Shown here piece by piece: positions 1-64,000 of a stretch of DNA of 64,000 nucleotides. The first letter of the stretch is position 1, and each line of letters opens with the position of its first letter. Location: assembly GCA_041665145.1 (NCBI GenBank), contig JBAYJK010000003.1:5177-69176 (forward strand), read 5' to 3'. This stretch comes from Patescibacteria group bacterium. Lineage in GTDB: Bacteria > Patescibacteriota > Microgenomatia > UBA1406. The notes beneath the pieces were generated by a model. The model searched no databases. It had not been told where the DNA came from and worked only from the letters and a program-made list of their open reading frames with translations. The translations under genes were made by a program, and so were the position numbers.

Positions 1-1218
1 CGGATCGGTCGGATCTTCGCGCAGCCATGCCATGTAATGTAGGACTTGTATATACAAATAGATACCTGCGAAAAATAGGGTTATCGTCAGCGTTAAGGCA
101 GTAAGTACCCTTAAAAAATTTCCGACGGTTTTGAATGTGTAATCAATGACGCGACTCATGCCATGAGTTACCAATGAATCAATACTGCGAAGACCGCCTG
201 AAAGTGCATAAACCTTATCACTGATTGTAACAATAGGACTGAACGCTCCGAAAAGACTGGTGAATGTACGTATAGTCACTCCTGCGGTGAGGAATGCGAA
301 TGCCCATACTGCAGATTTCTCCGCTACCCAGCTCATGTGCGCAAACACCAAAAGCGGCGTGGCTGCAAAGAAAAATAATGCAATGCGGAACGAGTACGAG
401 CCGCTCAGCCGGTATGCAGCAGCACACACAAACCACCAAAGCATCGGCAAGGCGATGCTCATATCAGAAGAAGTCCGAATGAGAAATGTTTCAATCCATA
501 TCCACGCTATTATGGGAAGCACCGAAGGTCGGCTCAGCACCCGCAAAGTCTCGGTAAGAGTATTCCTGTCTTCGGTGGACGTTGCATGACGCCCTGCAGC
601 AAGATATAGAATGTACAAAAGTATCGGGATGCTGTATATGAAGAAAATCTTCCACGAGTGCTCCGTCGACGCATAGTACGAAAGCTTTTTGTATATGAAG
701 TTTCTTAATACTTCGCGGTCGGTAAGCAGTTCCTTTTTTGAAAATGAGTAGCGGGTAATAAAAACGGGAGAATTACTGCTCAGCACCATTCGTTGGTTCG
801 GATTTTTTTTGGATTTCAAAGAAATTTCGAACACGTACTTTACGTTTTTTGAATCTTTGATTATCGGCAATCCGAAATCGATGAATGTTTCGGGCATTAG
901 CTGAGGCGCGGTAATGGTGCTGACGGCATATCGAGTGTTGCTACCGAATCTCCTTAAGCTGAAGTGGATACTTCCTTCAAGCGGAATTTTTTGATCGAAT
1001 TTCAGCGAGACAATTCCGAGATTCATTTCGGAAGCAGTAAAAGTTCCCACGATTCTTTGAGGTTTGGTAACAATATCTACGTGTTGGTTTGCGGATAGCA
1101 CAGTAGGGCTGAAGTCAGAATTTAAGAAATATGCCAAGGCAGAAATGCCTGACACCACAACTATCATTAAACCTGCTGCAACCCTAACTAAGCCCGTAAT
1201 GAATATTTTATGCTGCAT
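1..1218 (-). CDS. Partial CDS (first 406 codons, runs off the left edge): membrane protein of unknown function in the glycan/envelope operon
   Basis: Manual minus-strand translation from ATG 1218..1216 (MQHKIFITGLVRVAAGLMIVVVSG...) stays open for 406 codons to position 1. It is absent from the ORF track because no stop lies in the window. It has an N-terminal TM helix, a ~130-aa soluble segment, then several hydrophobic helices. It overlaps the upstream gene's stop by 11 nt. The track ORFs 218..589 are shadows of it. Confidence 0.6.
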   Translation of the reverse strand, partial: MQHKIFITGLVRVAAGLMIVVVSGISALAYFLNSDFSPTVLSANQHVDIVTKPQRIVGTFTASEMNLGIVSLKFDQKIPLEGSIHFSLRRFGSNTRYAVSTITAPQLMPETFIDFGLPIIKDSKNVKYVFEISLKSKKNPNQRMVLSSNSPVFITRYSFSKKELLTDREVLRNFIYKKLSYYASTEHSWKIFFIYSIPILLYILYLAAGRHATSTEDRNTLTETLRVLSRPSVLPIIAWIWIETFLIRTSSDMSIALPMLWWFVCAAAYRLSGSYSFRIALFFFAATPLLVFAHMSWVAEKSAVWAFAFLTAGVTIRTFTSLFGAFSPIVTISDKVYALSGGLRSIDSLVTHGMSRVIDYTFKTVGNFLRVLTALTLTITLFFAGIYLYIQVLHYMAWLREDPTDP

Positions 1219-3313
1219 TACTAGTGCGTGAAATTGATTTAACAACCGATAATAAAGCGATGCCGAGGAGCAATCCGAATGCAGAGAATGTCATAAACAA
1301 ACCGGTATAGTAAAACAGTTGCGGTCGGTAAATCAACGTGTAAGAGCCGGAATCAATCTCCGGTTTGTCGATAACCCACTTATTGGCGTAACCGTACAAC
1401 AGAGAATGTTGTGCGTTAATCGGTTTTTGGAACAGATAGTGCAGTGAAAAAAATTTCAAACCGTCGGACTTGTCTGAATATATTTTCCAGTTGTCATCAT
1501 ACGACTCCAAAAGAGCAACTTCAGCCGTTCTCACGTTTTTGGCTATTTTGAATTTGTATTCGGTAGAACTTACCCTTTCCAAAGGAATGTCATTCGAAAG
1601 AATTTGGGAAGAAAGAAATCGATCCCTTACTTTATAAAGAGTGAGCGGACCGTCTGATGCAATTTTGTCAGCGAGTGTAGCAAGACTGCTCTCGGCTATT
1701 TTGTCGTCTACAAACCGGGAATCAACATCATGGCGAAACAGAATATAGCGAATGTTAAACTCCGACAAATTTTTTGCAATAAGGGAAACGTTGTTCTTTT
1801 CAAGTGAGGTATACAATCGTTTTATTGTCTTAAAATTTCCTTCCTGTCGCGAAGAACCGTACCCCGGCGTTAAGTTAATGGATGAATAGTTAAAAAGTTG
1901 CGCACTCATCCAAGCACCCGAATATCCCCATGTGTAGTAATCAAATGCGGAGGTATTTTTGGGAAGGATCAGTACTCTGCCCTGTTCGGTTTTTTCGTTG
2001 AAGCGCGCTGCCATTTTGTACCAATAATCCGGGATACTGATGATGTTGGTGAAGATTTTCGCGAAAATAAACGGTGATCCGAGGAAAAGAATGAGAACAA
2101 ACCCTGAAAGAGTGATAAATCTGCGCCAAACCGTATTGGAAATCAGACTCACCGACGCTGTGATGAAATATGGCAAAGCAAGAACCAACAGAAAAGGAAA
2201 TTTTATGTCGCTTGCCCGGTAAATACCGAAATACTGGATCTTCTGCAACAAAATTTTATATAAATCGCCGAATGGCGGTGCTGTTCCTTTAGTCAGAAAA
2301 ACTCCCGAAACAAACAGAAGCGAAAAAAATATTGTAACTACAAGTGAATTACTCAATAACGTCGATGCACTTCTCTTTCGGAGAAGTATAAAGAGAAGTG
2401 CGGCATACACAATAAACATAATAATTATGCCCGGATCCCGATACCAGGAAGCATACTCAAAAAAAGGCTTTCCGTACCCGTCCGTTTTATCAAACCAGTA
2501 AAATTCAAAGAGTGTGAGAGCTCCAAGAATAGGTGTCTTTAACAGTGAAGCCGCGGAAAAATTACTTACATACACTACGGCGTTTGCAAACGTTGACTTC
2601 AGTAATTGTGTGAACGGGAGAATCCAGAATGCATTCGAACTCAACAGCACAAATATTAGTGAAAGAACCTTGAGGACATTCTCTCGTTTACGGGTGCTCA
2701 CTATCAGAATCACGGTGATGTAAATTGACATGACAATTAGCACAAGCCCAAAGAGTGCGATATTCAATGATGTGACGCTGAGAATAAAAAAAAGCACGAA
2801 TAGTTTAAAAAGGGTAACTGTCCGAATCCCGGGATCATCAAAAAGGTTTTTCACTTCGAGAAGTATGAACGGTGTCAGCGAAAACATATAGCCGTAGGAA
2901 GGAAACCATTGGAACATCATGACGTAAAACGGGTTGAAAACGTAAAAAAGTGCACCCAGAAGTATGCTGCTCGAAGGCGCTGATCGGATTGATTTCAAAT
3001 AATGATACATACCCAGAAACGGTACGGCAAGAAATGCGCCCAAGAAAGTCTTTTGCACAATGGAAATCGGCAAAAGTGTATGCAGTACATAAACAAGGAA
3101 ATTATTCACTACCGGAGTAAAAAACAAGTTTGAAGACCCGAACCCGAAGTAGGAAAACCATACCGATAATGAATTGATGAATGTATTCTGTGGGGCAATA
3201 CTCGTGTATGTTTCTCCCCCAATAATAAGCTGGTGGTTTCCGAACCAAAAAAAAGGAATAATAAAAAGCACTATAGCAACTAGGTTTTCTGTTTTTAATA
3301 CTTTTTTGAACAT
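1208..3313 (-). CDS. Large polytopic membrane protein, possibly a GT-C-type glycosyltransferase/polymerase
   Basis: 701 aa. There are many hydrophobic helices in the first ~430 aa, then a ~250-aa soluble domain and a terminal TM helix. It is the last large gene of a glycosyltransferase operon. No diagnostic motif was recognised. Confidence 0.45.
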   Translation of the reverse strand: MFKKVLKTENLVAIVLFIIPFFWFGNHQLIIGGETYTSIAPQNTFINSLSVWFSYFGFGSSNLFFTPVVNNFLVYVLHTLLPISIVQKTFLGAFLAVPFLGMYHYLKSIRSAPSSSILLGALFYVFNPFYVMMFQWFPSYGYMFSLTPFILLEVKNLFDDPGIRTVTLFKLFVLFFILSVTSLNIALFGLVLIVMSIYITVILIVSTRKRENVLKVLSLIFVLLSSNAFWILPFTQLLKSTFANAVVYVSNFSAASLLKTPILGALTLFEFYWFDKTDGYGKPFFEYASWYRDPGIIIMFIVYAALLFILLRKRSASTLLSNSLVVTIFFSLLFVSGVFLTKGTAPPFGDLYKILLQKIQYFGIYRASDIKFPFLLVLALPYFITASVSLISNTVWRRFITLSGFVLILFLGSPFIFAKIFTNIISIPDYWYKMAARFNEKTEQGRVLILPKNTSAFDYYTWGYSGAWMSAQLFNYSSINLTPGYGSSRQEGNFKTIKRLYTSLEKNNVSLIAKNLSEFNIRYILFRHDVDSRFVDDKIAESSLATLADKIASDGPLTLYKVRDRFLSSQILSNDIPLERVSSTEYKFKIAKNVRTAEVALLESYDDNWKIYSDKSDGLKFFSLHYLFQKPINAQHSLLYGYANKWVIDKPEIDSGSYTLIYRPQLFYYTGLFMTFSAFGLLLGIALLSVVKSISRTSNAA

Positions 3314-3419
3314 GCTATTTGTACGACAAAATCAATTGATACTGATCGTAAGAGATATGATACAATTTTGTTGGTTTGAAGAATAGGACTAAATTATTAT
3401 TATCAATTTTAGATTTGAT

Positions 3420-4667
3420 ATGTACAAAACCATCAAAGCATGTCGGATTTGCGGAAATAAGAATCTTAAGACGATTATCAATCTCGGCGACCTTACGTTA
3501 ACCGGAGTATTCCCGAAGAATGTGCATGAAGAAATTGAGAGCGGACCCCTTCAGCTTGTCAGATGTGTCGGTGATAAAAAAACAGCATGTGGTTTGGTAC
3601 AACTGAAACACTCCTTTGAACAATCCAAAATGTACGGAGACAATTATGGATATCGTTCAGGATTGAATAGAACGATGGTTGACCACCTGAAAGATATATT
3701 CGTATTGGCAACAAAAGCAGTTACCCTGAAAAATAAAGATCTCATTATAGACATTGGTAGTAACGACGGAACACTTCTTAATAATTACGATCAGAAAAAA
3801 TATACTCTTGCAGGAATTGATCCGACCTCTAAAAAATTTAGAGACTATTACCATAAGGGTATAAATGTTTTTCCTGAATTCTTCTCTGCCGAGCTTGTTG
3901 CTAAGAAGTTTCCCGGCATGAAGGCTAAAATTATTACTTCAATCGCCATGTTCTATGATTTGGAAAATCCCCTTGCCTTTGTTGAGGATATCTATCGAGT
4001 TCTTGATGACAACGGAGTATGGATTTTTGAACAAAGTTATTTTAAATCAATGGTAAAGGTAAATGCTTATGACACTATTTGCCACGAGCATTTGGAATAT
4101 TACACAGTGCGCCAGATAAAGTGGCTGCTGGATCAGGCCGATATGAAAATCATACACGTCGAGCTTAACGACACGAATGGCGGAAGTTTTCTTGTTACCG
4201 CAGCTAAAAAGAAGTCTGGGCTTAAAGAAAATACGACATTGATATCACGCATGTTGAAAGAGGAAACTGCATACGGTCTCAGTTCAGATAAACTGTATGT
4301 CCAGATGAAGGAAAAAATACTGGCACATAAAAAAGAGCTGAAACAGCTTTTGAAGAAGCTGCGTATGGAGGGAAAAACCGTTGTCGGTTGCGGAGCATCG
4401 ACGAAAGGAAATGTAATTCTCCAATATTGCGGACTCACCGCAAAAGATATTCCGATTATCGCGGATGTTAATGAATACAAACATGGTCGTGTCACCCCGG
4501 GTTCAAAGATCCCTATTGCATCCGAAGAAGAAGTACGTAAGCTTCACCCCGATTATATGTTGGTATTGCCCTGGCATTTTAAAGCTAATCTTATCAAACG
4601 TGAGGCATCATATACGCAGTCCGGGGGAAAGCTGATTTTCCCGCTGCCGAAAATTGAAATATTATAA
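3420..4667 (+). CDS. SAM-dependent sugar C-methyltransferase-like protein (N-terminal zinc-ribbon type)
   Basis: 415 aa. It has an N-terminal CRICGN zinc-ribbon start, a SAM-binding DIGSNDG motif, and a C-terminal domain resembling NDP-hexose C-methyltransferases. Confidence 0.75.
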   Translation: MYKTIKACRICGNKNLKTIINLGDLTLTGVFPKNVHEEIESGPLQLVRCVGDKKTACGLVQLKHSFEQSKMYGDNYGYRSGLNRTMVDHLKDIFVLATKAVTLKNKDLIIDIGSNDGTLLNNYDQKKYTLAGIDPTSKKFRDYYHKGINVFPEFFSAELVAKKFPGMKAKIITSIAMFYDLENPLAFVEDIYRVLDDNGVWIFEQSYFKSMVKVNAYDTICHEHLEYYTVRQIKWLLDQADMKIIHVELNDTNGGSFLVTAAKKKSGLKENTTLISRMLKEETAYGLSSDKLYVQMKEKILAHKKELKQLLKKLRMEGKTVVGCGASTKGNVILQYCGLTAKDIPIIADVNEYKHGRVTPGSKIPIASEEEVRKLHPDYMLVLPWHFKANLIKREASYTQSGGKLIFPLPKIEIL

Positions 4668-5176
4668 TGCTGGATTTTATCCGCAAAAGTAAATTGGTCG
4701 GATTTCTTTGGAATGCAGTATTTGATGCGCGGACATTCATAATTCTTAAATGGGTTTTTCGGGTTAAAAAAATCGGACATTCGGTTGTCGTTCATCCCGG
4801 ATTTCTTGTTTTTCATGGAGCCAATAATATTTCGGTAGGCAATAATGTCTGCCTTGCTGATGCATTGTTGAATGCCGGCTACCGGGAAGGATCAATAACT
4901 ATAGATGACTATGTTTTTTTCAGTCCCCGGGTAATGATACATGCACGAGGGCATGATTATGAACGGTTCGGAAAAGCAAGAATGGATTCGATTGTAGAAA
5001 AACCGATTCATATTAAAAAAGGTGCATGGATCGGCGCTGGCAGCATGATACTTGCCGGTGTAACTGTCGGAGAGGACAGTGTTGTTGCCGCAGGATCCGT
5101 GGTCACGAAAAATGTTCCTCCCCGATGTATTGTCGCCGGTGTTCCCGCAATGGTGATAAAAAAATTACATGAGTAA
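4667..5176 (+). CDS. Hexapeptide-repeat (left-handed beta-helix) O-acetyltransferase
   Basis: 169 aa. The tail KKGAWIGAGSMILAGVTVGEDSVVAAGSVVTKNVPPRCIVAGVPA is typical of the maltose/galactoside acetyltransferase family. The start overlaps the upstream stop (TAATG). Confidence 0.8.
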   Translation: MLDFIRKSKLVGFLWNAVFDARTFIILKWVFRVKKIGHSVVVHPGFLVFHGANNISVGNNVCLADALLNAGYREGSITIDDYVFFSPRVMIHARGHDYERFGKARMDSIVEKPIHIKKGAWIGAGSMILAGVTVGEDSVVAAGSVVTKNVPPRCIVAGVPAMVIKKLHE

Positions 5177-6050
5177 ACCGCTTCTTTCTATTTGCATAAC
5201 AACTCTCAATCGTGCGGTGTTTCTCGATGCCTGCCTTGCAAGTATTGTAAAACAACTGACTCCCGCTACTCTACCTCTAGTCGAACTGATTATTTTGGAC
5301 GACAACAGCAAAGATGAAACCGATGCGGTTGTTGCAAAATATACCCGAAAATACCGAAATGTGAGGTATTTCAAAAACCCTGAACGTGTAGGCTTGGCAA
5401 AAGGAATTCACCAGGTATCCTGTTATGCGACGGGTACGTACACATGGTTTTTCTCGGATGATGACGGAATGTCCGGAGATGCGCTGTCGACGGTACTTGA
5501 AGCCATCAAGAAGAAGACTGACGTGATGTATCTTAATATCGATTTATTCACGAAAGATTTTAAAACCCTGATTCAGGCGAATCTTTTACACCTCTCGGGG
5601 AATGTACTCCTACCGGGCAAGCGGGATTTTTTCCGGTTTCTCGGACAGTATTTTCCGGACATGTTTACTATTGATTGGTTTACGACATATCTGTCGAACC
5701 TGATTATCCGTACCAAAGTTATAGCGGGATCAAAACAGGACATAGATGAATATGTCGAACACAAAGACATTGCGTATTTTCCTCAACTGTATTCCATCTT
5801 TCAAAACTCACACGATTTATCTTTTTATATCGTAAAAAATTCCGTAGTACATTTCAGATCGGATAATGCCTCTTATGCAAAAAAAACGAAGTATCAGAAT
5901 TACTCTTTTACCAAACGCATATATACTCATCAATATATCACGTTGATAAAGACTAATTGGCAGTATATGAGTCCCGGATTTCTGCTACTGGCAGCCGAAA
6001 AACTTCTCTTCATGTTTGGGAGGTCAATCTTTGCCTTTTTCGGAATCTAG
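5169..6050 (+). CDS. Family 2 glycosyltransferase
   Basis: 293 aa. LSICITTLNR...ELIILDDNSKDET is the GT-A N-terminal DxD-type signature. Confidence 0.75.
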   Translation: MSKPLLSICITTLNRAVFLDACLASIVKQLTPATLPLVELIILDDNSKDETDAVVAKYTRKYRNVRYFKNPERVGLAKGIHQVSCYATGTYTWFFSDDDGMSGDALSTVLEAIKKKTDVMYLNIDLFTKDFKTLIQANLLHLSGNVLLPGKRDFFRFLGQYFPDMFTIDWFTTYLSNLIIRTKVIAGSKQDIDEYVEHKDIAYFPQLYSIFQNSHDLSFYIVKNSVVHFRSDNASYAKKTKYQNYSFTKRIYTHQYITLIKTNWQYMSPGFLLLAAEKLLFMFGRSIFAFFGI

Positions 6051-7226
6051 GGTTTGTAGGAATTTGTCGACGAGTTTTGCCCGCGTACTCCATGCCCACT
6101 TGTTTTTAAGTTTTGCGACGGTATCCTTCTGGGGCTTGAGTAATCCGAGTCTTTTGTCATTTGTCAACAGATCCACAACCGCGCCCGAAAATTTGTCGAG
6201 GTTATATGGCTCTATTTTCAGGCACCCTTCTTTGTATACATTTTTCAAAGCAGGAAGATCAAACATGACAACCGGCAAGCCTGAACAAAGTGCCTCAGCG
6301 GCAACCATGCCGTTATTGTCGTAAACCGTCGGATGAATGAACAGTCGCGATGCACCGTAGATGTGGAATTTTTCTTTTCCGTTTACATACCCCAACCACG
6401 AGATGTGCTTATCCAAACCCAAAGATGTCGCCCGAGACTTCAGGGAACTTTCAAATGCCTTTTCTCCGTTTCCGATAATGGCCAGCTTTGCCTGCGGGAC
6501 TGTATCGAGAACTTCCCTCCATATAGTAAGAAGTTTGATAATTCCCTTTTGCGGGTGCAGGCGACTACAGAACACTGCGTCGTATATCTTTGTTTGTGTC
6601 TCAGGAGTGTTACTTGTCAGCTCCGTATTCACACCTCCGTAAACGGGTAAAACATACTTTTGCTTTTTAATCGGAAAGCGCTTCAAATCAACATCGTTCG
6701 TGATGAAGCAATAATCGAAACGACTAAAAATAAGCCGAATCATCACTAATTGGTACAGGTAATATACGAGGTATTTTATCGGGGGGAATCCGTATCTTCT
6801 GACAATATTTTCAATGGGGTTCGGGATAAAGAGATACAGGCTTGCGATCCAGCGGAATTTATACTTACTTTTCAGTAAGTAAACCGGAACAACGTCCGGC
6901 CCAAAATCTGAACAGCTATAAAAATAATCACGATCGTTAATTGTGTTATTACTGAAGTACTGTTGGTAAAAGTTCCAAATATATGTGCACTCTTTTATGT
7001 GAGATCCAAAAGAAAATTTAGTAAACGGATAAGGGATTTGAACGATTGATACTTTCGTTAAATCATGAATATTTTTTTTGAAGGTTTCAGGTTCGGTGGT
7101 CAAGATAACAAAATTATATTTGTCGGAAAGCTCGTTGATAATCTCAAGTAATATCTTTGTATTACCTCCCATCGAACCGTCAGGACTCGTGTAGATTGCG
7201 CTTACGTAAAAATTCACTTTATTCAT
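6024..7226 (-). CDS. GT4-type (GT-B fold) glycosyltransferase
   Basis: 400 aa. C-terminal RLHPQKG...GNGE...YDNNGMVAAEALCSGLPVV matches the Glycos_transf_1 E-x7-E region. Confidence 0.8.
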   Translation of the reverse strand: MNKVNFYVSAIYTSPDGSMGGNTKILLEIINELSDKYNFVILTTEPETFKKNIHDLTKVSIVQIPYPFTKFSFGSHIKECTYIWNFYQQYFSNNTINDRDYFYSCSDFGPDVVPVYLLKSKYKFRWIASLYLFIPNPIENIVRRYGFPPIKYLVYYLYQLVMIRLIFSRFDYCFITNDVDLKRFPIKKQKYVLPVYGGVNTELTSNTPETQTKIYDAVFCSRLHPQKGIIKLLTIWREVLDTVPQAKLAIIGNGEKAFESSLKSRATSLGLDKHISWLGYVNGKEKFHIYGASRLFIHPTVYDNNGMVAAEALCSGLPVVMFDLPALKNVYKEGCLKIEPYNLDKFSGAVVDLLTNDKRLGLLKPQKDTVAKLKNKWAWSTRAKLVDKFLQTLDSEKGKD

Positions 7227-8071
7227 GGTCTTCTCAAAACAATAAACAATGCATCACCGTTTTTGAAAACATTTTCGACTAGCGATATGGGGAGGTACAA
7301 AATATACGCGAGCTTAAAAAGCACATTGAGTATTTTCGGATTCCGAATATGCAGTGTGCGCGTCAGGCTGTCGCCGAAATAACCCATGAAATAACTTTTG
7401 GCAGTTATGGTTTCCAGGCCGTGTTTATGTGCGAGCTGTATAATTTTTTTCTCCGAAAGAATGTGCTGATGCGTGTCGTCATAATACCCGCTCCAATTAT
7501 CCTGAAAAACAGCCCGACTGAAGCTTTTTAAGTTAGGGGTAGAAATAACAATTAAGCCGTTTTTTAAAGTAAGCTGTTTGACTTTCTCCATAAATTTATC
7601 GACGTCGGCCACATGTTCTATTACGTGGGATGCGCGTACTACGTCGAACTTTTTGTCTATTTTGATTTTCTCGAAGTTTCCCGGAAACAGACGGACACCG
7701 TTTTTAATTGCGAGAGCTCCCGCGCTTTTGTTTATTTCAACGCCGTACGTTTCCCAGAGTTTTTTGTCGAGCATGGAAAGAAACAGTCCGGTGCTGCAGC
7801 CGATATCCAAAATGGACAGTTTTTTATTCGCAAAAGCATAGGAAAACCCGGGGTTTACGAACGGAGATAGAAGCACGGAAAGGAAATTACGGGTTTTATT
7901 GAAGTATGATGCATATGCTCCGTTCCATGTTCTCCGCAACCATGAGATGAGTTTATGTTCCCTGTCTTCAAAAATAAAGCGCTCGTAAGCTTTATAAAAT
8001 TCGTCACCTCTCATCAGATTGCTCACGATAGTATGGATGTCTTTCTTTTTATCTATTTTAAGAACGGTCAT
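7223..8071 (-). CDS. Class I SAM-dependent methyltransferase
   Basis: 282 aa. It has an ILDIGCSTGLF motif I and a downstream FDVVRASHVIEHV. It overlaps both neighbours in an operon. Confidence 0.75.
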   Translation of the reverse strand: MTVLKIDKKKDIHTIVSNLMRGDEFYKAYERFIFEDREHKLISWLRRTWNGAYASYFNKTRNFLSVLLSPFVNPGFSYAFANKKLSILDIGCSTGLFLSMLDKKLWETYGVEINKSAGALAIKNGVRLFPGNFEKIKIDKKFDVVRASHVIEHVADVDKFMEKVKQLTLKNGLIVISTPNLKSFSRAVFQDNWSGYYDDTHQHILSEKKIIQLAHKHGLETITAKSYFMGYFGDSLTRTLHIRNPKILNVLFKLAYILYLPISLVENVFKNGDALFIVLRRP

Positions 8072-9119
8072 GTATATTTTTCGCTAACTTAATAATTTGT
8101 TGTACCCTGTTGGAATAAGTGTGATACTTTTCTACCCTGTTTTTTCCCCTGTCGGATATTTTTTTTCTCAGCTCCGGACGGTCGATGTAATACTTAATTT
8201 TATCGAACCAGTCGTCTTTTCCCGTCGCAACTATTAATTCTTCGCCTAATTTAAAATATTTTGAAATGCAGGAAACCGAATCGACAATTTCAAATCCCCC
8301 GGCTGCAGGAATCTTAAATGTCCGCTCGTTGCAGTCACCGCCGAAACGTTGTTGATAGTCTTCATGCACATTGATGGAAATTGCGGTCGAGTTATATATT
8401 TTGCGCTCGTCCGAAAGGTGCAGTTTCGGTTTCTGGATATTTCTTAATAACCCGATATTAAAATATTGTCCTGCTTTTTGCAGCAGTCCTTTATATTTAT
8501 CAAGCATTGTCCAATCTTGTCCGTAGAATTTAACGGAGTATTTGTCTTTTAGCGGCATAATGACTTCTTTAAAAAAAGAAGCCTTGCCGGGCAAGTTTGT
8601 TCCCACATAAGCAATGTCGCTCTCAAACCGCTTGTCAAACTCCGGGAAAATAACCGTTGCGTCGCACGCAAGCGGGATGGTCTCGAAATTTTTCCCGGTA
8701 ACTTTGGTAAACCCGTCCATCCTCTCATCTTCCTGTTCGACGGTGTGAAAGAAAATGTCTCCCAATAACCCGGATTGAATCTGTGCAACCTTTCCGGATT
8801 CGTCTTTCAAAGATGGGGCTTCGTTTATTCGCGCTTTAGAAATAGGAGAATTCCAAAAATCGATTTTCGTAAACAGCACCATTCCTTTTTTACGGTACTT
8901 CATGAGAAGTTCAAGATTCAAAAATTTCTGATAGTAAAAATGACTTGATGTCATAAAAATATCCGGCTGTACCCGTTCTAAAAATACCGCAAGTTTTTCA
9001 TCCTGGGTAAACGGGAAAAAACGATGCCCGAGTTTTTCGAAGGCATTTTTATATCCGTTGAAAATTGTTCGGTATGCATAGATAGTTTCGGGCGACGGTA
9101 TATGATATGCGATTTTCAT
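8058..9119 (-). CDS. CgeB-like glycosyltransferase (Glyco_trans_1_2-like C-terminus)
   Basis: 353 aa. The C-terminal NERTFKIPAAGGFEIVD...DRPELRKKISDRG resembles the CgeB/DUF3880 family. Confidence 0.6.
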   Translation of the reverse strand: MKIAYHIPSPETIYAYRTIFNGYKNAFEKLGHRFFPFTQDEKLAVFLERVQPDIFMTSSHFYYQKFLNLELLMKYRKKGMVLFTKIDFWNSPISKARINEAPSLKDESGKVAQIQSGLLGDIFFHTVEQEDERMDGFTKVTGKNFETIPLACDATVIFPEFDKRFESDIAYVGTNLPGKASFFKEVIMPLKDKYSVKFYGQDWTMLDKYKGLLQKAGQYFNIGLLRNIQKPKLHLSDERKIYNSTAISINVHEDYQQRFGGDCNERTFKIPAAGGFEIVDSVSCISKYFKLGEELIVATGKDDWFDKIKYYIDRPELRKKISDRGKNRVEKYHTYSNRVQQIIKLAKNIHDRS

Positions 9120-9937
9120 GACCTAGAAGAATTTCTCAGCAAATTAAATAAAGCAATTTTTACTCTTGGCGGAATAGTATAAATGGAAATCCATTGAACT
9201 ACGTTATAGATCCGATCAAACAAATTCATCGAGTAGCCACCTACCCCATTATTTTTATTGCGGATCTCCAGTGTCGATAACTCAATCTTTTTGAGCCGTT
9301 TAAATGTCGCGGAAGAATTATGTTCTCTATACCGCAAGGTCACAAACGGAAGATTCGCAAATTCATATTTCGTCCCTATTCTGAAAGACATATCGATGTC
9401 TTCTGCCGGCGGGTATGCGGGGTTATATAAACCTACTTTGTCAAAACACTCTTTACGGATCATTGCCGTCGGTTGTGCTACCGGCGAATAACGGAATATT
9501 GTCTTACGCAAACTTTTGTCGTCGGTTGCATACTTACGGATACTTTTGTCGGTGGTACCGTCAAAAAATTGCAGATAGCCCCCGACAATACCCACACTTG
9601 GGTGTGCTTCCATGAAATCGAATTGTTTCCGAATTCTGTCAGGTATGGAAATGTCATCAGCATCTTGCCATGCAATATACTTTCCCTGCGCGAGTTTTAC
9701 CAACGTATTTCGGTTTTCTGCAATATACACATTTTTCTTATTCCGGTACGCACGTATCCGTTTGTCTTTTTTTACGTATTTTTGGATGACGTCCCACGTT
9801 GCATCTGTCGAACAGTCGTCGGAGATAATAAGTTCGAAGTCCCGGAATGACTGGTTGAGAATGCTTTCAATCGCCTCTCCGATATACTTTTCGGCGTTGA
9901 ATGCCGGCATCAGAACTGATACAAGAGGCTCCGTCAT
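9116..9937 (-). CDS. Family 2 glycosyltransferase
   Basis: 273 aa. VSVLMPAFNAEKYIGEAIESILNQSFRDFELIISDDCSTD is the classic GT2 signature. Confidence 0.85.
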   Translation of the reverse strand: MTEPLVSVLMPAFNAEKYIGEAIESILNQSFRDFELIISDDCSTDATWDVIQKYVKKDKRIRAYRNKKNVYIAENRNTLVKLAQGKYIAWQDADDISIPDRIRKQFDFMEAHPSVGIVGGYLQFFDGTTDKSIRKYATDDKSLRKTIFRYSPVAQPTAMIRKECFDKVGLYNPAYPPAEDIDMSFRIGTKYEFANLPFVTLRYREHNSSATFKRLKKIELSTLEIRNKNNGVGGYSMNLFDRIYNVVQWISIYTIPPRVKIALFNLLRNSSRS

Positions 9938-10728
9938 GTTTTGGGAAAAACGACTAAATCCGAAGGTTTTTCCAAACGCTGATGCGATGATTTGTAGTAC
10001 CTGACGATATTTAATCGGTAGAATATTGCAAGCGTATCCTGAAAAATTCCCCTGATCGCGCCGAGTGTTGCTGCTGATGTGACGGAGGCAAGTTGGTAGT
10101 CCATTTTTATGGGAGCTTCATAGATCCGTTTGAACCCCAGGGAATTTGCGACAACCAGCATTTCCAGATCTCCGGCGAATTTTTTTTCAATCAATCTCGG
10201 TAAAACTTTTTCCAGTACATGTTTCTTATAAATCTTTATACCTGCCTGGGTGTCTCGCACGGAAATACCGAACAAAATTTTGACGAACAGGTAATATCCG
10301 TAACTCAGAATTTTTCTCATTACCGAGTAATTGACTAGCGACGCAGGGTGACGTTTGCTTCCTACAATTATATCGGCGTTATACCATTCCATATGCTCCA
10401 TAAGCATGGAGATGCTGCTCGTATCGATTTCATTACCGGCGTCAAGAAACATGACATAATCTCCTTTTGCATCATGCATACCAAGCTGAATGGCGTACGA
10501 CTTTCCTCTGTTGTCGGCGTAAAAAAGACATTTTACTTTATCTATTTTCGCTTCTTTGATTTTTTCGAATGAACCGTCTATTTTGCCGTCGACTACCGCA
10601 ATAATCTCATAATCATAACGGATGGAATCTAGTGCTTCTTTAATGGATTTCAGGTTTGCGGCGATTGTTTTTTCCTGACGGTACACGGGAACAATAAGGG
10701 AAAGAAAATGCGAATTGATTTTGCTCAT
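9934..10728 (-). CDS. Family 2 glycosyltransferase (polyprenyl-phosphate sugar synthase-like)
   Basis: 264 aa. LSLIVPVYRQEKTI...EIIAVVDG...FLDAGNE are GT-A motifs. Confidence 0.8.
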   Translation of the reverse strand: MSKINSHFLSLIVPVYRQEKTIAANLKSIKEALDSIRYDYEIIAVVDGKIDGSFEKIKEAKIDKVKCLFYADNRGKSYAIQLGMHDAKGDYVMFLDAGNEIDTSSISMLMEHMEWYNADIIVGSKRHPASLVNYSVMRKILSYGYYLFVKILFGISVRDTQAGIKIYKKHVLEKVLPRLIEKKFAGDLEMLVVANSLGFKRIYEAPIKMDYQLASVTSAATLGAIRGIFQDTLAIFYRLNIVRYYKSSHQRLEKPSDLVVFPKT

Positions 10729-10807
10729 GCTATTTATTGTAGCAAAATTGACTGAGTAATTTCGTCCACTTCCAATTCTATTTCAAGTAGTGTAATATAC
10801 ACAGAGT

Positions 10808-11785
10808 ATGGTTTTACGAAACACCAAAGAAATCGTCGTCACCGGGTCCATGTCGTGGGACACCATCATGGACTTCCCTTCCCGATTTGTGGACTACCTT
10901 AACCCGGAAAAACTTCACCAGATAAATGTGTCATTTGTCGTCGATAAGTTGGAAAAGCAGATCGGCGGAACGGCAACCAACATTGCATATGCGGCCGCCC
11001 AAACACTTGCCTATTTCCATAAACAAGAAAAATCTGACGGTATAAGCATTAACGTGCTCGGAGGTTTGGGGAAAGATGCGGCCGCCCACCTACGTTTCTT
11101 TAAAAAGCATAAAATAGATACTTCCCGCATCATGATCGACAGGCGGATGTACAGTGCCGCCGGCTCCGTTATTACGGATACGAAAGACAATCAGATTTGG
11201 GGTTTCTATTACGGCGCATCGGTTGCGGCCAAACGGGTTTCTTTAACGGATTTCGTGCCGAAAGAAACGATTATGATTATTTCGGCAAATCATCCCGATG
11301 CCTTTCTTCATTTTCAGGAAGAGTGTATTAAATTCCATATTCCGTATATGTATGATCCCGGCATGGCGTTGTCATGGATAACGGACAAAGATTTGACAGA
11401 GGGTGTTTTAAAGGCAACGTATTTAATAGGAAACGATTACGAAATCGCAATGGTTTTGAAGCGGATAAAGCAAACGGTTTCGTCACTCATGAATGAAGGA
11501 GTAAATATTATTACTACGTTAGGAGACAAAGGGGTGAGATATGAATCGACAACGGAGAAATATGAAATTCCCGCTGTTTCAAACATAGAAGCGGTTGACC
11601 CGACAGGAGCGGGAGACGCCTGGCGCGGAGGGTTTCTTACCGCTCTGACGAATGGAAAACCGGTTAAAGAGGCGCTGATTGTCGGTAACGCGGTTGCAAG
11701 TTTTGCCGTTGAACATTACGGCTGTGTCAATTATCATATAACGGCGAAGGAATTCGAAAAGAGGTCTCAATGTCTGAAGGTCTAA
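10808..11785 (+). CDS. PfkB-family carbohydrate/nucleoside kinase (possible adenosine kinase)
   Basis: 325 aa. It carries the PfkB signature DPTGAGDAWRGGF near the C-terminus. It lies next to ahcY. The last 7 codons and the stop are encoded by repeat R1. Confidence 0.8.
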   Translation: MVLRNTKEIVVTGSMSWDTIMDFPSRFVDYLNPEKLHQINVSFVVDKLEKQIGGTATNIAYAAAQTLAYFHKQEKSDGISINVLGGLGKDAAAHLRFFKKHKIDTSRIMIDRRMYSAAGSVITDTKDNQIWGFYYGASVAAKRVSLTDFVPKETIMIISANHPDAFLHFQEECIKFHIPYMYDPGMALSWITDKDLTEGVLKATYLIGNDYEIAMVLKRIKQTVSSLMNEGVNIITTLGDKGVRYESTTEKYEIPAVSNIEAVDPTGAGDAWRGGFLTALTNGKPVKEALIVGNAVASFAVEHYGCVNYHITAKEFEKRSQCLKV

Positions 11786-11820
11786 ATGTCTGAGAGTCCC
11801 GAGTCGCGGGTCATGGGTCT
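11764..11820. repeat. R1: GTCTRAWT 8-nt phased array (GTCT orientation only)
   Basis: Units are gtctcaat gtctgaag gtctaaat gtctgaga gtcccgag, followed by GC-rich degenerate units. The pfkB stop TAA 11783..11785 lies inside one unit. Confidence 0.85.
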
Positions 11821-11858
11821 AGTTACGCAATGAACTATTATAAATTGCAAAACACAAG

Positions 11859-13124
11859 ATGAAAGAAGCAAAAAAGTTTGATGTTAAGAATATCGGTTTA
11901 GCGGCAGATGGAAAACGTTTGATTGAATGGGCAGAGCGCGATATGCCGGTGCTCCGGATAATTTCCGAGAGATTTATGAAGGTTAAACCCTTTAAGGGTT
12001 TAACCCTTGCCGCATGTCTGCACGTCACGAGTGAAACGGCAAACCTTATGAGAACGTTGAAGGCAGGAGGAGCTAACGTCTACTTGGCTGCGAGCAATCC
12101 CCTTTCCACAAATGATGCCGTTGCGGCTGCCTTGGTGAAAGAATACGGAATTCCGACGTTTGCCATAAAAGGTGAAGATAATAAAACATATTTCAAACAT
12201 CTTAATGCCGTTTTAGACAGCAAACCGAACATGACCATGGATGACGGAGCGGATCTTGTCAGTTTACTTCACACGACACGGAAGGAATTGCTTCCCGGCG
12301 TTGTTGGTTCAAATGAGGAAACGACAACCGGAGTTATTCGGCTCAGAGCGATGGAAAAAGACAACGCGCTCAAAATCCCGGTGCTCGCGGTAAACGATAA
12401 CCTTACGAAACACATGTTCGATAATCAGTACGGTACTGGGCAGTCCACATTAGACGGTGTGATTCGTGCAACAAACGTGTTGCTTGCTGGTAGAAACTTC
12501 GTAGTTGTCGGTTACGGTTGGTGTGGACGTGGCCTGGCCCGACGCGCACAGGGAATGGGCGCGCATGTAATTGTGTGTGAAGTCGATCCGGTAAAAGCGT
12601 TGGAAGCAAATATGGACGGCTACCGAGTTATGCCTCTACTGGACGCCATGGCGGTTGCGGATTTTATCGTCACGGTTACGGGAGACAAGCATGTTATCGA
12701 TGCGGCTCACTTAAAAGCGGCAAAAGACGGTGTGATACTTGCAAACTCCGGACATTTTGATGTCGAGATCAACAAAGTAGCTCTTAAGAAACTGTCTACG
12801 ACTGTACGAGTCGTTCGTCCATTCGTCGAAGAATATACGCTCGGTAAAAAGAAAATATATCTTTTGGCAGAAGGACGTCTTGTAAATCTCGGATCAGCGG
12901 AAGGCCATCCGGCATCCGTTATGGATATGAGCTTCGCAGGCCAGGCACTTGGAGCGGAGTATATGTGGAGCAACCGCGGCAAACTGAAACCGGCGGTTTA
13001 CGCACTCCCTCCGGAAGTTGATGCCCGCATTGCTTCCCTGAAACTGAAGAGTGAAGGTATCAAAATCGATACGCTGACTGCAGAACAGAAGGAATACTTA
13101 AGTTCATGGAAAGAAGGAACGTAG
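11859..13124 (+). CDS. ahcY: Adenosylhomocysteinase
   Basis: 421 aa. Full-length resemblance including the NAD-binding GYGWCGRG and the [11 protein letters not shown] motifs. Confidence 0.95.
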
Positions 13125-13146
13125 GGTTAAGTATAAAGACTAAATG

Positions 13147-13248
13147 AAGTTAGAAAGTTGAAAGCAGAAAGTCTGAAAGTCCGAATGTCTGAATGTCTGA
13201 ATGTCAAATTGTCGACATTAAGACTTTTAGACACTAAGACATTCAGAC
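13147..13248. repeat. R2: palindromic GTCTRAWT/AWTYAGAC element centred on GTCGAC (13211..13216)
   Basis: The left arm is gtctgaaa gtccgaat gtctgaat gtctgaat gtcaaatt. The right arm is attaagac ttttagac actaagac attcagac. It lies between ahcY and pyk. Confidence 0.85.
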
Positions 13249-13272
13249 AGGTGCATTAATGTACTTATAAGT

Positions 13273-13278
13273 TATAAT
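13273..13278 (+). promoter_or_regulatory. -10 box (TATAAT) 6 nt upstream of the pyk ATG; leaderless-type promoter
   Basis: The sequence is gttATAAT...: TATAAT at 13273..13278 and ATG at 13285. There is no room for a Shine-Dalgarno sequence. Confidence 0.5.
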
Positions 13279-13284
13279 ATTCTT

Positions 13285-14718
13285 ATGAATAAATTTACAA
13301 AAATAATCGCAACAATCGGTCCGGCGACTGATGATCCGGAAATGATAGAAAAACTTATCGAAGCAGGTGTTAACATTTTCCGTTATAACTTTAAGCACAA
13401 TACCGTAGAATGGCACAACGAGCGTATCCGCAGAGTGAATGCGGTTTCCAAGAAAATGGGAGTGCATGTGGGAAAACTGATCGATCTTCAGGGACCAGAA
13501 ATTCGTATCAAGATGGCGCAGGATTCCATTACCATTAAAGAAGGTGATGAATTGCTGTTCGATGAATCCATGCTCATAAATAAAGGCCAAGGGTTCTCCA
13601 TTTCGCATCCCAGTATTATTGAGCACATGACGGACGGGCAAAAACTCTTAGCGGATGACGGAAGTTTTACGTTTGTCGTGAAGCGGGAGAAAGGCAAATG
13701 CTACTTGGTAAGCCATTCGGAAGGTGTGTTGAAAAATAACAAGTCCCTCAATATGCCCGGATCTAAGTTCCCTCTTCCTGTTCTTATCGAACGAGATTTT
13801 GACGGTCTCAAACTTGCGCAAATGGGAGAAGTAGATTTTGTGGCCTTGTCGTTTGTCAGGACCAAGGAAGATGTCCTTACCCTTCGAAAAGAAATGAAAA
13901 AACTCGGACTGGTGGCAAAAGTGGTTTCAAAAATAGAAACACAGGTTGCTCTCGACAACTTTGATGAAATTTTGTCGGCGTCTGACGCAATCATGGTTGC
14001 CCGCGGAGACTTGGGTGTTGAAATTCCCATCGAACAGGTACCGTACTATCAGAAAATGATGATCAAACGCTGTTTCCAAAAAGGCGTTTCGGTTATAACC
14101 GCAACACAGATGTTGCAAACCATGATCGATAACCCGTTCCCGACTCGCGCAGAAGTATCTGACGTTGCAAACGCGACATATGATTTTACGGATGCAGTTA
14201 TGCTTTCGGGTGAAACTGCAAGCGGCAAGTACCCTCTGCAGGCGGTAAAGATGATGGCGAAAACCGTTGCGTTCAATGAACAAAAACCGTATGCGGATAC
14301 CCGTTCGCTATACCAATTCGAACTTGGTGATCAGGAGCAGAGACTTTCCGACGCGGCATATAACTTGTATATTCAATCATTGAATGTCGAAAATACCATC
14401 GCCGGGTTTGTGATACTTACCGAAACCGGGAGGACGGCTCAACTGCTTTCCCGCTACCGAGCCAAGGCGCCTATTTTCGCCATTTGTCCCACGAAAAAAG
14501 TAGCCGACACGCTGTCCATCAACTTTGCGGTAACGCCGTTCGTCCGTGACGAAGTCTACTCGAAAGACAAGGAAGTCACGAGTGATGACGTGGTGAAAGT
14601 AATCAGCTACCTGCACAAAAACAAGATTCTCAAAAAAGGGCAGAAAGTTGTGGTTCTCCACGGTGACTACTGGGCGGTTGAAGGCGGAACGAGTACCGTA
14701 AAAATAGTCGAGGTCTAA
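13285..14718 (+). CDS. pyk: Pyruvate kinase
   Basis: 477 aa. TKIIATIGPAT start, MVARGDLGVEIP, and a typical barrel plus C-terminal domain. The stop TAA lies inside the first R3 unit. Confidence 0.95.
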   Translation: MNKFTKIIATIGPATDDPEMIEKLIEAGVNIFRYNFKHNTVEWHNERIRRVNAVSKKMGVHVGKLIDLQGPEIRIKMAQDSITIKEGDELLFDESMLINKGQGFSISHPSIIEHMTDGQKLLADDGSFTFVVKREKGKCYLVSHSEGVLKNNKSLNMPGSKFPLPVLIERDFDGLKLAQMGEVDFVALSFVRTKEDVLTLRKEMKKLGLVAKVVSKIETQVALDNFDEILSASDAIMVARGDLGVEIPIEQVPYYQKMMIKRCFQKGVSVITATQMLQTMIDNPFPTRAEVSDVANATYDFTDAVMLSGETASGKYPLQAVKMMAKTVAFNEQKPYADTRSLYQFELGDQEQRLSDAAYNLYIQSLNVENTIAGFVILTETGRTAQLLSRYRAKAPIFAICPTKKVADTLSINFAVTPFVRDEVYSKDKEVTSDDVVKVISYLHKNKILKKGQKVVVLHGDYWAVEGGTSTVKIVEV

Positions 14719-14808
14719 ATGTCGCGAGTCGCGAGTCTGAATGTCTAAGTGTCTGAATGTCCATTAGTCTGTCAGACAATCAGACGCGTGACGCTCAGAC
14801 GCTTAGAC
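14713..14808. repeat. R3: palindromic GTCTRAWT/AWTYAGAC element
   Basis: The left arm is gtctaaat gtcgcgag tcgcgag tctgaat gtctaagt gtctgaat gtccatta gtct. The right arm is gtcagac aatcagac gcgtgac gctcagac gcttagac. Confidence 0.85.
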
Positions 14809-14811
14809 TGA

Positions 14812-14817
14812 TATAAT
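14812..14817 (+). promoter_or_regulatory. -10 box (TATAAT) 6 nt upstream of the lepA ATG
   Basis: TATAAT at 14812..14817 and ATG at 14824, with no SD. Confidence 0.5.
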
Positions 14818-14823
14818 ACCTTC

Positions 14824-16653
14824 ATGAATGTTTCGAGTATTCGTAATTTTGCCATTATCGCCCATGTTGATCACGGTAAGTCTACTTTGGCTGACCGGCT
14901 TTTGGAATTAACGCATGTCGTTACCCCCGGTAAGCACGATGAACAACTCTTGGATAGAAACCCTATATCACGTGAACGAGGAATAACCATCAAACTGGCA
15001 CCGGTGACGATGAAATACAGAGCACAGTCTAAAAGCCCGCCTGCCGGCGAGGCAGGTCTCAATGTCTCAATGTCCGAAAGTCGACATTTAGACACTCAGA
15101 CATTCAGACCTTCAGATGAGTTTACTCTGAATCTTGTTGATACCCCCGGCCATGTCGATTTTTCGTATGAAGTCGAACGAACCCTGGCGTGTGTAGAGGG
15201 CGTCATTTTACTCGTTGACGCGACCCAGGGGATTCAGGCGCAAACGATTGCACATGCGTACAAAGCACTTGAACAGAACCTGACGATTATTCCCGTTGTG
15301 AACAAAATAGATATGGAAAATGCACAGGTGGATAAAACTATTGCGGAGCTTGTCGAATTCCTGGGAGTGAAACCCGAAGAAGTGTACAAAATCTCGGCCA
15401 AAACCGGCATCGGTGTACAAGAACTTCTTGATGCAGTTATCGAACAAGTACCCCCGCCGTCGGACAGCGAATACCGAAAATCGAACATAGAAACGTTGGA
15501 TCACACCAAGTGTCTGATCTTTGATTCGTACTATGATCCGCACCGCGGAGTTATTGCCTTTGCCCGGGTTTTTAACGGTGAAGTGAAAAAGAATACCAAG
15601 CTGTGGTTACAAGCTACCCAAAAATCTTTTGATGTTATGGAAGTCGGTATTTTTACGCCGGATCTTACGCCTACCGAAACATTGGAAGACGGACAAATCG
15701 GGTACATTGTGACAAACCTGAAAGATATCCATGACGTGCAGGTGGGAGATACTCTCAGCACTATTCAGCGTGATACCATGCTTTCCGGATATCGGAAAGT
15801 AAAACCGATGGTCTACGGTTCCGTGTTTCCGACGGACCCCGACGAATATATCGACTTAAAAAAATCTTTGGAAAAGTTGTATTTAAATGACGCTGCGCTG
15901 ACCTTTGAACCCATTTTCAGCAAGGCGATGGGCGGAGGTTTTCGTATCGGTTTTCTGGGACTACTGCACGCCGACGTTACGCGTGAACGACTTGAACGGG
16001 AATTCGAGCAGAGCTTGGTGCTTACGCCTCCGAAAGTGGAATATGAAAATCATGACGGAACATTTTACGAGCCGTTTGTTTCCGTAACCGTTGTCACTCC
16101 CCAACCCTACATGGGCGGTGTGATGCAGCTTTGCGAAGAATCACGGGCCAGCTATAAACATATGGATAATAAGAACCAGATTATCTTGGTTTATGAAATG
16201 CCTTTGGTGGAACTTATCGGACAGTTCTTCGACCGCTTGAAAAGTATTACGTCGGGGTACGCTTCTCTTGACTGGGAGTTTTTGGAATACCGACCGGTAC
16301 AGGCAGATTACTTGGAAATTCTTTTAAACCTTGAACCGGTGGAAGAGTTTTCCGAGATTGTGGTGCATGAGCGTGCATTCGAACGTGCCCGCGAACTTAC
16401 GAAGAAAATACATGAAATTATTCCCCGACAACAGTACGAAGTGAAAATTCAGGCGCGGTATAAAGGAAAGATTATCGCATCAGAGCGTGTTGCTCCATTT
16501 AGAAAAGATGTTACGGCCAAGCTCTACGGAGGAGACCGCACACGGAAAGACAAGTTGTTGAACAAACAGAAAAAAGGTAAAAAACTCATGAAGAATATCG
16601 GCAAGGTGGAGATTCCAAAAGAAGCATTCATCAAGCTCTTCAAGACGTCCTAA
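14824..16653 (+). CDS. lepA: Elongation factor 4 (LepA) carrying a ~27-aa repeat-derived insertion in the G domain
   Basis: 609 aa. NFAIIAHVDHGKSTL, DTPGHVDF, NKID and the conserved LepA C-terminal domain are present. The segment QSKSPPAGEAGLNVSMSESRHLDTQTFRPSDE has no counterpart in canonical LepA. Confidence 0.95.
   Translation: MNVSSIRNFAIIAHVDHGKSTLADRLLELTHVVTPGKHDEQLLDRNPISRERGITIKLAPVTMKYRAQSKSPPAGEAGLNVSMSESRHLDTQTFRPSDEFTLNLVDTPGHVDFSYEVERTLACVEGVILLVDATQGIQAQTIAHAYKALEQNLTIIPVVNKIDMENAQVDKTIAELVEFLGVKPEEVYKISAKTGIGVQELLDAVIEQVPPPSDSEYRKSNIETLDHTKCLIFDSYYDPHRGVIAFARVFNGEVKKNTKLWLQATQKSFDVMEVGIFTPDLTPTETLEDGQIGYIVTNLKDIHDVQVGDTLSTIQRDTMLSGYRKVKPMVYGSVFPTDPDEYIDLKKSLEKLYLNDAALTFEPIFSKAMGGGFRIGFLGLLHADVTRERLEREFEQSLVLTPPKVEYENHDGTFYEPFVSVTVVTPQPYMGGVMQLCEESRASYKHMDNKNQIILVYEMPLVELIGQFFDRLKSITSGYASLDWEFLEYRPVQADYLEILLNLEPVEEFSEIVVHERAFERARELTKKIHEIIPRQQYEVKIQARYKGKIIASERVAPFRKDVTAKLYGGDRTRKDKLLNKQKKGKKLMKNIGKVEIPKEAFIKLFKTS
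15056..15117. repeat. R4: palindromic GTCT/AGAC element inserted in-frame inside lepA
   Basis: The units are gtctcaat gtctcaat gtccgaaa GTCGAC atttagac actcagac attcagac cttcagat. This is the same architecture and GTCGAC centre as intergenic R2. Confidence 0.85.
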
Positions 16654-16655
16654 TA

Positions 16656-17225
16656 TTATTCCGCAAATAGGTGGTTTAGGAGATTCTCTAGAATAATTGA
16701 ACCCTCGTTATTATCTGCTGTAATCTCAGGATGAAACTGAAAACCGAAGAAATTTCTGCCCTTGATTTCAATTATTTCACATCCATTTGTTGAATCTGCG
16801 AGGCACTTGATTTTAGAATCATTTGGGATCTTTTTTATACTGTACCGATGTTTTTCGTAAACGGTAAAACATGTTTTATCACAAAACAAAGCATGATTCG
16901 TCTTGGTGTTTATGTTGTGCATTCCCTCGATCATACCATCTGACTTTTCAAGTTGAGCACCGTATGCGACACCTAGTATCTGGAAGCCGTAGCATATGCC
17001 AATGATAGGAACATGTGCAGTGGCTACTAAATTTAACTCAGCGGTATTTTTATAGGCACTTATCAGGTGTCCATCGCTCAAGATAATCAATTGAAACTTG
17101 CTGGTGTCAGTTTCACCAAGCTTGGATAAATCGACTGTGGTAATGTCGCACATATTGAAAACATCGGCATACTTGTCTATTGACTCCGACCCATTATCTA
17201 TAAGCAGGCTCTTTATTTTTTTCAT
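16656..17225 (-). CDS. Class I glutamine amidotransferase-like protein
   Basis: 189 aa. It has the GICYGFQ nucleophile-elbow motif and FQFHPE near the C-terminus. Confidence 0.75.
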   Translation of the reverse strand: MKKIKSLLIDNGSESIDKYADVFNMCDITTVDLSKLGETDTSKFQLIILSDGHLISAYKNTAELNLVATAHVPIIGICYGFQILGVAYGAQLEKSDGMIEGMHNINTKTNHALFCDKTCFTVYEKHRYSIKKIPNDSKIKCLADSTNGCEIIEIKGRNFFGFQFHPEITADNNEGSIILENLLNHLFAE

Positions 17226-17313
17226 AATTATTAGGTCAAATATACTTTATCAGTATTTGATTAAAAAGTTGTGCAAAATTCTGATCATAAGACCCTCTGT
17301 TGTATAATATAGG

Positions 17314-18258
17314 ATGTCATCCGTTGATTTTAGAGAGTTCCACAGGCATAAAGCAGAACCGACCGAACGCTATTTTCAGAATCCATATATGTTTTGGAGG
17401 GATTTTCACTATGGCGCAACACGACAACCCTCGCCATTTGTGACAGATGCTCTACCCGCCTCTCTCTCTATGAAAGGTTTGTCTACGGAGCTAAAACAGG
17501 AGATTGCCCGGCTGCATGATCCACAACAGGGAACAACCATACACACGGCGATACTACCGAATTACATGAGAGCGATAACTATTGTAAATACATATGGGTC
17601 ACCATTTGGTAATAGCTTTATTCCCGGTTTACGTCCTAAATCTGATCCGAGGAAGGAACCATGGGAATATGGCTTAACTAAAGCTGATGCATATTACTTT
17701 GCACCACACAATGAATTGCCGCTTGTATCACTTCACGATCTTGCCCGATCCTGCTCAGATGTTCCGATTTCTGTTTACCTGTATGGCGACATGTACCCCC
17801 ACCAGACTTCACAAGCATTGTATTTAGAGGATCCGCAGAAAGGCTGGTATTATGCAGTACTCACGCATGCTCCGCGGAATCTGTCGCACATTCTCTCTGC
17901 ACTTCATGAGATTGGACATGTTGCTCTGGACGCGCAGGACGCGAGCAGATGGGACGAACTTCTCGCGATAGCAGGAATTAGCAATGTAGTGAAGGAGTAC
18001 GACGAAAAATGGGACAGAATAAGTAACTCGAATCTATCGATCCTCGCAAAGCGTGATTCACTCATGAATCTAATGGCTCAGTTTAGACAGTCAGATGCTG
18101 GAATGCGCAAAATGGGTGCGGAAATGATTTATGAATATGAAGTCTGGGGTGCGACTATTCCGCTTCTCGAACAATGCGGAATGCTGGAAGTTTTTAAGGA
18201 TGCACCAAAAACTCTGATCGATTTTATATTTTGGGCAATCAAAACCCGCCTCGGCTAA
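17314..18258 (+). CDS. Hypothetical protein with an HExxH motif (possible zinc metallopeptidase)
   Basis: 314 aa. LHEIGHVALD sits at about residue 200. There is no other recognisable family signature. TATAAT 17303..17308 lies 5 nt upstream of the ATG. Confidence 0.4.
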   Translation: MSSVDFREFHRHKAEPTERYFQNPYMFWRDFHYGATRQPSPFVTDALPASLSMKGLSTELKQEIARLHDPQQGTTIHTAILPNYMRAITIVNTYGSPFGNSFIPGLRPKSDPRKEPWEYGLTKADAYYFAPHNELPLVSLHDLARSCSDVPISVYLYGDMYPHQTSQALYLEDPQKGWYYAVLTHAPRNLSHILSALHEIGHVALDAQDASRWDELLAIAGISNVVKEYDEKWDRISNSNLSILAKRDSLMNLMAQFRQSDAGMRKMGAEMIYEYEVWGATIPLLEQCGMLEVFKDAPKTLIDFIFWAIKTRLG

Positions 18259-18298
18259 ATCTGACTTCCGTTGTCAAATTTCTTGATACAGCAATCCA
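18257..18298 (+). repeat. Shared 3' module copy A (9-bp hairpin plus GATACAGCAATCCA)
   Basis: The hairpin is aaatctgac-ttccgtt-gtcaaattt, followed by cttGATACAGCAATCCA. It starts at the stop codon of 17314..18258. Confidence 0.7.
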
Positions 18299-18344
18299 TA
18301 ACTGACATGTCAGTTAAAACAACACCTTGAGCGTCGAAAGTCTT

Positions 18345-18380
18345 GTCTTACTCCATTTAAACAATTAAATGGAGTAAGAC
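18345..18380. other. Perfect 16-bp stem / 4-nt loop hairpin
   Basis: gtcttactccatttaa-acaa-ttaaatggagtaagac. It is preceded by the 14-nt perfect palindrome actgacatgtcagt at 18301..18314. Confidence 0.8.
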
Positions 18381-18446
18381 ATATAACCAGATAACTTTGA
18401 TTTCACGTGCGATCTTTGAGATATTTTATACAATACATAACAGATT

Positions 18447-19268
18447 ATGTTAGACACAGAACTTGTAACAGAACCACATACCGGACCTGAACAACTGAAA
18501 TTCGAGCCGGATTATCAGGCAAAATCTCTCGAGTTATCCAGCGCGCTTACCGGGTATCAGCAATCAGAATCGATGCAACCCACTGAGTATAAAATCGGTT
18601 TTGGGCCGACATATCATGCGCGGTCATCCGGCGGAATCGACTGTACCGTGCGGGTTGTTTTTTTGAAAGACACACATAATGTTTTGAGATTTTCCTTAAT
18701 TGCTCTCGACCCTTCAGGGACAGAAATCGGGCATAATATTTCCTCGATAGAAGTGGAAAATGGTCGGCAGACTGTGATGGGTGGTGTATATACGGGTGTT
18801 CGCGGAAAAGGAATTTCCACGGTTATCGAGTCGGCTTATGTAGATTTTTTACAACGGTTGGTAAACCAACAAGGTACCCCGATTACCTGGGAAGTAATAA
18901 ATGATAACTATGCACAACTTCAATTACTTAAAGATCTATATTTACAAACTCCTACCGAAAAGTTACGACTGGCTATTGTAGAAAAAGAGGCCGAGCAAGA
19001 ACGATGGCGTGCTCAATTTGCGTTTAACGGGAAATTAGGTGTGGCACCTGATGGTAAGAGAACCTTTTCGCCGCCACGTTCATTACTAGCAGCACTAGGG
19101 AAAAAAGAAAATGTTGAGACGGTTGATTCGATCGCACTTTCCCGAAATTCTCAGGGATTATATCAACCATCCGAAGTGAGGAGAATTAACAGCAAAAATC
19201 AAAAGGAAGTGAGAGAGGCGCATTTGGGTTTTTTATATCGTATGACCGGTTTGGGCACTCCCCACTAG
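18447..19268 (+). CDS. Hypothetical protein, paralogue A (possible GNAT-like fold)
   Basis: 273 aa. It shares FGPTYHA(R/Q)SSGGIDCTVR, SLIA.DPSG, (R)xKGISTV..SA.VDFL.RL and EAEQ(E/D)RW blocks with 21732..22583. RGKGIS resembles the GNAT acetyl-CoA motif. Confidence 0.5.
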   Translation: MLDTELVTEPHTGPEQLKFEPDYQAKSLELSSALTGYQQSESMQPTEYKIGFGPTYHARSSGGIDCTVRVVFLKDTHNVLRFSLIALDPSGTEIGHNISSIEVENGRQTVMGGVYTGVRGKGISTVIESAYVDFLQRLVNQQGTPITWEVINDNYAQLQLLKDLYLQTPTEKLRLAIVEKEAEQERWRAQFAFNGKLGVAPDGKRTFSPPRSLLAALGKKENVETVDSIALSRNSQGLYQPSEVRRINSKNQKEVREAHLGFLYRMTGLGTPH

Positions 19269-19310
19269 AAATTTGACACCGGAAGTCAAATTTCCGGATA
19301 CAGCAATCCA
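19269..19310 (+). repeat. Shared 3' module copy B (9-bp hairpin plus GATACAGCAATCCA)
   Basis: The hairpin is aaatttgac-accggaa-gtcaaattt, followed by ccgGATACAGCAATCCA. The loop is the reverse complement of the copy A loop. It starts right after the stop of 18447..19268. Confidence 0.7.
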
Positions 19311-19330
19311 GAAATAACTAATTGCATTTT

Positions 19331-21112
19331 CTATTTATATCCCTGCGCCTGGATATTGAAGAGTTCCGCGTACAGTCCTTTCTTCTTCATAAGGACTTCG
19401 TGATTTCCTTCTTCGACAATTTTGCCCTCATCCAAAACCAGAATTCGGTCCGCGTTTCGTACGGTTGAGAATCGGTGTGAAATAATAACGACGGTTTTAT
19501 CTTTTTGCAATTGTTGGACGTGTTGAAATATTTCATATTCAGCTTTGGCGTCTATTGCGCTTGTTGGTTCATCTAGAATAAGTATCGGAGCGTTTTTGAA
19601 AAATGCTCGGGCAAGGGCAAGTTTTTGCCACTGCCCGCCCGATAAATCTATGCCGTCCTTAAACATTTTACCCACAACCTGATCAAAGCCGTTCGGAAGA
19701 TTTTTGAGGTACTCCTCTGCCCCGGAATTTTTGATGGCTTCTTTTAAGAGTTCTGAATTCTCGCTGTCTTTCTTGTTTCCAAAAATAACGTTTTCTTTAA
19801 ATGTAAATTGGTACTTAATGAAATCCTGGAAAAGAGCGCCTATTTTTTTGTACCACTTTTCGAGATTAATCTTGCTTATATTCACGCCGTTCACCAAAAT
19901 CTCTCCCTCTGTTACGTCATAGAATCTCAGTAAGAGTTTTATGAGCGTTGTCTTCCCTGCCCCGTTTTCTCCGACCAGTGCAATTTTTTCACCGGAATTA
20001 ATAGTCAGCGAAAAATTCTTCAAAATATACTTCTTGGTGTTCGGATAGCGGAAAGAAATATTTCTGAATTCGATGTGCGGAGGGGCCGGAGTATCGGGTA
20101 TAGTGAGCGCATTTTCCGGCGATTGGATTACTTTCCCCTTCGCCATGAACTCAAAATATTTTTCAACATATTTATTTCTCATGGAGATACTGGAATAAAT
20201 GTCCAACATTCCATGAGAACCGGACATAAGGTTTTGTGTCTGCTGGAAATAGAGGGCAAATTGGCCGATACCGAGCGTACCTGCAAGAACCGCTTTCAGG
20301 TTCATTGTCTGGGTAAAAAGGAAGGCCGCGAGTTCAAAAAAACGGGTCAGAATAACACCGGGTAACCCTGCACCTGACGCTTTTGTAAACTTTTGTATAT
20401 AGGACTTCTGATGCAATTTCATTTTGTTGTACAGTATGTCCCCTGTCTTATAAATAACCACTTCCTTAGATGTTCCATCCTGGGACAACAGGTTCTTGAT
20501 GTATTGTGTTACTCGCACGAGCAAAGAACGTTCTTCCACAAAGTACTTCCACACCTTACTGCGATAGTGATCGAGAGAAAAGAAGGAAGGAATAGTGGCT
20601 ATAAGCATAATGGGAACAAAAATCGGAAAAGCAACGGATACAATTACCGCAGCAGTCAGGAACTTGAATGCAGCATCGATAAACGCGGTTATTCGGGTGA
20701 CATTGACGGTTATTGTTCCCTTCACTCCTTCAATTTGCGACAAAAGATTTTGAAACTCAGGGTCTTCAAAAGTTGCCGGATCAAGCTGTGTTAATTTTTT
20801 AATGATCTGTTTATCCAGATAATTATCCATTCGCGTATCCAGCAAGACCGATTGTGTTTCCAAAAAACTGTCGATAACATTCAGTATCACGGAGGCAATA
20901 ACAAAAACGGTAAGAAGCCCTGTTAAATCGGAAAATGACAGCTGTTGCTGTTTACCCAACACATCCAGTATCCTTGCAAGGACAAGGACGAGTGCGAATG
21001 GATAAATCGTGCTCTGGTAGATAGAACCGATCAAAGACAGGACCGCGTAATAACGGTTAGCGCCCCACGACAGTTGTAAAACTTTCAGGCTATACTTAAG
21101 AGTCTTTTTCAT
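19331..21112 (-). CDS. ABC exporter, fused permease/ATPase (MsbA-like)
   Basis: 593 aa. The N-terminal region has 6 TM helices. The ATPase has Walker A GENGAGKTT, signature LSGGQWQ and Walker B ILILDEPTS. Confidence 0.9.
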   Translation of the reverse strand: MKKTLKYSLKVLQLSWGANRYYAVLSLIGSIYQSTIYPFALVLVLARILDVLGKQQQLSFSDLTGLLTVFVIASVILNVIDSFLETQSVLLDTRMDNYLDKQIIKKLTQLDPATFEDPEFQNLLSQIEGVKGTITVNVTRITAFIDAAFKFLTAAVIVSVAFPIFVPIMLIATIPSFFSLDHYRSKVWKYFVEERSLLVRVTQYIKNLLSQDGTSKEVVIYKTGDILYNKMKLHQKSYIQKFTKASGAGLPGVILTRFFELAAFLFTQTMNLKAVLAGTLGIGQFALYFQQTQNLMSGSHGMLDIYSSISMRNKYVEKYFEFMAKGKVIQSPENALTIPDTPAPPHIEFRNISFRYPNTKKYILKNFSLTINSGEKIALVGENGAGKTTLIKLLLRFYDVTEGEILVNGVNISKINLEKWYKKIGALFQDFIKYQFTFKENVIFGNKKDSENSELLKEAIKNSGAEEYLKNLPNGFDQVVGKMFKDGIDLSGGQWQKLALARAFFKNAPILILDEPTSAIDAKAEYEIFQHVQQLQKDKTVVIISHRFSTVRNADRILVLDEGKIVEEGNHEVLMKKKGLYAELFNIQAQGYK

Positions 21113-21170
21113 GCTGTTGTATTACTATACAACAAATGTGGCTGCCGGTGCGAAGTGTTATAATTTCTTC

Positions 21171-21719
21171 ATGTCCCCGACTACCCAACCTGTTCTTACA
21201 GAAATCCGTGATGCGGATTTTAAAACAGGTTATGTCTCCCCGCTTACGATAAATGATTATGATGTTCGCCGTTGTGCCCGAGGTCCATTAGTGCGTGACG
21301 GAAAGATCGCTCTCTTGTATGTTTCCAAATGGCACTATCACAAACTTCCCGGAGGAGGAATAGAAGATGGAGAAGATATTGCCACAGGTTTTAATCGGGA
21401 AATTTTGGAAGAAACAGGATGTAATTGTGTGGTCCAGAGTGAGGAGGCAAAAACTCCCGTAATTATCGAGTACCGTGACGAATTCAAATTGTGTCAGATA
21501 AACCATCTTATTGCAGCTACGGTTGTTGGAGAACCAAAAAAGGTTGCCTTTACCGGTGATGAAATCGAAGAAGGGTTTCAATTGAAATGGGTTCCAATTG
21601 CGGAAGCAATTCCCCTTTTGGAAAATGACAAACCCACGAACTACGAAGGACTTTTTATACAAAAGCGGGATTTAGCAATCCTGAAATATTTCGCAGATTT
21701 ATTAAACCGATTCAAGTAG
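21171..21719 (+). CDS. NUDIX hydrolase
   Basis: The NUDIX box is GGGIEDGEDIATGFNREILEETG. The start is moved from the track's 21111 to ATG 21171, which lies 6 nt downstream of TATAAT 21159..21164. Confidence 0.85.
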   Translation: MSPTTQPVLTEIRDADFKTGYVSPLTINDYDVRRCARGPLVRDGKIALLYVSKWHYHKLPGGGIEDGEDIATGFNREILEETGCNCVVQSEEAKTPVIIEYRDEFKLCQINHLIAATVVGEPKKVAFTGDEIEEGFQLKWVPIAEAIPLLENDKPTNYEGLFIQKRDLAILKYFADLLNRFK

Positions 21720-21731
21720 TACAATAACTTC

Positions 21732-22583
21732 ATGTTTGAAGTAGACGAAGCAACTCCACAATCGTCAGACGAAAATCTTCAGTTTGGTCCCGATTATGCT
21801 TCAAGTAGGGCAAAACTAGACCAACGGCTTCAGGAATACGAAGCAGCAGCGGCACATTATCCAGGAGAGTACCGCATAGATTTCGGGCCGACGTATCATG
21901 CACAATCATCCGGAGGTATCGACTGCACGGTGCGGGCTATTATGAAAATGCACGGCAATGATGTGGCGCATTATTCACTTATTGCAACTGACCCATCAGG
22001 CGCGGTTATCGGCTATCGGACAGCGACAGTGACGAAAAAGGAACACTACTACGAATCATCAGGATTTGTATTTTCCGGTATTCGCTTAAAAGGTATATCT
22101 ACTGTTGTTGATTCTGCCCATGTTGATTTTCTCCGGAGGCTTTCAACACAATTAGGCAAACCTGTTGAGTGGGCAGTTGATAATAGAAATAATCGTGATT
22201 ATGTTTCTTTTGCCCTTCAAGCCGTACTGAGCCACGACGAGAGTTTGCAACGTGAAGCTGCTGTACGTGAAGCAGAACAAGATCGCTGGCAAACACAGTA
22301 CGGACGGACTGGGCGTTTTGGTATTGAAGGAGAGCGGAGCCGCTTTTTTGAGCCACATGAGAAAACAGATCCCTTCTACCCTACGGAAGAAAATGTGAGT
22401 GCAATTGGTAGAGTGGAACTAAAAAGAACTGAATCGGGAGTTTTTGACCCTGTGCAGGTAGCGCGGCTTAATACATCTCAAAAAGTGGAAACTGCAGATG
22501 GTAATTTCCAATTCTTTTACGGGTTACTTGGGGCAACATACGTACGTCCTCAAGGAAATCCTCCTAGTCTTCGTCGTCCGTAA
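21732..22583 (+). CDS. Hypothetical protein, paralogue B of 18447..19268
   Basis: 283 aa. It is roughly 40% identical by eye to paralogue A across the conserved blocks. TACAAT 21720..21725 lies 6 nt upstream of the ATG. Confidence 0.5.
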   Translation: MFEVDEATPQSSDENLQFGPDYASSRAKLDQRLQEYEAAAAHYPGEYRIDFGPTYHAQSSGGIDCTVRAIMKMHGNDVAHYSLIATDPSGAVIGYRTATVTKKEHYYESSGFVFSGIRLKGISTVVDSAHVDFLRRLSTQLGKPVEWAVDNRNNRDYVSFALQAVLSHDESLQREAAVREAEQDRWQTQYGRTGRFGIEGERSRFFEPHEKTDPFYPTEENVSAIGRVELKRTESGVFDPVQVARLNTSQKVETADGNFQFFYGLLGATYVRPQGNPPSLRRP

Positions 22584-22622
22584 ATACTTGCACTTCGGCT
22601 TTTCGGGACTATAATGTACTCC

Positions 22623-23801
22623 ATGACACAAAAACTTTTTGACGAAAACGCATATCAGGCAGAATTTGAAGCGACTGTCGTTAGTCAAACGCAAACAGAG
22701 CTTGGCTGGGAAGTTGTTTTGGACAAAACGTGTTTCTTCCCCGAAGGCGGTGGACAAGATTCTGATGCAGGAACTTTGAATGGCCAAAAGGTCAAGAAAC
22801 TGGTTAAGACAGATGACGGAGACATAATCCATGTTATGCAAGAAAAAATTGAACAGTCAACCATTATCGGGCAGATAGACTGGAAGAAACGCTTTCGTAA
22901 CATGCAGCAACATTCCGGTCAACACATCCTCTCTGGGGTCCTGCTCAACACATATAAGTTGCAAACGGAATCGGCCAGTTTTACAGAAAAAGAAGGCCAC
23001 ATAACTTTGGAATGGTCAATTCCCGATAACGACTTGGAAAAGGCACTTATCGCGGCAAATGAAATAATATTTGCAAACAAACCCATAATCACGAAATTTA
23101 TATCATTGGATGAAATAGAAAAGTATAATCTTGCGAAGCTTCCTAAAGATAAATTTACGAAAACGGGGAAAATTCGTATCTGGCAGATAGAAGGGTTTTA
23201 TACCATTCCTTGTGGCGGTACGCACTGCAAGTCGACGGGTGAAATCGGAAATATCTTCGTGAAGAGCAATAAAATTCATGGAAATAGGACAGATCTTAAC
23301 TTTACTACGGGTTTCGTAACGCTGGATTATCTGACGGCAACGAAAAAAATTACTTCCGAACTGGCGAAAATGCTGGAAGTTGGTACGGACGGACTTGTTG
23401 ACGCGACGAAGAAAGTTATGGATGACCGGCATGCGTTGAATTTGGCACTGCGTGAAAACCAGGAACAGGTTGCGGCACAAAAAGCAGTGCAGATTTTGCA
23501 AACAGCGACAAAGGGAAAAGTTACGTTTACTGCATTTGTTTACTCGGAAGCAGATAAGGGGACGGTAAAAACAACATTGTATCAGCTTGCAGAAACACCA
23601 AACTCCGTGCATATTGCCCATGGCGCGAATGTTCCCCTAACCGTTGTTAGCTCGAAAGATGTATCTCTAGACACGCTTTCAATACTTACTGAATTAAAAA
23701 CAAAATTCAACGGCAAAGGCGGAGGAAGCAAAACCTATTGGCAAGCGATGATTACGGACCACGAACAATTTGTGAAAGAATTAATGGAAAAATTATCGTA
23801 A
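22623..23801 (+). CDS. alaX: AlaX-L-type alanyl-tRNA editing protein
   Basis: It has HSGQHILS and CGGTHC zinc motifs of the tRNA_SAD editing domain and a C-terminal GKGGGS (DHHA1-like). The start is set at the second ATG (22623), 7 nt after TATAAT 22610..22615. The track start 22614 lies inside that box. Confidence 0.8.
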   Translation: MTQKLFDENAYQAEFEATVVSQTQTELGWEVVLDKTCFFPEGGGQDSDAGTLNGQKVKKLVKTDDGDIIHVMQEKIEQSTIIGQIDWKKRFRNMQQHSGQHILSGVLLNTYKLQTESASFTEKEGHITLEWSIPDNDLEKALIAANEIIFANKPIITKFISLDEIEKYNLAKLPKDKFTKTGKIRIWQIEGFYTIPCGGTHCKSTGEIGNIFVKSNKIHGNRTDLNFTTGFVTLDYLTATKKITSELAKMLEVGTDGLVDATKKVMDDRHALNLALRENQEQVAAQKAVQILQTATKGKVTFTAFVYSEADKGTVKTTLYQLAETPNSVHIAHGANVPLTVVSSKDVSLDTLSILTELKTKFNGKGGGSKTYWQAMITDHEQFVKELMEKLS

Positions 23802-24394
23802 TGAAACGCGTATTTATAATTCATCGCTGGAGCGGAAGCCCGGAAAAAGATTGGCTCCCCTGGCTTGTCCGTTCGATTCAGACCTTGAGACCTTCAGACA
23901 TTCAGACGCATGACTCCTATGAAGTCTTTGTCCCTTCCATGCCCGACCCCGACGTTCCCACTATCGAGAACTGGACCACACATTTAAAACATCTGGTGGG
24001 AAAACTGTTGCCAACGGACGTTTTTATTGGCCACAGTATTGGTTGCCAGACAATTTTGCGGTACTTGGAAAAACTCCCCGCGGGTGAAAAAGCGGACAAA
24101 GTTATTCTGGTTGCACCATTTTTAACCTTAAAAGGTCTCGAGACCGAGGAAGAATTTCGTATTGCTAAACCATGGTTACGTACGCTTATCGACCTGCGCC
24201 GCATACCCGACAAAGCAAATTCCTATACCCTACTCTTTTCGGATAATGATCCGTTTGTTCCCCTGGACGAAAACGTGCAGTTGTTTAAAAAATGGATCAA
24301 TCCGGAAATTCACACACTTCACGACAAAGGTCATTTCACCCAAGATGACGGGATTGTCGAACTTCCTGAGCTCCTGAATTTTCTAAGAATTTGA
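23801..24394 (+). CDS. YdeN/RBBP9-like alpha/beta serine hydrolase with a repeat-derived insertion
   Basis: MKRVFIIHRWSGSPEKDWLPWL start, GHSIG nucleophile elbow, C-terminal DKGHF. The start ATG overlaps the alaX stop (TAATG). The track's 23738 start is an upstream in-frame extension. Confidence 0.7.
   Translation: MKRVFIIHRWSGSPEKDWLPWLVRSIQTLRPSDIQTHDSYEVFVPSMPDPDVPTIENWTTHLKHLVGKLLPTDVFIGHSIGCQTILRYLEKLPAGEKADKVILVAPFLTLKGLETEEEFRIAKPWLRTLIDLRRIPDKANSYTLLFSDNDPFVPLDENVQLFKKWINPEIHTLHDKGHFTQDDGIVELPELLNFLRI
23876..23914. repeat. R5: AGAC-orientation half element in-frame inside the hydrolase gene
   Basis: The units attcagac cttgagac cttcagac attcagac gcatgac encode IQTLRPSDIQTHD. Confidence 0.75.
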
Positions 24395-24430
24395 CAAGCG
24401 TCTAGTAACAAGATACAATTTTCCTACACA

Positions 24431-24497
24431 GACCCAGTTTCCGAATTGTCACCGTATGGTGTGCGTTCGAAGCAATCGCTTCGATAGGAACTGGGTC
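24431..24497. terminator. Nested stem-loop between convergent genes (possible bidirectional terminator or small structured RNA)
   Basis: The outer stem is gacccagtttcc/ggaactgggtc (11 bp, one bulged T). The inner perfect 7-bp hairpin is tcgaagc-aatc-gcttcga (24467..24484). Confidence 0.35.
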
Positions 24498-24500
24498 GAA

Positions 24501-25127
24501 CTATTTAAACACCCAGATATCTTTTTCTTTTGATTTGATAATTTTTCTGTAGATATTCCAATCTTCGGTCATCTTGTCAAAGTATCTGCGAATTGTGCCA
24601 GCTATCATGTCTGCCATTTGTACGAGCACATCTTTAGATGAGTCCCGAAACCTGATGTTCTTCATAACTGTATTGTTGGTGGAGTTCAAATGTTGGCGAA
24701 GATAGGTACTCAGTTGTGTCCGAAACGCCCGCTCACCTCTTCCATCAATGCGAATTTTAGCGTTTCTGATCGTATTATTGTTGTGTTGTAGTATCTGTCG
24801 TAGTGAGAAATTGTAGAAACTTTCTTTGCTTGTTTGTAAATAGGTACTGTAAATCTGTGGTTTGTTAATAACAATAGCTCGAATTTCATATTTGATGTCG
24901 CTAATTGCGTGAAGAAATGCTTCCCGATATGATCTACTACATCCATTAAATTTGAACTCAAATCTGTCTGATTTCTGCAATTTTTGTTTTAAGCGTTTAA
25001 TTCTGATTGCGGCTTCTTCAGCATCTAAATCATTCTTAAAGACTACCAAAGCTATAACAAAATATGGGCTTGATCCCCGTGCAATCTTAAATCCAGGATC
25101 GCCAGATTCATCTATGAAAATAATCAT
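24501..25127 (-). CDS. DUF3800-like protein
   Basis: The N-terminus MIIFIDESGDPGF is typical of DUF3800. The start is set at ATG 25127, 6 nt downstream of TACAAT (reverse complement of 25134..25139). The track's 25178 start would overlap the divergent MazG promoter. Confidence 0.65.
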   Translation of the reverse strand: MIIFIDESGDPGFKIARGSSPYFVIALVVFKNDLDAEEAAIRIKRLKQKLQKSDRFEFKFNGCSRSYREAFLHAISDIKYEIRAIVINKPQIYSTYLQTSKESFYNFSLRQILQHNNNTIRNAKIRIDGRGERAFRTQLSTYLRQHLNSTNNTVMKNIRFRDSSKDVLVQMADMIAGTIRRYFDKMTEDWNIYRKIIKSKEKDIWVFK

Positions 25128-25198
25128 GTGCTGATTGTAACGTATATAAAATAAAGGATAGAAGTGTATAAACACCAAAAGAGGTATAATTTGTTGTC

Positions 25199-25555
25199 AT
25201 GAAGAGCACAGAGTTGGCGGTCCTCACGAAAAAAATTATCGAATTCCGGGACAAACGGAATTGGAAGCAGTTTCACAATCCGAAAGATTTGGCTCTCTCC
25301 CTGGTTTTGGAAGCGGGAGAAGTAATGGAACACTTTCAATGGAAAAGCCCGCAAGAAATCGACGCGTATATCAAAACAAACAAGTCTGATATTGGCGAGG
25401 AGCTTGCAGATGTTCTCTACTGGGTTCTTTTAATGAGCCACGACTTAGACCTGGATATTGTCGAAGCTGTTGAGAAGAAAATGGAAAAAAATGAGAAGCA
25501 CTACCCTGTTGAAAAAGCTAAGGGCTCACATAAGAAATATACGGAAATAAAATAA
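25199..25555 (+). CDS. MazG-like all-alpha nucleoside triphosphate pyrophosphohydrolase
   Basis: 118 aa. FRDKRNWKQFHNPKDLALSLVLEAGEVMEHFQWK...EELADVLYWVLLMSHDLDLD...KNEKHYP matches the small MazG/YpjD-type family. Confidence 0.85.
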   Translation: MKSTELAVLTKKIIEFRDKRNWKQFHNPKDLALSLVLEAGEVMEHFQWKSPQEIDAYIKTNKSDIGEELADVLYWVLLMSHDLDLDIVEAVEKKMEKNEKHYPVEKAKGSHKKYTEIK

Positions 25556-25556
25556 C

Positions 25557-27425
25557 ATGCAACTATATTCGGGTTCTATTACCCAATTTAAAGAGGACAC
25601 AATACAGAACCAGATTGCAATTAAACTTCATAACGAATTTTTTGATTACTTTGGATACAATCCTTCAGAACCTGAGGTAAATTCATGGAGAAACTCTCTG
25701 CGTGCTGTAAAAGATGTGTTTGATGTGGCAGAATTTAACGATCATGGAGTGATTTTAGAATACCAACTACCTCTTTCTTCGAGAAGACTTGATTGTATGA
25801 TCTGTGGCCGAAACAATGAAGGCAAAGATAATGCTGTGATTATCGAGTTAAAGCAATGGGGAAAATGTGAGATCGGTACAAGCGATAAGGTGGTTACGTG
25901 GACCGGTGGTGGAAAACGTGAAGTGTTACATCCGTCAGTTCAGGTTGGGCAGTACAAAACATACTTAGAGCAAAACCAGACTGTTTTTTATGAAGAAGAT
26001 CCTATTTCACTCAGTGCATGTACCTACCTTCACAACTACGTTCTACAAAAAAGCGATTCTATATTATCAACGCAATTTAGTACTTATTTAGAGCAATACC
26101 CTTTATTTAGCAACGATGATGTTAATAACCTAAGTTCGTATTTACAAAACAAGTTAGCAAAAGGTAATGGTATGGCAGTTCTGGACAGAGTCCAAGGGAG
26201 TAAGTATGGACCAAGCAAAAAATTACTTCAACAAATAGCCAAGGTTGTTAAAGAGAATGAGCGATATACACTATTAGATACTCAGCTAATTGCCTTCGAT
26301 AAAGTGATGAATTTGGTCAAACACGGTCTGGCAAAAAAAAAGAAATCGGTTGTGATAGTGAAAGGTGGTCCGGGAACGGGGAAATCTGTTATTGCCATTA
26401 ATTTATTAGCGGAGCTATCTAGATTGGGTTTGAATACCCAGTATGCAACAGGTTCCAAAACTTTCACAGAAACTTTGCGTAAAACCATCGGGCCAGGCGG
26501 TTTTGACCAGGTGAAGTATTTCAATAGTTACACGACTGCTGATGAAAACGCAATTGATGTTCTTGTTGCAGATGAGTCGCACAGAATGAGAGTCAGCAGT
26601 AACGGCAGATTTACACCAAAGTCAAAAAGATCAGATATTCCACAAGTTGAGGAGTTAATTAGAGTTGCAAAAGTACCGGTTTTCTTTGTCGATGAAAGAC
26701 AAAATGTGCGGCCTGGTGAAATAGGCTCGGGAGATTATATTCGAGAGAATGCAGAAAAGCTTGGCTGTTCCGTTTTTGAATATCAGTTAGATATTCAATT
26801 TCGATGCCAAGGGTCTGATAAATTTGTTCAGTGGATAAATAATACGTTAGGGATTTCAAAAACAGCAGAAAAGATCTGGGATGGTGCAAAGAGTGAATTT
26901 GATTTTCAAATTATTAATTCACCTCACGAATTGTATAAGAAGATAAGAGAAAAAGACAGTAACGAAGCCAACTCAGCCCGTTTGGTTGCAGGATTTTGCT
27001 GGCCATGGAGTTTTCCCAACCCTGATGGTACCTTGGTGAAAGACGTTGTTATAGATGATTTTGCTATGAGTTGGGAAGGCAAAGAAGGTAAGGGAAAGCT
27101 CGCTCCCAATGTCCCTCCCGCTTCCCTATGGCCATTTGACCCTTCCGCGATAACACAGATAGGTAGTATTTACACTATTCAAGGTTTTGAATTCGATTAT
27201 GTGGGGGTAATATTTGGTAGAGATTTAATGTACAACTTTGAGAATAACAAATGGGAGGGGCATCCCGAAGATTCCTCAGATTCGGTAGTGAAACGGAGCA
27301 AAGAAAATTTTGTCGACTTAATAAAAAATACTTATCGTGTTTTGTTAAGCAGAGCCCTTAAGGGTTGCTATGTTTATTTTGTAGATAAAGAGACCGAAAA
27401 ATTCTTCAGGTCAAGGATGGAATAA
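25557..27425 (+). CDS. DUF2075-type ATPase/helicase with an N-terminal PD-(D/E)xK nuclease-like domain
   Basis: 622 aa. The nuclease-like motifs are E(ILEYQ)...D(RLDCMI)...ExK(IIELKQW). It has Walker A GGPGTGKS, Walker B VLVADESHRM and C-terminal YTIQGFEFDYVGVIFG / TYRVLLSRALKGCYVY blocks. The start is 1 nt after the MazG stop. Confidence 0.75.
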   Translation: MQLYSGSITQFKEDTIQNQIAIKLHNEFFDYFGYNPSEPEVNSWRNSLRAVKDVFDVAEFNDHGVILEYQLPLSSRRLDCMICGRNNEGKDNAVIIELKQWGKCEIGTSDKVVTWTGGGKREVLHPSVQVGQYKTYLEQNQTVFYEEDPISLSACTYLHNYVLQKSDSILSTQFSTYLEQYPLFSNDDVNNLSSYLQNKLAKGNGMAVLDRVQGSKYGPSKKLLQQIAKVVKENERYTLLDTQLIAFDKVMNLVKHGLAKKKKSVVIVKGGPGTGKSVIAINLLAELSRLGLNTQYATGSKTFTETLRKTIGPGGFDQVKYFNSYTTADENAIDVLVADESHRMRVSSNGRFTPKSKRSDIPQVEELIRVAKVPVFFVDERQNVRPGEIGSGDYIRENAEKLGCSVFEYQLDIQFRCQGSDKFVQWINNTLGISKTAEKIWDGAKSEFDFQIINSPHELYKKIREKDSNEANSARLVAGFCWPWSFPNPDGTLVKDVVIDDFAMSWEGKEGKGKLAPNVPPASLWPFDPSAITQIGSIYTIQGFEFDYVGVIFGRDLMYNFENNKWEGHPEDSSDSVVKRSKENFVDLIKNTYRVLLSRALKGCYVYFVDKETEKFFRSRME

Positions 27426-27666
27426 CGGAATTGCCGGAAATATTGAAATTGGTCTAAGGTGTGAGCGTCACGGATCACAACTTTCCCGGTAAGCCGGTGA
27501 TAGCCTCCTAAGGCACAAAAACACCATAGAAGTCAATTCGCTGCGTTATTCTTGATAAGAACGCTTATAATATTGCCAGACATTTCGTATAATAGTGATG
27601 AGACTGAGTGACGGATTCATCTTTAAAACTTGACGCTGTCCTTAGTTTCGGCATGGACTTATTCTT

Positions 27667-29682
27667 ATGATAGGCAAAGTAATTAATGGCTATAAGGTCG
27701 AATCTTTTATAGGCGCTGGTCAATTTGGCGAAGTATATAAAGCGTCTAAGGATGGGAAAATCTACGCTATCAAATTTATTCGCAAGAACTTTATTTATCC
27801 GGACTATCAAGATAAACGGTTTGAAAGAGAAGTCTCTGCCCTAAAACGAGTTAAGGGTAAATATACAGTCGAGATTTATGAGGATGGAGAACACACAGAA
27901 GGACAGACTCCATACAGAGCTATCGTGATGGAGCTTGTTGAAGGTAAAACGCTAAGGGAGATCAGAAATGGCGACTCTTCTCCGTGGGATATCGATAAAG
28001 CTTTATCGATAATAGTTGAAATTTTACAAGGGCTTAAGACTATTCATGATGCTGGAGTTATTCATCGAGATCTAAAACCTGAAAACATTAAGCTCACAGG
28101 CGATGGAGGTATTAAAATACTCGACTATGGCCTAGCTAGGATAATTGATTATTCTTCAATTACTCAAACCGGCCAGCCGCTTGGCACTTTCTTTTACATG
28201 TCTCCAGAACAAGCAAAAGGTGAAAAGCCAATCAGACCTGGTAGTGATTACTATTCAGTGGGGGTAATGCTCTACGAATTATTAACTGGACAAATTTTGT
28301 TTTATCCATCTACCGATGCCCAGATTATTCATAAAACAATCAATGTCAAACCGCCCTATCCTTCTTCGATCAATCCTTCTATTCCTAACTATATTGAAAA
28401 CGTGATTTTGAAGCTTCTTAACAAGGAGGTGTTCCAGCGATTTAGCTCGATTGACGATATTGTTAAAGCATTAACTCAAAAGCCAGATGAAAGTATTACC
28501 GGGGCAGCAGATAGAGTGGAGTTCTATCCTCGGGTAATACCGAACGACACAACGATTCTTGAAGATTACTTGGGACACGAATCACTTGACGGTGTTGATT
28601 TTCCGACAAACCTTCACTTCTTATATAAGAGGCTGCACTCACTTCTAAGGAGAAATACCGATGTTATGAAATTTTTCGCTGATCCAAGTACAAACAGGTT
28701 GGCGTTTACTAATTTTAGAAAAACAAAAGGACTTCGCGAACTTTCTTATGCTCCTCAAGGATACGATGCTTTGACTCCTGATATATTTGAAGAGGAAAAT
28801 TACTTGAAAGAATTTGTTTCAAAAGTAATTGAGTTTCAGGTTGGCAATGGTTGCAACATTCTAACTGCACCATTTTTCTTTTTTAATAACACTTCTGATG
28901 AGTGGTTCCCAATTAATCTAAAACTTCTTAGAGAATCAATTGATTATGTCAGGACCAAGTATCCTCAATATCAGCTGTCGGGGGCGGTTTGCACCCAGGC
29001 GGAGATCTTGTGCCGTCCAAAAGAGCGAAAGACTATAATTGAAGATTACGGACATTGTAAAACAGATTATTTGCAGTTTTTTGTTGATAAGATTTCCGAA
29101 ACCACTAACGATGCACAGCTTTATAACTTCATACTAACAGCCAAGTCTATCAAAGATTTTTCAGGAACAAAGATAATTGCTTGTCGCGTGCCAACTGTTG
29201 CGTTAGGACTATTAACAGTTGGATTTGACGCTATTACTTCAGGTTTGGGGGTAATCGATAATTTCACGAAAAGCATCATTATTAAGGACGATGAGGGAAG
29301 AATGCCCACAAGGCATTATTTTCCAGAGTTATTGAGCTGCATAATCATAAGTCCCAAAAGTAGAGCTTACCAAGATATTTTGGCGCAAGAAGAAGAAATA
29401 AAAAGAGAGTTTCCCGATATGAACATATCTCTTAGTTGTGACTGTAAAGGGTGCATCCATGATTCACTCACAGACTTTCAACGTCCGAGACGGCATTTTC
29501 TACACGCTATAAAACAGGATGTTCAAGCAATCAATAACCTTGGTTCCGCGGAAAGAAGAAAGTATTTTACTGACAGAATTAATAGAGCTTACCTTCTACA
29601 GCAAAAATTAATCGAGAGAGGTGTGAAATTGAATTCACCAGGTTATCTTCAAACTTGGAAAGAGATACTTCTCAAATTCTGA
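27667..29682 (+). CDS. Ser/Thr protein kinase fused to a C-terminal TGT/DpdA-like (tRNA-guanine transglycosylase fold) domain
   Basis: 671 aa. The kinase motifs are GAGQFGEV, YAIKF, HRDLKPENI, DYG, SPE and DYYSVG. The C-terminal ~360 aa carry FADPSTNRLAF (D339), TVGFDAITSG (D521), and CDCKGC-x13-HFLH (nt 29437..29505), which is a CxCxxC...H zinc motif like that of TGT enzymes. Confidence 0.8.
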   Translation: MIGKVINGYKVESFIGAGQFGEVYKASKDGKIYAIKFIRKNFIYPDYQDKRFEREVSALKRVKGKYTVEIYEDGEHTEGQTPYRAIVMELVEGKTLREIRNGDSSPWDIDKALSIIVEILQGLKTIHDAGVIHRDLKPENIKLTGDGGIKILDYGLARIIDYSSITQTGQPLGTFFYMSPEQAKGEKPIRPGSDYYSVGVMLYELLTGQILFYPSTDAQIIHKTINVKPPYPSSINPSIPNYIENVILKLLNKEVFQRFSSIDDIVKALTQKPDESITGAADRVEFYPRVIPNDTTILEDYLGHESLDGVDFPTNLHFLYKRLHSLLRRNTDVMKFFADPSTNRLAFTNFRKTKGLRELSYAPQGYDALTPDIFEEENYLKEFVSKVIEFQVGNGCNILTAPFFFFNNTSDEWFPINLKLLRESIDYVRTKYPQYQLSGAVCTQAEILCRPKERKTIIEDYGHCKTDYLQFFVDKISETTNDAQLYNFILTAKSIKDFSGTKIIACRVPTVALGLLTVGFDAITSGLGVIDNFTKSIIIKDDEGRMPTRHYFPELLSCIIISPKSRAYQDILAQEEEIKREFPDMNISLSCDCKGCIHDSLTDFQRPRRHFLHAIKQDVQAINNLGSAERRKYFTDRINRAYLLQQKLIERGVKLNSPGYLQTWKEILLKF

Positions 29683-30350
29683 ACAGTTGAACTTTCGTAA
29701 AGGAACAACTCTTTTGCAAATAAGCCTATAACTTCATCGTATATTGATACCAAGCTCTTTTTAAGAGGTTTGTGTTTTATCCAAATTTCGCCATTTTCCT
29801 CGTTAAATAATATTAGGCCAATACCGAATTGAGTGAGGTAGTGTTTATCAACATTCTTTTCGTATCGAGAAAGTATTGCCAAATAACATTCATCTGTATA
29901 GCTTTTATATCTTCTTGCCTGTAATATGCCTTGTTTCCAGTCTCGTAGCTTAACTTCAATAGCTACTAGCTTTTTAATAGGGTTTACAAGGGGAACATCT
30001 GTTTTGTAATAGAACTTACCGTGCTTAGAAATATAATCATCAAATGTCAAAATATTAGCAACATTACTGCCAATATTTTTTCCACCACCTGAAGCTTTGA
30101 CAATATCATTTAGGGTGAAGGCTTTATTTTGAGGGAGGGATAAATAGCTTTTAAGAGCATAGTAGTTATTTAGTGGTTTTCTATCAATTATATTTTGATT
30201 TGTAAGAAAGTTTTTAGCAAAAACTAGGTCAGCAATTCCATATCCACCAGCAAATTCCTGGACAGCTATATCAGTATTAAAATTTCGCTTAAGGCCTGAA
30301 GCTAATAACTTAACCAGTTCTGCTTCAGATTGAATTTTACTGGACATCAT
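29649..30350 (-). CDS. PD-(D/E)xK nuclease-like protein with an inserted (winged-helix-like?) segment
   Basis: 233 aa. The motifs are QEF...GIADLVF...(90 aa)...VAIEVKLRDWKQGILQARRY, i.e. an E/D...ExK...Q..R pattern. The 3' end overlaps the kinase gene by 34 nt (convergent). Confidence 0.45.
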   Translation of the reverse strand: MMSSKIQSEAELVKLLASGLKRNFNTDIAVQEFAGGYGIADLVFAKNFLTNQNIIDRKPLNNYYALKSYLSLPQNKAFTLNDIVKASGGGKNIGSNVANILTFDDYISKHGKFYYKTDVPLVNPIKKLVAIEVKLRDWKQGILQARRYKSYTDECYLAILSRYEKNVDKHYLTQFGIGLILFNEENGEIWIKHKPLKKSLVSIYDEVIGLFAKELFLYESSTVQNLRSISFQV

Positions 30351-30560
30351 ATTAAGAATAGCACAATTCGAGTTACATTAGGCAATATAATACTAAAATA
30401 ATCCTGTAAGAATATCAAGATTCTCACTGTCCGTATTCCAAAAACCTCGTACTTTCTTCGCTGTGTACTCCGGATACTCCAGCTCGCTCACCTAATCAAT
30501 TCATCCAATTGTTTGAGGATAATTTTAATTAATTAACTTCTTTGTTATACTATTTTTAAT

Positions 30561-30953
30561 ATGAAATACTTTTTACCCCTCTTAACCCTTCTCTTTTTCG
30601 TAGTTGCCTTTGCGTTTCCGGTGACGACGCTTGCCTGGTTGCAGACGTATGAGGTTGGGCCGACTCGCGTATATGGATTTTGGCCGGGACTGATGCATGG
30701 GTTTATCGCACCCTTTGCTCTTATCGGACAATTGTTTGACAACACCATTGTGCTGTATTCATCAGTTAATAACGGCTTCTGGTACAACCTTGGATTCTTA
30801 CTCGGGATTTCCTGTATTATCGGCGGTGGTTCAAAAGGCACCTGTATAAAACAGAAAAAAGACGACGATGAAAAAAAGTTTGTGGCATTTCTGAGGACCA
30901 TAGGAATTATTGCCTTTTTATCTGCAATTGTGAATAAATGGGGGAAGAAATAA
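30561..30953 (+). CDS. Small membrane protein, unknown function
   Basis: 130 aa with 3-4 hydrophobic helices. TATACT lies 9 nt upstream of the ATG. It was chosen over the antisense 30545..30901 ORF because of the helix pattern and the promoter. Confidence 0.45.
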   Translation: MKYFLPLLTLLFFVVAFAFPVTTLAWLQTYEVGPTRVYGFWPGLMHGFIAPFALIGQLFDNTIVLYSSVNNGFWYNLGFLLGISCIIGGGSKGTCIKQKKDDDEKKFVAFLRTIGIIAFLSAIVNKWGKK

Positions 30954-30954
30954 C

Positions 30955-31054
30955 GTCGCGAGGCAAAATGTCTGATTGTCTAAAGCTATGCGTCTAATTG
31001 TCTGAGTAATATACGTCTGAGAGTCTCAATGTCTGATTGTCTGAATGTCTCAAT
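30955..31054. repeat. R6: GTCT-orientation array (left arm of a split palindrome around 31060..31422)
   Basis: The units are gtcgcgag...gtctgatt gtctaaag...gtctaatt gtctgagt...gtctgaga gtctcaat gtctgatt gtctgaat gtctcaat. Confidence 0.85.
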
Positions 31055-31059
31055 ACCCC

Positions 31060-31422
31060 TCAATGCGCGAGGTACTTTATGAACCTTGAAAGCTTTACTG
31101 AAATACTGATTAACCGTTTTCTCAACTGATCATATGCTTCCGCATTTATATATGAAAGCTTATGAGCGACCAAAAGCTGGGTTCGTACTTCACCCGCGGA
31201 GCCTTTGGCAATATAAAGAAATCTTTTAAAATCCATATCTGATTCTCTTTCAAATCCTTCGGATATATTGGACGGAATTGAAACTGCTGCCCTCCGTATT
31301 TGATCGGTTAATCCATAATCTTTGTGAAAGGAGGTGTAATTGGTTATTGAGTAAACTTTGCCTACAAGTTCAATAGCCTCTTTCCAGATACTAAGATCCT
31401 CAAAGTAACGAATAGTCGGCAT
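31060..31422 (-). CDS. Four-helix-bundle protein (23S rRNA intervening-sequence protein family)
   Basis: 120 aa. FEDLSIWKEAIEL...DQIRRAAVSIPSNISEGFER...FLYIAKGSAGEVRTQL is the family consensus pattern. Confidence 0.85.
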   Translation of the reverse strand: MPTIRYFEDLSIWKEAIELVGKVYSITNYTSFHKDYGLTDQIRRAAVSIPSNISEGFERESDMDFKRFLYIAKGSAGEVRTQLLVAHKLSYINAEAYDQLRKRLISISVKLSRFIKYLAH

Positions 31423-31473
31423 ATGTTTATCTAAGCAGAATCGTCACAATATACAACGGCTTATAAGCATCAC

Positions 31474-31569
31474 ATATCGACATTTAGACACTTAGACAAT
31501 CAGACAATTAGACTCTTTGACACTCAGACACTTGGACAATCAGACAATCAGACTTTGTGACATTTAGAC
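31474..31569. repeat. R7: twelve perfectly phased AWTYAGAC 8-mers (right arm of the split palindrome)
   Basis: The units are atatcgac atttagac acttagac aatcagac aattagac tctttgac actcagac acttggac aatcagac aatcagac tttgtgac atttagac. Confidence 0.9.
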
Positions 31570-31598
31570 TCTTGAGTAATTTTTGTTACAATGTTCTC

Positions 31599-32429
31599 GT
31601 GCGCAACTTATTTTTTTCTGACCAAGTAAAAAAACTTGCTCCCCTCCTTATTATCCAAGTGGCGTTAGTCGCCGTAGTTATCATGACCGGATTGAATGAG
31701 AAACGGCTCAGTTCGTCTTCCAAGGCATCCGGTGTCGACTGCCCCCCGTACTCCGAGTCCCAGGGCACGTGGTGCGATTACCGGCATACGACGGACGAGA
31801 ACAACCGGGATGCTCCTGTTCTCAATCCGAACTATTTGGATACGTACAACGACTGTTGGGATAAATGCGTGAAGCTCGACACTACTCAGTGCAATGGCGT
31901 GTGTCACTACGGAAGCGCTACCGTGTGTGTGCAAGAAGGTGTTTGGGCAGCAAATGCAACCCAGTGTAGCTATATCTGTAACTGGGCATGTTGTGGAGGA
32001 AAGCCCAAGATTTCCGCCTGTACCGGCGGCCCGGTTGAACCGATAGCAACAAGAGCGCCGCAACAGCCGACAACGCCTCCAGCTCAACCTACCCAGCCTC
32101 CCTATGTGCCGCCGACACAGCCGCCGTATGTTCCTCCCGTTCAGCCGACTACCCCACCGAGAATTACTATAGTCCAGCCTTCCACGCCTCCTCCCACCAG
32201 CATTCCTCAGGGAAACATCGACTTCAAACAGCTTGACCAGTATGCAAATCAGCCCACACAAAGTGTAGCTCCCCAGCAGAATACCGGTGACTTTTTAAGC
32301 GGAACGTCTGATTTTGTAAACGGAGTCGGGTCGCGCATTGCATTTGAGGCGAACCTGAACTCCAAACGCCTGTGGTACCTGCTGCAGGGAATCTGGTATA
32401 CCGTCAGTAAACCCTTCCTCAAACCGTAA
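31599..32429 (+). CDS. Membrane-anchored Cys-rich / Pro-rich secreted protein
   Basis: It has a TM anchor LAPLLIIQVALVAVVIMTGL, a Cys-rich ~100-aa domain, then PTQPPYVPPTQPPYVPPVQP repeats. The start is set at GTG 31599, 6 nt after TACAAT 31587..31592. The track start 31557 lies inside R7. Confidence 0.5.
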   Translation: MRNLFFSDQVKKLAPLLIIQVALVAVVIMTGLNEKRLSSSSKASGVDCPPYSESQGTWCDYRHTTDENNRDAPVLNPNYLDTYNDCWDKCVKLDTTQCNGVCHYGSATVCVQEGVWAANATQCSYICNWACCGGKPKISACTGGPVEPIATRAPQQPTTPPAQPTQPPYVPPTQPPYVPPVQPTTPPRITIVQPSTPPPTSIPQGNIDFKQLDQYANQPTQSVAPQQNTGDFLSGTSDFVNGVGSRIAFEANLNSKRLWYLLQGIWYTVSKPFLKP

Positions 32430-32617
32430 ATTATTTTCACTTATTTCAACCGGGTGCCGAGTTTGGAAATGCCGAGTTTAGATTGTCGTGTCGGGAAATA
32501 GTCCTACTATATATGTTTTAGCAGAAGAACAACACCTCTGCCAATGGCAGACTAATGCCTACTCTGCTAAAAATATGCATCTAATACGTACCTGAATTTG
32601 GTTCAGGCTTATCTTCA

Positions 32618-32626
32618 TGGTATAAT
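32618..32626 (+). promoter_or_regulatory. Extended -10 (TGGTATAAT) 8 nt upstream of the Mur-ligase ATG
   Basis: tggtataat at 32618..32626 and ATG at 32635. Confidence 0.5.
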
Positions 32627-32634
32627 GTATCTCG

Positions 32635-33984
32635 ATGAAAAGTCAAGCATACTTTTGGCTTGCCCGCTACTTTCGGTTCTTTGCAAAACTGGTACTGCTG
32701 CGTTGGCATCCGAAAGTAATCGTGATTACCGGATCCGCCGGAAAAACTACTGCTCTGCAATTAACCTACCAGCTCGTTGTCCAGAAGTACCCTGTTAAGA
32801 AAAGTTATAAGGCAAATAGCGCGATAGGAGTGCCTTTGGACGTACTGGGCTTGCACTTCACCAACTACTCCCTCAAAGAGTGGTTTATTAATATTGTCAA
32901 GACTCCCGTTCGTGCGTTGAAACGTTTAGTTTACCCGTATGTGGAACGCTATTACCTGGTGGAACTGGATGTCGACCGTCCGAATGAAATGGAGTTCTTT
33001 TCTCAGTTTATCACCCCCCATATTATCTTCTGGGTCAGCAGTTATGCGACACATACTCAGAACTTTGAACCCCTGGTGAAACAGGGATTGTACCCGTCTG
33101 TTCAGGAAGCGGTTACCGGTGAATATGCCAAGATTCAGAAAGCTGCCAAAAAGAAAACACTGCTTATCACCAACGGCGACAGCAAACTGATGACGAAAGC
33201 GACCAACAAATACCCGTACAAAAAAATTTCCATCCGCGAATCGAAGGGTACGTACCAGTTTACCGACTGGACCATCTTCCGCAAGCGCACGGAATTTACC
33301 GTTAAACTTGGCAAACGTACGGAAGTAGTAACGGTCCCACACATGGTCCCCAAGAATTTCGGGTACACGTTGGTCGAACTGTTTTTGGTTGCCGAAGCGC
33401 TGGGAATTGACGAACGGATGATTAAGGTTGCCTTGGAGAACTACTCCCCCTTACCCGGAAGAAGTTCCGTATTCAAAGGCGTGAATGATTCAATGCTTAT
33501 CGACTCTACTTATAATTCCAGTTACTATGCGTCGAGCGGGTTGCTGACCATGCTGCAGAATTTTCCGGGCAGACGGAAGATTGCCGTATTGGGTGACATG
33601 CGTGAATTGGGAAAAGAAACCAAATCGGAGCATCGCCGCTTGGCCCAACGGGTTGTCGAGTGCGCGGTAGACCAGGTGGTGTTGGTCGGTCCTCAGACAA
33701 AAGCATACGTCCTTCCCTACCTTCTCGATCACGGATACTCGGACTCAACCGTTCATCACTTTGACAACTCGTACCAAGCCGGACTGTTTATCAAAGAACG
33801 TCTGTCAAAATCGGGAGACGTTATTTTGCTGAAAGCCTCTCAGAATACGTTAATGTTTGAAATAATCGTTGAGATGTTGTTGGCGGACAAGTCGGATGTT
33901 GAAAAACTCTGTCGTCGCGAGTTGATCTGGGAAAAGAAGAGACAGCTTATAAAGAAGAGCTTTTATGATAGTTTGAATAGTTAA
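32635..33984 (+). CDS. Mur ligase family protein (MurF-like)
   Basis: 449 aa. It has the P-loop VITGSAGKTT and a Mur-ligase middle and C-terminal layout (LGDMRELG). Confidence 0.7.
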   Translation: MKSQAYFWLARYFRFFAKLVLLRWHPKVIVITGSAGKTTALQLTYQLVVQKYPVKKSYKANSAIGVPLDVLGLHFTNYSLKEWFINIVKTPVRALKRLVYPYVERYYLVELDVDRPNEMEFFSQFITPHIIFWVSSYATHTQNFEPLVKQGLYPSVQEAVTGEYAKIQKAAKKKTLLITNGDSKLMTKATNKYPYKKISIRESKGTYQFTDWTIFRKRTEFTVKLGKRTEVVTVPHMVPKNFGYTLVELFLVAEALGIDERMIKVALENYSPLPGRSSVFKGVNDSMLIDSTYNSSYYASSGLLTMLQNFPGRRKIAVLGDMRELGKETKSEHRRLAQRVVECAVDQVVLVGPQTKAYVLPYLLDHGYSDSTVHHFDNSYQAGLFIKERLSKSGDVILLKASQNTLMFEIIVEMLLADKSDVEKLCRRELIWEKKRQLIKKSFYDSLNS

Positions 33985-33986
33985 AT

Positions 33987-34100
33987 GTCATGGATCACGA
34001 GTCACACGTCTAATTGTCTCAATGTCTGAATGTCTGAGCGTCACGAGTCGAGAGTCACGCGTCTCAATGTCAGAATGTCTGAAAGTCTAAATGTCTAATT
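33987..34100. repeat. R8: long GTCT-orientation array between convergent genes
   Basis: The units are gtcatgga tcacgag tcacac gtctaatt gtctcaat gtctgaat gtctgagc gtcacgag tcgagag tcacgc gtctcaat gtcagaat gtctgaaa gtctaaat gtctaatt. The last unit supplies the stop of 34095..34505. Confidence 0.85.
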
Positions 34101-34505
34101 TCCCGATGCAGATGCTTCCTGGAGTTTTTCGTTGAAGATTTTTTTCGCTTCTTCGGTTCCCACATAGCAGTTCCCTTTGTCGAATATGAAGGGTACACCC
34201 ACACCTTTGGAGACATCGAACTTACAGACATCTACCGCTTCCTGAAGCAATGCCTGATTTTCTTTGTTCTCATATACTTCCAATTTTTGATAGGACACTT
34301 TTTTATCAATCCCCTGCTCGGTGAGATACTTGCTCAATTCGGTGCAATGCGGACACGTCGTACCATAAAAATAAATCAACGCGTTCTTATCCAGTTTGCC
34401 GGTGTCAGTTGTCGGTGATTTTTGTGAGATAAGGTAGACGATAGACGTTGCCCCGAGTATGAAAACCGAAATCAATATGCCGATAAACAATTTTTTCTTA
34501 TCCAT
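34095..34505 (-). CDS. Membrane-anchored thioredoxin/glutaredoxin-fold protein (CPHC)
   Basis: 136 aa with an N-terminal TM helix and a YFYGTTCPHCTEL active-site motif. Confidence 0.7.
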   Translation of the reverse strand: MDKKKLFIGILISVFILGATSIVYLISQKSPTTDTGKLDKNALIYFYGTTCPHCTELSKYLTEQGIDKKVSYQKLEVYENKENQALLQEAVDVCKFDVSKGVGVPFIFDKGNCYVGTEEAKKIFNEKLQEASASGN

Positions 34506-34510
34506 GGTTT

Positions 34511-35371
34511 TTATTTTACCTGACGGGTATATGCTTCAACAACATTTCTCATGAGGTACAAAAGCATAACGGGACCGGTTCCGTTTACTATCGGCGTATA
34601 ATTCACTCCCTGTGTTTCCAGCTCCGTTTCATCATAATCACCTTTCGTCACGTTATCTTCCCGGCGATATCCGTAGTTAATCACCAGACAACCTGGCTTC
34701 ATGGTTAACTTGTTAAGTATTGGCTGTCCGGTGGTTGCGATAACAATATCGGCCTGCTTGTAAAACATTTCCGGTGTCGGTGTCTGGCTGTGGGTAATCA
34801 CAAGTGCCATTTTGTAGTGCACGAGTGTGTTGGCAATCGGTTGTCCTGTTGTTTCACCTCGTCCGGCAAGTACGACGAACCGTTTTTTGAAGTTCCGTTT
34901 AAAGTATTCCGCGTCTCCCCGTTTTATTTCCCATTTCTTTCCGTCGGTGTACACATATTTCAGTATGGATAGTGTTGTCATTCCGACCGGGCTGATGTAT
35001 GGCGACTTATACTTTTGTCCTTCCACTTCTTTGGCAAGGGGAATAAAGTTGTCCAACGTTTGTGATGTTAATTCCGGTGGCAACGGTCGCTGAATGATAA
35101 CCGCATGATAGTCTTTGCTTGAAGCGACACGTCGTAAATGAGATGCAAAGTCCTGAAACATGGGTGTTTTCGGATAGCTGAAGACCTCGATTTTTATACC
35201 GAGTCGGGCGGCAAGTTTTTTCTTCCGCTCAATAAAAATCTCCGTTAACGGGTCACTGCCCACATAAAATAACGCGACAGTCGGCGGATGGCTCTTTTTG
35301 TAAACCCCCTTTAATTTCTCCCGTACTTTTTGTTCAAGTTCGTGTGCTATGACACTGCAATCTATTTTCAT
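34511..35371 (-). CDS. folD: Methylenetetrahydrofolate dehydrogenase/cyclohydrolase-like (FolD)
   Basis: 286 aa. The layout matches FolD: VGSDP...IIQRPLP...VVLAGRGETTGQPIA...THSQT...TPIVNGTGPVM. It is divergent. Confidence 0.7.
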   Translation of the reverse strand: MKIDCSVIAHELEQKVREKLKGVYKKSHPPTVALFYVGSDPLTEIFIERKKKLAARLGIKIEVFSYPKTPMFQDFASHLRRVASSKDYHAVIIQRPLPPELTSQTLDNFIPLAKEVEGQKYKSPYISPVGMTTLSILKYVYTDGKKWEIKRGDAEYFKRNFKKRFVVLAGRGETTGQPIANTLVHYKMALVITHSQTPTPEMFYKQADIVIATTGQPILNKLTMKPGCLVINYGYRREDNVTKGDYDETELETQGVNYTPIVNGTGPVMLLYLMRNVVEAYTRQVK

Positions 35372-35384
35372 AATCTGTCAGTTG

Positions 35385-37877
35385 TTAAACAACGGCAGCC
35401 GTTGTAATGTGGTCATCTTTTTCCGAGAACCTCATTACAATAACCCCCTGCGTATTCCGTGATAACGACGGAATAGATTGAATGGGAACCTTAACGGTTT
35501 GTCCCATTGCTGATGTCAAAATCAATTCACTGTCTTCCGGTGTCACCAGTTGCGAGAACACGATCGGTCCGGTCTTTGAAGTTACCTTGGCTGCTTTAAT
35601 ACCGACGCCTCCCCTGTTTTGTGCTCTGAATTTGTCGACGTCGACAAGTTTTCCGTGACCTTTTTCGGTGACGATCAAGAGTCTGCTTGATTTGATCTCG
35701 GCTTGCGGAATAACACTCATGGAAGTAACGACCTCTTCACCTTTCAATTTGATTCCGCGTACACCCTGAGCGGAACGTCCGAGCGGCCTGACGATGTGTT
35801 CGTTAAACGTAATCGCTTTACCTCCGATGCTTACAAGAAAGATGAAGTCGTTTTTCTTAATGAGTGCAACATCGATTAATTCGTCTTTTTCCGTTAGTTT
35901 GATGGCAATCAAGCCGCTGGTGCGGATATTGGTATATTCCTCAAGATTTGTTTTCTTCACGGTGCCGTCTTTGGTGACAAAAAATACTGCGACGGTATTT
36001 TTGATTTCGTCGACATTCTTCGGGCTGTAGCTGAAAAATGTACTTACTTTTTCATTTTCCTGCAGATTAATAAGATTGACGACTGCCTTTCCTTTGGATT
36101 GTCGGGAACTTTCGGGAACATCCCATGCACGAATCTGAAGTACGCGTCCCTGGTTCGTGAAGAACAACAGGTTGTCATGCGTGCTGCATGATTCTATTTT
36201 CTTGACGATATCACCTTCATTTGTTTTGATTGCGGAAATTCCCTTCCCTCCGCGTTTTTGCTGTTTGAACGATCCGGGAGGCAATTGCTTTATGTAGCCG
36301 TTGTCCGTTAATACGATGTACGCTTCTTTTTCTTCGATAAGCTCTTCTTCGGTAAACTCACCCGGTCGTGAGCGGACAACTTTTGTTTTCCGCTTGTCAC
36401 CGTATTTTTCTTTTAACTGAATGAGTTCCGTTTTAATGTCATCGAGAATGTAGGTAAGGGACGAAAGCAGCTTTTCCAGTTTTGCAATTAACGCTTTCAA
36501 ACCGGCAAGTTCGTCCAAGATTTTGTCTTTTTCAAGATTCGTCAATTTCTTCAATTGCATGTCCAAAATTGCCTGCGTCTGCACTTCACTGAATTTGAAA
36601 CGGGCAATAAGCTTTGTTTTGGCAACTTCTTCACTTGCTGACTTTTTGATGATCTCGACAATCTCATCGATGTTATCTATCGCAATCAAAAGTCCCTCAA
36701 GTATATGTGCGCGGTCTTGTGCAACTTTCAGGTCAAATCGTGAACGGCGAATAACCACATCGGCACGGTGACGTAAGAAGAGTTCGAGAATGGTCTTCAG
36801 GGAAAGTGTTTGCGGTACTCCGTCGACCAGCGCAACAATATTTACCGGGAAGGTGGTCTGCAATGAGGTCTTCAAAAATAAGTTGTTAAGAATTTTTCGC
36901 GCAACGGCATCTCGCTTCAATTCAATGACAACACGGATACCTTTACGGTCAGACTCATCACGCAAATCGGAAATACCGATAAGCTTTTTCTCTTGTACCA
37001 GTTCGGCAATGCGTGCAACGAGTGTCGCTTTATTTACTTGGTACGGCAACTCGGTGATGATAATCGCTTGTCGTCCTTTGTTATCCATTTCTTCAATTTC
37101 GGCAACGCCGCGCATGATAATGGAATTTCTGCCGGTAAGATATGCTTGTTTAATGTCTTCATGTGAGTAAATAACGCCTCCCGTCGGGAAGTCGGGACCC
37201 TTGACGATCTTCAACAGGTCCTCCACATTAATGCCGAAACCGACGGTTTGTGCCGCTTCGTCTATCGTCAGTTTCTTATCAAACGCACGGGTATCAATCA
37301 TATTGATCAGCGCTTCGGCAAGTTCACCCAAATTGTGTGGAGGAATCTTTGTTGCCATACCGACGGCAATACCTTCCGCACCATTAAGAAGCAGATTCGG
37401 AATGCGTGACGGCAGATAATCCGGTTCCTGTAATGTCCCGTCAAAATTGTCTCTGAATTCGACGGTATTTTTGTGCATGTCAAACAGCAATTCATCACTG
37501 ATTTTTTCTAGTTTTGCTTCCGTGTAACGCATGGCAGCTGCCGAGTCTCCGTCTACGGAACCGAAGTTTCCCTGTCCCTTGATGAGGGTATAACGCATGG
37601 AGAATGTTTGAGCCATACGGACCAATGCTTCGTATACGGACGAGTCGCCGTGCGGATGATACTTACCTAAAACTTCTCCGACAACCTTTGCACATTTGGA
37701 ATAATGACCACCGGAGTCCAAACCCAACTTGTGCATTGCGTAGATAATACGCCTCTGCACAGGCTTTAAGCCGTCTCTGACGTCCGGAAGGGCACGCGAC
37801 ACGATAACGCTCATCGCGTAATCGAGGTACGACCGCTTCATTTCGTCACTGACGTTGGTTTGAATTACTGTTGTCAT
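35385..37877 (-). CDS. gyrA: DNA gyrase subunit A
   Basis: 830 aa. [14 protein letters not shown] and the active-site AAMRYTE are present, with C-terminal beta-pinwheel repeats. Confidence 0.97.
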
Positions 37878-37896
37878 ATTTTTCTTTAATATACTT

Positions 37897-37987
37897 GTCT
37901 AAATGTCTAAATGTCTAAGTGTCTAAGTGTCTAAGTGTCTCGGTATTTCTCAGACCTTAAGACATTCGGACAATTAGACCTTCTGAC
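37897..37987. repeat. R9: palindromic GTCTRAWT/AWTYAGAC element between ppa and gyrA
   Basis: The left arm is gtctaaat x2, gtctaagt x3, gtctcggt. The right arm is (ctc)agac cttaagac attcggac aattagac cttctgac. Confidence 0.9.
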
Positions 37988-37990
37988 GTT

Positions 37991-38506
37991 TTAGGCCTTC
38001 AGTCCCTTTTTAACTTCTGCTATAGCAACTTCTTTGCTCATGAACTTTTCTGTCTTAACCCATTTATTGGGTTCGAGTTCTTTGTAGTGGTCAAAGAAAT
38101 GCTTAATCCGGTCGGTAACTGCTGCGGGCAAATCTTCGATGTTCTCATATACGCCGTACAGCGGATCAACTTTTTTTACGGGAACGGCAATAAGTTTGGT
38201 GTCCACACCTTCTTCGTCCTTCATTTCAAGCATTCCGATAAGTTTGCACTTTATCAATGCTCCGGCCATGACGGGTTCGGATGACAAAACCATAATGTCC
38301 TGTGGGTCGCCGTCTTCACCTTTGGTGTTCGGAACAAATCCGTAGTTAAACGGATACTTCATGGCAGTGTATAAAAACCTGTCCGCCATCATAAATCCGG
38401 TCTCTTCATCAATCTCGTATTTAACCATGCTGTCTTTTTCTATTTCAATAAAAGCCAAGAGCTCTGGGAGCTTTGCCGGGTCAAGTTTAATTTTCTTAAA
38501 ATCCAT
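37991..38506 (-). CDS. ppa: Inorganic pyrophosphatase (family I)
   Basis: 171 aa. It has YPFNYGFVPNT and DGDPQDIMVL motifs. Confidence 0.93.
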   Translation of the reverse strand: MDFKKIKLDPAKLPELLAFIEIEKDSMVKYEIDEETGFMMADRFLYTAMKYPFNYGFVPNTKGEDGDPQDIMVLSSEPVMAGALIKCKLIGMLEMKDEEGVDTKLIAVPVKKVDPLYGVYENIEDLPAAVTDRIKHFFDHYKELEPNKWVKTEKFMSKEVAIAEVKKGLKA

Positions 38507-38531
38507 ACAATTTAAAATTAACTTTTAATTA

Positions 38532-40448
38532 TTAAATGTCCAACGTAGCCATCTTTGCATGTGTCTGGATGAATTTTTTGCGGGGAGGCACTTCCTCACC
38601 CATCAACATGCTGAAAACCTTGTCCGCTTCTTCTGCGTCCGGAACTTGAATCTGCTTTAATACCCTATTTTCCGGATTCATAGTAGTCTCCCACAATTGT
38701 TCCGGGTTCATTTCGCCCAAACCTTTATACCTCTGTAACGTGTAGTTTGGTCCGAAGTCTTTCTTAATAACCGCATCTTTTTCATCATCCGAATATACAT
38801 ACACAAATCTCTTACCCTGTGAAATTTTGTACAACGGCGGTTGGGCAACAAAGATATGCCCTTTTTCGACTATAACCGGCATATGGCGGAAGAAGAACGT
38901 CAAAATGAGTGTCATGATGTGTTCACCGTCAACATCGGCGTCAGTCATGATGACTACTTTGTGATACCGGAGTTTTTCGTAGTTGAACATGTCCGAAATA
39001 CCCGTTCCGAGCGCAACAACCAAGTCGCGAAGCTCTTTAAACTGCATGACTTTGTCGAGATATGACTTTTCGGAGTTCAAAATTTTTCCACGAAGGGGCA
39101 AAATTGCCTGAAATTTACGGTCCCTACCCTGCTTTGCGGAACCTCCTGCTGAGTCTCCCTCGACGATAAAGATTTCGGATTTTGCGGGATCTTTTTCTTT
39201 GCAGTCGGCGAGTTTTCCGGGAAGGGTCGAACCCTCAAGTGCGCTCTTTCTAATAACGGAATCACGAGCCGCTTTTGCAGCCAAGCGCGCCTGTTGTGTC
39301 AGAAGCGCCTTTGCCATAATCTCGCGGGCTTCGGACGGGTGTTCTTCAAAATATCGTTCAAGATGCTCTTTAGTTATCTGCTGCACAATAGTTTGGACTT
39401 CAGCATTCCCCAATTTCTCTTTGGTCTGTCCCTCAAATTGCAGGTTGGTGGACGGCATTTTGATATAGACAATGGCCGTCAGACCGTCGAGCGTATCTTC
39501 ACCGGAGAGATTTTCTTTCTTAATGAAACCCTGTTTGTTTCCGTAGTCGTTCAGTACTTTCGTGAGCGCCATGCGGAATCCGGTTACATGTGTTCCGCCC
39601 TCTTTGGTATTAATGACGTTTACGAATGATAAGACGTTGTCTTTAATGGAATCGTTATACTGCATCGCAATTTCCACTTCCACGTCCCCTTTTGACTCTT
39701 TAAAGTAGATGATGTCATGGAATGCGTGTTTATTGAGATTAAGGTCTTCGACAAGTGAAACAATTCCGCCCTCAAAGAAATAACCTTTTTTGATGTTATT
39801 TATATCGTCATATACATAAAGGAAGACGCTCTTGGTTAAGAAAGCCCGCTCGCGCAACTGTTTCAGAACGCGTTTGGTGTCAAGCGTTATTCCCTGCAAA
39901 AAAATCTCTTTATCGAGCAAGAACGAAATTGCCGTTCCGGTTTCCGAAAATAATCCGAGTTCCGATTTTGCCATTACTTTTACCGGACCGGCAGGAATGC
40001 CACGGTGATATTCCTGTCGATATACTTTATTACCTCTTCTCACTTCAGCAATCATATGGTCGGACAATGCATTGACGACGCTTGAACCGACACCATGAAG
40101 TCCACCGGACACTTTGTATGAACGCGTGTCGAACTTTGCACCTGCATGAAGCTTGGTAAGAATAATTTCCAAAGCGCTCTTTTTGTATGCCGGCATTTCC
40201 TCCGTGGGAATACCACGGCCATTGTCCACGACAGTGAAATAACCGTTCTTTTCAATGCGTACGACTATCTTGGTACAGAACCCGGCAAGTGCTTCATCGA
40301 TACAGTTGTCGATGATTTCATTCAGACAGTGATGGACACCATCGAGGGATGTTGTCCCTATGTACATTGCGGGTCGTTTTCTGACTGGTTCGAGGCCTTC
40401 GAGGACTACAACAGATTGTGCATCATACGTTGTGTTTGTTGAAACCAT
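38532..40448 (-). CDS. gyrB: DNA gyrase subunit B
   Basis: 638 aa. LEGLEPVRKRPAMYIG, the GHKL ATPase, the Toprim EGDSAGGSAKQGRD and PLRGKILN are present. Confidence 0.97.
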   Translation of the reverse strand: MVSTNTTYDAQSVVVLEGLEPVRKRPAMYIGTTSLDGVHHCLNEIIDNCIDEALAGFCTKIVVRIEKNGYFTVVDNGRGIPTEEMPAYKKSALEIILTKLHAGAKFDTRSYKVSGGLHGVGSSVVNALSDHMIAEVRRGNKVYRQEYHRGIPAGPVKVMAKSELGLFSETGTAISFLLDKEIFLQGITLDTKRVLKQLRERAFLTKSVFLYVYDDINNIKKGYFFEGGIVSLVEDLNLNKHAFHDIIYFKESKGDVEVEIAMQYNDSIKDNVLSFVNVINTKEGGTHVTGFRMALTKVLNDYGNKQGFIKKENLSGEDTLDGLTAIVYIKMPSTNLQFEGQTKEKLGNAEVQTIVQQITKEHLERYFEEHPSEAREIMAKALLTQQARLAAKAARDSVIRKSALEGSTLPGKLADCKEKDPAKSEIFIVEGDSAGGSAKQGRDRKFQAILPLRGKILNSEKSYLDKVMQFKELRDLVVALGTGISDMFNYEKLRYHKVVIMTDADVDGEHIMTLILTFFFRHMPVIVEKGHIFVAQPPLYKISQGKRFVYVYSDDEKDAVIKKDFGPNYTLQRYKGLGEMNPEQLWETTMNPENRVLKQIQVPDAEEADKVFSMLMGEEVPPRKKFIQTHAKMATLDI

Positions 40449-40685
40449 AGGGTATCAGTATAGCACGCACACCCCCCTACTTCAACAGAATGTGTGCTTG
40501 ATTTAGCTTAATCTGACAATCTAAATAGAATATATATTATAGGATTATACATATCAAATATGCTTATTAACTTTGTACTATTTTGACAGGATAATCGTTA
40601 ATAACAATGCTAAATAACGATAGTTATAACGATACTGCTTTAAGCATATTTTGGTACCCCATTACTTTTGTGGCGCTATTTTTGG

Positions 40686-40694
40686 TGATATACT
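40686..40694 (+). promoter_or_regulatory. Extended -10 (TGATATACT) 6 nt upstream of the ABC transporter ATG
   Basis: tgatatact at 40686..40694 and ATG at 40701. Confidence 0.45.
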
Positions 40695-40700
40695 ATATAT

Positions 40701-42527
40701 ATGGAACCCACACGAGCAGCAGACAGGCCTGGTTTTAAATGGTTTGATATCATTCGCGCTCTGTGGTTATTTCTTGAGGGCCGAAGAGCAAGCTATGTAT
40801 TTTGGACCGTGGTGCTTTTTGTGGTTTATTTTTACCAGATGGTTCCGGCACTCATTATTGCCCGTATCATTGATTTCTTTTCGAAGTATCACGCCGGTCA
40901 ACCGCTCACCGAGTTCTATATATGGGCTATTGTCTTAGGCTTCGGCACGGGTATCGTCGGAATCATCAGGCTTACCGGCAAAAACAAGCTGGGCGATTTA
41001 CAAACCCACGCACGGTACCTGATGCGCACCACGGGTTTTGAACGCTTAGTCGATTTCTCGGTGAAGTGGCACGATAAAGAGAATACGGGAAACAAAGTGC
41101 AACGGATTCAGCGGGGTGACCAGGCAATGGCTGACATTCAACAACTCATTCAGAGCGATTTGTTTTTGGTTGTAACTTCGTTTATCGGAGTGCTTATCGC
41201 ATTTTTCTATCTTGATTATGTCTTCGTCATTTTCATGGTCATTTACCTCATCGGTTTTTTCGGCATCCAATCGTTTTTCTATAAGAAATTGGTTTTGTTG
41301 CAGAATGAGCGGAACAAACTGAATGAACAGGCAAGCGGTTCTTTTTTTGAGGGAGTCAACAACATTATGACCATCAAAACCCTCGGTGCACAGGATACAT
41401 TTAAAACAAATATTTTCAACCGGGAAGAAAAATCGCGCGATCTGACTATTTTTATGAGGAAGACCGGTATCAATAAATGGAAAGCGTTTCAGGTATTCAA
41501 TGCTATCGGTACGACCATATACATATTATTGGTAGGACGCGGGCTTTTGGCAGGAACCGTAACCATCGGAGCAATATATATCTACGGAGCGTACTTGACC
41601 AAGCTTGTCGATGCCGCCGCAAGCAGTACGGATGTGTTTGATGAGCTGATTGACTATCGTTCGGCGTTTGCGCGCATGATGCCGATATTCTGGGAAACAA
41701 TCCCCAAAACCGACGGGACAGCCCTTTTCCCCGACAACTGGAACAGCATCGTCGTTAACGACGGTGTATTTGCATACCCTGCAAGCGACCCGGAAAAGAA
41801 ACCGACGGCAAAGGGCAGATTTGCTCTCCGTCTCGGAAATTTTGAAATTACCCGCAACTGCCACCTGGGTGTTGTCGGACATTCCGGCAGCGGAAAGTCT
41901 ACTTTGGCTAAAATACTTCTCGGTATATACCAGTTGCGCTCCGGAGAGTTTACTGTTGACGGTTTGCCGTATCAGAACATACGCCATGATGAAGTGACCA
42001 GGGCTATGACCATTGTTCTGCAGGATTCTGAAATGTTTAACCTTTCCTTGAAAGATAATATTACATTGATGAGGTCGGTTACTCCGGAATTGTTTGAAAA
42101 GGCTATCCGGATCAGTCAACTGGCGGAAGTTGTCGCAAAGCTCCCCAACGGTCTTGATACCTTAATCGGCGAAAAAGGATACCGTCTGTCCGGAGGTGAA
42201 CGCCAACGCGTCGGGATTGCGCGGGCAATTTGCAAGAATTCCGGAATTATGGTGCTCGACGAGGCGACGTCTTCTTTGGACAGTAAGACTGAACAATTGA
42301 TTCAGGAAGGCATCGATCATGAGCTGGCGGATAAAACGCTCATTGTCATCGCCCACCGCCTGTCGACACTCAAGAACTCCGACGTGATTTATGTTTTTGA
42401 TCACGGTACGATTATAGAAACCGGTTCCTACTTAGAATTATTAAATAATCCCACTTCACATTTTTACTCGATCTACGAAGCTCAACGTCTCGCTCTTACC
42501 GAGGACAAAAAGCAAAAGGAAGCGTAA
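40701..42527 (+). CDS. ABC exporter, fused permease/ATPase
   Basis: 608 aa. It has a TM domain plus Walker A GHSGSGKST, signature LSGGERQ and Walker B IMVLDEATS. Confidence 0.9.
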   Translation: MEPTRAADRPGFKWFDIIRALWLFLEGRRASYVFWTVVLFVVYFYQMVPALIIARIIDFFSKYHAGQPLTEFYIWAIVLGFGTGIVGIIRLTGKNKLGDLQTHARYLMRTTGFERLVDFSVKWHDKENTGNKVQRIQRGDQAMADIQQLIQSDLFLVVTSFIGVLIAFFYLDYVFVIFMVIYLIGFFGIQSFFYKKLVLLQNERNKLNEQASGSFFEGVNNIMTIKTLGAQDTFKTNIFNREEKSRDLTIFMRKTGINKWKAFQVFNAIGTTIYILLVGRGLLAGTVTIGAIYIYGAYLTKLVDAAASSTDVFDELIDYRSAFARMMPIFWETIPKTDGTALFPDNWNSIVVNDGVFAYPASDPEKKPTAKGRFALRLGNFEITRNCHLGVVGHSGSGKSTLAKILLGIYQLRSGEFTVDGLPYQNIRHDEVTRAMTIVLQDSEMFNLSLKDNITLMRSVTPELFEKAIRISQLAEVVAKLPNGLDTLIGEKGYRLSGGERQRVGIARAICKNSGIMVLDEATSSLDSKTEQLIQEGIDHELADKTLIVIAHRLSTLKNSDVIYVFDHGTIIETGSYLELLNNPTSHFYSIYEAQRLALTEDKKQKEA

Positions 42528-42535
42528 TACTACCC

Positions 42536-43165
42536 ATGTCAGACCTTACTACCATTTATATTGTCAGACACGGCGAGTCGGTGTGGAATGTCATGAAGAT
42601 TCTCCAGGGGCAACGCAATTCTCCGTTAACCCGTCGGGGTAAAGAACAAGCAGTTCATCGAGCTTTAGAGTTGAAAGATATCGAGTTTTCTGCCATCTTT
42701 TCTTCCGACCTCGTGCGCGCGGAGCAAACGGCTCATGTTTTGGCGCTGAAACGGAAAATGGCCATTCAGACAACCAAAGCACTCAGGGAGCGCTATTTTG
42801 CAAAATTCGAAGGACGGCGTCCGGGAGTGGACAAAGAATTACGAAAGTTGTTCAAAGATTATGAGGCGGCATCTCCTACGGATAAATGGATAATGAATCG
42901 TGACGGTATTGAAAGTGATGAAGAAGTGGTAAGTCGGGTAATTACCCTGCTCCGTGAGGTTGCCGTCGCCTACGCGGGTAAAAACGTGCTGATGGTGAGT
43001 CATGGCGGCATGATGCATGTGCTGTTGGTGCATTTGGGATATGGTACCCACGAAGAGCTTCATCCGTGGTCCATAAGCAATCTCGCGTACATTACATTGG
43101 AATCAGACGGCGTTGAATTTACTATCAAAGAAGTACATGGAATAGTCAAAGACAGTACGGTATAA
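42536..43165 (+). CDS. Histidine phosphatase family protein (phosphoglycerate mutase-like)
   Basis: 209 aa. It has the IYIVRHGESVWN catalytic RHG motif and a downstream SHGG. Confidence 0.85.
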   Translation: MSDLTTIYIVRHGESVWNVMKILQGQRNSPLTRRGKEQAVHRALELKDIEFSAIFSSDLVRAEQTAHVLALKRKMAIQTTKALRERYFAKFEGRRPGVDKELRKLFKDYEAASPTDKWIMNRDGIESDEEVVSRVITLLREVAVAYAGKNVLMVSHGGMMHVLLVHLGYGTHEELHPWSISNLAYITLESDGVEFTIKEVHGIVKDSTV

Positions 43166-43178
43166 TGGAAAAGAAGTC

Positions 43179-43415
43179 GCCGCCTTAGCTTAAGCGGTAC
43201 CTGCCCGCAATGCTTCGCATAGCGATGCAGGCGGGGAGCAATCGATTTGAGCCGTTTTGCCGAAGTAGCTCAGGGGTAGAGCAATCGCTTTGTAAGCGAT
43301 GGGTCGTGGGTCCAAATCCCACCTTCGGCTCAAATTAATATGCGATGGGTCGTCGGTTCCCTGCTCGCCATCGCTTCGCTCAGGCGTTAGCGGGCGAGAA
43401 ATCCGACAGGCGGCT
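43179..43415 (+). pseudogene. Split or interrupted tRNA-like gene whose halves bracket tRNA-Thr (status uncertain: pseudogene, att scar or intron-containing tRNA)
   Basis: The 5' half is GCCGCCT-TA-GCTT-AAGCGGTA-[36-nt hairpin 43200..43235]-GAGC-A-ATCGA. The 3' half is GCGAT-GGGTC-GTCGG-TTC-[39-nt hairpin 43360..43398]-AAAT-CCGAC-AGGCGGC-T. The acceptor and T stems are mutually complementary, and the whole is paralogous to the nested tRNA-Thr. Confidence 0.35.
43259..43330 (+). tRNA. tRNA-Thr (anticodon UGU)
   Basis: Hand-folded cloverleaf: GCCGAAG-TA-GCTC-AGGGGTA-GAGC-A-ATCGC-TTTGTAA-GCGAT-GGGTC-GTGGG-TCCAAAT-CCCAC-CTTCGGC-T. The T-loop has C at position 55. CCA is not encoded. Confidence 0.8.
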
Positions 43416-43576
43416 CACTATTCTCGTCGGTTCCCCGATTTGTGTAGCTCATCAATTGTTGGTTGATCAAATTCCATACAGTGCTTCATGCAAAATGGGT
43501 TTCTAAATTCTTAGATTTTTATAATGATACTCTAGGATGTGTTCTGCTATAATCAAAGTATTATGTGGAGTTGTAA

Positions 43577-45604
43577 ATGAAATTACTTAAACTAAGAGTA
43601 AAGAATTACAAGTCAATTATTGACAGCGGCGAATGCAGTCTTGAAAAAGGAGTGACCATTTTTGCCGGCAAGAACGAAGCGGGGAAAACGGCACTGTTAG
43701 AGGCATTGGAAGATTTTAATCTAAATTCAAAAATAAAGATAGCAGCGGTTCCATTATTCAGGAAAAATAAACAGCCTCAGATTACATTAACATTTGCTGC
43801 TAGTGCATCTGAGCTGAACAATGCTCTGAGAGATTTTGGTCTCCCTCAATTTACAACAGAAACAGAAATAATACTAACAAAAATATATCCTGGCAATACA
43901 TATGTCGTGCCTGATGAGACATTTATTAAATTAGGCATAAAAAATACAACTCTTACAGCCGAAGATGAAAAAGTCCTGAATGAGAAGTATAAACTTATAA
44001 AAGCTGAACTCGAACCGTTTTATCCAGCTATACATCAGCTTTTGCCTGAATTGAATCTTGAAAATCCGGAAATTACTAAAGCTAATTTTCAACAATTTAT
44101 TAGTGCGCCAAAAATTGAGATAACTGATGAAGACTCAAAGTTAACTATTAATTCAATGTCTCAGGACTTTGTTGATGTTCTAAGTATTCCAACTTCAGAC
44201 AGGATACGTGAGAAAATTACTGACGCTTTTACAAGAATAATCCCAACTTTCATACTTTTTAATTCCTTTGAAGACGTGTTTCCATCGACTATAACAATTG
44301 AAGAGGCTGCTAATAGTCCGCTGATGAAAGATCTGGATTTAATTAGTAACCTGAATCTTGATATTCTAAAAAACGGCAATCCTTCGGAGAAGATGGAACA
44401 CAAATTGACACTTAATCAAAGAATGCGAGAGGAGTATCAAAAATATTGGACCCAAGATGTAACTAATCTTCAAGTTGATTATGACAGTGGTAAACTCAAT
44501 TTTTTCATAGTAGAAGATGGTAAATACTACCCTCCCGTTGTTAGGAGCAAGGGTAAACAATGGCATTTGGCTTTCTATATTCGTGTTTCAGCTCGTTCAG
44601 CCGAGGATGTTACGAATATTATTCTTATTGATGAGCCCGGTCTGTTTTTACACGCTACTGCGCAGAAAGATATTCTACGAAAGCTTGAAGACTCTGCTAA
44701 AAGATCTCAAGTAATTTTTACTACTCACTCACCCTACCTTATTGAACAAGACAATTTTATTAGAATACGATTAGTCCAGCGAGGTGTTATTCCGAAGATA
44801 ATCGAACAGAGTTCTCTGGAAGGGAAATTTAATGACAACAAAAATACTTACACAAAGTTAATTGAATTCTACGAAGTGAAGAATCATAAAGATGGCGGGA
44901 ATTATTTTAAGCTTAGAGACAAAGAGTTAAATGAAGACGAAGAAAATGCGATAAGGAACATATTAATTCAGCTTGAATACAACATTGGGACCACTATCGA
45001 AGACAAACTCCATAAGGTTTCGGATAAGGAGACACTAACACCAATATTAACGGCTATTGGACTTGAGCTTACTGATGGAATTAATAGCACCGAAAAAGTT
45101 AGAAACGTTGTATGCGAAGGACTATCTGACGTATTTTATCTTCAAGCGTTTAAGAGACTAATAAACAATGCAGATAACAATTTTATATTTGGGGGAGGCT
45201 CTGGCAATATGCCAATTGTTGGCACTATTTTGTCGGGGTGGGGTTGTAAGATTCTATATCTTTACGATAATGACAAGGGTAAAAAGGATGGAGAAAAAAA
45301 CCTTAAGAAAAATTGGTTAATTACAACAGGGCAAATTCTTTCTGTGGTTGAGAAGATTGGAGGAAGTGTTGAGGATGTCTTTGAACAGGTTGACTTTAAG
45401 AAATTTGTTCTTGAAGATGAAAAAACCTTAATCAAGAAAACTAACTCTGAATACATGAAAGTCGAAGGAAAAGACAAAGTTATGCATGCTAAAAATTTTT
45501 ATCGTTTATGTGAAGCAAACAAGGTTGTTATGTCAGCTACTACTATGAAGAGAATTAAAGTTATTTTTGATGAATTTAGTAAGAGATTTAAGGAAGAATT
45601 CTAG
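43577..45604 (+). CDS. OLD-family / PARIS-like ABC-ATPase-Toprim nuclease
   Basis: 675 aa. The start is MKLLKLRVKNYKSI. It has Walker A GKNEAGKT, signature-like RSKGKQW, Walker B IILIDEPGLFLH, H-loop TTHSP, and a C-terminal Toprim-like VVCEGLSD...LYLYDNDKG. GGAG lies 8 nt upstream of the ATG, and TATAAT at 43549..43554. Confidence 0.75.
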   Translation: MKLLKLRVKNYKSIIDSGECSLEKGVTIFAGKNEAGKTALLEALEDFNLNSKIKIAAVPLFRKNKQPQITLTFAASASELNNALRDFGLPQFTTETEIILTKIYPGNTYVVPDETFIKLGIKNTTLTAEDEKVLNEKYKLIKAELEPFYPAIHQLLPELNLENPEITKANFQQFISAPKIEITDEDSKLTINSMSQDFVDVLSIPTSDRIREKITDAFTRIIPTFILFNSFEDVFPSTITIEEAANSPLMKDLDLISNLNLDILKNGNPSEKMEHKLTLNQRMREEYQKYWTQDVTNLQVDYDSGKLNFFIVEDGKYYPPVVRSKGKQWHLAFYIRVSARSAEDVTNIILIDEPGLFLHATAQKDILRKLEDSAKRSQVIFTTHSPYLIEQDNFIRIRLVQRGVIPKIIEQSSLEGKFNDNKNTYTKLIEFYEVKNHKDGGNYFKLRDKELNEDEENAIRNILIQLEYNIGTTIEDKLHKVSDKETLTPILTAIGLELTDGINSTEKVRNVVCEGLSDVFYLQAFKRLINNADNNFIFGGGSGNMPIVGTILSGWGCKILYLYDNDKGKKDGEKNLKKNWLITTGQILSVVEKIGGSVEDVFEQVDFKKFVLEDEKTLIKKTNSEYMKVEGKDKVMHAKNFYRLCEANKVVMSATTMKRIKVIFDEFSKRFKEEF

Positions 45605-45737
45605 GCTGTTAAATTGTATCGCACAAGCATTTTTTGTAGCGTGTTCTCGATAAGTGCTCTGAGCCTTTGTAACTTATTTTCGTAAGCTCTATAGCTGAAA
45701 GTTATAACTAAATATCTTATTAGTTATGGTATTTAGG

Positions 45738-46274
45738 TTATTTCGAATATACCGTTTCGCGTGTTATCGGTTCGGGTCGCAATCCGCCGATGCGCTTAAA
45801 CGGAAATTTCTTTCCTTGAGGTTCAAGAGGTCCCATTTCACTACCCTCAATCCAGTATGCACTGGTTTCATCAGGATGTGCGGCTGGTTGCGTTCCGTAG
45901 CAAATTGCGGAGTTTGGTTGGACATATCTGATCTTACTCGGAGGTTCTGGCAAAATACCATCTGCAGGGCGATGATAGGTAAAAGTAACGAGCATTTTTC
46001 CCTTCATCTTGCCTATACCGTATGAGATTCCAAAAGCTTCGATTAAACACATCGGAATACGTTGGGTCGAGTCATTCTCGTCAAGATAAGCCAGCCACAA
46101 CATGTCTACGAAATCACCCTGCGTTAAGTATGGGGCACGAACGATTCTGAGCGGGATAATGTTTTGCAACAACGTGCCATCGGTCAAACGGAGTGTTTCT
46201 CTCGGCAACTGAACACCCTCTTTCTGCCCGCGCATGTGTTGGACAACCTGACCATATTCTGCAGCCATGGGCAA
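45738..46274 (-). CDS. Hypothetical protein
   Basis: 178 aa. It lies 10 nt downstream of the 635-aa surface protein gene on the same strand. No motif was recognised. Confidence 0.45.
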   Translation of the reverse strand: MPMAAEYGQVVQHMRGQKEGVQLPRETLRLTDGTLLQNIIPLRIVRAPYLTQGDFVDMLWLAYLDENDSTQRIPMCLIEAFGISYGIGKMKGKMLVTFTYHRPADGILPEPPSKIRYVQPNSAICYGTQPAAHPDETSAYWIEGSEMGPLEPQGKKFPFKRIGGLRPEPITRETVYSK

Positions 46275-46284
46275 TTATACCATA

Positions 46285-48192
46285 TTACAGCCTTGCTGCA
46301 GGCTTTTTCAGGAATACCAGCAACCCACCGACTGCTCCGAGCATCAGAACAATAAAGAATGCAAAAAGCGGAAGCAGCGCATTCTGTTGGTTTGCCGCAC
46401 TCACCGATTCCTGTGACGGCATACCCGTTGGGCTGACCGGTGTTTGAGACACGGTACGGGCGAAACTCTGTTTGAGTGCTGTCACCAATTCCGTTTTCGG
46501 TTTATAGGCAGCGGTCAAGACTTGCTCATTGGTGGTTGTGTACATGTTCCGTTTTGTCTCTGCAAAGTACGCCTTGTTCACCCGTGCAAATTCCTGAGGA
46601 GAGAGCGTTACTTTGTTTTCAGGATTAGCAGGATCCGTAAAGCGGAGTACGAACGGAAATGTGGGGATTCTCTTGCCGTTGAAGACAAAGAAACCGTCCG
46701 CATCTGCATTAGTGAATGCATAAGAGGCATTCGCAAGCTTGGGAATAACTATTTCAACAATTGCCCGGGGTATAACTGCGCCGCTTTCACTGACTGCGAA
46801 ACCGGTAACGGATGTCGGCATAAGTGCGACCTCGGTAGCGACAACCGCCTGTTTGGGTGGTATTGTAGCGGTACTGATGAGTGACAGTTTCTCTACTTCC
46901 AGTCCGATGTTACCGTCAAAGCCGTCAGGGAGTACCGATTCGGGAATCGTCAGGATGTATTGTCGGTCTGCGTCTGTCTGCATTTGGGTCTTAACGACTC
47001 CATTGATCAGCGCACGCACTATTGTTTTGGGATGTGAAACCATACCTTTGATGATGTAGTTCGTTTTGTCGTGCATGACATTTTTGGTTTCAATCAGCGC
47101 GTTCGAACCGGTATAATTCGCGTTTTTGGGCATTACCACAACGTCGCGTCTTTCAGGCATCCCGGCTTTTTCAACAATCTCCTCGTCAATCGATGAATAC
47201 AAACGGGTAGTGTCAATATAAATACCGTTCGGGTCGATCACTTTCAACGAACGCACGACCTCTTCCAATGTTGCTGCATCGGTCGGAAACGTAAAATCAT
47301 CTGACTTTGGAGTCAGATAATATGTTCCTGCAGGAATCGCAAAATTAAATGTTCCGTCAGCAACCGTCTTATACGGATTCAGGAACATCGGATTTTGCGG
47401 GTTTACGGTCTGAACCTTGTTGTTTCCTTGCTTGTTGAAAAGAGTTATCTCCATATTCTGAACCGGTTCAAGTGTCTTTGCGTCAATGACGCGTCCGTAC
47501 GGGTCCCATTGCACCGAAACGCAGTTTGTTGCCGCGTCGGGCAGCTGTTGTTGTGGGGTAAATGTCGCCAATTTTAGTGCCAACCCGACAGCGTCAGTTT
47601 GTGCCGTGCCGGAAAGGTTGGTAAGAATCTGCATTCCGAAAAAATTCTGATCCAAAAATTGTGATGTCCAACTCATGACATGCGGAACCGTGAGTGTACC
47701 GTCACCCGCCGGCATGATGGCTGTTTTTGACTGATCCAAAACCTTAAAGTCCATTCCGTAGCCCTGACTTGCAAAGGTCGGAACCGTTGCATCAGGACAT
47801 GTTGATACACCATCTTTATCAACTGCACAGGTAAATTCTCCCTGGTGTTCCCGTAAAATGCTTACCGATTTTGTCGGTTCGAATTTGTATACCTGAGTTC
47901 CGCTGACTTTGTTTTTAAGCATCGCGACATGGGCATAGATGTTGTTATCGGCCGAATTTCTCCATAAATGAAAATAATGTAATAACCCCTCGTCGTTAAA
48001 AAATTCCTCCTGATCATGTGTAAGAAGTAATCCGGCATATTGTGTCATTCGGCTGTCGTGCGGATCGGGTACTACATACGCGTCAAGACAGCTCACTAAG
48101 ACATTTTGGGCAGTGTCAGCAGCATAGATGCGGGAAACCGGTCCGAGCAGAAATGTAATAACGAGAAGAAAGATCACCAGTAATTTCTTCAT
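46285..48192 (-). CDS. Secreted/surface protein with carboxypeptidase-regulatory-like Ig-fold repeats and a C-terminal membrane anchor
   Basis: 635 aa. The signal peptide is MKKLLVIFLLVITFLLGPVSRIYA. Segments like GFAVSESGAVIPRAIVEIV...TNADADGFFVF resemble CarboxypepD_reg. The C-terminus is hydrophobic with a KKPAARL tail. Confidence 0.55.
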   Translation of the reverse strand: MKKLLVIFLLVITFLLGPVSRIYAADTAQNVLVSCLDAYVVPDPHDSRMTQYAGLLLTHDQEEFFNDEGLLHYFHLWRNSADNNIYAHVAMLKNKVSGTQVYKFEPTKSVSILREHQGEFTCAVDKDGVSTCPDATVPTFASQGYGMDFKVLDQSKTAIMPAGDGTLTVPHVMSWTSQFLDQNFFGMQILTNLSGTAQTDAVGLALKLATFTPQQQLPDAATNCVSVQWDPYGRVIDAKTLEPVQNMEITLFNKQGNNKVQTVNPQNPMFLNPYKTVADGTFNFAIPAGTYYLTPKSDDFTFPTDAATLEEVVRSLKVIDPNGIYIDTTRLYSSIDEEIVEKAGMPERRDVVVMPKNANYTGSNALIETKNVMHDKTNYIIKGMVSHPKTIVRALINGVVKTQMQTDADRQYILTIPESVLPDGFDGNIGLEVEKLSLISTATIPPKQAVVATEVALMPTSVTGFAVSESGAVIPRAIVEIVIPKLANASYAFTNADADGFFVFNGKRIPTFPFVLRFTDPANPENKVTLSPQEFARVNKAYFAETKRNMYTTTNEQVLTAAYKPKTELVTALKQSFARTVSQTPVSPTGMPSQESVSAANQQNALLPLFAFFIVLMLGAVGGLLVFLKKPAARL

Positions 48193-48240
48193 AATATATA
48201 TAGAACTAATATGTACTAGTAAAACAATAGCATTTATGAG

Positions 48241-49674
48241 TTATTTGTCAAGAATCAGGCCGGAGATGACAACCCGTGTTCCTTGTGTTTTATTCGGTTC
48301 AACAGATATCCGTAACTGTCGTGCATCACAAATTTCTTTGACAATCGAAAGTCCGAGGCCGAATCCTTCGACTGCGCCGACAGTCGAACCGCGATAAAAT
48401 TCTTCAAACCCATGAGCGAGGGCGTCCGGACTCATACCGGTGCCATTGTCGGAAACGGTCAGTATGCCGCCGGTACCGATTTTGCGCAGTGTTACACTGA
48501 TTTTTGCCGGGGTTGTGCTGTATTTCAATGCGTTCGAGATAAGATTACCAAGTATTATTTTAAGTTCTTCCGTACTCAGTTGTACGGCCGAAACGGCGAA
48601 TTTTGTCACGATACTGGCTTGTTTGGCTTTTATAAGGGTTGAATTCTGTTGCGTAATATACTTCAACACAGTACGGAGATTGGCCGTTGCCTCACGGGAA
48701 AAACCCTTCTTGATAGTAGCTTGAATAAGCAGTGTGTTGACCAGTTCATTCAGGTGGTGCAGGTCAGCTTTTATCAACGGCAACTCGCCCAAACCTTTTC
48801 GATATTGTTTATCCTTCAAATAGCGTGAGGCGATATCGATTGAGGAGATTGCCTGTGTAAGGGGAGTTTTCAGCTCGTGCGAAGCATGTGAAATAAAATT
48901 TTTCTGTTTTTCCACACCCTCCTCCAACCTGTCAAGCATGGCATTCAGCGAATGGGAAAGTTGAACAATTTCGTCATCCTTGGCGCCTTTGATCTCTATC
49001 CGCTTATGTAACGTGTCCGTCTCGATTTTTTGCATGAGTTTGAGTATTCGTCCCAGCGGAGCAAACGCACTGGTTACCGTCATACTGGCAAGTACGAAGC
49101 TGATTATCACACCGGAGGGAATAAAGAACAGCATCAACAGGTAGTTAAGATACAACAGCGAGTTGGTGCTACTCATATCTTTCCCGACCTGCAACACACC
49201 CAAGAAACCGGATTCATTTACGAGCGGTATAAGGATTGTTTCAAACTCCCCTATTTCTGCTTCCCGCTTGGTGATGTAAACGGGCTTCAAGGTTTTGCGG
49301 GCAGTGTTGATCGCCACTATTTCCGACGGCGAGTCTTCGTAGATCTCATCGCGCTCACTGGTCAGAAACGCTCCGTACCGCGCGACAGATTTGAGATTTT
49401 GGTCGTATATGGATGCGGAGAGACTTCGATACCTCAGCGAAGTTCCCAGAGTTTCTTCGTGAACGTTTTTTTTGAGAAATATCGCAGTACCCCGTAACAC
49501 AACATGGTCACGGATCAGGTCGTTACCGCGACTGAGAAGTTCCTGCCGCGTGCTGTCCCGCACTACGAAACCGTACACAAACGAGAATAGGAGCGCTACG
49601 GTCGTTACCGCGAGTGCAATAAAAAACGAAAGTTGAATGGCAAGACGGGTTTTAGTTTTTATCTGAGAGAACAT
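48241..49674 (-). CDS. Sensor histidine kinase
   Basis: 477 aa. It has two TM helices, a HAMP-like linker, the H-box SHASHELKTPL, and an HATPase region (N box, DNGTGM, GFGLGLSIV). Confidence 0.9.
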   Translation of the reverse strand: MFSQIKTKTRLAIQLSFFIALAVTTVALLFSFVYGFVVRDSTRQELLSRGNDLIRDHVVLRGTAIFLKKNVHEETLGTSLRYRSLSASIYDQNLKSVARYGAFLTSERDEIYEDSPSEIVAINTARKTLKPVYITKREAEIGEFETILIPLVNESGFLGVLQVGKDMSSTNSLLYLNYLLMLFFIPSGVIISFVLASMTVTSAFAPLGRILKLMQKIETDTLHKRIEIKGAKDDEIVQLSHSLNAMLDRLEEGVEKQKNFISHASHELKTPLTQAISSIDIASRYLKDKQYRKGLGELPLIKADLHHLNELVNTLLIQATIKKGFSREATANLRTVLKYITQQNSTLIKAKQASIVTKFAVSAVQLSTEELKIILGNLISNALKYSTTPAKISVTLRKIGTGGILTVSDNGTGMSPDALAHGFEEFYRGSTVGAVEGFGLGLSIVKEICDARQLRISVEPNKTQGTRVVISGLILDK

Positions 49675-50329
49675 AGCCGACTCCTTTCACGGTTGTAATG
49701 GGAACGGTGATCCCGTTTTTTCTGAACTTTGTACGCAGGAACGCAACATGCACGTCAACGGTATTTGAAAACGGGTCTGCATTTTCATCCCAGGCATGGG
49801 ACAAGAGTTGATCTCGCGTAAGTGCCTGGTTTTTATGAATTGCCAGATACTCGAGTAAACTGTATTCTTTCTGGGACAGCAAAATCGGTTTGTTTTTCCA
49901 AAATACTGAATGGTTGTTGGTGTCGATGAGCAGATTTCCGACAGCTATGGTCGGGTTACGCACTTCCCGTTCGTTCCGGCGGAGCAACGCACGCACCCGC
50001 GCACACAATTCTTCGGCGTCATACGGTTTTGTCACGTAGTCATCCGCTCCGGCATCTAGACCTTCAACTTTTTGTTCGAGCTGAGTTTTTGCTGTCAGCA
50101 TGAGTATCGGTGTGTGTGATCCGTTTTCTCTGACAGTTGCACAGAAATCACGTCCGTCTCCATCCGGAAGCATCCTGTCCAACAGTATCAGGTCATAGGG
50201 TTCATCAGCCACTTTTTGCCGTGCCTCAGTAAGCGTATGACAAACATCGACGGCATATGTTTCATGCTTCAGAATTGTCTGAAGGTTATCCGCGAGACGT
50301 TTGTTGTCTTCTATGATGAGTATTTTCAT
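49652..50329 (-). CDS. OmpR-family response regulator
   Basis: 225 aa. It has the receiver motifs (DLILLD, LMLTAK) and a winged-helix output domain (TVKGVGY). Confidence 0.93.
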   Translation of the reverse strand: MKILIIEDNKRLADNLQTILKHETYAVDVCHTLTEARQKVADEPYDLILLDRMLPDGDGRDFCATVRENGSHTPILMLTAKTQLEQKVEGLDAGADDYVTKPYDAEELCARVRALLRRNEREVRNPTIAVGNLLIDTNNHSVFWKNKPILLSQKEYSLLEYLAIHKNQALTRDQLLSHAWDENADPFSNTVDVHVAFLRTKFRKNGITVPITTVKGVGYVLSDKN

Positions 50330-50860
50330 TTAAATGCGGTATCGCTGCATTTGCTGAAATATACCGTCACCGTGTTCTCCATTGAAAATGTCAGTCATGT
50401 CAGCCCCGCACGAGAATATATTACCACCTGAGTGATCAAAACGGAATTGGGTTATATCAAACTGCTGACCACGCACGGTAACGATACATCGGTTGTCTAC
50501 AACCGGTTGAGGTGCCGGGGTATCCGCTACGGGGGCCGGAACATCTGCAGCAACGGGAATTTCGGCTATCGGTTGTTGTTCTATCTGCTGAGGCTGAACC
50601 TCCTGCTGCACGGGTTCGGCAGGAACCGTTTCCGTTGAATTTGTCGCCGTTGTTGTTACAGGAGTTGTCGAGCCCATTGAAGAAATCGCTGATTTCAGTA
50701 CGTCAGTTGGAGTGAGGGGAGATTGACTGACTGTTGGCGATGCCAATGCGTTGGTGTTTTTTTGCTTGGTGAGAGTACTTTGCCCAACAACCAGCACGGT
50801 AACTGTCAGGAAATTAAGTAAAACAACCAAAGCGGTGTAGCGGATGATAGAAAGTTTCAT
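50330..50860 (-). CDS. Membrane-anchored protein with a C-terminal cytochrome b5-like (H-S-G-G) domain
   Basis: 176 aa. It has an N-terminal TM helix, a low-complexity linker, and a C-terminal VTVRGQQFDITQFRFDHSGGNIFSCGADMT that resembles the b5 HPGG heme-ligand region. Confidence 0.5.
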   Translation of the reverse strand: MKLSIIRYTALVVLLNFLTVTVLVVGQSTLTKQKNTNALASPTVSQSPLTPTDVLKSAISSMGSTTPVTTTATNSTETVPAEPVQQEVQPQQIEQQPIAEIPVAADVPAPVADTPAPQPVVDNRCIVTVRGQQFDITQFRFDHSGGNIFSCGADMTDIFNGEHGDGIFQQMQRYRI

Positions 50861-52140
50861 CGCAGGGCAAAATCTTCATAACTTATTTTACTTTTGCGTA
50901 CCCCAAGTTGTATGAACTGTTCAGCCAGTGACTGCATCATGGTTTGCGGACCGCATAAGAAAACCATGACGTCTTTGATATTGAAACCGGTTTCTTTTTG
51001 TATCTTTTGTGCTGTGAGTCGCCCGTTCTCTTTGGTGTTGTTCAGAATATAATTCACCGGTTGCCCGGCAAGGTGCGCAAGCGACAGTTCCTGGTCAAAA
51101 ACCGCTTCGTTTTTTGACGAAACACTGTAATAACAATACGTTTTTTTAACTCCGTCAGGCGTTGTCAGCGAACGGACCATACTTACGAGCGGCGCGATGC
51201 CTATTCCGCCTCCTACCAGAATTGATGTTTCTGTTGTCCCGAAGCGCTCACCGAATTGGCCGTGCGGGCCGTAAACGGTGACCTGTTCGCCTTTTTTTAT
51301 ATTCCGTAAGCGGAGGGTGTAATCTCCGTCAATTTTTACCGAAACCCGTAAACATGAATCGTGAATTCCCGAAGAAATGGAAAACGGGTGCGGCTCACGA
51401 CCGATAGCGGGGTTTTTGACGGCAAGAAAAACAAATTGTCCGGGAACAAACTGGAATGATGAATGTGATAATCGAATAGAGATGTTAATAACGTCACCAC
51501 TCCGCTCAACAGCTTCTATTTCCCCGTTCACATGCGGTCCAATAAACCGGTACAGAAATCGGATATACGCGTATGCTGAGAGGGCAAAAAAAAGCAACGC
51601 CAGCATCCATATCCGCAACGGCAGAAAATCGCTGACGTCACTCTCGATGGTGAATACATGCAGCAATCCCAAAAGTACGACTATGCCCACATATTCATGA
51701 GTCCGTTTCCATATATGGTACGGGAGCTTAACAAATAATGTCAATGAAATGAGAATAATAAAAAGCCAGAACGCGGCAATCCCGAACAAGTACGGCAGAT
51801 TGTCAAACGACGGGATAAGGTAAATAAGCGTTACTTGTGCGTTCGGAATTGTTTTTAACATCAGGAAAAGCGGATGGTTAATGAGAAACATAAAAGCAAA
51901 TGCACCGGTAATATGGTGTATCCTATAGACTTTATCCAATCCACCGAAAAGCTTTTCCAACACTTTAAAACGGACAGTCATCAAAAATGAAACAGCCAAA
52001 AGTGTTGTCCCGACAAGTGCGGCAACTTGATTCGCGACTGTTAACGGCGAGACTGACATAAAGTACCGGGGATCTTTCCCAAGAATATAAAGGGCAAGTG
52101 TATTTACTACTCCCAAAATAATAAGTGTTATTCCCAACAT
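50857..52140 (-). CDS. NOX/ferric-reductase-like membrane flavocytochrome (FRD TM domain plus FAD plus NAD(P)H domains)
   Basis: 427 aa. It has two His pairs spaced 13 residues apart in TM helices (HHITGAFAFMFLINH; HEYVGIVVLLGLLH), the FAD motif HPFSISS, the NAD(P)H motif GGGIGIAP, and a C-terminal LCGP. Confidence 0.8.
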   Translation of the reverse strand: MLGITLIILGVVNTLALYILGKDPRYFMSVSPLTVANQVAALVGTTLLAVSFLMTVRFKVLEKLFGGLDKVYRIHHITGAFAFMFLINHPLFLMLKTIPNAQVTLIYLIPSFDNLPYLFGIAAFWLFIILISLTLFVKLPYHIWKRTHEYVGIVVLLGLLHVFTIESDVSDFLPLRIWMLALLFFALSAYAYIRFLYRFIGPHVNGEIEAVERSGDVINISIRLSHSSFQFVPGQFVFLAVKNPAIGREPHPFSISSGIHDSCLRVSVKIDGDYTLRLRNIKKGEQVTVYGPHGQFGERFGTTETSILVGGGIGIAPLVSMVRSLTTPDGVKKTYCYYSVSSKNEAVFDQELSLAHLAGQPVNYILNNTKENGRLTAQKIQKETGFNIKDVMVFLCGPQTMMQSLAEQFIQLGVRKSKISYEDFALR

Positions 52141-52148
52141 GATTGTAT

Positions 52149-52514
52149 TCAGCGTAATATTCCGATGACAGAATATTTCTTTTTTATAATTCCCTCCCCC
52201 GCAATATGTAATTCAAAGGAAGCATCCCGTCCGGCAAGGGAATGGTACGGTCCGTTAATTTCATAGTATTTTCTGCCCTGTGACACGTCGTACACATACC
52301 CGTCAAGAGCAAGATATACGGGTTTGTGGGGATCTGTGCCATTATACTGAAGAAGATCGTTTTTTGTAAATACCGGCAGTTTTACCGAGTTCTTCGCCCG
52401 GGATTCTGCCCTGATTTGGCTATTCTGGAAGGCAAGAAACCCGAGCGTAACTGTAGCAGGAAGTACTATTCCTGCTACAATCACTCCCAACAACGGACGG
52501 AAAAACCTTTTCAT
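52149..52514 (-). CDS. Membrane-anchored cytochrome b5-like heme/steroid-binding (MAPR-like) protein
   Basis: 121 aa. It has an N-terminal TM helix, then FTKNDLLQYNGTDPHKPVYLALDGYVYDVSQGRKYY..GPYHSLAGRDASFEL. Confidence 0.7.
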   Translation of the reverse strand: MKRFFRPLLGVIVAGIVLPATVTLGFLAFQNSQIRAESRAKNSVKLPVFTKNDLLQYNGTDPHKPVYLALDGYVYDVSQGRKYYEINGPYHSLAGRDASFELHIAGEGIIKKKYSVIGILR

Positions 52515-52516
52515 GT

Positions 52517-53035
52517 TCAGTTTTCCGACTTGTGTTCGGGAACTTCTGTGGGCTCAGGTCTTTCAGTCGGATGCACCTCTGTCTTGTGTTCTTCTTTCTC
52601 TTCATTGTCCTCCTTTTTTTCCTCGTGTTCATAGAGCTTCTTCGAATCTTCGGTTTCGCTGTCCTCATCCTCATGTTCTTTCGAAATAGGCGTGAGTCGT
52701 GAAACAGCTGTCGATACCGAAGTCGGGACTGCAATACTCGCTTTTGCAGTTGCAGCCGTTGTTAACGAACTAGGGCTTGTTTTTGCCGGACTTGTCGGTT
52801 GTTTGGTCGGACTCGGTTGTGTGACCGCGACTCTCACTGCTGAACGGACGCTTGTCCCCGCCGCAAGCGTTCCCGTCGGCGTCGGCGTGGCAGATACGGT
52901 TCCTGTCGGCTCAGGTTTGTTGGCTTGTACCTGAGGAAGATTCTTTATTATTTTATAACTTGCTACTCCGCTCGTGCCGATCGATGTCGTGATGAATAGC
53001 AGAAGCAGCAGATTTGATCCCAGTTTTTGCAACAT
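52517..53035 (-). CDS. Membrane-anchored low-complexity protein with a His/Glu/Asp-rich tail
   Basis: The start is set at MLQKLGSN (ATG 53035). The track ORF extends to 53110. It has a TM helix, a Thr/Pro/Ala-rich linker, and a C-terminal HEDEDSETEDS...HEEKKEDNEEKEEHKTEVHPTE. Confidence 0.45.
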   Translation of the reverse strand: MLQKLGSNLLLLLFITTSIGTSGVASYKIIKNLPQVQANKPEPTGTVSATPTPTGTLAAGTSVRSAVRVAVTQPSPTKQPTSPAKTSPSSLTTAATAKASIAVPTSVSTAVSRLTPISKEHEDEDSETEDSKKLYEHEEKKEDNEEKEEHKTEVHPTERPEPTEVPEHKSEN

Positions 53036-53110
53036 GGTTTTATGTATTAAATTTATAACAAGTGAAGTGTAAGAAAGAATCATTAAATGTATATTAAGAA
53101 AACAGGACAC

Positions 53111-54310
53111 TTATTCGAAGAATTTTCTGTCTTTCAGTTTGGCTGGCAGAAACGGCAGATCTTTTTTCGGGCCGACATAGTTATCTGACCACGTATAATC
53201 TTTTGCGTATCCGAGGTTTTTCATCAGCTTTGTGGGAGCGTTTCTGAGGTGAAGAGGTATGGGTTCGTTTGGCAGGTCATACACAGCCTGTTTTGCTTTT
53301 TGCATTGCGTTTGCGACTGCCCGGGACTTCGGTGCACGGGCAAGGTAAATTGCAATGTGAGCGAGTGTCAATTGTGCTTCGGGCATGCCGATTTTATGTA
53401 CTGCCTCAAAGCCGGCATTTGCCTGAATAAGTGCTCCGCGGTCTGCCAAGCCGATATCTTCAGACGCAAAAATAACCATCCGTCGGGCAATGAACTTCGG
53501 ATCCTCACCATTCTCCAGCATGCGCATCAGATAATACAATGTACCGTCGACACTGCTGCCGCGCATGGACTTGATGAATGCACTGATAATATTGTAGTGT
53601 TCATCCGCCTTTTTGTCGTACAGCCCTGCTGACTTGGTTTGAAAAATATCCTGGACGGTTACCTCGGATATTTTCTTTTCTTTATAGGTAGTAACTGCCA
53701 TCTCGAGAGCATTCAACATAATACGTGCATCTCCGCCTGAAAGGCGTATGAGCAATTCTTCAGCTTGTGGGGTTATGGTTTTTTTGTACTTCCCTACTCC
53801 GTTTACCGTATCCGTTAAGGCACGGTTTATCAGACTGGAAAGTTGTAGAGGTTCGAGGGGTTGCAGAACAAATACCTTGCAGCGGGAAAGAAGGGCTGAG
53901 ATTACCTCAAAGGACGGGTTTTCCGTTGTTGCTCCGATAAGCGTGATGAGTCCCCGTTCGACATGCGGAAGCAATACATCTTGCTGCGCTTTATTCCAGC
54001 GATGGATTTCGTCTATAAACAAAATGGTCTTTTTTTGAAACAACTCATTTTCACGGGCTTTGTTTACGATTTCGACAAGATCCGCTTTGCCGCTCGATAC
54101 ACCGGACAGCATATGAAAGTCGGCGTCTGTTGCTTTGGCAATAAGATACGCAAGTGTGGTCTTGCCGCTTCCCGGAGGACCCCAGAACAATAGGGACACG
54201 AGTGTTTTACTTTCGATCATTTTTCGGAGGATTCCCTTTTTTCCGGCAAGATGATCCTGACCCACCAGATCATCAAGCGTTTGCGGTCGCATGCGATATG
54301 CAAGATTCAT
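53111..54310 (-). CDS. rarA: Replication-associated recombination protein A (MgsA/RarA AAA+ ATPase)
   Basis: 399 aa. It has GPPGSGKTT, FIDEIHRWNKAQQD and a conserved MgsA C-terminal domain. Confidence 0.9.
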   Translation of the reverse strand: MNLAYRMRPQTLDDLVGQDHLAGKKGILRKMIESKTLVSLLFWGPPGSGKTTLAYLIAKATDADFHMLSGVSSGKADLVEIVNKARENELFQKKTILFIDEIHRWNKAQQDVLLPHVERGLITLIGATTENPSFEVISALLSRCKVFVLQPLEPLQLSSLINRALTDTVNGVGKYKKTITPQAEELLIRLSGGDARIMLNALEMAVTTYKEKKISEVTVQDIFQTKSAGLYDKKADEHYNIISAFIKSMRGSSVDGTLYYLMRMLENGEDPKFIARRMVIFASEDIGLADRGALIQANAGFEAVHKIGMPEAQLTLAHIAIYLARAPKSRAVANAMQKAKQAVYDLPNEPIPLHLRNAPTKLMKNLGYAKDYTWSDNYVGPKKDLPFLPAKLKDRKFFE

Positions 54311-54354
54311 GGTGAAAACATTTTAGCACTTTTTAAAGTTGCAAGTGAATGATC

Positions 54355-54438
54355 GTTCACCTGTCACATGTCGCGCGTCACGGGTCACGAGTCTAAGAGT
54401 CTGAATGTCTGAATGTCTGAATGTCTAAGTGTCTAGGG
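54355..54438. repeat. R10: GTCT-orientation array between the NUDIX gene and rarA
   Basis: The units are gtcacat gtcgcgc gtcacgg gtcacga gtctaaga gtctgaat x3 gtctaagt gtctaggg. The last unit supplies the NUDIX stop codon (reverse complement of CTA 54433..54435). Confidence 0.9.
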
Positions 54439-54915
54439 CTGCTCAATTGTCAATGAAAGGAGTTTGTTGCCGTATTCGTACTCGGCTGAATAAGACACCG
54501 GAGGTTTGGTTTCGTCAAGCAGTATGGGTAATACCGTTTTTAATTCGGCAAGCAGACTGTCTTTTTGCAATATTTCTTCCTGAGTAAGCCAGACAAATTC
54601 CCCGTCTCCGTTTGGCTTGAGCGTTCCACTATCATAATCGGCAAGTAACAAGTGAAAAAAGAATTCCTCTTTCAAGTCGCCGATGTAGGCATTTCCTATT
54701 GCACGAACACGAAGGTTTTTAACTTTCAAACCGGTTTCTTCCATAACCTCCCTGCGCGCACAAGCGTACAGACCTTCATTAAATTCCAAATGTCCGCCTG
54801 CTGCCATCCATACGTTCGGCATGATCCGTTTTGTGGGGTTGCGGTGCAACATGAGGTATTTATTTCCCTTCTTAATAAAGCACTCGAGGGTAACGGCAAT
54901 ATTGCGGTCTTTCAT
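54433..54915 (-). CDS. NUDIX hydrolase
   Basis: 160 aa. The NUDIX box is GGHLEFNEGLYACARREVMEETG. The ATG lies 4 nt downstream of the tRNA-Pro 3' end. Confidence 0.8.
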   Translation of the reverse strand: MKDRNIAVTLECFIKKGNKYLMLHRNPTKRIMPNVWMAAGGHLEFNEGLYACARREVMEETGLKVKNLRVRAIGNAYIGDLKEEFFFHLLLADYDSGTLKPNGDGEFVWLTQEEILQKDSLLAELKTVLPILLDETKPPVSYSAEYEYGNKLLSLTIEQP

Positions 54916-54919
54916 TATG

Positions 54920-54993
54920 TCGGAGTGGGCGGACTTGAACCGCCGACCTCACGCTCCCAAAGCGTGCGTTCTAGCCATCTGAACTACACTCCG
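54920..54993 (-). tRNA. tRNA-Pro (anticodon UGG)
   Basis: Hand-folded: CGGAGTG-TA-GTTC-AGATGGCTA-GAAC-G-CACGC-TTTGGGA-GCGTG-AGGTC-GGCGG-TTCAAGT-CCGCC-CACTCCG-A. It is 74 nt. Confidence 0.9.
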
Positions 54994-55019
54994 AATGATG
55001 CATTATACTATACTTTTCG

Positions 55020-55763
55020 CTAAGGAAGTGCGTGGAAATTTATTTTTTTGTTTAAAACAGCCTCGCGGTATGGATAAAGGCTTATGTGGTACTTGCGCTC
55101 AAAATAAGTAAAGGTATCCAATATATGTGACTGAAGAGCTGGAAAAAAAGGAAGCGCAACATTTGCCAGGTAATGCGCCGCATTATCGACTTGGGCACTG
55201 ATTTCGTCATGTTCGAGTCTTTGCCGACTCCCGGGATATTGATTTCCCATAGCTGCGTCTTCGATATCGCCAACAATAGTAGACAACGTACCATTAGGTG
55301 TCGCAATCAAAAAATAGACAGAGAATACAAATCTGAAATTGTTCTGTATTGTCAAATCCACTAATTTTCTAAACTCATCAACAAAAACATCGGGGTTTTG
55401 TACCGGTTTATTTCGAGTACTTGTTGTCCACAGGTGTGCAATAGAATCGATGTCAACATTTTCTTCCGTTGAGCCATCGGGCTGTCGTGCAAATTTTAGA
55501 AAATCGGTAGCGGATACAACAAGGTTTTTCCCGCCGTTACTGACGTCATTCATCCTAATTTCGTGTTTATCAAAGTCAGGTTCGTATTTGTCAAAGGTTG
55601 GAATATGTGCAGCTAATAGCGCATTATAAACTGATAAAACAGAACGTACTGCACCGCTAGACCAATGAGAAAGCCGTTTTATGCACTCACCGTCTTTATT
55701 CCGAAATATTGTTCCATCCGCACCTCTGGGCATCACGAGTTCGACTGAGGTTTCGTCAAGCAT
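55020..55763 (-). CDS. Hypothetical protein encoded between tRNA-Leu and tRNA-Pro
   Basis: The start is set at ATG 55763 (MLDETSVELV...). The track's GTG start at 55805 would overlap tRNA-Leu. No family was recognised. Confidence 0.5.
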   Translation of the reverse strand: MLDETSVELVMPRGADGTIFRNKDGECIKRLSHWSSGAVRSVLSVYNALLAAHIPTFDKYEPDFDKHEIRMNDVSNGGKNLVVSATDFLKFARQPDGSTEENVDIDSIAHLWTTSTRNKPVQNPDVFVDEFRKLVDLTIQNNFRFVFSVYFLIATPNGTLSTIVGDIEDAAMGNQYPGSRQRLEHDEISAQVDNAAHYLANVALPFFPALQSHILDTFTYFERKYHISLYPYREAVLNKKINFHALP

Positions 55764-55764
55764 G

Positions 55765-55847
55765 TGCCGGGGGCGGGACTCGGACCCGCACGACCGTGAG
55801 GTCACAGGATTTTAAGTCCTGCGTGTATACCATTTCACCACCCCGGC
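55765..55847 (-). tRNA. tRNA-Leu (anticodon UAA), long variable arm
   Basis: GCCGGGG-TG-GTG-AAATGGTATA-CAC-G-CAGGA-CTTAAAA-TCCTG-TGACCTCACGGTCGT-GCGGG-TCCGAGT-CCCGC-CCCCGGC-A. The T-loop has C55. Confidence 0.85.
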
Positions 55848-55854
55848 AAATTTA

Positions 55855-55939
55855 AGTCGTAAGTTGTAATAAAGCCTAAAGTTACAAGTTGTAATTCCTT
55901 GCAACTTAGTTAGTTACGGCTTTATTACAACTTACGACT
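55855..55939 (-). terminator. 22-bp perfect inverted repeat (41-nt loop) downstream of ruvB
   Basis: agtcgtaagttgtaataaagcc (55855..55876) pairs with ggctttattacaacttacgact (55918..55939). The loop contains a second small hairpin. There is no clear U-tract. Confidence 0.4.
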
Positions 55940-55979
55940 CGCACCTTACGACTTGTCGTATAATTATAACATTCGGAAA

Positions 55980-56954
55980 TCAGTTCTGTGAAGGTTTCAA
56001 TCCCAAATGATCGTAAGCTTTAGGCGATGCTACTCTTCCCTGAGGAGTTCGCTTGATGAATCCTAATTGCAAGAGATATGGTTCCGTATATTCTTCCAGT
56101 GTTTGCCTGTCTTCGGAAAGCGCAGTCGCAAGTGTTTCAACTCCGACGGGCCCGCCTTCAAACTTTTCGATTAGAACTTTCAAATAGCGTTTATCTTCCG
56201 CAAATAGTCCTTCACTGTCCAGTTCCAATATTCCCCACAGTTTTTCGACAAGTATCTTATTAATCTCTTCAAAGGTGTCGGTTTGCAGCAGGTCACGCGC
56301 GCGCTTGAGAATTCTGTTTGCGATGCGGGGAGTTTTGCGTGAACGTTTGGCAATTTCAAACGCGGCATCTTCACTGATCGGCAGTTTCATCAGTTTCGCG
56401 TTGCGCATGACGATATGCGTGATTTCATCGGGAGTATAGTATTCGAGCCGGAGAATCAGTCCGAACCTGTCCCGCAGAGGAGAAGACAGTAATGCGACGC
56501 GCGTGGTCGCTCCGATAACCGTGATTTTGGGAACGGGCAATCGGACGGTTCGTGCCGCAGGACCTTTACCGATGATTATATCCAGGTGATATTCTTCCAA
56601 AACCGGGTACAGTGCTTCCTCAACCGGTTTCGGCATCCGATGAATTTCATCGATAAACAGGATATCACCATTTTTCAAGTTGGTAAGAATCGCGGCAAGA
56701 TCTCCCGAGCGTTCCATAGCAGGGCCCGAAGTGATTTTTATATCGCCGTTCAGTTCGCGTGCAAGTATGTGTGCAAGTGTTGTTTTCCCGATTCCCGGAG
56801 GTCCGTAGAACAATAAATGTTCCGCGCTTTCGTTTCTTTTTTTTGCCGCATCGATAAAGAGTTGTAAACTTTTTTTTGCTTTTTCCTGCCCGAGATAATC
56901 ACCCAGGGTTTTCGGCCGGAGTTGCACATCGATGTTTGTCGACTCGTCTGCCAT
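55980..56954 (-). CDS. ruvB: Holliday junction helicase RuvB
   Basis: 324 aa. It has GPPGIGKTT, FIDEIHR and a typical RuvB C-terminal winged helix. Confidence 0.95.
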   Translation of the reverse strand: MADESTNIDVQLRPKTLGDYLGQEKAKKSLQLFIDAAKKRNESAEHLLFYGPPGIGKTTLAHILARELNGDIKITSGPAMERSGDLAAILTNLKNGDILFIDEIHRMPKPVEEALYPVLEEYHLDIIIGKGPAARTVRLPVPKITVIGATTRVALLSSPLRDRFGLILRLEYYTPDEITHIVMRNAKLMKLPISEDAAFEIAKRSRKTPRIANRILKRARDLLQTDTFEEINKILVEKLWGILELDSEGLFAEDKRYLKVLIEKFEGGPVGVETLATALSEDRQTLEEYTEPYLLQLGFIKRTPQGRVASPKAYDHLGLKPSQN

Positions 56955-56955
56955 G

Positions 56956-57534
56956 CTATTTCTTATTATTTAATAAATGTAACGCCTCAGTAATTTTTTC
57001 TTCGATTGATTTGTCGGGAGAAATCTTGTCCATTACGGTAAACGCTTCCGGACGAGTAAACCCGAGACTGACAAGTGCCTCTATCAGTGTTTTGTCGTCT
57101 TCAGTAAACGTTACTTTCGGAAGTTTGAATTCCACATCGAACTTGGCCGACAACTCCAACAGAATTTTTTGTGCCGTTTTTTTACCGATACCCGGAATGC
57201 CGGCAAAGTACTGATAATCCTGGGCGCGAACGGCAGTCATCAGCTTTTCAAGTTTGTTATACCCGAGTATGGTCATCCCCGACTTGGGACCAATGCCGGA
57301 AATTGCAATGAGCATATGGAAAACCTTCTGTTCCTCTTTGGTAATAAACCCGAATAGCCGCAGCTCGTCTTCCCGGACGTGTGTATAGATATAAAAAACA
57401 ACAGACTGCTCTATTGTCAAATTGTTGGCGTGGCTAGCGGAAACAAGCACGTTGTAGCAAACGCCGTCTGCAGTTTTTACTAAAACACTCGTGCCTTCGA
57501 TTTCGTCCACCGTCCCATAGAGTTTGCCAATCAT
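56956..57534 (-). CDS. ruvA: Holliday junction DNA-binding protein RuvA
   Basis: 192 aa. The start is MIGKLYGTV. It has HhH motifs ISGIGPK / IPGIGKKTAQ. Confidence 0.9.
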   Translation of the reverse strand: MIGKLYGTVDEIEGTSVLVKTADGVCYNVLVSASHANNLTIEQSVVFYIYTHVREDELRLFGFITKEEQKVFHMLIAISGIGPKSGMTILGYNKLEKLMTAVRAQDYQYFAGIPGIGKKTAQKILLELSAKFDVEFKLPKVTFTEDDKTLIEALVSLGFTRPEAFTVMDKISPDKSIEEKITEALHLLNNKK

Positions 57535-57561
57535 GTGCTAAGTATACATAAATCTAGGGTA

Positions 57562-57690
57562 AATTACACAAATGACAAATTCACAAATATACAAATCAAA
57601 TTCAAAATTAAAATGTTCAAAACGTTTTAATTTTTGTGTATTTATTATTTGAATTTGATTTGATGTTTGTTATTTGAATTTTGTGTAATT
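57562..57690. repeat. Long AT-rich imperfect palindrome (~60-nt arms) between ruvC and ruvA
   Basis: The arms begin and end with aattacacaaa/tttgtgtaatt. The perfect 15-bp core is caaatcaaattcaaa (57592..57606) / tttgaatttgatttg (57648..57662). The centre is aaaacgtttt. Confidence 0.75.
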
Positions 57691-58174
57691 ATTTAAGAAG
57701 TTTGTTCGTAGAAAAATACGTTATTCCGCATGCCAGCGCATCCGCCGTATCATCGAGTTTTATTTTTTCGGTCAGACCAAGAAGAACCATGACCATTTTT
57801 TCCACCTGTTGTTTTTGAGCGCTTCCGTAACCGGTTAATGTTTGCTTAATCTGCGAAGGAGTTACGAATGAAACCGTGAGATTACTTTCTGCGGCGGCAA
57901 GCAGCATCGCTCCCTGTGCTTGGCCGACAGTAATTGCGGTTGTCTGATTCGTATTGAAAAAAACCTGCTCAAGAACCATTGCCGTCGGCTTATACTTTTT
58001 TATCGTTTGTGACAAAAAATCATAAATTATTTTCAGGCGTTGTTCGGTCGGGGTTTTGCTTTTCGTTTCAATGCAACCGTAAGTCAACGGAATCATTTTT
58101 GATTTATCGTACTGCATTACCGCATAGCCGGTTCTTCCGATTCCCGGGTCAAGCGCAAGAATTGTTTCTGGCAT
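57689..58174 (-). CDS. ruvC: Holliday junction resolvase RuvC
   Basis: 161 aa. It has the ILALDPGIGRTGYAV catalytic Asp motif and a C-terminal DDTADALA. Confidence 0.9.
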   Translation of the reverse strand: MPETILALDPGIGRTGYAVMQYDKSKMIPLTYGCIETKSKTPTEQRLKIIYDFLSQTIKKYKPTAMVLEQVFFNTNQTTAITVGQAQGAMLLAAAESNLTVSFVTPSQIKQTLTGYGSAQKQQVEKMVMVLLGLTEKIKLDDTADALACGITYFSTNKLLK

Positions 58175-58183
58175 GGCCTATTT

Positions 58184-58471
58184 TTACTTATGGCTTTCTC
58201 TTTTTACGGTAATCGTGCACTCGGTAAGAATTGCCGCGATTGCTCCGACTGCAGCGAGTACGGGTGCGACAACCGCCCCGACAACCCCAATAGTTACGGG
58301 CACTTCCATTACTGTTTTTCCTTCTTTACTTTTTATGATAATCCGACGCACGTTGCCTTCGTCCACGAGTTCTTTCACTTTATCAACCAGTTCCCTACCA
58401 TGCAGCTTAAAGGATTCCACGCGACTCTTTTGTTTCTTTACCATGTGTATTTTTTTAATCGGGCGAAACAA
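58184..58471 (-). CDS. DUF4342-like small protein
   Basis: 95 aa. VKELVDEGNVRRIIIKSKEGKTVMEVPVTIGVVGAVVAPVLAAVGAIAA is typical of DUF4342. It was preferred over the overlapping plus-strand ORFs. Confidence 0.55.
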   Translation of the reverse strand: MFRPIKKIHMVKKQKSRVESFKLHGRELVDKVKELVDEGNVRRIIIKSKEGKTVMEVPVTIGVVGAVVAPVLAAVGAIAAILTECTITVKRESHK

Positions 58472-58516
58472 GTTTCGCCCCTACTATTAACTATCAACCA
58501 TCAACTATAAACTATA

Positions 58517-58747
58517 TTATATCAATCCTACAAATGAAGCGCCAATGACAACTGCAAGGAGTATCGCCAACATATTTACCATGTCGACAATTTTCCAATT
58601 TTTGGTTGACGAGTGAAAATCTATCAGGAAGTAACCCATAACCAGAAGCAGCACTCCGGTGGTAACCCAACTGAAACCGACGAGCCCGGCGCAAAAAAGA
58701 AGTACGAATAAAAACAGGAAGGCTCCCATCATCTCAACATGTTCCAT
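58517..58747 (-). CDS. Small membrane protein (two TM helices)
   Basis: 76 aa and strongly hydrophobic, on the same strand as its neighbours. Confidence 0.4.
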   Translation of the reverse strand: MEHVEMMGAFLFLFVLLFCAGLVGFSWVTTGVLLLVMGYFLIDFHSSTKNWKIVDMVNMLAILLAVVIGASFVGLI

Positions 58748-58762
58748 GGAAAAATTATAACA

Positions 58763-60034
58763 CTACTGCTGTTTGTACACTTCTCTGATTATCGAATACC
58801 ACTGTGAGTATTCAAGTTTGCTGCTGACGCGTCTAACTATCATTGCTAAACGGTTTTTTACTTCATCTGAGGTAATTCCAAAAATTGCAGCAATCTGATC
58901 TATTGACGCACCTTGTTCATATCTGTAATGCGCGATGTCTTGTAACCATGTGGGCAATCTATTTATAATTTCGTGAATTACCCCGGTCGAGATGTTTCGA
59001 AGAGCATCGAGTTCGATGTCCGGATCACCAATCAGCTGCTCGCCGAGAGTTTCAAATTCAACGGTTAATTCTCCGTCATCGTCACGAGTCTGAGTGCTCC
59101 GTACATCGCTCAGCGATATACCCTGATATCTTCCAAGAATACTAATGAGATGCTGGGTTCGTCTAGCCAATATTAAACGATAGCGATAGGCCTTTTTGCC
59201 CGTTGCAGTCCTGAGGCTTTCTGATACAGAAAGAAGTAATTCAACAGTTGGTCGTGCGACCGGCTTAGTCTTTTTCGAGTTCCTGTAGTCAATGAGAAGT
59301 GATGTCATCAGAAATACATCATCACGCGTAAACACCATTCCTACTTCTTGTTTCAATATATGATACGCCCGGAAGTACATGTGCAAGAGATTGAATTCAC
59401 CCGGAGACAAGTCCGCAAACTCCCTGTTACCTTTTATTTTTCCCTGTGCGAAGAGCGGAATCGAAGCTAAGGCGTAGGTATTAAACTGAATCGGTTCTTT
59501 ACTGCCGTTATGGTGAGGATTGTAGTTATATGCGGCTCTCCACAATCCTTCAAGGCAGAAGTGGGCAATGCTCGAGCGTAATTGCGCATCTACTTTGAAT
59601 TCATCGGGAACCCGCGCGTACGCTTGTCCTGCAAGAGGTAAACTAGCAGTCACTAGAGTGTTTACTGTACGATTCATAATGCGGTAGTACGCCTCGACTC
59701 TTCCAAATACTTCCTCACCAACGGTGGCTCGTATTTTCTGCAAATCTACATTTTTCCTTGGAAGTTTATATGCTTTCCATATCTCTTCTAATCGGTCTCG
59801 TACTTTTGCAATTTTTTCTCCAAGCGCAATTTGTTCTTCTGCAGTTACAAGACGGATGGTACGCGCAGTTTCATAGACCGACCTGAACTCGGGTCTGTTG
59901 AGAGAAGATATGTATGGATTCACTTTTCCAGCGTATTTTTCTGGATCAATAAATAGTCTAGGCAGATCAATAACTGCGTCACTAATTGGACGAAACGGCA
60001 GTTGTGGTAGCGCCCGGTGTTCTGCTGAAGCCAT
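58763..60034 (-). CDS. Divergent sigma-70 family RNA polymerase sigma factor
   Basis: 423 aa. The C-terminal region-4-like HTH is YRYEQGASIDQIAAIFGITSDEVKNRL. The N-terminal regions are highly divergent. TATAAT (reverse complement of 60042..60047) lies 7 nt upstream of the ATG. Confidence 0.55.
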   Translation of the reverse strand: MASAEHRALPQLPFRPISDAVIDLPRLFIDPEKYAGKVNPYISSLNRPEFRSVYETARTIRLVTAEEQIALGEKIAKVRDRLEEIWKAYKLPRKNVDLQKIRATVGEEVFGRVEAYYRIMNRTVNTLVTASLPLAGQAYARVPDEFKVDAQLRSSIAHFCLEGLWRAAYNYNPHHNGSKEPIQFNTYALASIPLFAQGKIKGNREFADLSPGEFNLLHMYFRAYHILKQEVGMVFTRDDVFLMTSLLIDYRNSKKTKPVARPTVELLLSVSESLRTATGKKAYRYRLILARRTQHLISILGRYQGISLSDVRSTQTRDDDGELTVEFETLGEQLIGDPDIELDALRNISTGVIHEIINRLPTWLQDIAHYRYEQGASIDQIAAIFGITSDEVKNRLAMIVRRVSSKLEYSQWYSIIREVYKQQ

Positions 60035-60097
60035 GTCCTATATTATACACTATAGCTCTTGACTTGTTTTTTTCTTAAGTATGTGTAGAATATGCGA

Positions 60098-60799
60098 ATG
60101 ATAAAAACCAAAACCTCCAAACCCAAGAAGTCTGTTATGAATAAAGTAGTACGTGAAACGGTTGTTACGGAACCCGTAATGCCAAAGAAGAACATATTTG
60201 CCATGAACCCGCTTCCCAAGCTTTCCCCTTTTACCTATATCGTCGGTGCTGTCGTGGTAGTGGTTTTGGTCGGTGCGTTGTTTTTTAAGAATCTTTTTGT
60301 CGTTGCACTCGTGAATGGCCAACCGGTCAGTCGCATAGCACTTATACAGGAGCTGGAACGGCTCGGCGGTAAGCAGGCGCTTAATTCACTCGTGACTAAA
60401 ACATTGATTGAACAAGAGGCATCAAAGAAAGGTGTGAAGGTAACGGACGTGGAAATAAACAAAGCGGTCACCGATCTGACTGCCAGTCTCAAAAAACAAG
60501 GTCAGGATTTAGACAAATTACTTGTTGCGCAGGGAATGACGAAAGCAACACTGATCGAACAGATGAGAGTACAGAAAGTTGTCGAGAAATTGTTTGATAA
60601 ACAGGCAGTCGTCAGTGATAAAGATGTCACGGACTATCTGGAAAAAAATAAAGAATCACTTCCGGAAGGTCAGGATCCTGCAACGCTCAGAGACTCCGTG
60701 AAGGATCAACTGAAACAACAAAAGCTTTCGGAGGTATTCCAAACCTGGGTACAAGCATCAGAGAAAAACGCCAAGATATCTTATTTCATAAACTTCTGA
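60098..60799 (+). CDS. SurA-N/PrsA-like periplasmic chaperone domain protein
   Basis: It has a TM anchor, then VNGQPVSRIALIQELERLGGKQALNSLVTKTLIEQEA. The start is set at the second ATG (60098), 6 nt after TAGAAT 60086..60091. Confidence 0.55.
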   Translation: MIKTKTSKPKKSVMNKVVRETVVTEPVMPKKNIFAMNPLPKLSPFTYIVGAVVVVVLVGALFFKNLFVVALVNGQPVSRIALIQELERLGGKQALNSLVTKTLIEQEASKKGVKVTDVEINKAVTDLTASLKKQGQDLDKLLVAQGMTKATLIEQMRVQKVVEKLFDKQAVVSDKDVTDYLEKNKESLPEGQDPATLRDSVKDQLKQQKLSEVFQTWVQASEKNAKISYFINF

Positions 60800-60805
60800 A
60801 CAAGT

Positions 60806-61579
60806 TTATAGTTTTTGGTTGATCTCGATGATGTTGCCTTCCGGGTCAGAGATATGAAAGGCTTTTATTCCCCACTCTTTGTATTCGGTTGTTTCCTTGA
60901 GGGGTGCTACATGCTTCTCACGGACGAAAAAGTTGTATGCTTTGTCGATGTCCTCAACGGAAAATACCAAAACATGTGATTGCGGTGAGACGGTACCTGT
61001 TGCCGATAGCTTTAACGATTCAAGCATTGCCCGAGCATCAAAAAGAGATATGAGTGTGTCACCTGTTTTTAATTCGGCATACTGATGTGTCTCGTCTTTA
61101 AAGCCTGCCTCAAATCCCATAATGGAAGTGTAGAACGTCAAACATTCGGCAAACTTAGTAACCAGTAAACGCTCGTGTGTAAATGACATTACCGGACGGG
61201 CAGCCTCTCCGCTCATAATAATGTGATCTGCCGCGCTCCATCCCGGTTCAGAATACACCCTTACCCACGTTTCCGTACCCATGGCGTAGTGGACTTCACC
61301 CGGCCTGATAATATCCACTTCACCTTCTTTCAGTACAGTGCTGCGCCCGTTCTTTACCAGTGTCAACGAGCCTTTGAGTACTTGGTAGATTTCAGCAGTT
61401 TTGTGATGAACGTGTGTTTCCGACTTGTCAATCACCGTAATGGCGATACTGTATTCCGGATGCGCAGATGCGGGTTCTGCTTCACAAAGAATCTCGGTAG
61501 GGTTCTTTTCATTGTTTACTATGATCTTTTTTCCGGGATACTGTTTTTCAAGCTCATTGGTTATTTTTTTTATATTCAT
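60806..61579 (-). CDS. Cupin domain - VOC (glyoxalase/bleomycin-resistance fold) fusion protein
   Basis: 257 aa. The N-terminal cupin region is HVHHKTAEIYQVLKG...GEVHYAM. The C-terminal VOC-like beta-alpha-beta repeats include FHISDPEGNIIEI. Confidence 0.55.
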   Translation of the reverse strand: MNIKKITNELEKQYPGKKIIVNNEKNPTEILCEAEPASAHPEYSIAITVIDKSETHVHHKTAEIYQVLKGSLTLVKNGRSTVLKEGEVDIIRPGEVHYAMGTETWVRVYSEPGWSAADHIIMSGEAARPVMSFTHERLLVTKFAECLTFYTSIMGFEAGFKDETHQYAELKTGDTLISLFDARAMLESLKLSATGTVSPQSHVLVFSVEDIDKAYNFFVREKHVAPLKETTEYKEWGIKAFHISDPEGNIIEINQKL

Positions 61580-62139
61580 GAGTGTATTTTATCATAAAAA
61601 CGCGCCCTGAGCTTTTGTAACTCTGCCGGGTTGTTCTTGATTTGTAACAGTTCATAGGAAAATTGGTTGTATCCGAATTCCTTCGCGGTTACTTTTGCGA
61701 CAAACTCATTAAAGGAGTATTGTCTGATTTCAATATTTTCGCCGGCGTCAAGGTGTGGCTCCTGAATTTTCCTGCAATTTTTGGCAATATAATAGTACAG
61801 TTCCCATTCCATTTTATGGAATGGTTCATGTACCGCAATTAAATCCCACTCTTCGCTGTACAGTCCGGATTCTTCGAGAAGTTCCCGTTTTGCGGCGCTG
61901 AGCGGTTGTTCACCTTCTTCCACTCTTCCTCCCAAGAAGCTGTCGTGCGCGGCAAAATTAGGTTGGCTTTCGAATGAAAGCCATATTTTGTCTCCAACGA
62001 CCGGAATGACTTGCACGGTATCCGGACGCTTGAGCATTTCAAAGGTCGCGGTTGAGCCATCATACATTGTCTGTTCCCACTGATACGTGTGGAAAATTTT
62101 TCCTTTAAAAACAAGTTGAGCTTGTGGTGGTATTTTCAT
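61576..62139 (-). CDS. NUDIX hydrolase (ADP-ribose pyrophosphatase-like)
   Basis: 187 aa. The NUDIX box is GGRVEEGEQPLSAAKRELLEESG. Confidence 0.8.
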   Translation of the reverse strand: MKIPPQAQLVFKGKIFHTYQWEQTMYDGSTATFEMLKRPDTVQVIPVVGDKIWLSFESQPNFAAHDSFLGGRVEEGEQPLSAAKRELLEESGLYSEEWDLIAVHEPFHKMEWELYYYIAKNCRKIQEPHLDAGENIEIRQYSFNEFVAKVTAKEFGYNQFSYELLQIKNNPAELQKLRARFYDKIHS

Positions 62140-62179
62140 GTACCCATTGTACTAAATAGATTTACGGTACACTAGATAC

Positions 62180-62974
62180 ATGAAAAGAGTTATTGCCGGC
62201 ATACTTATACTTGTCGGCACAATTTATTTTTTGTTCGTGTTGCTGGGCAGTTCTGTCAAGAATTTCTTTGATGAAGCAACTGTCGGTACCAATTTTCCGT
62301 CAGACAACACATCACAATCTGACATGAAAGACCCTACTCAAGCACAGAGTGTTATTGTCAACAATTCTGAATTCAGCTATTCATATATTATCTCCGAACC
62401 GTCACGGGTCAGTTTAGTTGAAAACAAATTACACGAGGACAGTCTTGAACTTGCTCAAAAAAATAATTGTACCCAGTTTACGAACGGAGGGTTCTATTCG
62501 ACAAGCATTGTCCCGCTTGGGTTGTTCATCGTTGATGATGTGGAAAAGTACCCCGTACATGAAAGCGAAACATTAAACGGATTCGTCTGGATTAAAATGA
62601 CAGGCGAAACGGGAATAACGCGTGCGCCTCCAAATGGGCGGCTCAGACTTGGTCTGCAAAGCGGACCGATTGTTTTTGAAAATGGGTTGCCTGTTCAGTT
62701 GTCCATTGCAACAGACTCGGATGAGCGCAGAGTGGTTGTCGGAGTAACCGAAGACAATCGGTTGGTTTTAATGACCGTCTATAATGGTCAATCCACCTAT
62801 CTCGGACCCCGGCTCGGTGATCTTCCCGATGTTTTAGCGGAAATATTTAAGAAAGAAGCTCTCTCGATAACCAACGTTTTGAATCTTGATGGCGGTACTG
62901 CATCGGTATTTAATGATACTACCGCATTTCTCGGCGAGTTCAAGACAGTCGGAAGCATTTTTTGTATCCGGTAA
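62180..62974 (+). CDS. Phosphodiester glycosidase family protein (DUF2233-like)
   Basis: 264 aa. It has an N-terminal TM anchor, FTNGGFY, and a C-terminal NLDGGTAS motif. Confidence 0.65.
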   Translation: MKRVIAGILILVGTIYFLFVLLGSSVKNFFDEATVGTNFPSDNTSQSDMKDPTQAQSVIVNNSEFSYSYIISEPSRVSLVENKLHEDSLELAQKNNCTQFTNGGFYSTSIVPLGLFIVDDVEKYPVHESETLNGFVWIKMTGETGITRAPPNGRLRLGLQSGPIVFENGLPVQLSIATDSDERRVVVGVTEDNRLVLMTVYNGQSTYLGPRLGDLPDVLAEIFKKEALSITNVLNLDGGTASVFNDTTAFLGEFKTVGSIFCIR

Positions 62975-63010
62975 AGCTGTTTTTTTACGTGTTCATAATT
63001 TTCCCGCGTG

Positions 63011-63016
63011 TATAAT
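63011..63016 (+). promoter_or_regulatory. -10 box (TATAAT) 6 nt upstream of the MgtE-like ATG
   Basis: TATAAT at 63011..63016 and ATG at 63023. Confidence 0.5.
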
Positions 63017-63022
63017 GAAAGT

Positions 63023-64000
63023 ATGCTGTACTTTTCTGAACTTAACGGGTTGCCTGTTTATACCTCTGACAACGTATGTATCGGAACATTGAAAGATATG
63101 ATTTTCGAACTTGATCAGACTCCCCGCATCAAGAAAATAGTTGTAGAGTACAAACATAAGACCTCCATTATCCATCTCAAGCTTGTACGGATTGCCGAAG
63201 GTAAGATTATCGTTAGTGCTCCCTACGAGAGCGCCGGCTACAGCGAAAACGAATTGTACGTCGGTAGTAATTTGTTGGACAAGCAGATAATTGATCTCGT
63301 CGGTAACAAGATGGTGCGGGTTAATGACGTCGTATTACTGGAAAGTTATAACACCGGCAGTTTTGACCTGTTTCTTATGGGTGTCGATATCGGAGTCCTC
63401 GGCATTATGCGGAGACTTCATCTGGAACGCCCCGTGCAGCAGATCATGTCTCTATTCTCCGTGAAACCTTCTTCACAGTTTCTTTCCTGGGCTGATATTC
63501 AGCCTCTGGAGTTATCAACGGGAGAAGTGAAACTCAAGAAAGTCGAAGGCAAACTGCGGAAAATGCGCCCCGAAGATTTAGCGGATTATCTGGAACGGAC
63601 CAACGAGATGACGGTACATCATGTTTTGAAGATGCTCGGAACTAAACAAGCAACGGATGTCGTTGAAAATCTGGACGTTTCGTACCAGAAAGATTTGTTT
63701 ACCCGCTGGGATTCAAAAGAAGCTTCCGAAATAATTGAGCACATGGATCCTGACGAAGCGGTTGACGTGTTGTCGATGATTCCGAAAGAAAAAGCACAAG
63801 AAGTCATCGGGCTGCTTTCTCTTCCGGTAAAAAAGAAGCTGCAACACTTGATACGGCTTTCGGTAACTCCCATCGGTGGTCTCGTTACCAACGACTTTAT
63901 AACCGCGGACTCACACGCAACCTCACGTGACGTGATAAACAAAATCAGGAAAGAGTCCATGCAGTTTTCGTGCCTGAATACCGTATACGTTTTAAACGAG
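63023..64000 (+). CDS. Partial CDS (326 codons, runs off the right edge): PRC-barrel plus MgtE N-terminal domain protein (magnesium transporter MgtE-like)
   Basis: Manual translation gives MLYFSELNGLPVYTSDNVCIGTLKDMIF... then EDLADYLE...MDPDEAVDVLSMIPKEKAQEVIGLL, which is the MgtE_N pattern. It stays open to position 64000 and is not in the ORF track. The antisense ORF 63619..63960 is a shadow. Confidence 0.7.
   Translation, partial: MLYFSELNGLPVYTSDNVCIGTLKDMIFELDQTPRIKKIVVEYKHKTSIIHLKLVRIAEGKIIVSAPYESAGYSENELYVGSNLLDKQIIDLVGNKMVRVNDVVLLESYNTGSFDLFLMGVDIGVLGIMRRLHLERPVQQIMSLFSVKPSSQFLSWADIQPLELSTGEVKLKKVEGKLRKMRPEDLADYLERTNEMTVHHVLKMLGTKQATDVVENLDVSYQKDLFTRWDSKEASEIIEHMDPDEAVDVLSMIPKEKAQEVIGLLSLPVKKKLQHLIRLSVTPIGGLVTNDFITADSHATSRDVINKIRKESMQFSCLNTVYVLNE

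Follow-up and report, generated by a model that had tools for sequence, protein, structure and literature searches.

A probable tRNA-Thr pseudogene interrupted in its three hairpin loops by a second tRNA-Thr gene and two mini-palindromes in a Patescibacteria genome

Multiple-intron, split and permuted tRNA genes have been described in archaea (PMC3978253, PMC3241643), and group I introns occupy position 35/36 of tRNAs in Patescibacteria (PMC13011429). tRNA genes are also integration hotspots accompanied by displaced tRNA fragments, as in Islander-type islands (PMC4383910, PMC9897764). In such islands the regenerated tRNA is a hybrid of a host 5' part and an island 3' part.

Fungal mitochondria harbour mobile GC clusters, or double-hairpin elements: GC-rich hairpins of 30-50 nt in AT-richer genomes, whose insertion sites are intergenic spacers and the variable loops of RNA genes, with short duplications flanking some copies. 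Rickettsia palindromic elements (RPEs), which Ogata et al. are said to have described in 2000, are reportedly selfish palindromes of about 100-150 bp, restricted to Rickettsia, that lie in frame in protein genes, where they are tolerated in surface loops, and also in RNA genes. REPs are described in PMC3733652 and bioRxiv 10.1101/2021.07.10.451892.

The locus presented here lies in a window of 64,000 nucleotides (the whole stretch of DNA that was analysed) from a lineage without a close GTDB representative. A tRNA-Thr(UGU) gene, hereafter the outer gene, is split there into a 5' half (43179-43251) and a 3' half (43342-43415) by an insert of 89 bp at position 35/36 that carries a complete second tRNA-Thr(UGU), hereafter the inner tRNA; its D-loop and T-loop each contain a hairpin as well (Table 1). 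The features that an earlier note had read from the sequence at 43179-43467 were all found in place. The outer tRNA-Thr is probably a pseudogene, interrupted in all three hairpin loops by a replacement tRNA-Thr and two mini-palindromes at a tRNA hotspot that appears to have been colonised by selfish repeats.

Table 1. Features of the interrupted tRNA-Thr locus and its surroundings (positions in the window)
Feature	Position	Strand	Basis
Third hairpin family member in the window, CCTGCCTCGCCGGCAGGCGGG	15036..15056	-	R1 match, E = 0.26
Outer remnant, tRNA positions 1-21 (acceptor 5' strand, D-stem 5' strand, D-loop)	43179..43199	+	match to L006/L007
Mini-hairpin unit copy 1, 36 nt, in the D-loop at tRNA position 21/22: CCTGCCCGCAATGCTTCGCATAGCGATGCAGGCGGG	43200..43235	+	
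Outer remnant, D-stem 3' strand, anticodon-stem 5' strand, anticodon loop to G35 (TTTG)	43236..43249	+	
9-nt leader/filler AGCCGTTTT between outer 5' half and inner tRNA	43250..43258	+	
Inner intact tRNA-Thr(UGU), presumed functional	43259..43331	+	ARAGORN; Rfam RF00005
Trailer of inner tRNA, AAATTAA	43332..43338	+	homologous to L008 trailer AATTAAT (alignment)
Outer remnant, tRNA positions 36-56: U36 (TAT), anticodon-stem 3' strand, variable loop, T-stem 5' strand, T-loop TTC	43339..43359	+	
Mini-hairpin unit copy 2, 39 nt, diverged, in the T-loop at tRNA position 56/57: CCTGCTCGCCATCGCTTCGCTCAGGCGTTAGCGGGCGAG	43360..43398	+	
Outer remnant, tRNA positions 57-73: T-loop AAAT, T-stem 3' strand, acceptor 3' strand, discriminator	43399..43415	+	
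Tail with further tRNA-like debris, left edge of AT-rich segment	43416..43480	+	repeat, hairpin
AT-rich segment	43420..45730	+	~35% GC vs ~47% in flanks

ARAGORN was applied to the locus with the inserts in and out, a check that the earlier note had proposed, and Rfam with the inserts in. The inner tRNA-Thr(UGU) was called at 43259-43330/1, with 69.6 bits against Rfam RF00005. The outer sequence freed of its three inserts (junction TTTG/TAT, i.e. 43236..43249 joined to 43339 onwards) was called by ARAGORN as a tRNA-Thr(UGU) too.

Two relatives, L006 and L007, whose His_Phos proteins are 75% and 69% identical to that of the window and which share its ABC-transporter/His-phosphatase synteny, carry an uninterrupted tRNA-Thr(UGU) directly 3' of His_Phos. 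This gene corresponds to the outer halves minus the inserts. The first 12 nt of the first remnant (43179..43199) match the intact tRNA ortholog in L006 and L007 at 100%, and its distance from the His_Phos stop codon is the same as in these relatives. The second remnant (43236..43249) agrees with the intact L006 tRNA (positions 21-34) at 13/14 nt, with one change in the anticodon-stem 5' strand (ATCGA), while the 18 nt at 43342-43359 and the 19 nt at 43399-43417 both show 100% identity with it. Thus, from these alignments, the outer gene appears to be the ancestral resident tRNA-Thr(UGU) of the CPR (Microgenomates-like) host, now broken at 21/22, 35/36 and 56/57.

The outer gene has also degenerated: it displays an A31.G39 mismatch, T38, and an altered D-loop and D-stem. 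The D-loop of the first remnant reads GCTTAAGCGGTA vs GCTCAGTGGTA in the relatives, and the outer D-loop, TAAGCGGTA, differs from the resident type CAGTGGTA. The description in the earlier note needs correction on two points: the D-loop is not of the resident type, and the anticodon-stem 5' strand ATCGA gives the A31.G39 mismatch. After insert removal ARAGORN does call a tRNA, but with this mismatch in the anticodon stem and with a D-loop and D-stem that differ from those of the intact ortholog. The compensatory changes relative to the inner tRNA, on which the note had relied to propose that the outer gene evolved as a folded tRNA, are explained by the outer and inner sequences being two different functional tRNA-Thr lineages, and are therefore no evidence of selection on the split gene.

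The note had also considered a multiply interrupted tRNA whose D-loop, anticodon-loop and T-loop inserts need processing. In a genuine tRNA-Thr of this kind an archaeal-like or a new bacterial pathway would excise three inserts at the RNA level, yielding a second functional tRNA. The D-loop, anticodon-loop and T-loop interruptions do recall archaeal multi-intron tRNAs, as do the exons that rebuild a cloverleaf, and the insertion in the T-loop is exact to the base. This reading is nevertheless hardly credible. Unlike the archaeal genes, the locus has a bacterial host, uninterrupted orthologs (L006 and L007), degenerate exons, and inserts that are DNA repeats found outside tRNAs; moreover the outer gene is redundant, given that an intact tRNA inside it has the same anticodon. 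Inspection of the folds revealed no bulge-helix-bulge (BHB) motif (two 3-nt bulges flanking a 4-bp helix) at the hairpin inserts. Their helices begin at the junctions, that of the D unit at the first and last base of the insert, and the junction exon bases (GGTA/GAGC, TTC/AAAT) cannot form the BHB central helix. The group I introns of Patescibacteria come from the same phylum and sit at the same nominal anticodon-loop position as the 89-nt insert. They are recognised by a covariance-model match, a catalytic core of >200 nt and a U before the 5' splice site, whereas the insert here has only 89 nt, is a tRNA gene, follows G35 instead of U and does not match Intron_gpI: no Rfam family other than tRNA, group I intron included, was found by cmscan at E <= 10 in 43000-46400. 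Lastly, the hairpin units are also seen between phage genes, and in lepA they are part of the translated reading frame, so that they are not excised from RNA there. Setting aside a bacterial tRNA with three archaeal-style introns shows how such patterns can originate, and should help the annotation of odd tRNA loci, which are numerous in CPR genomes.

The inner tRNA is of a different type from the gene that surrounds it. Its acceptor, D-arm and T-arm are those found in tRNA-Thr(CGU) genes elsewhere, and in the anticodon arm it matches the resident gene exactly. In the tRNA-Thr(CGU) genes of L011 and L012 the T-arm and acceptor 3' strand are exactly as in the inner tRNA, and the 5' part is near-identical (1 mismatch each). 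A 100% identical copy of the inner tRNA is present in L008 and L009, also nested in the resident gene, but at the D-loop; the junction in L008 differs from that of the window, the filler 43250..43258 has no counterpart there, and no hairpin unit lies within the short recovered stretch. The layout of L013 is comparable to that of the window: a 5' fragment that stops at G35 is followed by a complete tRNA-Thr and then by 3' fragments from U36. These form an array of three displaced 3' halves, two of which are preceded by homologous spacers and one of which has an inner-type T-arm. L013 also has a D-loop insert, which was considered as a member of the hairpin family and rejected since its similarity to the unit is not significant (p = 0.25); its spacer motif gave one chance match in the viral scan, inside a coding region.

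By His_Phos identity L008 is an outgroup to the window, L006 and L007. Either the nested state thus has two origins, or it was transferred, or the gene tree is misleading. Among more distant homologs synteny is lost and no tRNA is found, either next to His_Phos at ~52% identity (L014-L016) or in L019, which has a 35% homolog of the downstream gene. The genome-contig scan returned no match for the His_Phos protein or for a 32-mer of the inner tRNA, and the viral-sequence scan none for the inner tRNA. A replacement tRNA-Thr nested in a resident tRNA-Thr in three lineages points to a recurrent route of tRNA gene replacement. The inner tRNA is likely the working copy at this locus, and we infer that it is functional and the outer gene dead.

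The hairpins of 36-39 nt with matching sequence that the note saw in the D-loop and T-loop are borne out by alignment: copies 1 and 2 align over their full length with 28/37 identities, a score reached by 0/1000 shuffles. They fold with about -19 kcal/mol (z -3.2) and -18.8 kcal/mol (z -2.8) respectively. The two units are direct repeats of each other, and the Logan contigs L002 and L005 overlap in the reference arrangement; an inversion switch between them was discarded on these grounds. Copy 1 scores 60.7 bits with the covariance model R1, of which it is itself a training sequence, and the match of copy 2 is weak (13.7 bits, E = 1.2).

The hairpin inserts are members of a family of 30-39-nt GC-rich hairpin repeats with the termini CCTGCCCGC...GCAGGCGGG, and neither introns nor integration scars. 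This family is the interesting part of the locus. The earlier note had suggested a search of the genome for further copies; one was found in lepA in the window and others, outside the genome, in IMG/VR contigs. A search with the family termini gave at least 120 IMG/VR loci vs 30 with the reversed-termini control, an enrichment of at least 4-fold. In GC-rich contigs chance should account for about a quarter of these pattern matches. The units have preferred lengths of 30, 33 and 36 nt. An exact copy of the D insert (36/36) lies between structural genes in the phage-like contig L043, and close variants of the 36-nt unit are spread over many IMG/VR contigs; a single contig can have as many as 3 of them, and both strands are represented. 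The contigs that host the family are mainly viral and of very different GC content. Some units are nested in the loops of other units, as in L026 and in L062, the latter vs empty homologous sites in L150 and L066. The distribution, the nested copies and this one empty-versus-filled site suggest that the units are mobile; a transposase was not identified.

The 64-kb window has three copies of the family and no more, each of them within a gene. The third, CCTGCCTCGCCGGCAGGCGGG, is part of a palindromic insert of ~80 nt that lies in frame inside lepA and has a strong double-hairpin fold (z -5.4). It encodes about 27-28 aa, present neither in solved LepA structures nor in many Microgenomates LepA homologs; at the protein level, the same LepA loop has 0 to about 36 extra residues across 120 Microgenomates homologs.

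Among the closest described elements are REPs, or REPINs, mobilised by RAYTs, which are likewise GC-rich imperfect palindromes of 20-40 nt with conserved ends, found on both strands, in clusters and as nested copies. The 30-39-nt units are, as REPs are, short palindromes dispersed in multiple copies on both strands. Both are often intergenic, although the three copies of the window are not. REPs reach high copy numbers between host genes and carry a GTAG/CGTC tag, which is not general in the present family: some copies are followed by ...CTAC, without a consistent tag. The family is moreover seen mainly in viral contigs, and no RAYT was identified within the 64 kb. With RPEs the units share the palindromic insert, in frame in a protein gene (lepA) and present in RNA genes, here the loops of a tRNA, and variable between relatives, the LepA homologs being compared as protein. 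They differ from RPEs by their size (21-39 nt) and sequence, occur in phage contigs as well and destroy the tRNA in which they lie. Mitochondrial GC clusters resemble the family in their flanking direct repeats, which accompany 22% of the units vs 4.7% in the null, but are organellar and unrelated in sequence. TIGR arrays, which have 36-nt units, were rejected because their units stand in tandem, separated by 9-nt spacers and provided with UG/CCA boxes, whereas the units here are solitary; a CRISPR, or a solitary CRISPR repeat, was rejected as no arrays were seen. The 36-nt unit has no blastn match among the INPHARED phages, and L022 shows only a weak 209-nt match to a Methanosarcina virus. 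In the literature on the terminal 9-mers nothing relevant was found apart from the Neisseria REP ATTCCCGCGCAGGCGGGAATC. Covariation tests on two alternative folds of the unit support neither specifically.

The analysis thus exposes a family of very small GC-rich palindromes common to a CPR chromosome and many viral contigs. A bolder proposal, which we hold only tentatively and think rather doubtful as a whole, is that the CCTGCCCGC...GCAGGCGGG units are undescribed ultra-small (21-39 nt) mobile hairpins of CPR and diverse phages. Their insertion would be precise and leave no target duplication, the targets being single-stranded loops of other stem-loops (tRNA D- and T-loops, their own copies), and they would be tolerated in frame in protein loops such as that of LepA; the same process may have moved the tRNA-Thr cassette in several CPR lineages, into the anticodon loop here and in L013, into the D-loop in L008. 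If truly mobile and structure-targeted, the hairpin units would be among the smallest mobile DNAs known, and a source of variation of protein loops and RNA genes in streamlined genomes.

Directly downstream of the locus, the AT-rich segment contains a gene (43577-45604) for an OLD/AriA/GajA-like ABC ATPase, whose product matches Pfam AAA_15/AAA_21 and, with PADLOC, AriA, Old, PtuA and GajA; a 176-aa ORF adjoins it. In L006 the ortholog of window 46285-48192 lies directly 3' of the tRNA, so the segment is absent there. A segment beside a tRNA gene, compositionally distinct and missing from a relative, is what is expected of a genomic island. The first reading of the earlier note, a tRNA destroyed by serial integrations at a hotspot, is the closest of its three: the tRNA is intact in L006 and L007 and the island is absent from L006, but the hairpins are dispersed palindromes, and neither an integrase nor a distal tRNA fragment was found.

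In its strict form, this reading would make all three interruptions scars of serial tyrosine-integrase integrations into tRNA-Thr, with displaced halves, att-core-like hairpins and the OLD-like gene as the last island remnant. We regard it as unlikely. The foreign AT-rich defence gene directly after the tRNA, the tRNA fragments and the L013 array of 3' halves all recall Islander-type islands. The outer 3' half begins at U36, as do the three displaced 3' halves of L013; the core of the D insert resembles a tRNA anticodon arm (18/22, a score reached by 0/500 shuffles), and a T-arm-like direct repeat is found at the island's left edge. However no integrase or recombinase emerged when both island genes and 10 selected ORFs at 34.5-57 kb were scanned with Pfam, and the island's distal end, near 45.6-46.3 kb, has no tRNA-derived match and no direct repeat. 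In classical integration the regenerated tRNA retains the 5' half of the host gene; at this locus a complete foreign gene has displaced both host halves to its two sides. The contexts in which the hairpin units are found, finally, are unrelated (phage intergenic regions, each other, lepA), and this does not fit att scars.

A perfect 10-nt inverted repeat, ATTTGAGCCG/CGGCTCAAAT (43245-54 / 43326-35), covers the left junction as well as the inner tRNA's 3' end; its left arm is made of AGCCGTTTT and the preceding ATTTG. It is missing from the description given in the earlier note.

Co-option is an alternative: the outer halves and the hairpins could now serve the inner pre-tRNA as its structured leader and trailer, or act as a tRNA-like decoy, their pairing enclosing the inner tRNA and modulating its processing, its stability or its recognition by a tRNA-targeting nuclease. 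In the MFE fold of 43170-43475 (-120.5 kcal/mol, z -3.3) the inner tRNA is enclosed by pairing of the outer acceptor strands with each other and of the D unit with the T unit; the inverted repeat competes with the inner acceptor stem, and a defence ATPase of the PARIS/OLD kind adjoins the locus. But three tRNA-derived helices and two palindromes would by themselves account for most of this z-score, and in L008 the nested tRNA has a different junction and, in the short stretch recovered, no hairpin unit. All retrievable copies of the locus come from one species and are identical in sequence, and therefore give co-option no comparative support. We judge it improbable; for the decoy or regulatory RNA as the note had put it, nothing in support was obtained.

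With the outer gene as a pseudogene, the inner tRNA would be the working gene. Its transcription would start at the old promoter upstream and run through the outer 5' half; RNase P, along with 3' processing, would then free the tRNA and leave the outer halves as mere leader and trailer. The inner segment may have been inserted by site-specific integration followed by deletion, by illegitimate recombination between paralogous tRNA genes, or by the same loop-targeting process as that proposed for the hairpin units. These units would be selfish mobile DNA with a preference for the single-stranded loops of stem-loop DNA as landing sites, and their copies may have persisted in the outer gene because it was already dispensable. 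The AT-rich OLD/AriA-like gene would be a separate acquisition at the same tRNA hotspot.

The tail between the outer 3' half and the island gene has a fold no better than that of shuffles (z -1.1). It contains GTAGCTCA and two elements that the note had pointed out: the second copy of the 12-nt direct repeat TCGTCGGTTCCC (43424-43435, T-arm-like), 100% identical to the first (43350-43361), and the anticodon-arm-like hairpin ATCAATTGTTGGTTGAT (43451-43467).

The tRNA halves, inserts, repeat and hairpin described in the earlier note are all present where it had placed them when the sequence is re-read, including the 12-nt direct repeat and the 17-nt hairpin farther downstream. The inner gene is a canonical tRNA-Thr(UGU) by ARAGORN and Rfam (69.6 bits). 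On its 5' side the outer gene reads GCCGCCTTAGCTTAAGCGGTA-[36 nt]-GAGCAATCGATTTGAG, and on its 3' side GCGATGGGTCGTCGGTTC-[39 nt]-AAATCCGACAGGCGGCT. Each insert forms a stable hairpin (-19.0 kcal/mol in the D-loop, -18.8 kcal/mol in the T-loop), and the two are homologous end to end (28/37), with a score reached by 0 of 1000 shuffles. Once the three inserts are removed in silico, the outer sequence is recognised by ARAGORN as a tRNA-Thr(UGU), with the junction TTTG/TAT at positions 35/36.

Around the inner tRNA lies a perfect 10-nt inverted repeat, ATTTGAGCCG/CGGCTCAAAT. Once transcribed, its arms would rival the inner acceptor stem for pairing; they also leave two possible ends for the outer 5' half, G30 or G35. 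The inner T-loop is TCCAAAT, with C where U55 normally stands.

Positions in the window of the tRNA locus and of the other elements discussed
Feature	Position	Strand or host gene	Remark
D-loop insert	43200-43235		36 nt
Inner tRNA-Thr(UGU)	43259-43330/1		
T-loop insert	43360-43398		39 nt
10-nt inverted repeat	43245-43254 / 43326-43335		
T-loop of inner tRNA	43308-43314		
Hairpin unit CCTGCCTCGCCGGCAGGCGGG	15036-15056	-	covariance model of unit
Palindromic lepA insert, ~80 nt	15031-15114	lepA gene 14824-16653, +	in frame
176/178-aa ORF	45738-46274	-	
DUF3800-IX RNA (RF02968)	24431-24501	+	Rfam match

The source of the window is a CPR bacterium near Microgenomates: homologs of its LepA and of the histidine phosphatase encoded directly upstream of the tRNA locus (His_Phos) are named Daviesbacteria, Roizmanbacteria and Patescibacteria. 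The ABC-transporter/His-phosphatase synteny is kept in three relatives. In L006 (His_Phos 75% identical) a single uninterrupted tRNA-Thr(UGU), GCCGCCTTAGCTCAGTGGTAGAGCAATCGCTTTGTAAGCGATGGGTCGTCGGTTCAAATCCGACAGGCGGCTCA, lies right behind the phosphatase gene, and in L007 (69% identical) this gene is likewise unbroken as far as the contig end. Of the outer pieces, three (12, 18 and 19 nt) are 100% identical to the intact gene and the fourth matches at 13/14. Because of the intact gene in these relatives and this near-complete match, the outer gene is the ancestral resident tRNA-Thr, broken at 21/22, 35/36 and 56/57. Several of its changes would be poorly tolerated in a functional tRNA: A31 is mismatched with G39, position 38 is T, and both the D-loop and the D-stem are altered.

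The inner tRNA and the resident gene have identical anticodon arms. The T-arm and acceptor 3' strand of the inner tRNA are exactly those of the tRNA-Thr(CGU) of L011 and L012, ordinary genes on unrelated metagenome contigs, and its 5' part is near-identical to theirs. The compensatory differences between outer and inner genes, from which it had been argued that the outer gene evolved as a folded tRNA, are no more than what sets one functional tRNA-Thr lineage apart from another.

The exact arrangement is known from one species, every retrievable copy being identical. In the relatives' contigs L008/L009 (His_Phos 56% identical), which read GCCGCCTTAGCTCAAGTG-TGAACAAT-[inner tRNA, 100% identical]-AATTAATC-GAGCAATCCCG, the inner cassette and a homologous trailer likewise interrupt the resident gene, there in the D-loop. 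In L013 (60-460), an unrelated CPR-like contig, a 5' piece of tRNA-Thr breaks off after G35; next come a full tRNA-Thr(UGU) between the arms of an imperfect inverted repeat (GCCCGTTAATT / AATTATTACGGGC) and three 3' fragments from U36, one of them with the inner-type T-arm. The 5' fragment has a ~68-nt insert at the same D-loop position as in the window, and a tRNA-Tyr follows the three 3' halves on the opposite strand. Since the nested pattern occurs in the window, L008/L009 and L013, these comparisons favour a process that recurs at tRNA-Thr(UGU). The array of L013 resembles the outcome of classical serial integration into the anticodon loop. The window differs from it: a complete foreign gene separates the two displaced host halves, and no cargo lies between them.

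In L006 the ortholog of window 46285-48192 begins ~30 nt or less past the tRNA (E = 9e-25). In the window the two are separated by ~2.3 kb of 35%-GC DNA (background 47%), encoding an ABC ATPase of the OLD/AriA/GajA/PtuA kind. A search of this segment, of the ORF beside it and of another 10 ORFs from the 34.5-57 kb region found no recombinase, and the segment has no tRNA fragment at its distal end. It is a tRNA-adjacent acquisition and not a recognisable integrase island. If all interruptions were integrase scars only, as the earlier note proposed should relatives prove uninterrupted, this island and L013 would be accounted for, and indeed the tRNA is intact in L006 and L007 and the island is missing from L006; the hairpin family described below is nevertheless left unexplained. 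Between the ATPase gene and a conserved 635-aa gene lies a 176/178-aa ORF of native-like GC, yet missing from L006, with no Pfam or PADLOC match.

Other copies of the hairpin insert, which the earlier note had suggested looking for, exist both in the window, within lepA, and in viral (IMG/VR) contigs. The latter were scanned with the 5' sequence common to both inserts, and matching contigs carry whole units. The D insert occurs exactly (36 nt) in L043, a tailed-phage contig, between scaffold-like and capsid-like genes. A variant, CCTGCCCGCAATGCTTCGCAACGCGAGGCAGGCGGG, is present in up to three copies per contig, on both strands, in one group of related contigs; more variants were found in L025, L063, L069, L074, L080, L083, L136 and L139. 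The termini-only pattern CCTGCCCGC-N12-26-GCAGGCGGG gave at least 120 loci against 30 for a reversed-termini control, so that roughly a quarter of the matches, mostly in GC-rich contigs, are expected by chance. Unit lengths concentrate at 30, 33 and 36 nt. No Rfam family matches the unit; its covariation is sparse, and of two alternative folds compared neither is favoured. The D and T inserts are members of this dispersed mini-palindrome family.

Units also occur within the loop of another unit (L026 327-395; L062, minus strand, ~1477-1518). The filled site of L062 has uninterrupted homologs in L150 (2353-2385) and L066 (3511-3540), between a terminator-like hairpin and the ribosome-binding site of the next gene. 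In nested units and in the tRNA D- and T-loops insertion is exact, without target duplication. At other sites, direct repeats of 8-16 nt flank the unit more often than in the null (22% vs 4.7%, score >= 7). The flanks of viral units in L083 (4272-4323, and another on the minus strand) and L069 resemble one another: just upstream is a small hairpin, (C/G)GCTAAAGC(G/C), like the altered D-loop GCTTAAGCGG of the window, and just downstream is GGGACTAC. The mobile unit may thus exceed 36 nt in some lineages.

Two Logan contigs of the same species from independent runs, L002 and L003, stop within the D unit (window 43227 and 43226), and L005, the continuing contig in the L002 sample, starts within it 19 nt earlier (43209). 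De Bruijn assemblers break contigs where a short repeat recurs in the sample, and these breaks would fit further copies of the 36-nt unit in those metagenomes.

The lepA insert consists of a long imperfect hairpin and a mini unit with termini CCTGCC...GCAGGCGGG, forming a double hairpin (z -5.4). It lies within the G domain of LepA/EF4 and adds ~27-28 residues that are missing from solved LepA structures. Among 120 Microgenomates LepA homologs (P0124-P0243) the loop between GITIK and DTPGH varies from 26 to 62 residues and holds 0 to ~36 extra residues, with inserts unrelated even between close relatives. Several read at the protein level as translated GC-rich palindromes: IPAEAGIQ (PAEAGI), LPAGRQ (PAGRQ) and SPPAGEAGL. 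Judged from the proteins, the loop may be a group-wide hotspot for in-frame palindromic insertion. The lepA insert resembles Rickettsia palindromic elements in its behaviour.

The in-frame copy speaks for selfish insertion of the units at the DNA level and against introns excised from RNA. The proposal of a multiply interrupted tRNA needing removal of its inserts did not hold: the orthologs in L006 and L007 are uninterrupted, the fold geometry is not that of an archaeal-type intron, and the Rfam search gave no group I intron. We infer instead that the functional gene is the inner tRNA, the outer halves being transcribed merely as its leader and trailer. The hairpin units would be mobile, with a preference for hairpin loops, and would have survived at this locus because the outer gene could already be spared; in live tRNA genes such insertions would presumably be purged. 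It is conceivable, though unlikely, that the outer halves have been co-opted as leader and trailer, or act as a decoy RNA. Elsewhere in the window, the DUF3800-IX RNA (63 bits, above the gathering threshold) has an 11-nt word (24471-24481) in common with the tRNA-Thr anticodon-arm region.

Follow-up and report, generated by a model that had tools for sequence, protein, structure and literature searches.

The array described here lies in the reduced genome of a Patescibacteria (CPR) bacterium, at the 3' end of a NUDIX gene, and is built from an 8-base unit with the consensus GTCT(G/A)AAT, or GTCT(G/A/C)A(A/G)T in its family form. Within the 64,000-nt stretch of DNA that was analyzed, referred to here as the window, the features of this locus are the following:

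54362 to 54390, + strand: four 7-nt GTC-phased units (GTCACAT GTCGCGC GTCACGG GTCACGA), continuous with the 8-nt array.
54391 to 54438, + strand: the focal array, a solo, non-palindromic run of six phased units (GTCTAAGA, three copies of GTCTGAAT, GTCTAAGT and GTCTAGGG) with a TRF period of 8.
54433 to 54435, - strand: the TAG stop codon of the NUDIX gene, antisense of the CTA in the end unit GTCTAGGG.

The 7-nt and 8-nt units together make up one element, designated E10, which is located between the NUDIX stop codon and the start of mgsA/rarA (54310). The preliminary description of this DNA had stated that stops occur in all three frames at 54391-54438, and this was confirmed for both strands. 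On the + strand, stops begin at 54394, 54402, 54410, 54418, 54426 and 54434, and each frame is covered twice, and on the - strand the TAG triplets at 54435, 54427 and 54395 close all three frames. The end unit GTCTAGGG is degenerate, with 5 of 8 positions matching the consensus, and the NUDIX protein terminates at its ancestral end (..IEQP, ..IExP in the family). At another locus (L053), 8 nt follow the NUDIX gene, which is 81% identical.

Arrays of this type are abundant in the window. Chaining of GTC or GAC at 8-nt spacing gave 15 arrays of at least three units, and GTCTRAWT was found 43 times, compared with 10.6±3.7 times in shuffled sequences. The logo of 80 phased units reads G, T, C, T, then 34 G, 30 A, 13 C or 3 T, then A, then 47 A, 20 G or 11 T, and finally T; GTC is constant, the other four to five positions vary, and 7-nt and 8-nt units are mixed in phase. 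Most units are imperfect, and runs of identical units are also present, such as GTCTGAAT or GTCTAAGT three times in succession. One unit consensus recurs at at least 13 separate loci, with 3 of 13 copies being intragenic. Arrays of at least four units number 14 in these 64 kb versus 0 in 906 kb of related DNA, namely 82 LepA-neighbourhood loci from a metagenome scan, representing relatives of at most 62% identity. At the Rfam gathering threshold, none of the elements matched a family, and the window contained no rRNA match. Searching a genome collection with (GTCTGAAT)3 returned 52 loci, none of them from this organism and most of them unrelated microsatellite-like arrays in other phyla, and the eight matches from a scan of viral contigs were all unrelated. 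No description of a GTCT-array family was found in the literature on the unit sequence, octanucleotide repeats, CPR palindromic repeats and PF05635. The repeat-bearing arrays of the window were grouped as ten elements, of which E1 to E9, together with the gene enclosed by E6 and E7, are listed below:

11764 to 11822, + strand: E1, four 8-nt units, three 7-nt units and then GTCTAG, at the 3' end of pfkB.
13147 to 13253, unstranded: E2, palindromic foldback between ahcY and pyk, with a GTCT arm, a GTCGAC centre and a GAC arm (-38.2 kcal/mol, z -5.8).
14713 to 14813, unstranded: E3, palindromic foldback between pyk and lepA (z -3.9).
15030 to 15116, + strand: E4, foldback plus GC hairpin, in frame in lepA (z -4.9).
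23874 to 23912, + strand: E5, GAC-type array in frame in a serine-hydrolase gene (23801-24394), encoding the peptide ..SIQTLRPSDIQTH..
30955 to 31054, + strand: E6, GTCT-type left arm, with its edges 1 nt past the stop of ORF 30561-30953 and 5 nt from the IVP gene stop.
31060 to 31422, - strand: IVP gene, enclosed by E6 and E7 and encoding a four-helix-bundle/23S rRNA intervening-sequence protein (PF05635, E 1.3e-38).
31479 to 31574, + strand: E7, right arm, 12 GAC-type units, the longest array.
33987 to 34100, + strand: E8, mosaic solo array of 7-, 8-, 7- and 8-nt units between the convergent Mur ligase and thioredoxin-like genes.
37897 to 37992, unstranded: E9, palindromic foldback between the ppa stop (37991-37993) and the gyrA start (37877) (z -4.9).

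The arms of the elements are runs of GTC-phased 7-nt or 8-nt units, and complete copies are palindromes consisting of a GTC-arm and a GAC-arm. When RNA folding was compared with that of shuffled sequences, the palindromes E2, E3, E4 and E9 gave strong hairpins (z -3.9 to -5.8), imperfect and 35-45 bp long, and the single-armed E1, E5, E6, E7, E8 and E10 were outdone by most, in some cases all, of their shuffled versions (z +0.75 to +3.05), the focal array by 200 of 200 (z +3.05). Two more copies, N1 and N2, located in the 10 kb of DNA to the left of the window (L136), have the same GTC-arm/GAC-arm layout as judged by reading the sequence, the folds having been run on E1 to E10. In all six palindromic copies the GTC-arm comes first and the GAC-arm second. 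Therefore, as had been claimed, ribosomes arriving from either side are offered the stop-bearing arm first in 6/6 copies.

The translations and the ORF list bear out that four genes, pfkB, pyk, the thioredoxin-like gene and the NUDIX gene, end in a unit of the repeat. The pfkB stop (TAA, 11783-11785) lies in the unit GTCTAAAT; the last seven codons and the stop of this gene are encoded by the array, the product ending ..RSQCLKV* on the third unit, and its C-terminus is thus ..EKRSQCLKV versus ..EKRLKSL in homologues. A 69%-identical pfkB gene of a relative is followed by a 15-nt spacer. The pyk stop (TAA, 14716-14718), also within GTCTAAAT and in the first unit of E3, is exactly at the ancestral stop position, and pyk has the same length as pyk of the syntenic relative L055. 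The thioredoxin-like gene ends at a TAG that is the reverse complement of 34095-34097, in GTCTAATT, the last unit of E8, and its protein is ~5 aa longer than its homologues; at the other edge of E8, the Mur ligase stop (33982-33984) is 2 nt away. The stop was expected to be the triplet at unit positions 4-6, which holds for pfkB and pyk but not for the two minus-strand genes, both of which use an antisense TAG at positions 3-5 (CTA), a triplet provided only by GTCTA units (21/80). In L146, a syntenic CPR relative, an array is present at the E8 site too, and there translation of the Mur ligase continues for five codons into the GTCT array and stops at the second unit, which gives the end ..AKSLKV*. 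The LKV* tail of this protein is the same as that of pfkB here, and on the Mur ligase side the array edge in L146 is not that of the window. Stop supply to genes that have been entered by an array is real and is seen in at least five genes (four in the window, one in L146).

Whether the elements constitute a stop device that works in any frame, as had been suggested, is a different matter. The underlying arithmetic (8 mod 3) holds, but any AT-rich spacer of 60-110 nt would do nearly as much by itself. A sense stop is found in 49/80 units (61%), the other 39% having none, and the commonest unit, GTCTGAAT, has no stop in any frame when read antisense as (ATTCAGAC)n. The density of stop triplets in the elements is 0.069-0.074 per position, and our own estimate from a composition of ~43% G+C is ~0.058. 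All three frames were closed in 15/20 element-strands versus 11.7±2.1 in a random set of equal lengths and intergenic composition (P ~0.08), which is close to random. In addition, three arrays are translated inside genes, and the longest array, E7, is located between the divergent starts of the IVP gene (31422, -) and ORF 31593-32429 (+), at no gene's 3' end. These observations speak against a frame-independent device. Four stops lie inside elements versus 0.82 expected with uniform placement (P ~0.01); this excess is accounted for by insertion into narrow junctions, because the elements occupy gene junctions whose normal spacer is ~12 nt. A stop is in phase with the array at 4/8 sense-facing gene ends, compared with 1/8 expected (P=0.011), and the next in-frame backup stop, as read from the sequence, is 9-15 codons further.

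The geometry of the junctions provides an explanation for the contact between elements and stop codons. The median spacer is 12.5 nt at the 52 of 60 junctions that lack an element and 111.5 nt at the 8 that have one. The edge of an element is at a median distance of 1 nt from gene 3' ends (11 ends, four overlaps) and of 19 nt (10-56 nt) from gene 5' ends (9 ends), the difference being significant (Mann-Whitney P=0.0008). In syntenic relatives that have no arrays, the spacers are only -4 to 15 nt, and an insertion between genes must therefore touch a stop codon. For instance, pyk and lepA are 105 nt apart here and overlap as ATGA, with no array, in L055, in which the Mur ligase gene also overlaps its neighbour, and the ppa-gyrA spacer, occupied by E9 here, is 14 nt in L055, the native end of the ppa protein having been kept. 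TATAAT-like boxes are found between several elements and the downstream starts, as in the case of E3, whose right arm and flank read GTGACG-18-TATAAT and end 7 nt before the lepA ATG, and in the case of TACAATG at 31593, which is conserved in L146. Two more foldbacks with other unit types were seen in the window, and one of them, of the ACAAAT type, begins 0 nt past the ruvC stop, so a position tight against 3' ends is not peculiar to the GTCT unit.

Copies inside genes have the GAC-type, i.e. antisense, array on the coding strand in all three cases, which are lepA, the serine-hydrolase gene and, as the third in-frame array, a GT2 glycosyltransferase gene in L136, which carries HSDIQTLRPSDI. 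The arrays encode a common cyclic peptide, IQT[FL]RPSD (..QTFRPSD.. or ..IQTLRPSD..). E4 adds ~31 aa (..SKSPPAGEAGLNVSMSESRHLDTQTFRPS..) to a loop of the LepA G domain, in which Pfam likewise indicates ~20 extra residues, and this insertion is absent from the closest LepA, that of L055 (87% identical there). In lepA the GTC-type left arm is translated as well, by means of stop-free unit variants; the sole unit of this arm that was due to give an in-frame TGA reads GTCTCAAT. The serine hydrolase has 9 aa more than its L054 homologue at E5.

The elements had also been proposed to end transcripts. Sites consisting of a hairpin plus a T-run were found on none of the elements in 10-25 kb, and their count was no higher than in shuffles. 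The palindromic copies have long A/U-rich stems with no T-run, and the focal array has neither stem nor T-run; thus the form of an intrinsic (Rho-independent) terminator, a G+C-rich stem-loop followed by a T/U run, is not seen in them. With the focal array and five other solo arrays being unstructured and the terminator scan empty on the elements of that interval, a transcript-end cassette is not upheld. A secondary role in 3'-end formation, uncoupling or processing of operon mRNAs may nevertheless exist.

The composite of E6, the IVP gene and E7 suggests where the family might come from. E6 and E7 share a distinctive GATT unit subtype and show 83% complementarity across 40 nt, and in the minimum-free-energy fold of the 636-nt region they pair with each other to give a long stem that encloses the ORF (z -5.7). 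The assignment of the neighbouring ORF 31593-32429 is favoured by codon statistics and by its TTGTTACAATGTTCTCGTG start region, which is conserved in L146. An orthologous IVP gene (63% identity) is present in L146 in the opposite orientation, flanked by 7-nt arrays that are inverted relative to each other, (ATCACGN)n on one side and (NCGTGAT)n on the other, and the right boundary is shared with the window; these 7-nt units resemble the GTCACGN units mixed into the window arrays. In L147, complementary arms of short units surround an IVP gene of Bacteroidota-like type, which lies within a suf operon. When the IVP protein was compared by tblastn with the (GTCTGAAT)3 loci, one non-adjacent match was the only one obtained, which does not connect IVP genes with arrays in those genomes. 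E6-IVP-E7 has the architecture of an intervening-sequence element outside rRNA. On the basis of the common unit type and this architecture, rather than a sequence tree, the short palindromes might be MITE-like derivatives without an ORF, and the solo arrays might be half-elements.

Taken as a whole, we consider the arrays to be probably, at a moderate level of confidence, a lineage-specific family of interspersed foldback repeats similar to MITEs, Rickettsia palindromic elements (RPEs) and IVS elements, whose stop-rich sense arm is passive and makes insertion at gene ends tolerable. Copies would have arisen by insertion or expansion after the split from the nearest sampled relatives and, with junctions of ~0-15 nt, a copy might survive in only three situations. 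Firstly, it could touch the upstream gene at its 3' end or extend slightly into it; a stop would then be supplied by the sense arm within at most three units, and the protein would keep its native length to within 6 codons. Secondly, it could leave 10-56 nt for the promoter and the start of the downstream gene. Thirdly, it could lie within a protein loop that tolerates additions, without shifting the frame, provided that it is in the antisense orientation, which is free of stops, or is a variant without them. A stop in every frame would thus be a passive property that renders the element harmless at gene ends, and not a dedicated termination device. Hairpin copies may in addition affect how stable mRNAs are or how they are processed, as REP or IVS stems do, for example by being substrates of RNase III.

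This interpretation relies in part on likeness to known systems, none of which is matched in every respect. Terminal inverted repeats, as in MITEs, are present in E2, E3, E4 and E9, and the six other copies are single arms. No clear target-site duplication was detected in the comparison of filled sites with the empty ones in L055 (lepA, pyk/lepA and ppa/gyrA). No transposase or RAYT was found among ~30 Pfam-scanned proteins of the window and its flank, about half of the window genes, or in the annotation of the left 20 kb and the 10-kb extension, ~84 kb of the ~0.9-Mb genome having been read, and the sole copy that carries an ORF encodes the IVP protein. Two samples, L136 and L137, are identical over 16 kb and give no direct sign that the elements are still moving or changing in copy number. 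RPEs are short non-coding palindromes of a reduced genome that are mostly intergenic and behave like MITEs, a notable fraction of them being inserted in frame in unrelated housekeeping genes, to whose products they add a conserved peptide (PMC10969869). The in-frame, non-disrupting insertions in lepA, the serine-hydrolase gene and the GT2 gene are of this kind. However, the arms here are phased 7-/8-nt tandem units and not unique sequence, many copies are single arms, and the phylum is Patescibacteria; with such units and such a host phylum, homology to RPE families 1-10 is unlikely. IVS elements of 23S rRNA contain an S23p ORF between terminal inverted repeats, with a stem that is cut by RNase III, and are regarded as selfish, sporadically distributed and horizontally transferred (PMC4990558). 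A ~120-aa four-helix-bundle ORF, complementary termini and a long stem are likewise found in E6-IVP-E7, L146 and L147. In contrast to IVS elements, the one described here is located between protein-coding genes instead of in helix 9, 25 or 45 of 23S rRNA, its arms are tandem-unit arrays, and putative derivatives without an ORF are scattered through the genome. The REP/BIME and ERIC sequences of enterobacteria resemble the present family in being extragenic palindromes just downstream of stop codons in operons, and REPs within ~15 nt of a stop reportedly affect translation termination and mRNA decay, a finding attributed to Liang, Rudd & Deutscher in 2015. The GT[AG]G (GTAG-type) head of REPs and REPINs, which are imperfect palindromes of 20-40 nt, is not found here, however, the units starting with GTCT or GTCR, and internal 8-nt periodicity and in-frame intragenic copies are not features of REPs. 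The heptamer arrays of cyanobacteria known as STRR are likewise multicopy tandem short-unit sites. In Geobacter metallireducens, multicopy sites of 3-5 tandem 7-/8-nt units occur between and within genes, often as opposite-strand pairs, which is similar to what is seen here, but their units are GTTGCTYN and TCTCCGTS, and no link to stop codons or to IVP was reported (PMC2700814).

An alternative is that the elements are evolved punctuation cassettes, in which a ribosome in any frame is stopped and the transcript is ended or insulated between packed genes, with the next promoter following. For this speak the five genes that receive their stop from a unit (pfkB, pyk, the thioredoxin-like gene, the NUDIX gene and the L146 Mur ligase), the stop-bearing arm that all six palindromes show to both sides, the in-phase stops above chance, and the TATAAT-like boxes between an element and the next start (lepA; TACAATG at 31593). 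Canonical terminators, moreover, are no commoner here than in shuffles, and another mechanism could thus serve. The sense-arm-first order and the in-phase stops would also fit selection for stop delivery. However, the same two features, as well as the TATAAT-like boxes, are also expected from a founder effect, insertion at or before the old stop, and selection against long read-through. Moreover, punctuation of this type is difficult to reconcile with the stop-free 39% of the units and the antisense of GTCTGAAT that is open in all frames, with the three translated arrays and the position of E7 between divergent starts, with frame closure near the random level and solo arrays that have no structure or T-run, and with a backup stop as far as 9-15 codons away. 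Finally, 52/60 junctions have no element and the relatives have none. We therefore regard this explanation as unlikely.

A broader version, which we offer as a speculation of low probability, combines punctuation with the origin of the family. PF05635 (S23p/IVP, Avd-like) cassettes with phased 7-/8-nt arrays would be the autonomous or parental form of an undescribed class of non-rRNA foldbacks, whose ORF-less derivatives colonise junctions in CPR bacteria and apparently in Bacteroidota; the long stems, as RNase III substrates, would cut polycistronic mRNAs and the sense arm would uncouple translation, which together would amount to a real punctuation system.

It is very doubtful that the GTC-phased arrays are DNA or RNA binding platforms for a lineage-specific multimeric factor, with the stops being incidental. 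Such a factor could be the IVP protein, a pentameric four-helix bundle, or else a nucleoid protein or Rho. An invariant GTC in an otherwise variable unit, the mixing of 7- and 8-nt units in phase, the unusually unstructured solo arrays (z up to +3), and the physical linkage of the IVP gene to arrays in two CPR genomes are all compatible with binding, and the paired inverted sites of four tandem octanucleotides in G. metallireducens were predicted by the authors to be sites of a global regulator (PMC2700814). On the other hand, the orientation of the arrays has no consistent relation to the neighbouring genes, sites spaced by 8 nt do not line up along one side of the DNA helix, the arrays are missing from relatives that retain the same genes, and IVP proteins are not known to bind specific sequences (PMC4990558).

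A similarly small chance is given to slippage, in which the arrays would be microsatellites grown in place at each junction and might even be contingency loci, because a change by one 8-nt unit shifts the frame. The tandem structure with its runs of identical units (GTCTGAAT x3, GTCTAAGT x3), the different edges of the Mur ligase array in the window and in L146, and the array inside a glycosyltransferase gene, a gene class that is often phase-variable, are what would be expected from this process. However, slippage does not readily lead to one consensus at at least 13 loci, arm pairs and 7-/8-nt mixing are not made by local slippage alone, and mostly imperfect units damp it. In addition, two independent samples are identical across two arrays: L137 (sample SRR6484324) and L136 are 100% identical over 16,186 nt, which include two arrays, L137 being the one independent assembly that overlaps. 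An alternative genetic code (the protein lengths fit table 11), CRISPR- or TIGR-like arrays (the units are too short and there are no spacers) and Rho rut sites (the orientation of the arrays versus transcription is inconsistent) were set aside.

If the preferred reading, that of a foldback repeat family with a passive sense arm, is true, it shows how a selfish repeat spreads in a genome that has almost no intergenic DNA: with stops in one orientation and none in the other, the repeat would be tolerated both at gene ends and in protein loops. It also links the four-helix-bundle genes annotated as "IVS protein" with short interspersed 7-/8-nt arrays, the two of which are usually treated separately, and leads to a testable proposal on how such arrays, which occur in Bacteroidota MAGs as well, originated. 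For the annotation of CPR genomes, tails such as ..LKV* and internal peptides such as ..QTFRPSD.. are to be read as repeat-encoded, and operon structure, for example that of pyk/lepA, may have been rewired by the insertions.

Arrays of short tandem units are translated in frame in housekeeping genes at three sites, the third of which lies in L136, a locus that includes the 10 kb to the left of the window:

Window 15030-15116: in-frame array in lepA
Window 23874-23912: in-frame array in the serine hydrolase gene
L136 19054-19093: in-frame array in the GT2 gene

The peptides encoded by these three arrays are near-identical (..DTQTFRPSD.., ..SIQTLRPSDIQT.. and ..HSDIQTLRPSDI..). Rickettsia palindromic elements likewise add repeat-encoded peptides in frame.

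Complementary arrays of short tandem units were also found on both sides of a gene for a PF05635 four-helix-bundle protein ("23S rRNA IVS protein"), in the window, in its syntenic CPR relative L146 and in a Bacteroidota-like locus, L147:

Window 30955-31574: PF05635 gene with flanking arrays
L146 1221-1770: PF05635 gene with flanking arrays
L147 2373-3025: PF05635 gene with flanking arrays

In L146, the gene is oriented opposite to its counterpart in the window, and the arrays on either side of it consist of 7-nt units. The 23S rRNA intervening sequences (IVS) have a stem like that of the array-bracketed PF05635 gene, but the site of the latter is outside rRNA. In the Bacteroidales MAG SKYG01, (GTCTGAAT)3-6 is present at approximately 20 loci (L003, L004, L007, L009, L011, L013, L014, L019, L029, L035, L047, L048, L050, L051 and others) always in the same setting, CAT-NTGTTTAAAATT-(array)-GTCGAAAAG, which places the array 12 nt upstream of an opposite-strand start codon. 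Other tandem arrays of 7-9-nt units are also near by at many Bacteroidota loci.

Other structured elements and RNA features of the window were as follows:

Window 24431-24501, + strand: DUF3800-IX RNA motif (Rfam, 63 bits)
Window 54919-54993, same strand as the NUDIX gene: tRNA-Pro(TGG)
Window 55764-55847: tRNA-Leu(TAA)
Window 55825-55965: strong hairpin between tRNA-Leu and ruvB
Window 57545-57688: foldback of different 8-nt units (ACAAATNN / NNATTTGT) between ruvC and ruvA

The ruvC/ruvA foldback (hairpin z of -4.7 for fold energy versus shuffles) has its first base directly 3' of the ruvC stop codon, and the tRNA-Leu/ruvB hairpin (-53 kcal/mol, z -7.9), near which CTTACGACT repeats occur, combines a 23-bp perfect stem with an inner 10-bp stem. 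The DUF3800 gene (24501-25178, - strand) directly adjoins the RNA motif on the opposite strand, and the NUDIX start codon is 3 nt downstream of tRNA-Pro(TGG). tRNA-Leu(TAA) overlaps the 5' end of a mechanical ORF lacking a Pfam match (55020-55805), whose true start is probably further downstream. The 411-nt spacer that surrounds tRNA-Thr (43166-43576) holds GC-rich hairpins and an apparent partial copy of the 3' half of the tRNA (GCGATGGGTCGTCGGTTCC..).

The array edge shifts relative to the gene end, since the Mur ligase gene of L146 enters a GTCT array (4167-4212) by 5 codons and ends (..DSLNAKSLKV*) on unit 2, whereas the stop of its window ortholog is 2 nt before the array E8. Compared with the syntenic relative L055 (1300-1312), lepA in the window (14824-14838) has a new start and an N-terminus longer by 4 residues (MNVSS-IRNF versus M-IRNF). 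At the site of this new start, pyk and lepA overlap as ATGA in L055, and it appears that two translationally coupled genes were uncoupled by the insertion between them. Upstream of lepA, GTGACG-18-TATAAT (TG-extended; 14788-14823) ends 7 nt before the ATG, and TACAATG, conserved in L146, overlaps the start of ORF 31593 (31585-31595). Promoter-like boxes that abut start codons in this way hint at mRNAs with no leader or a very short one.
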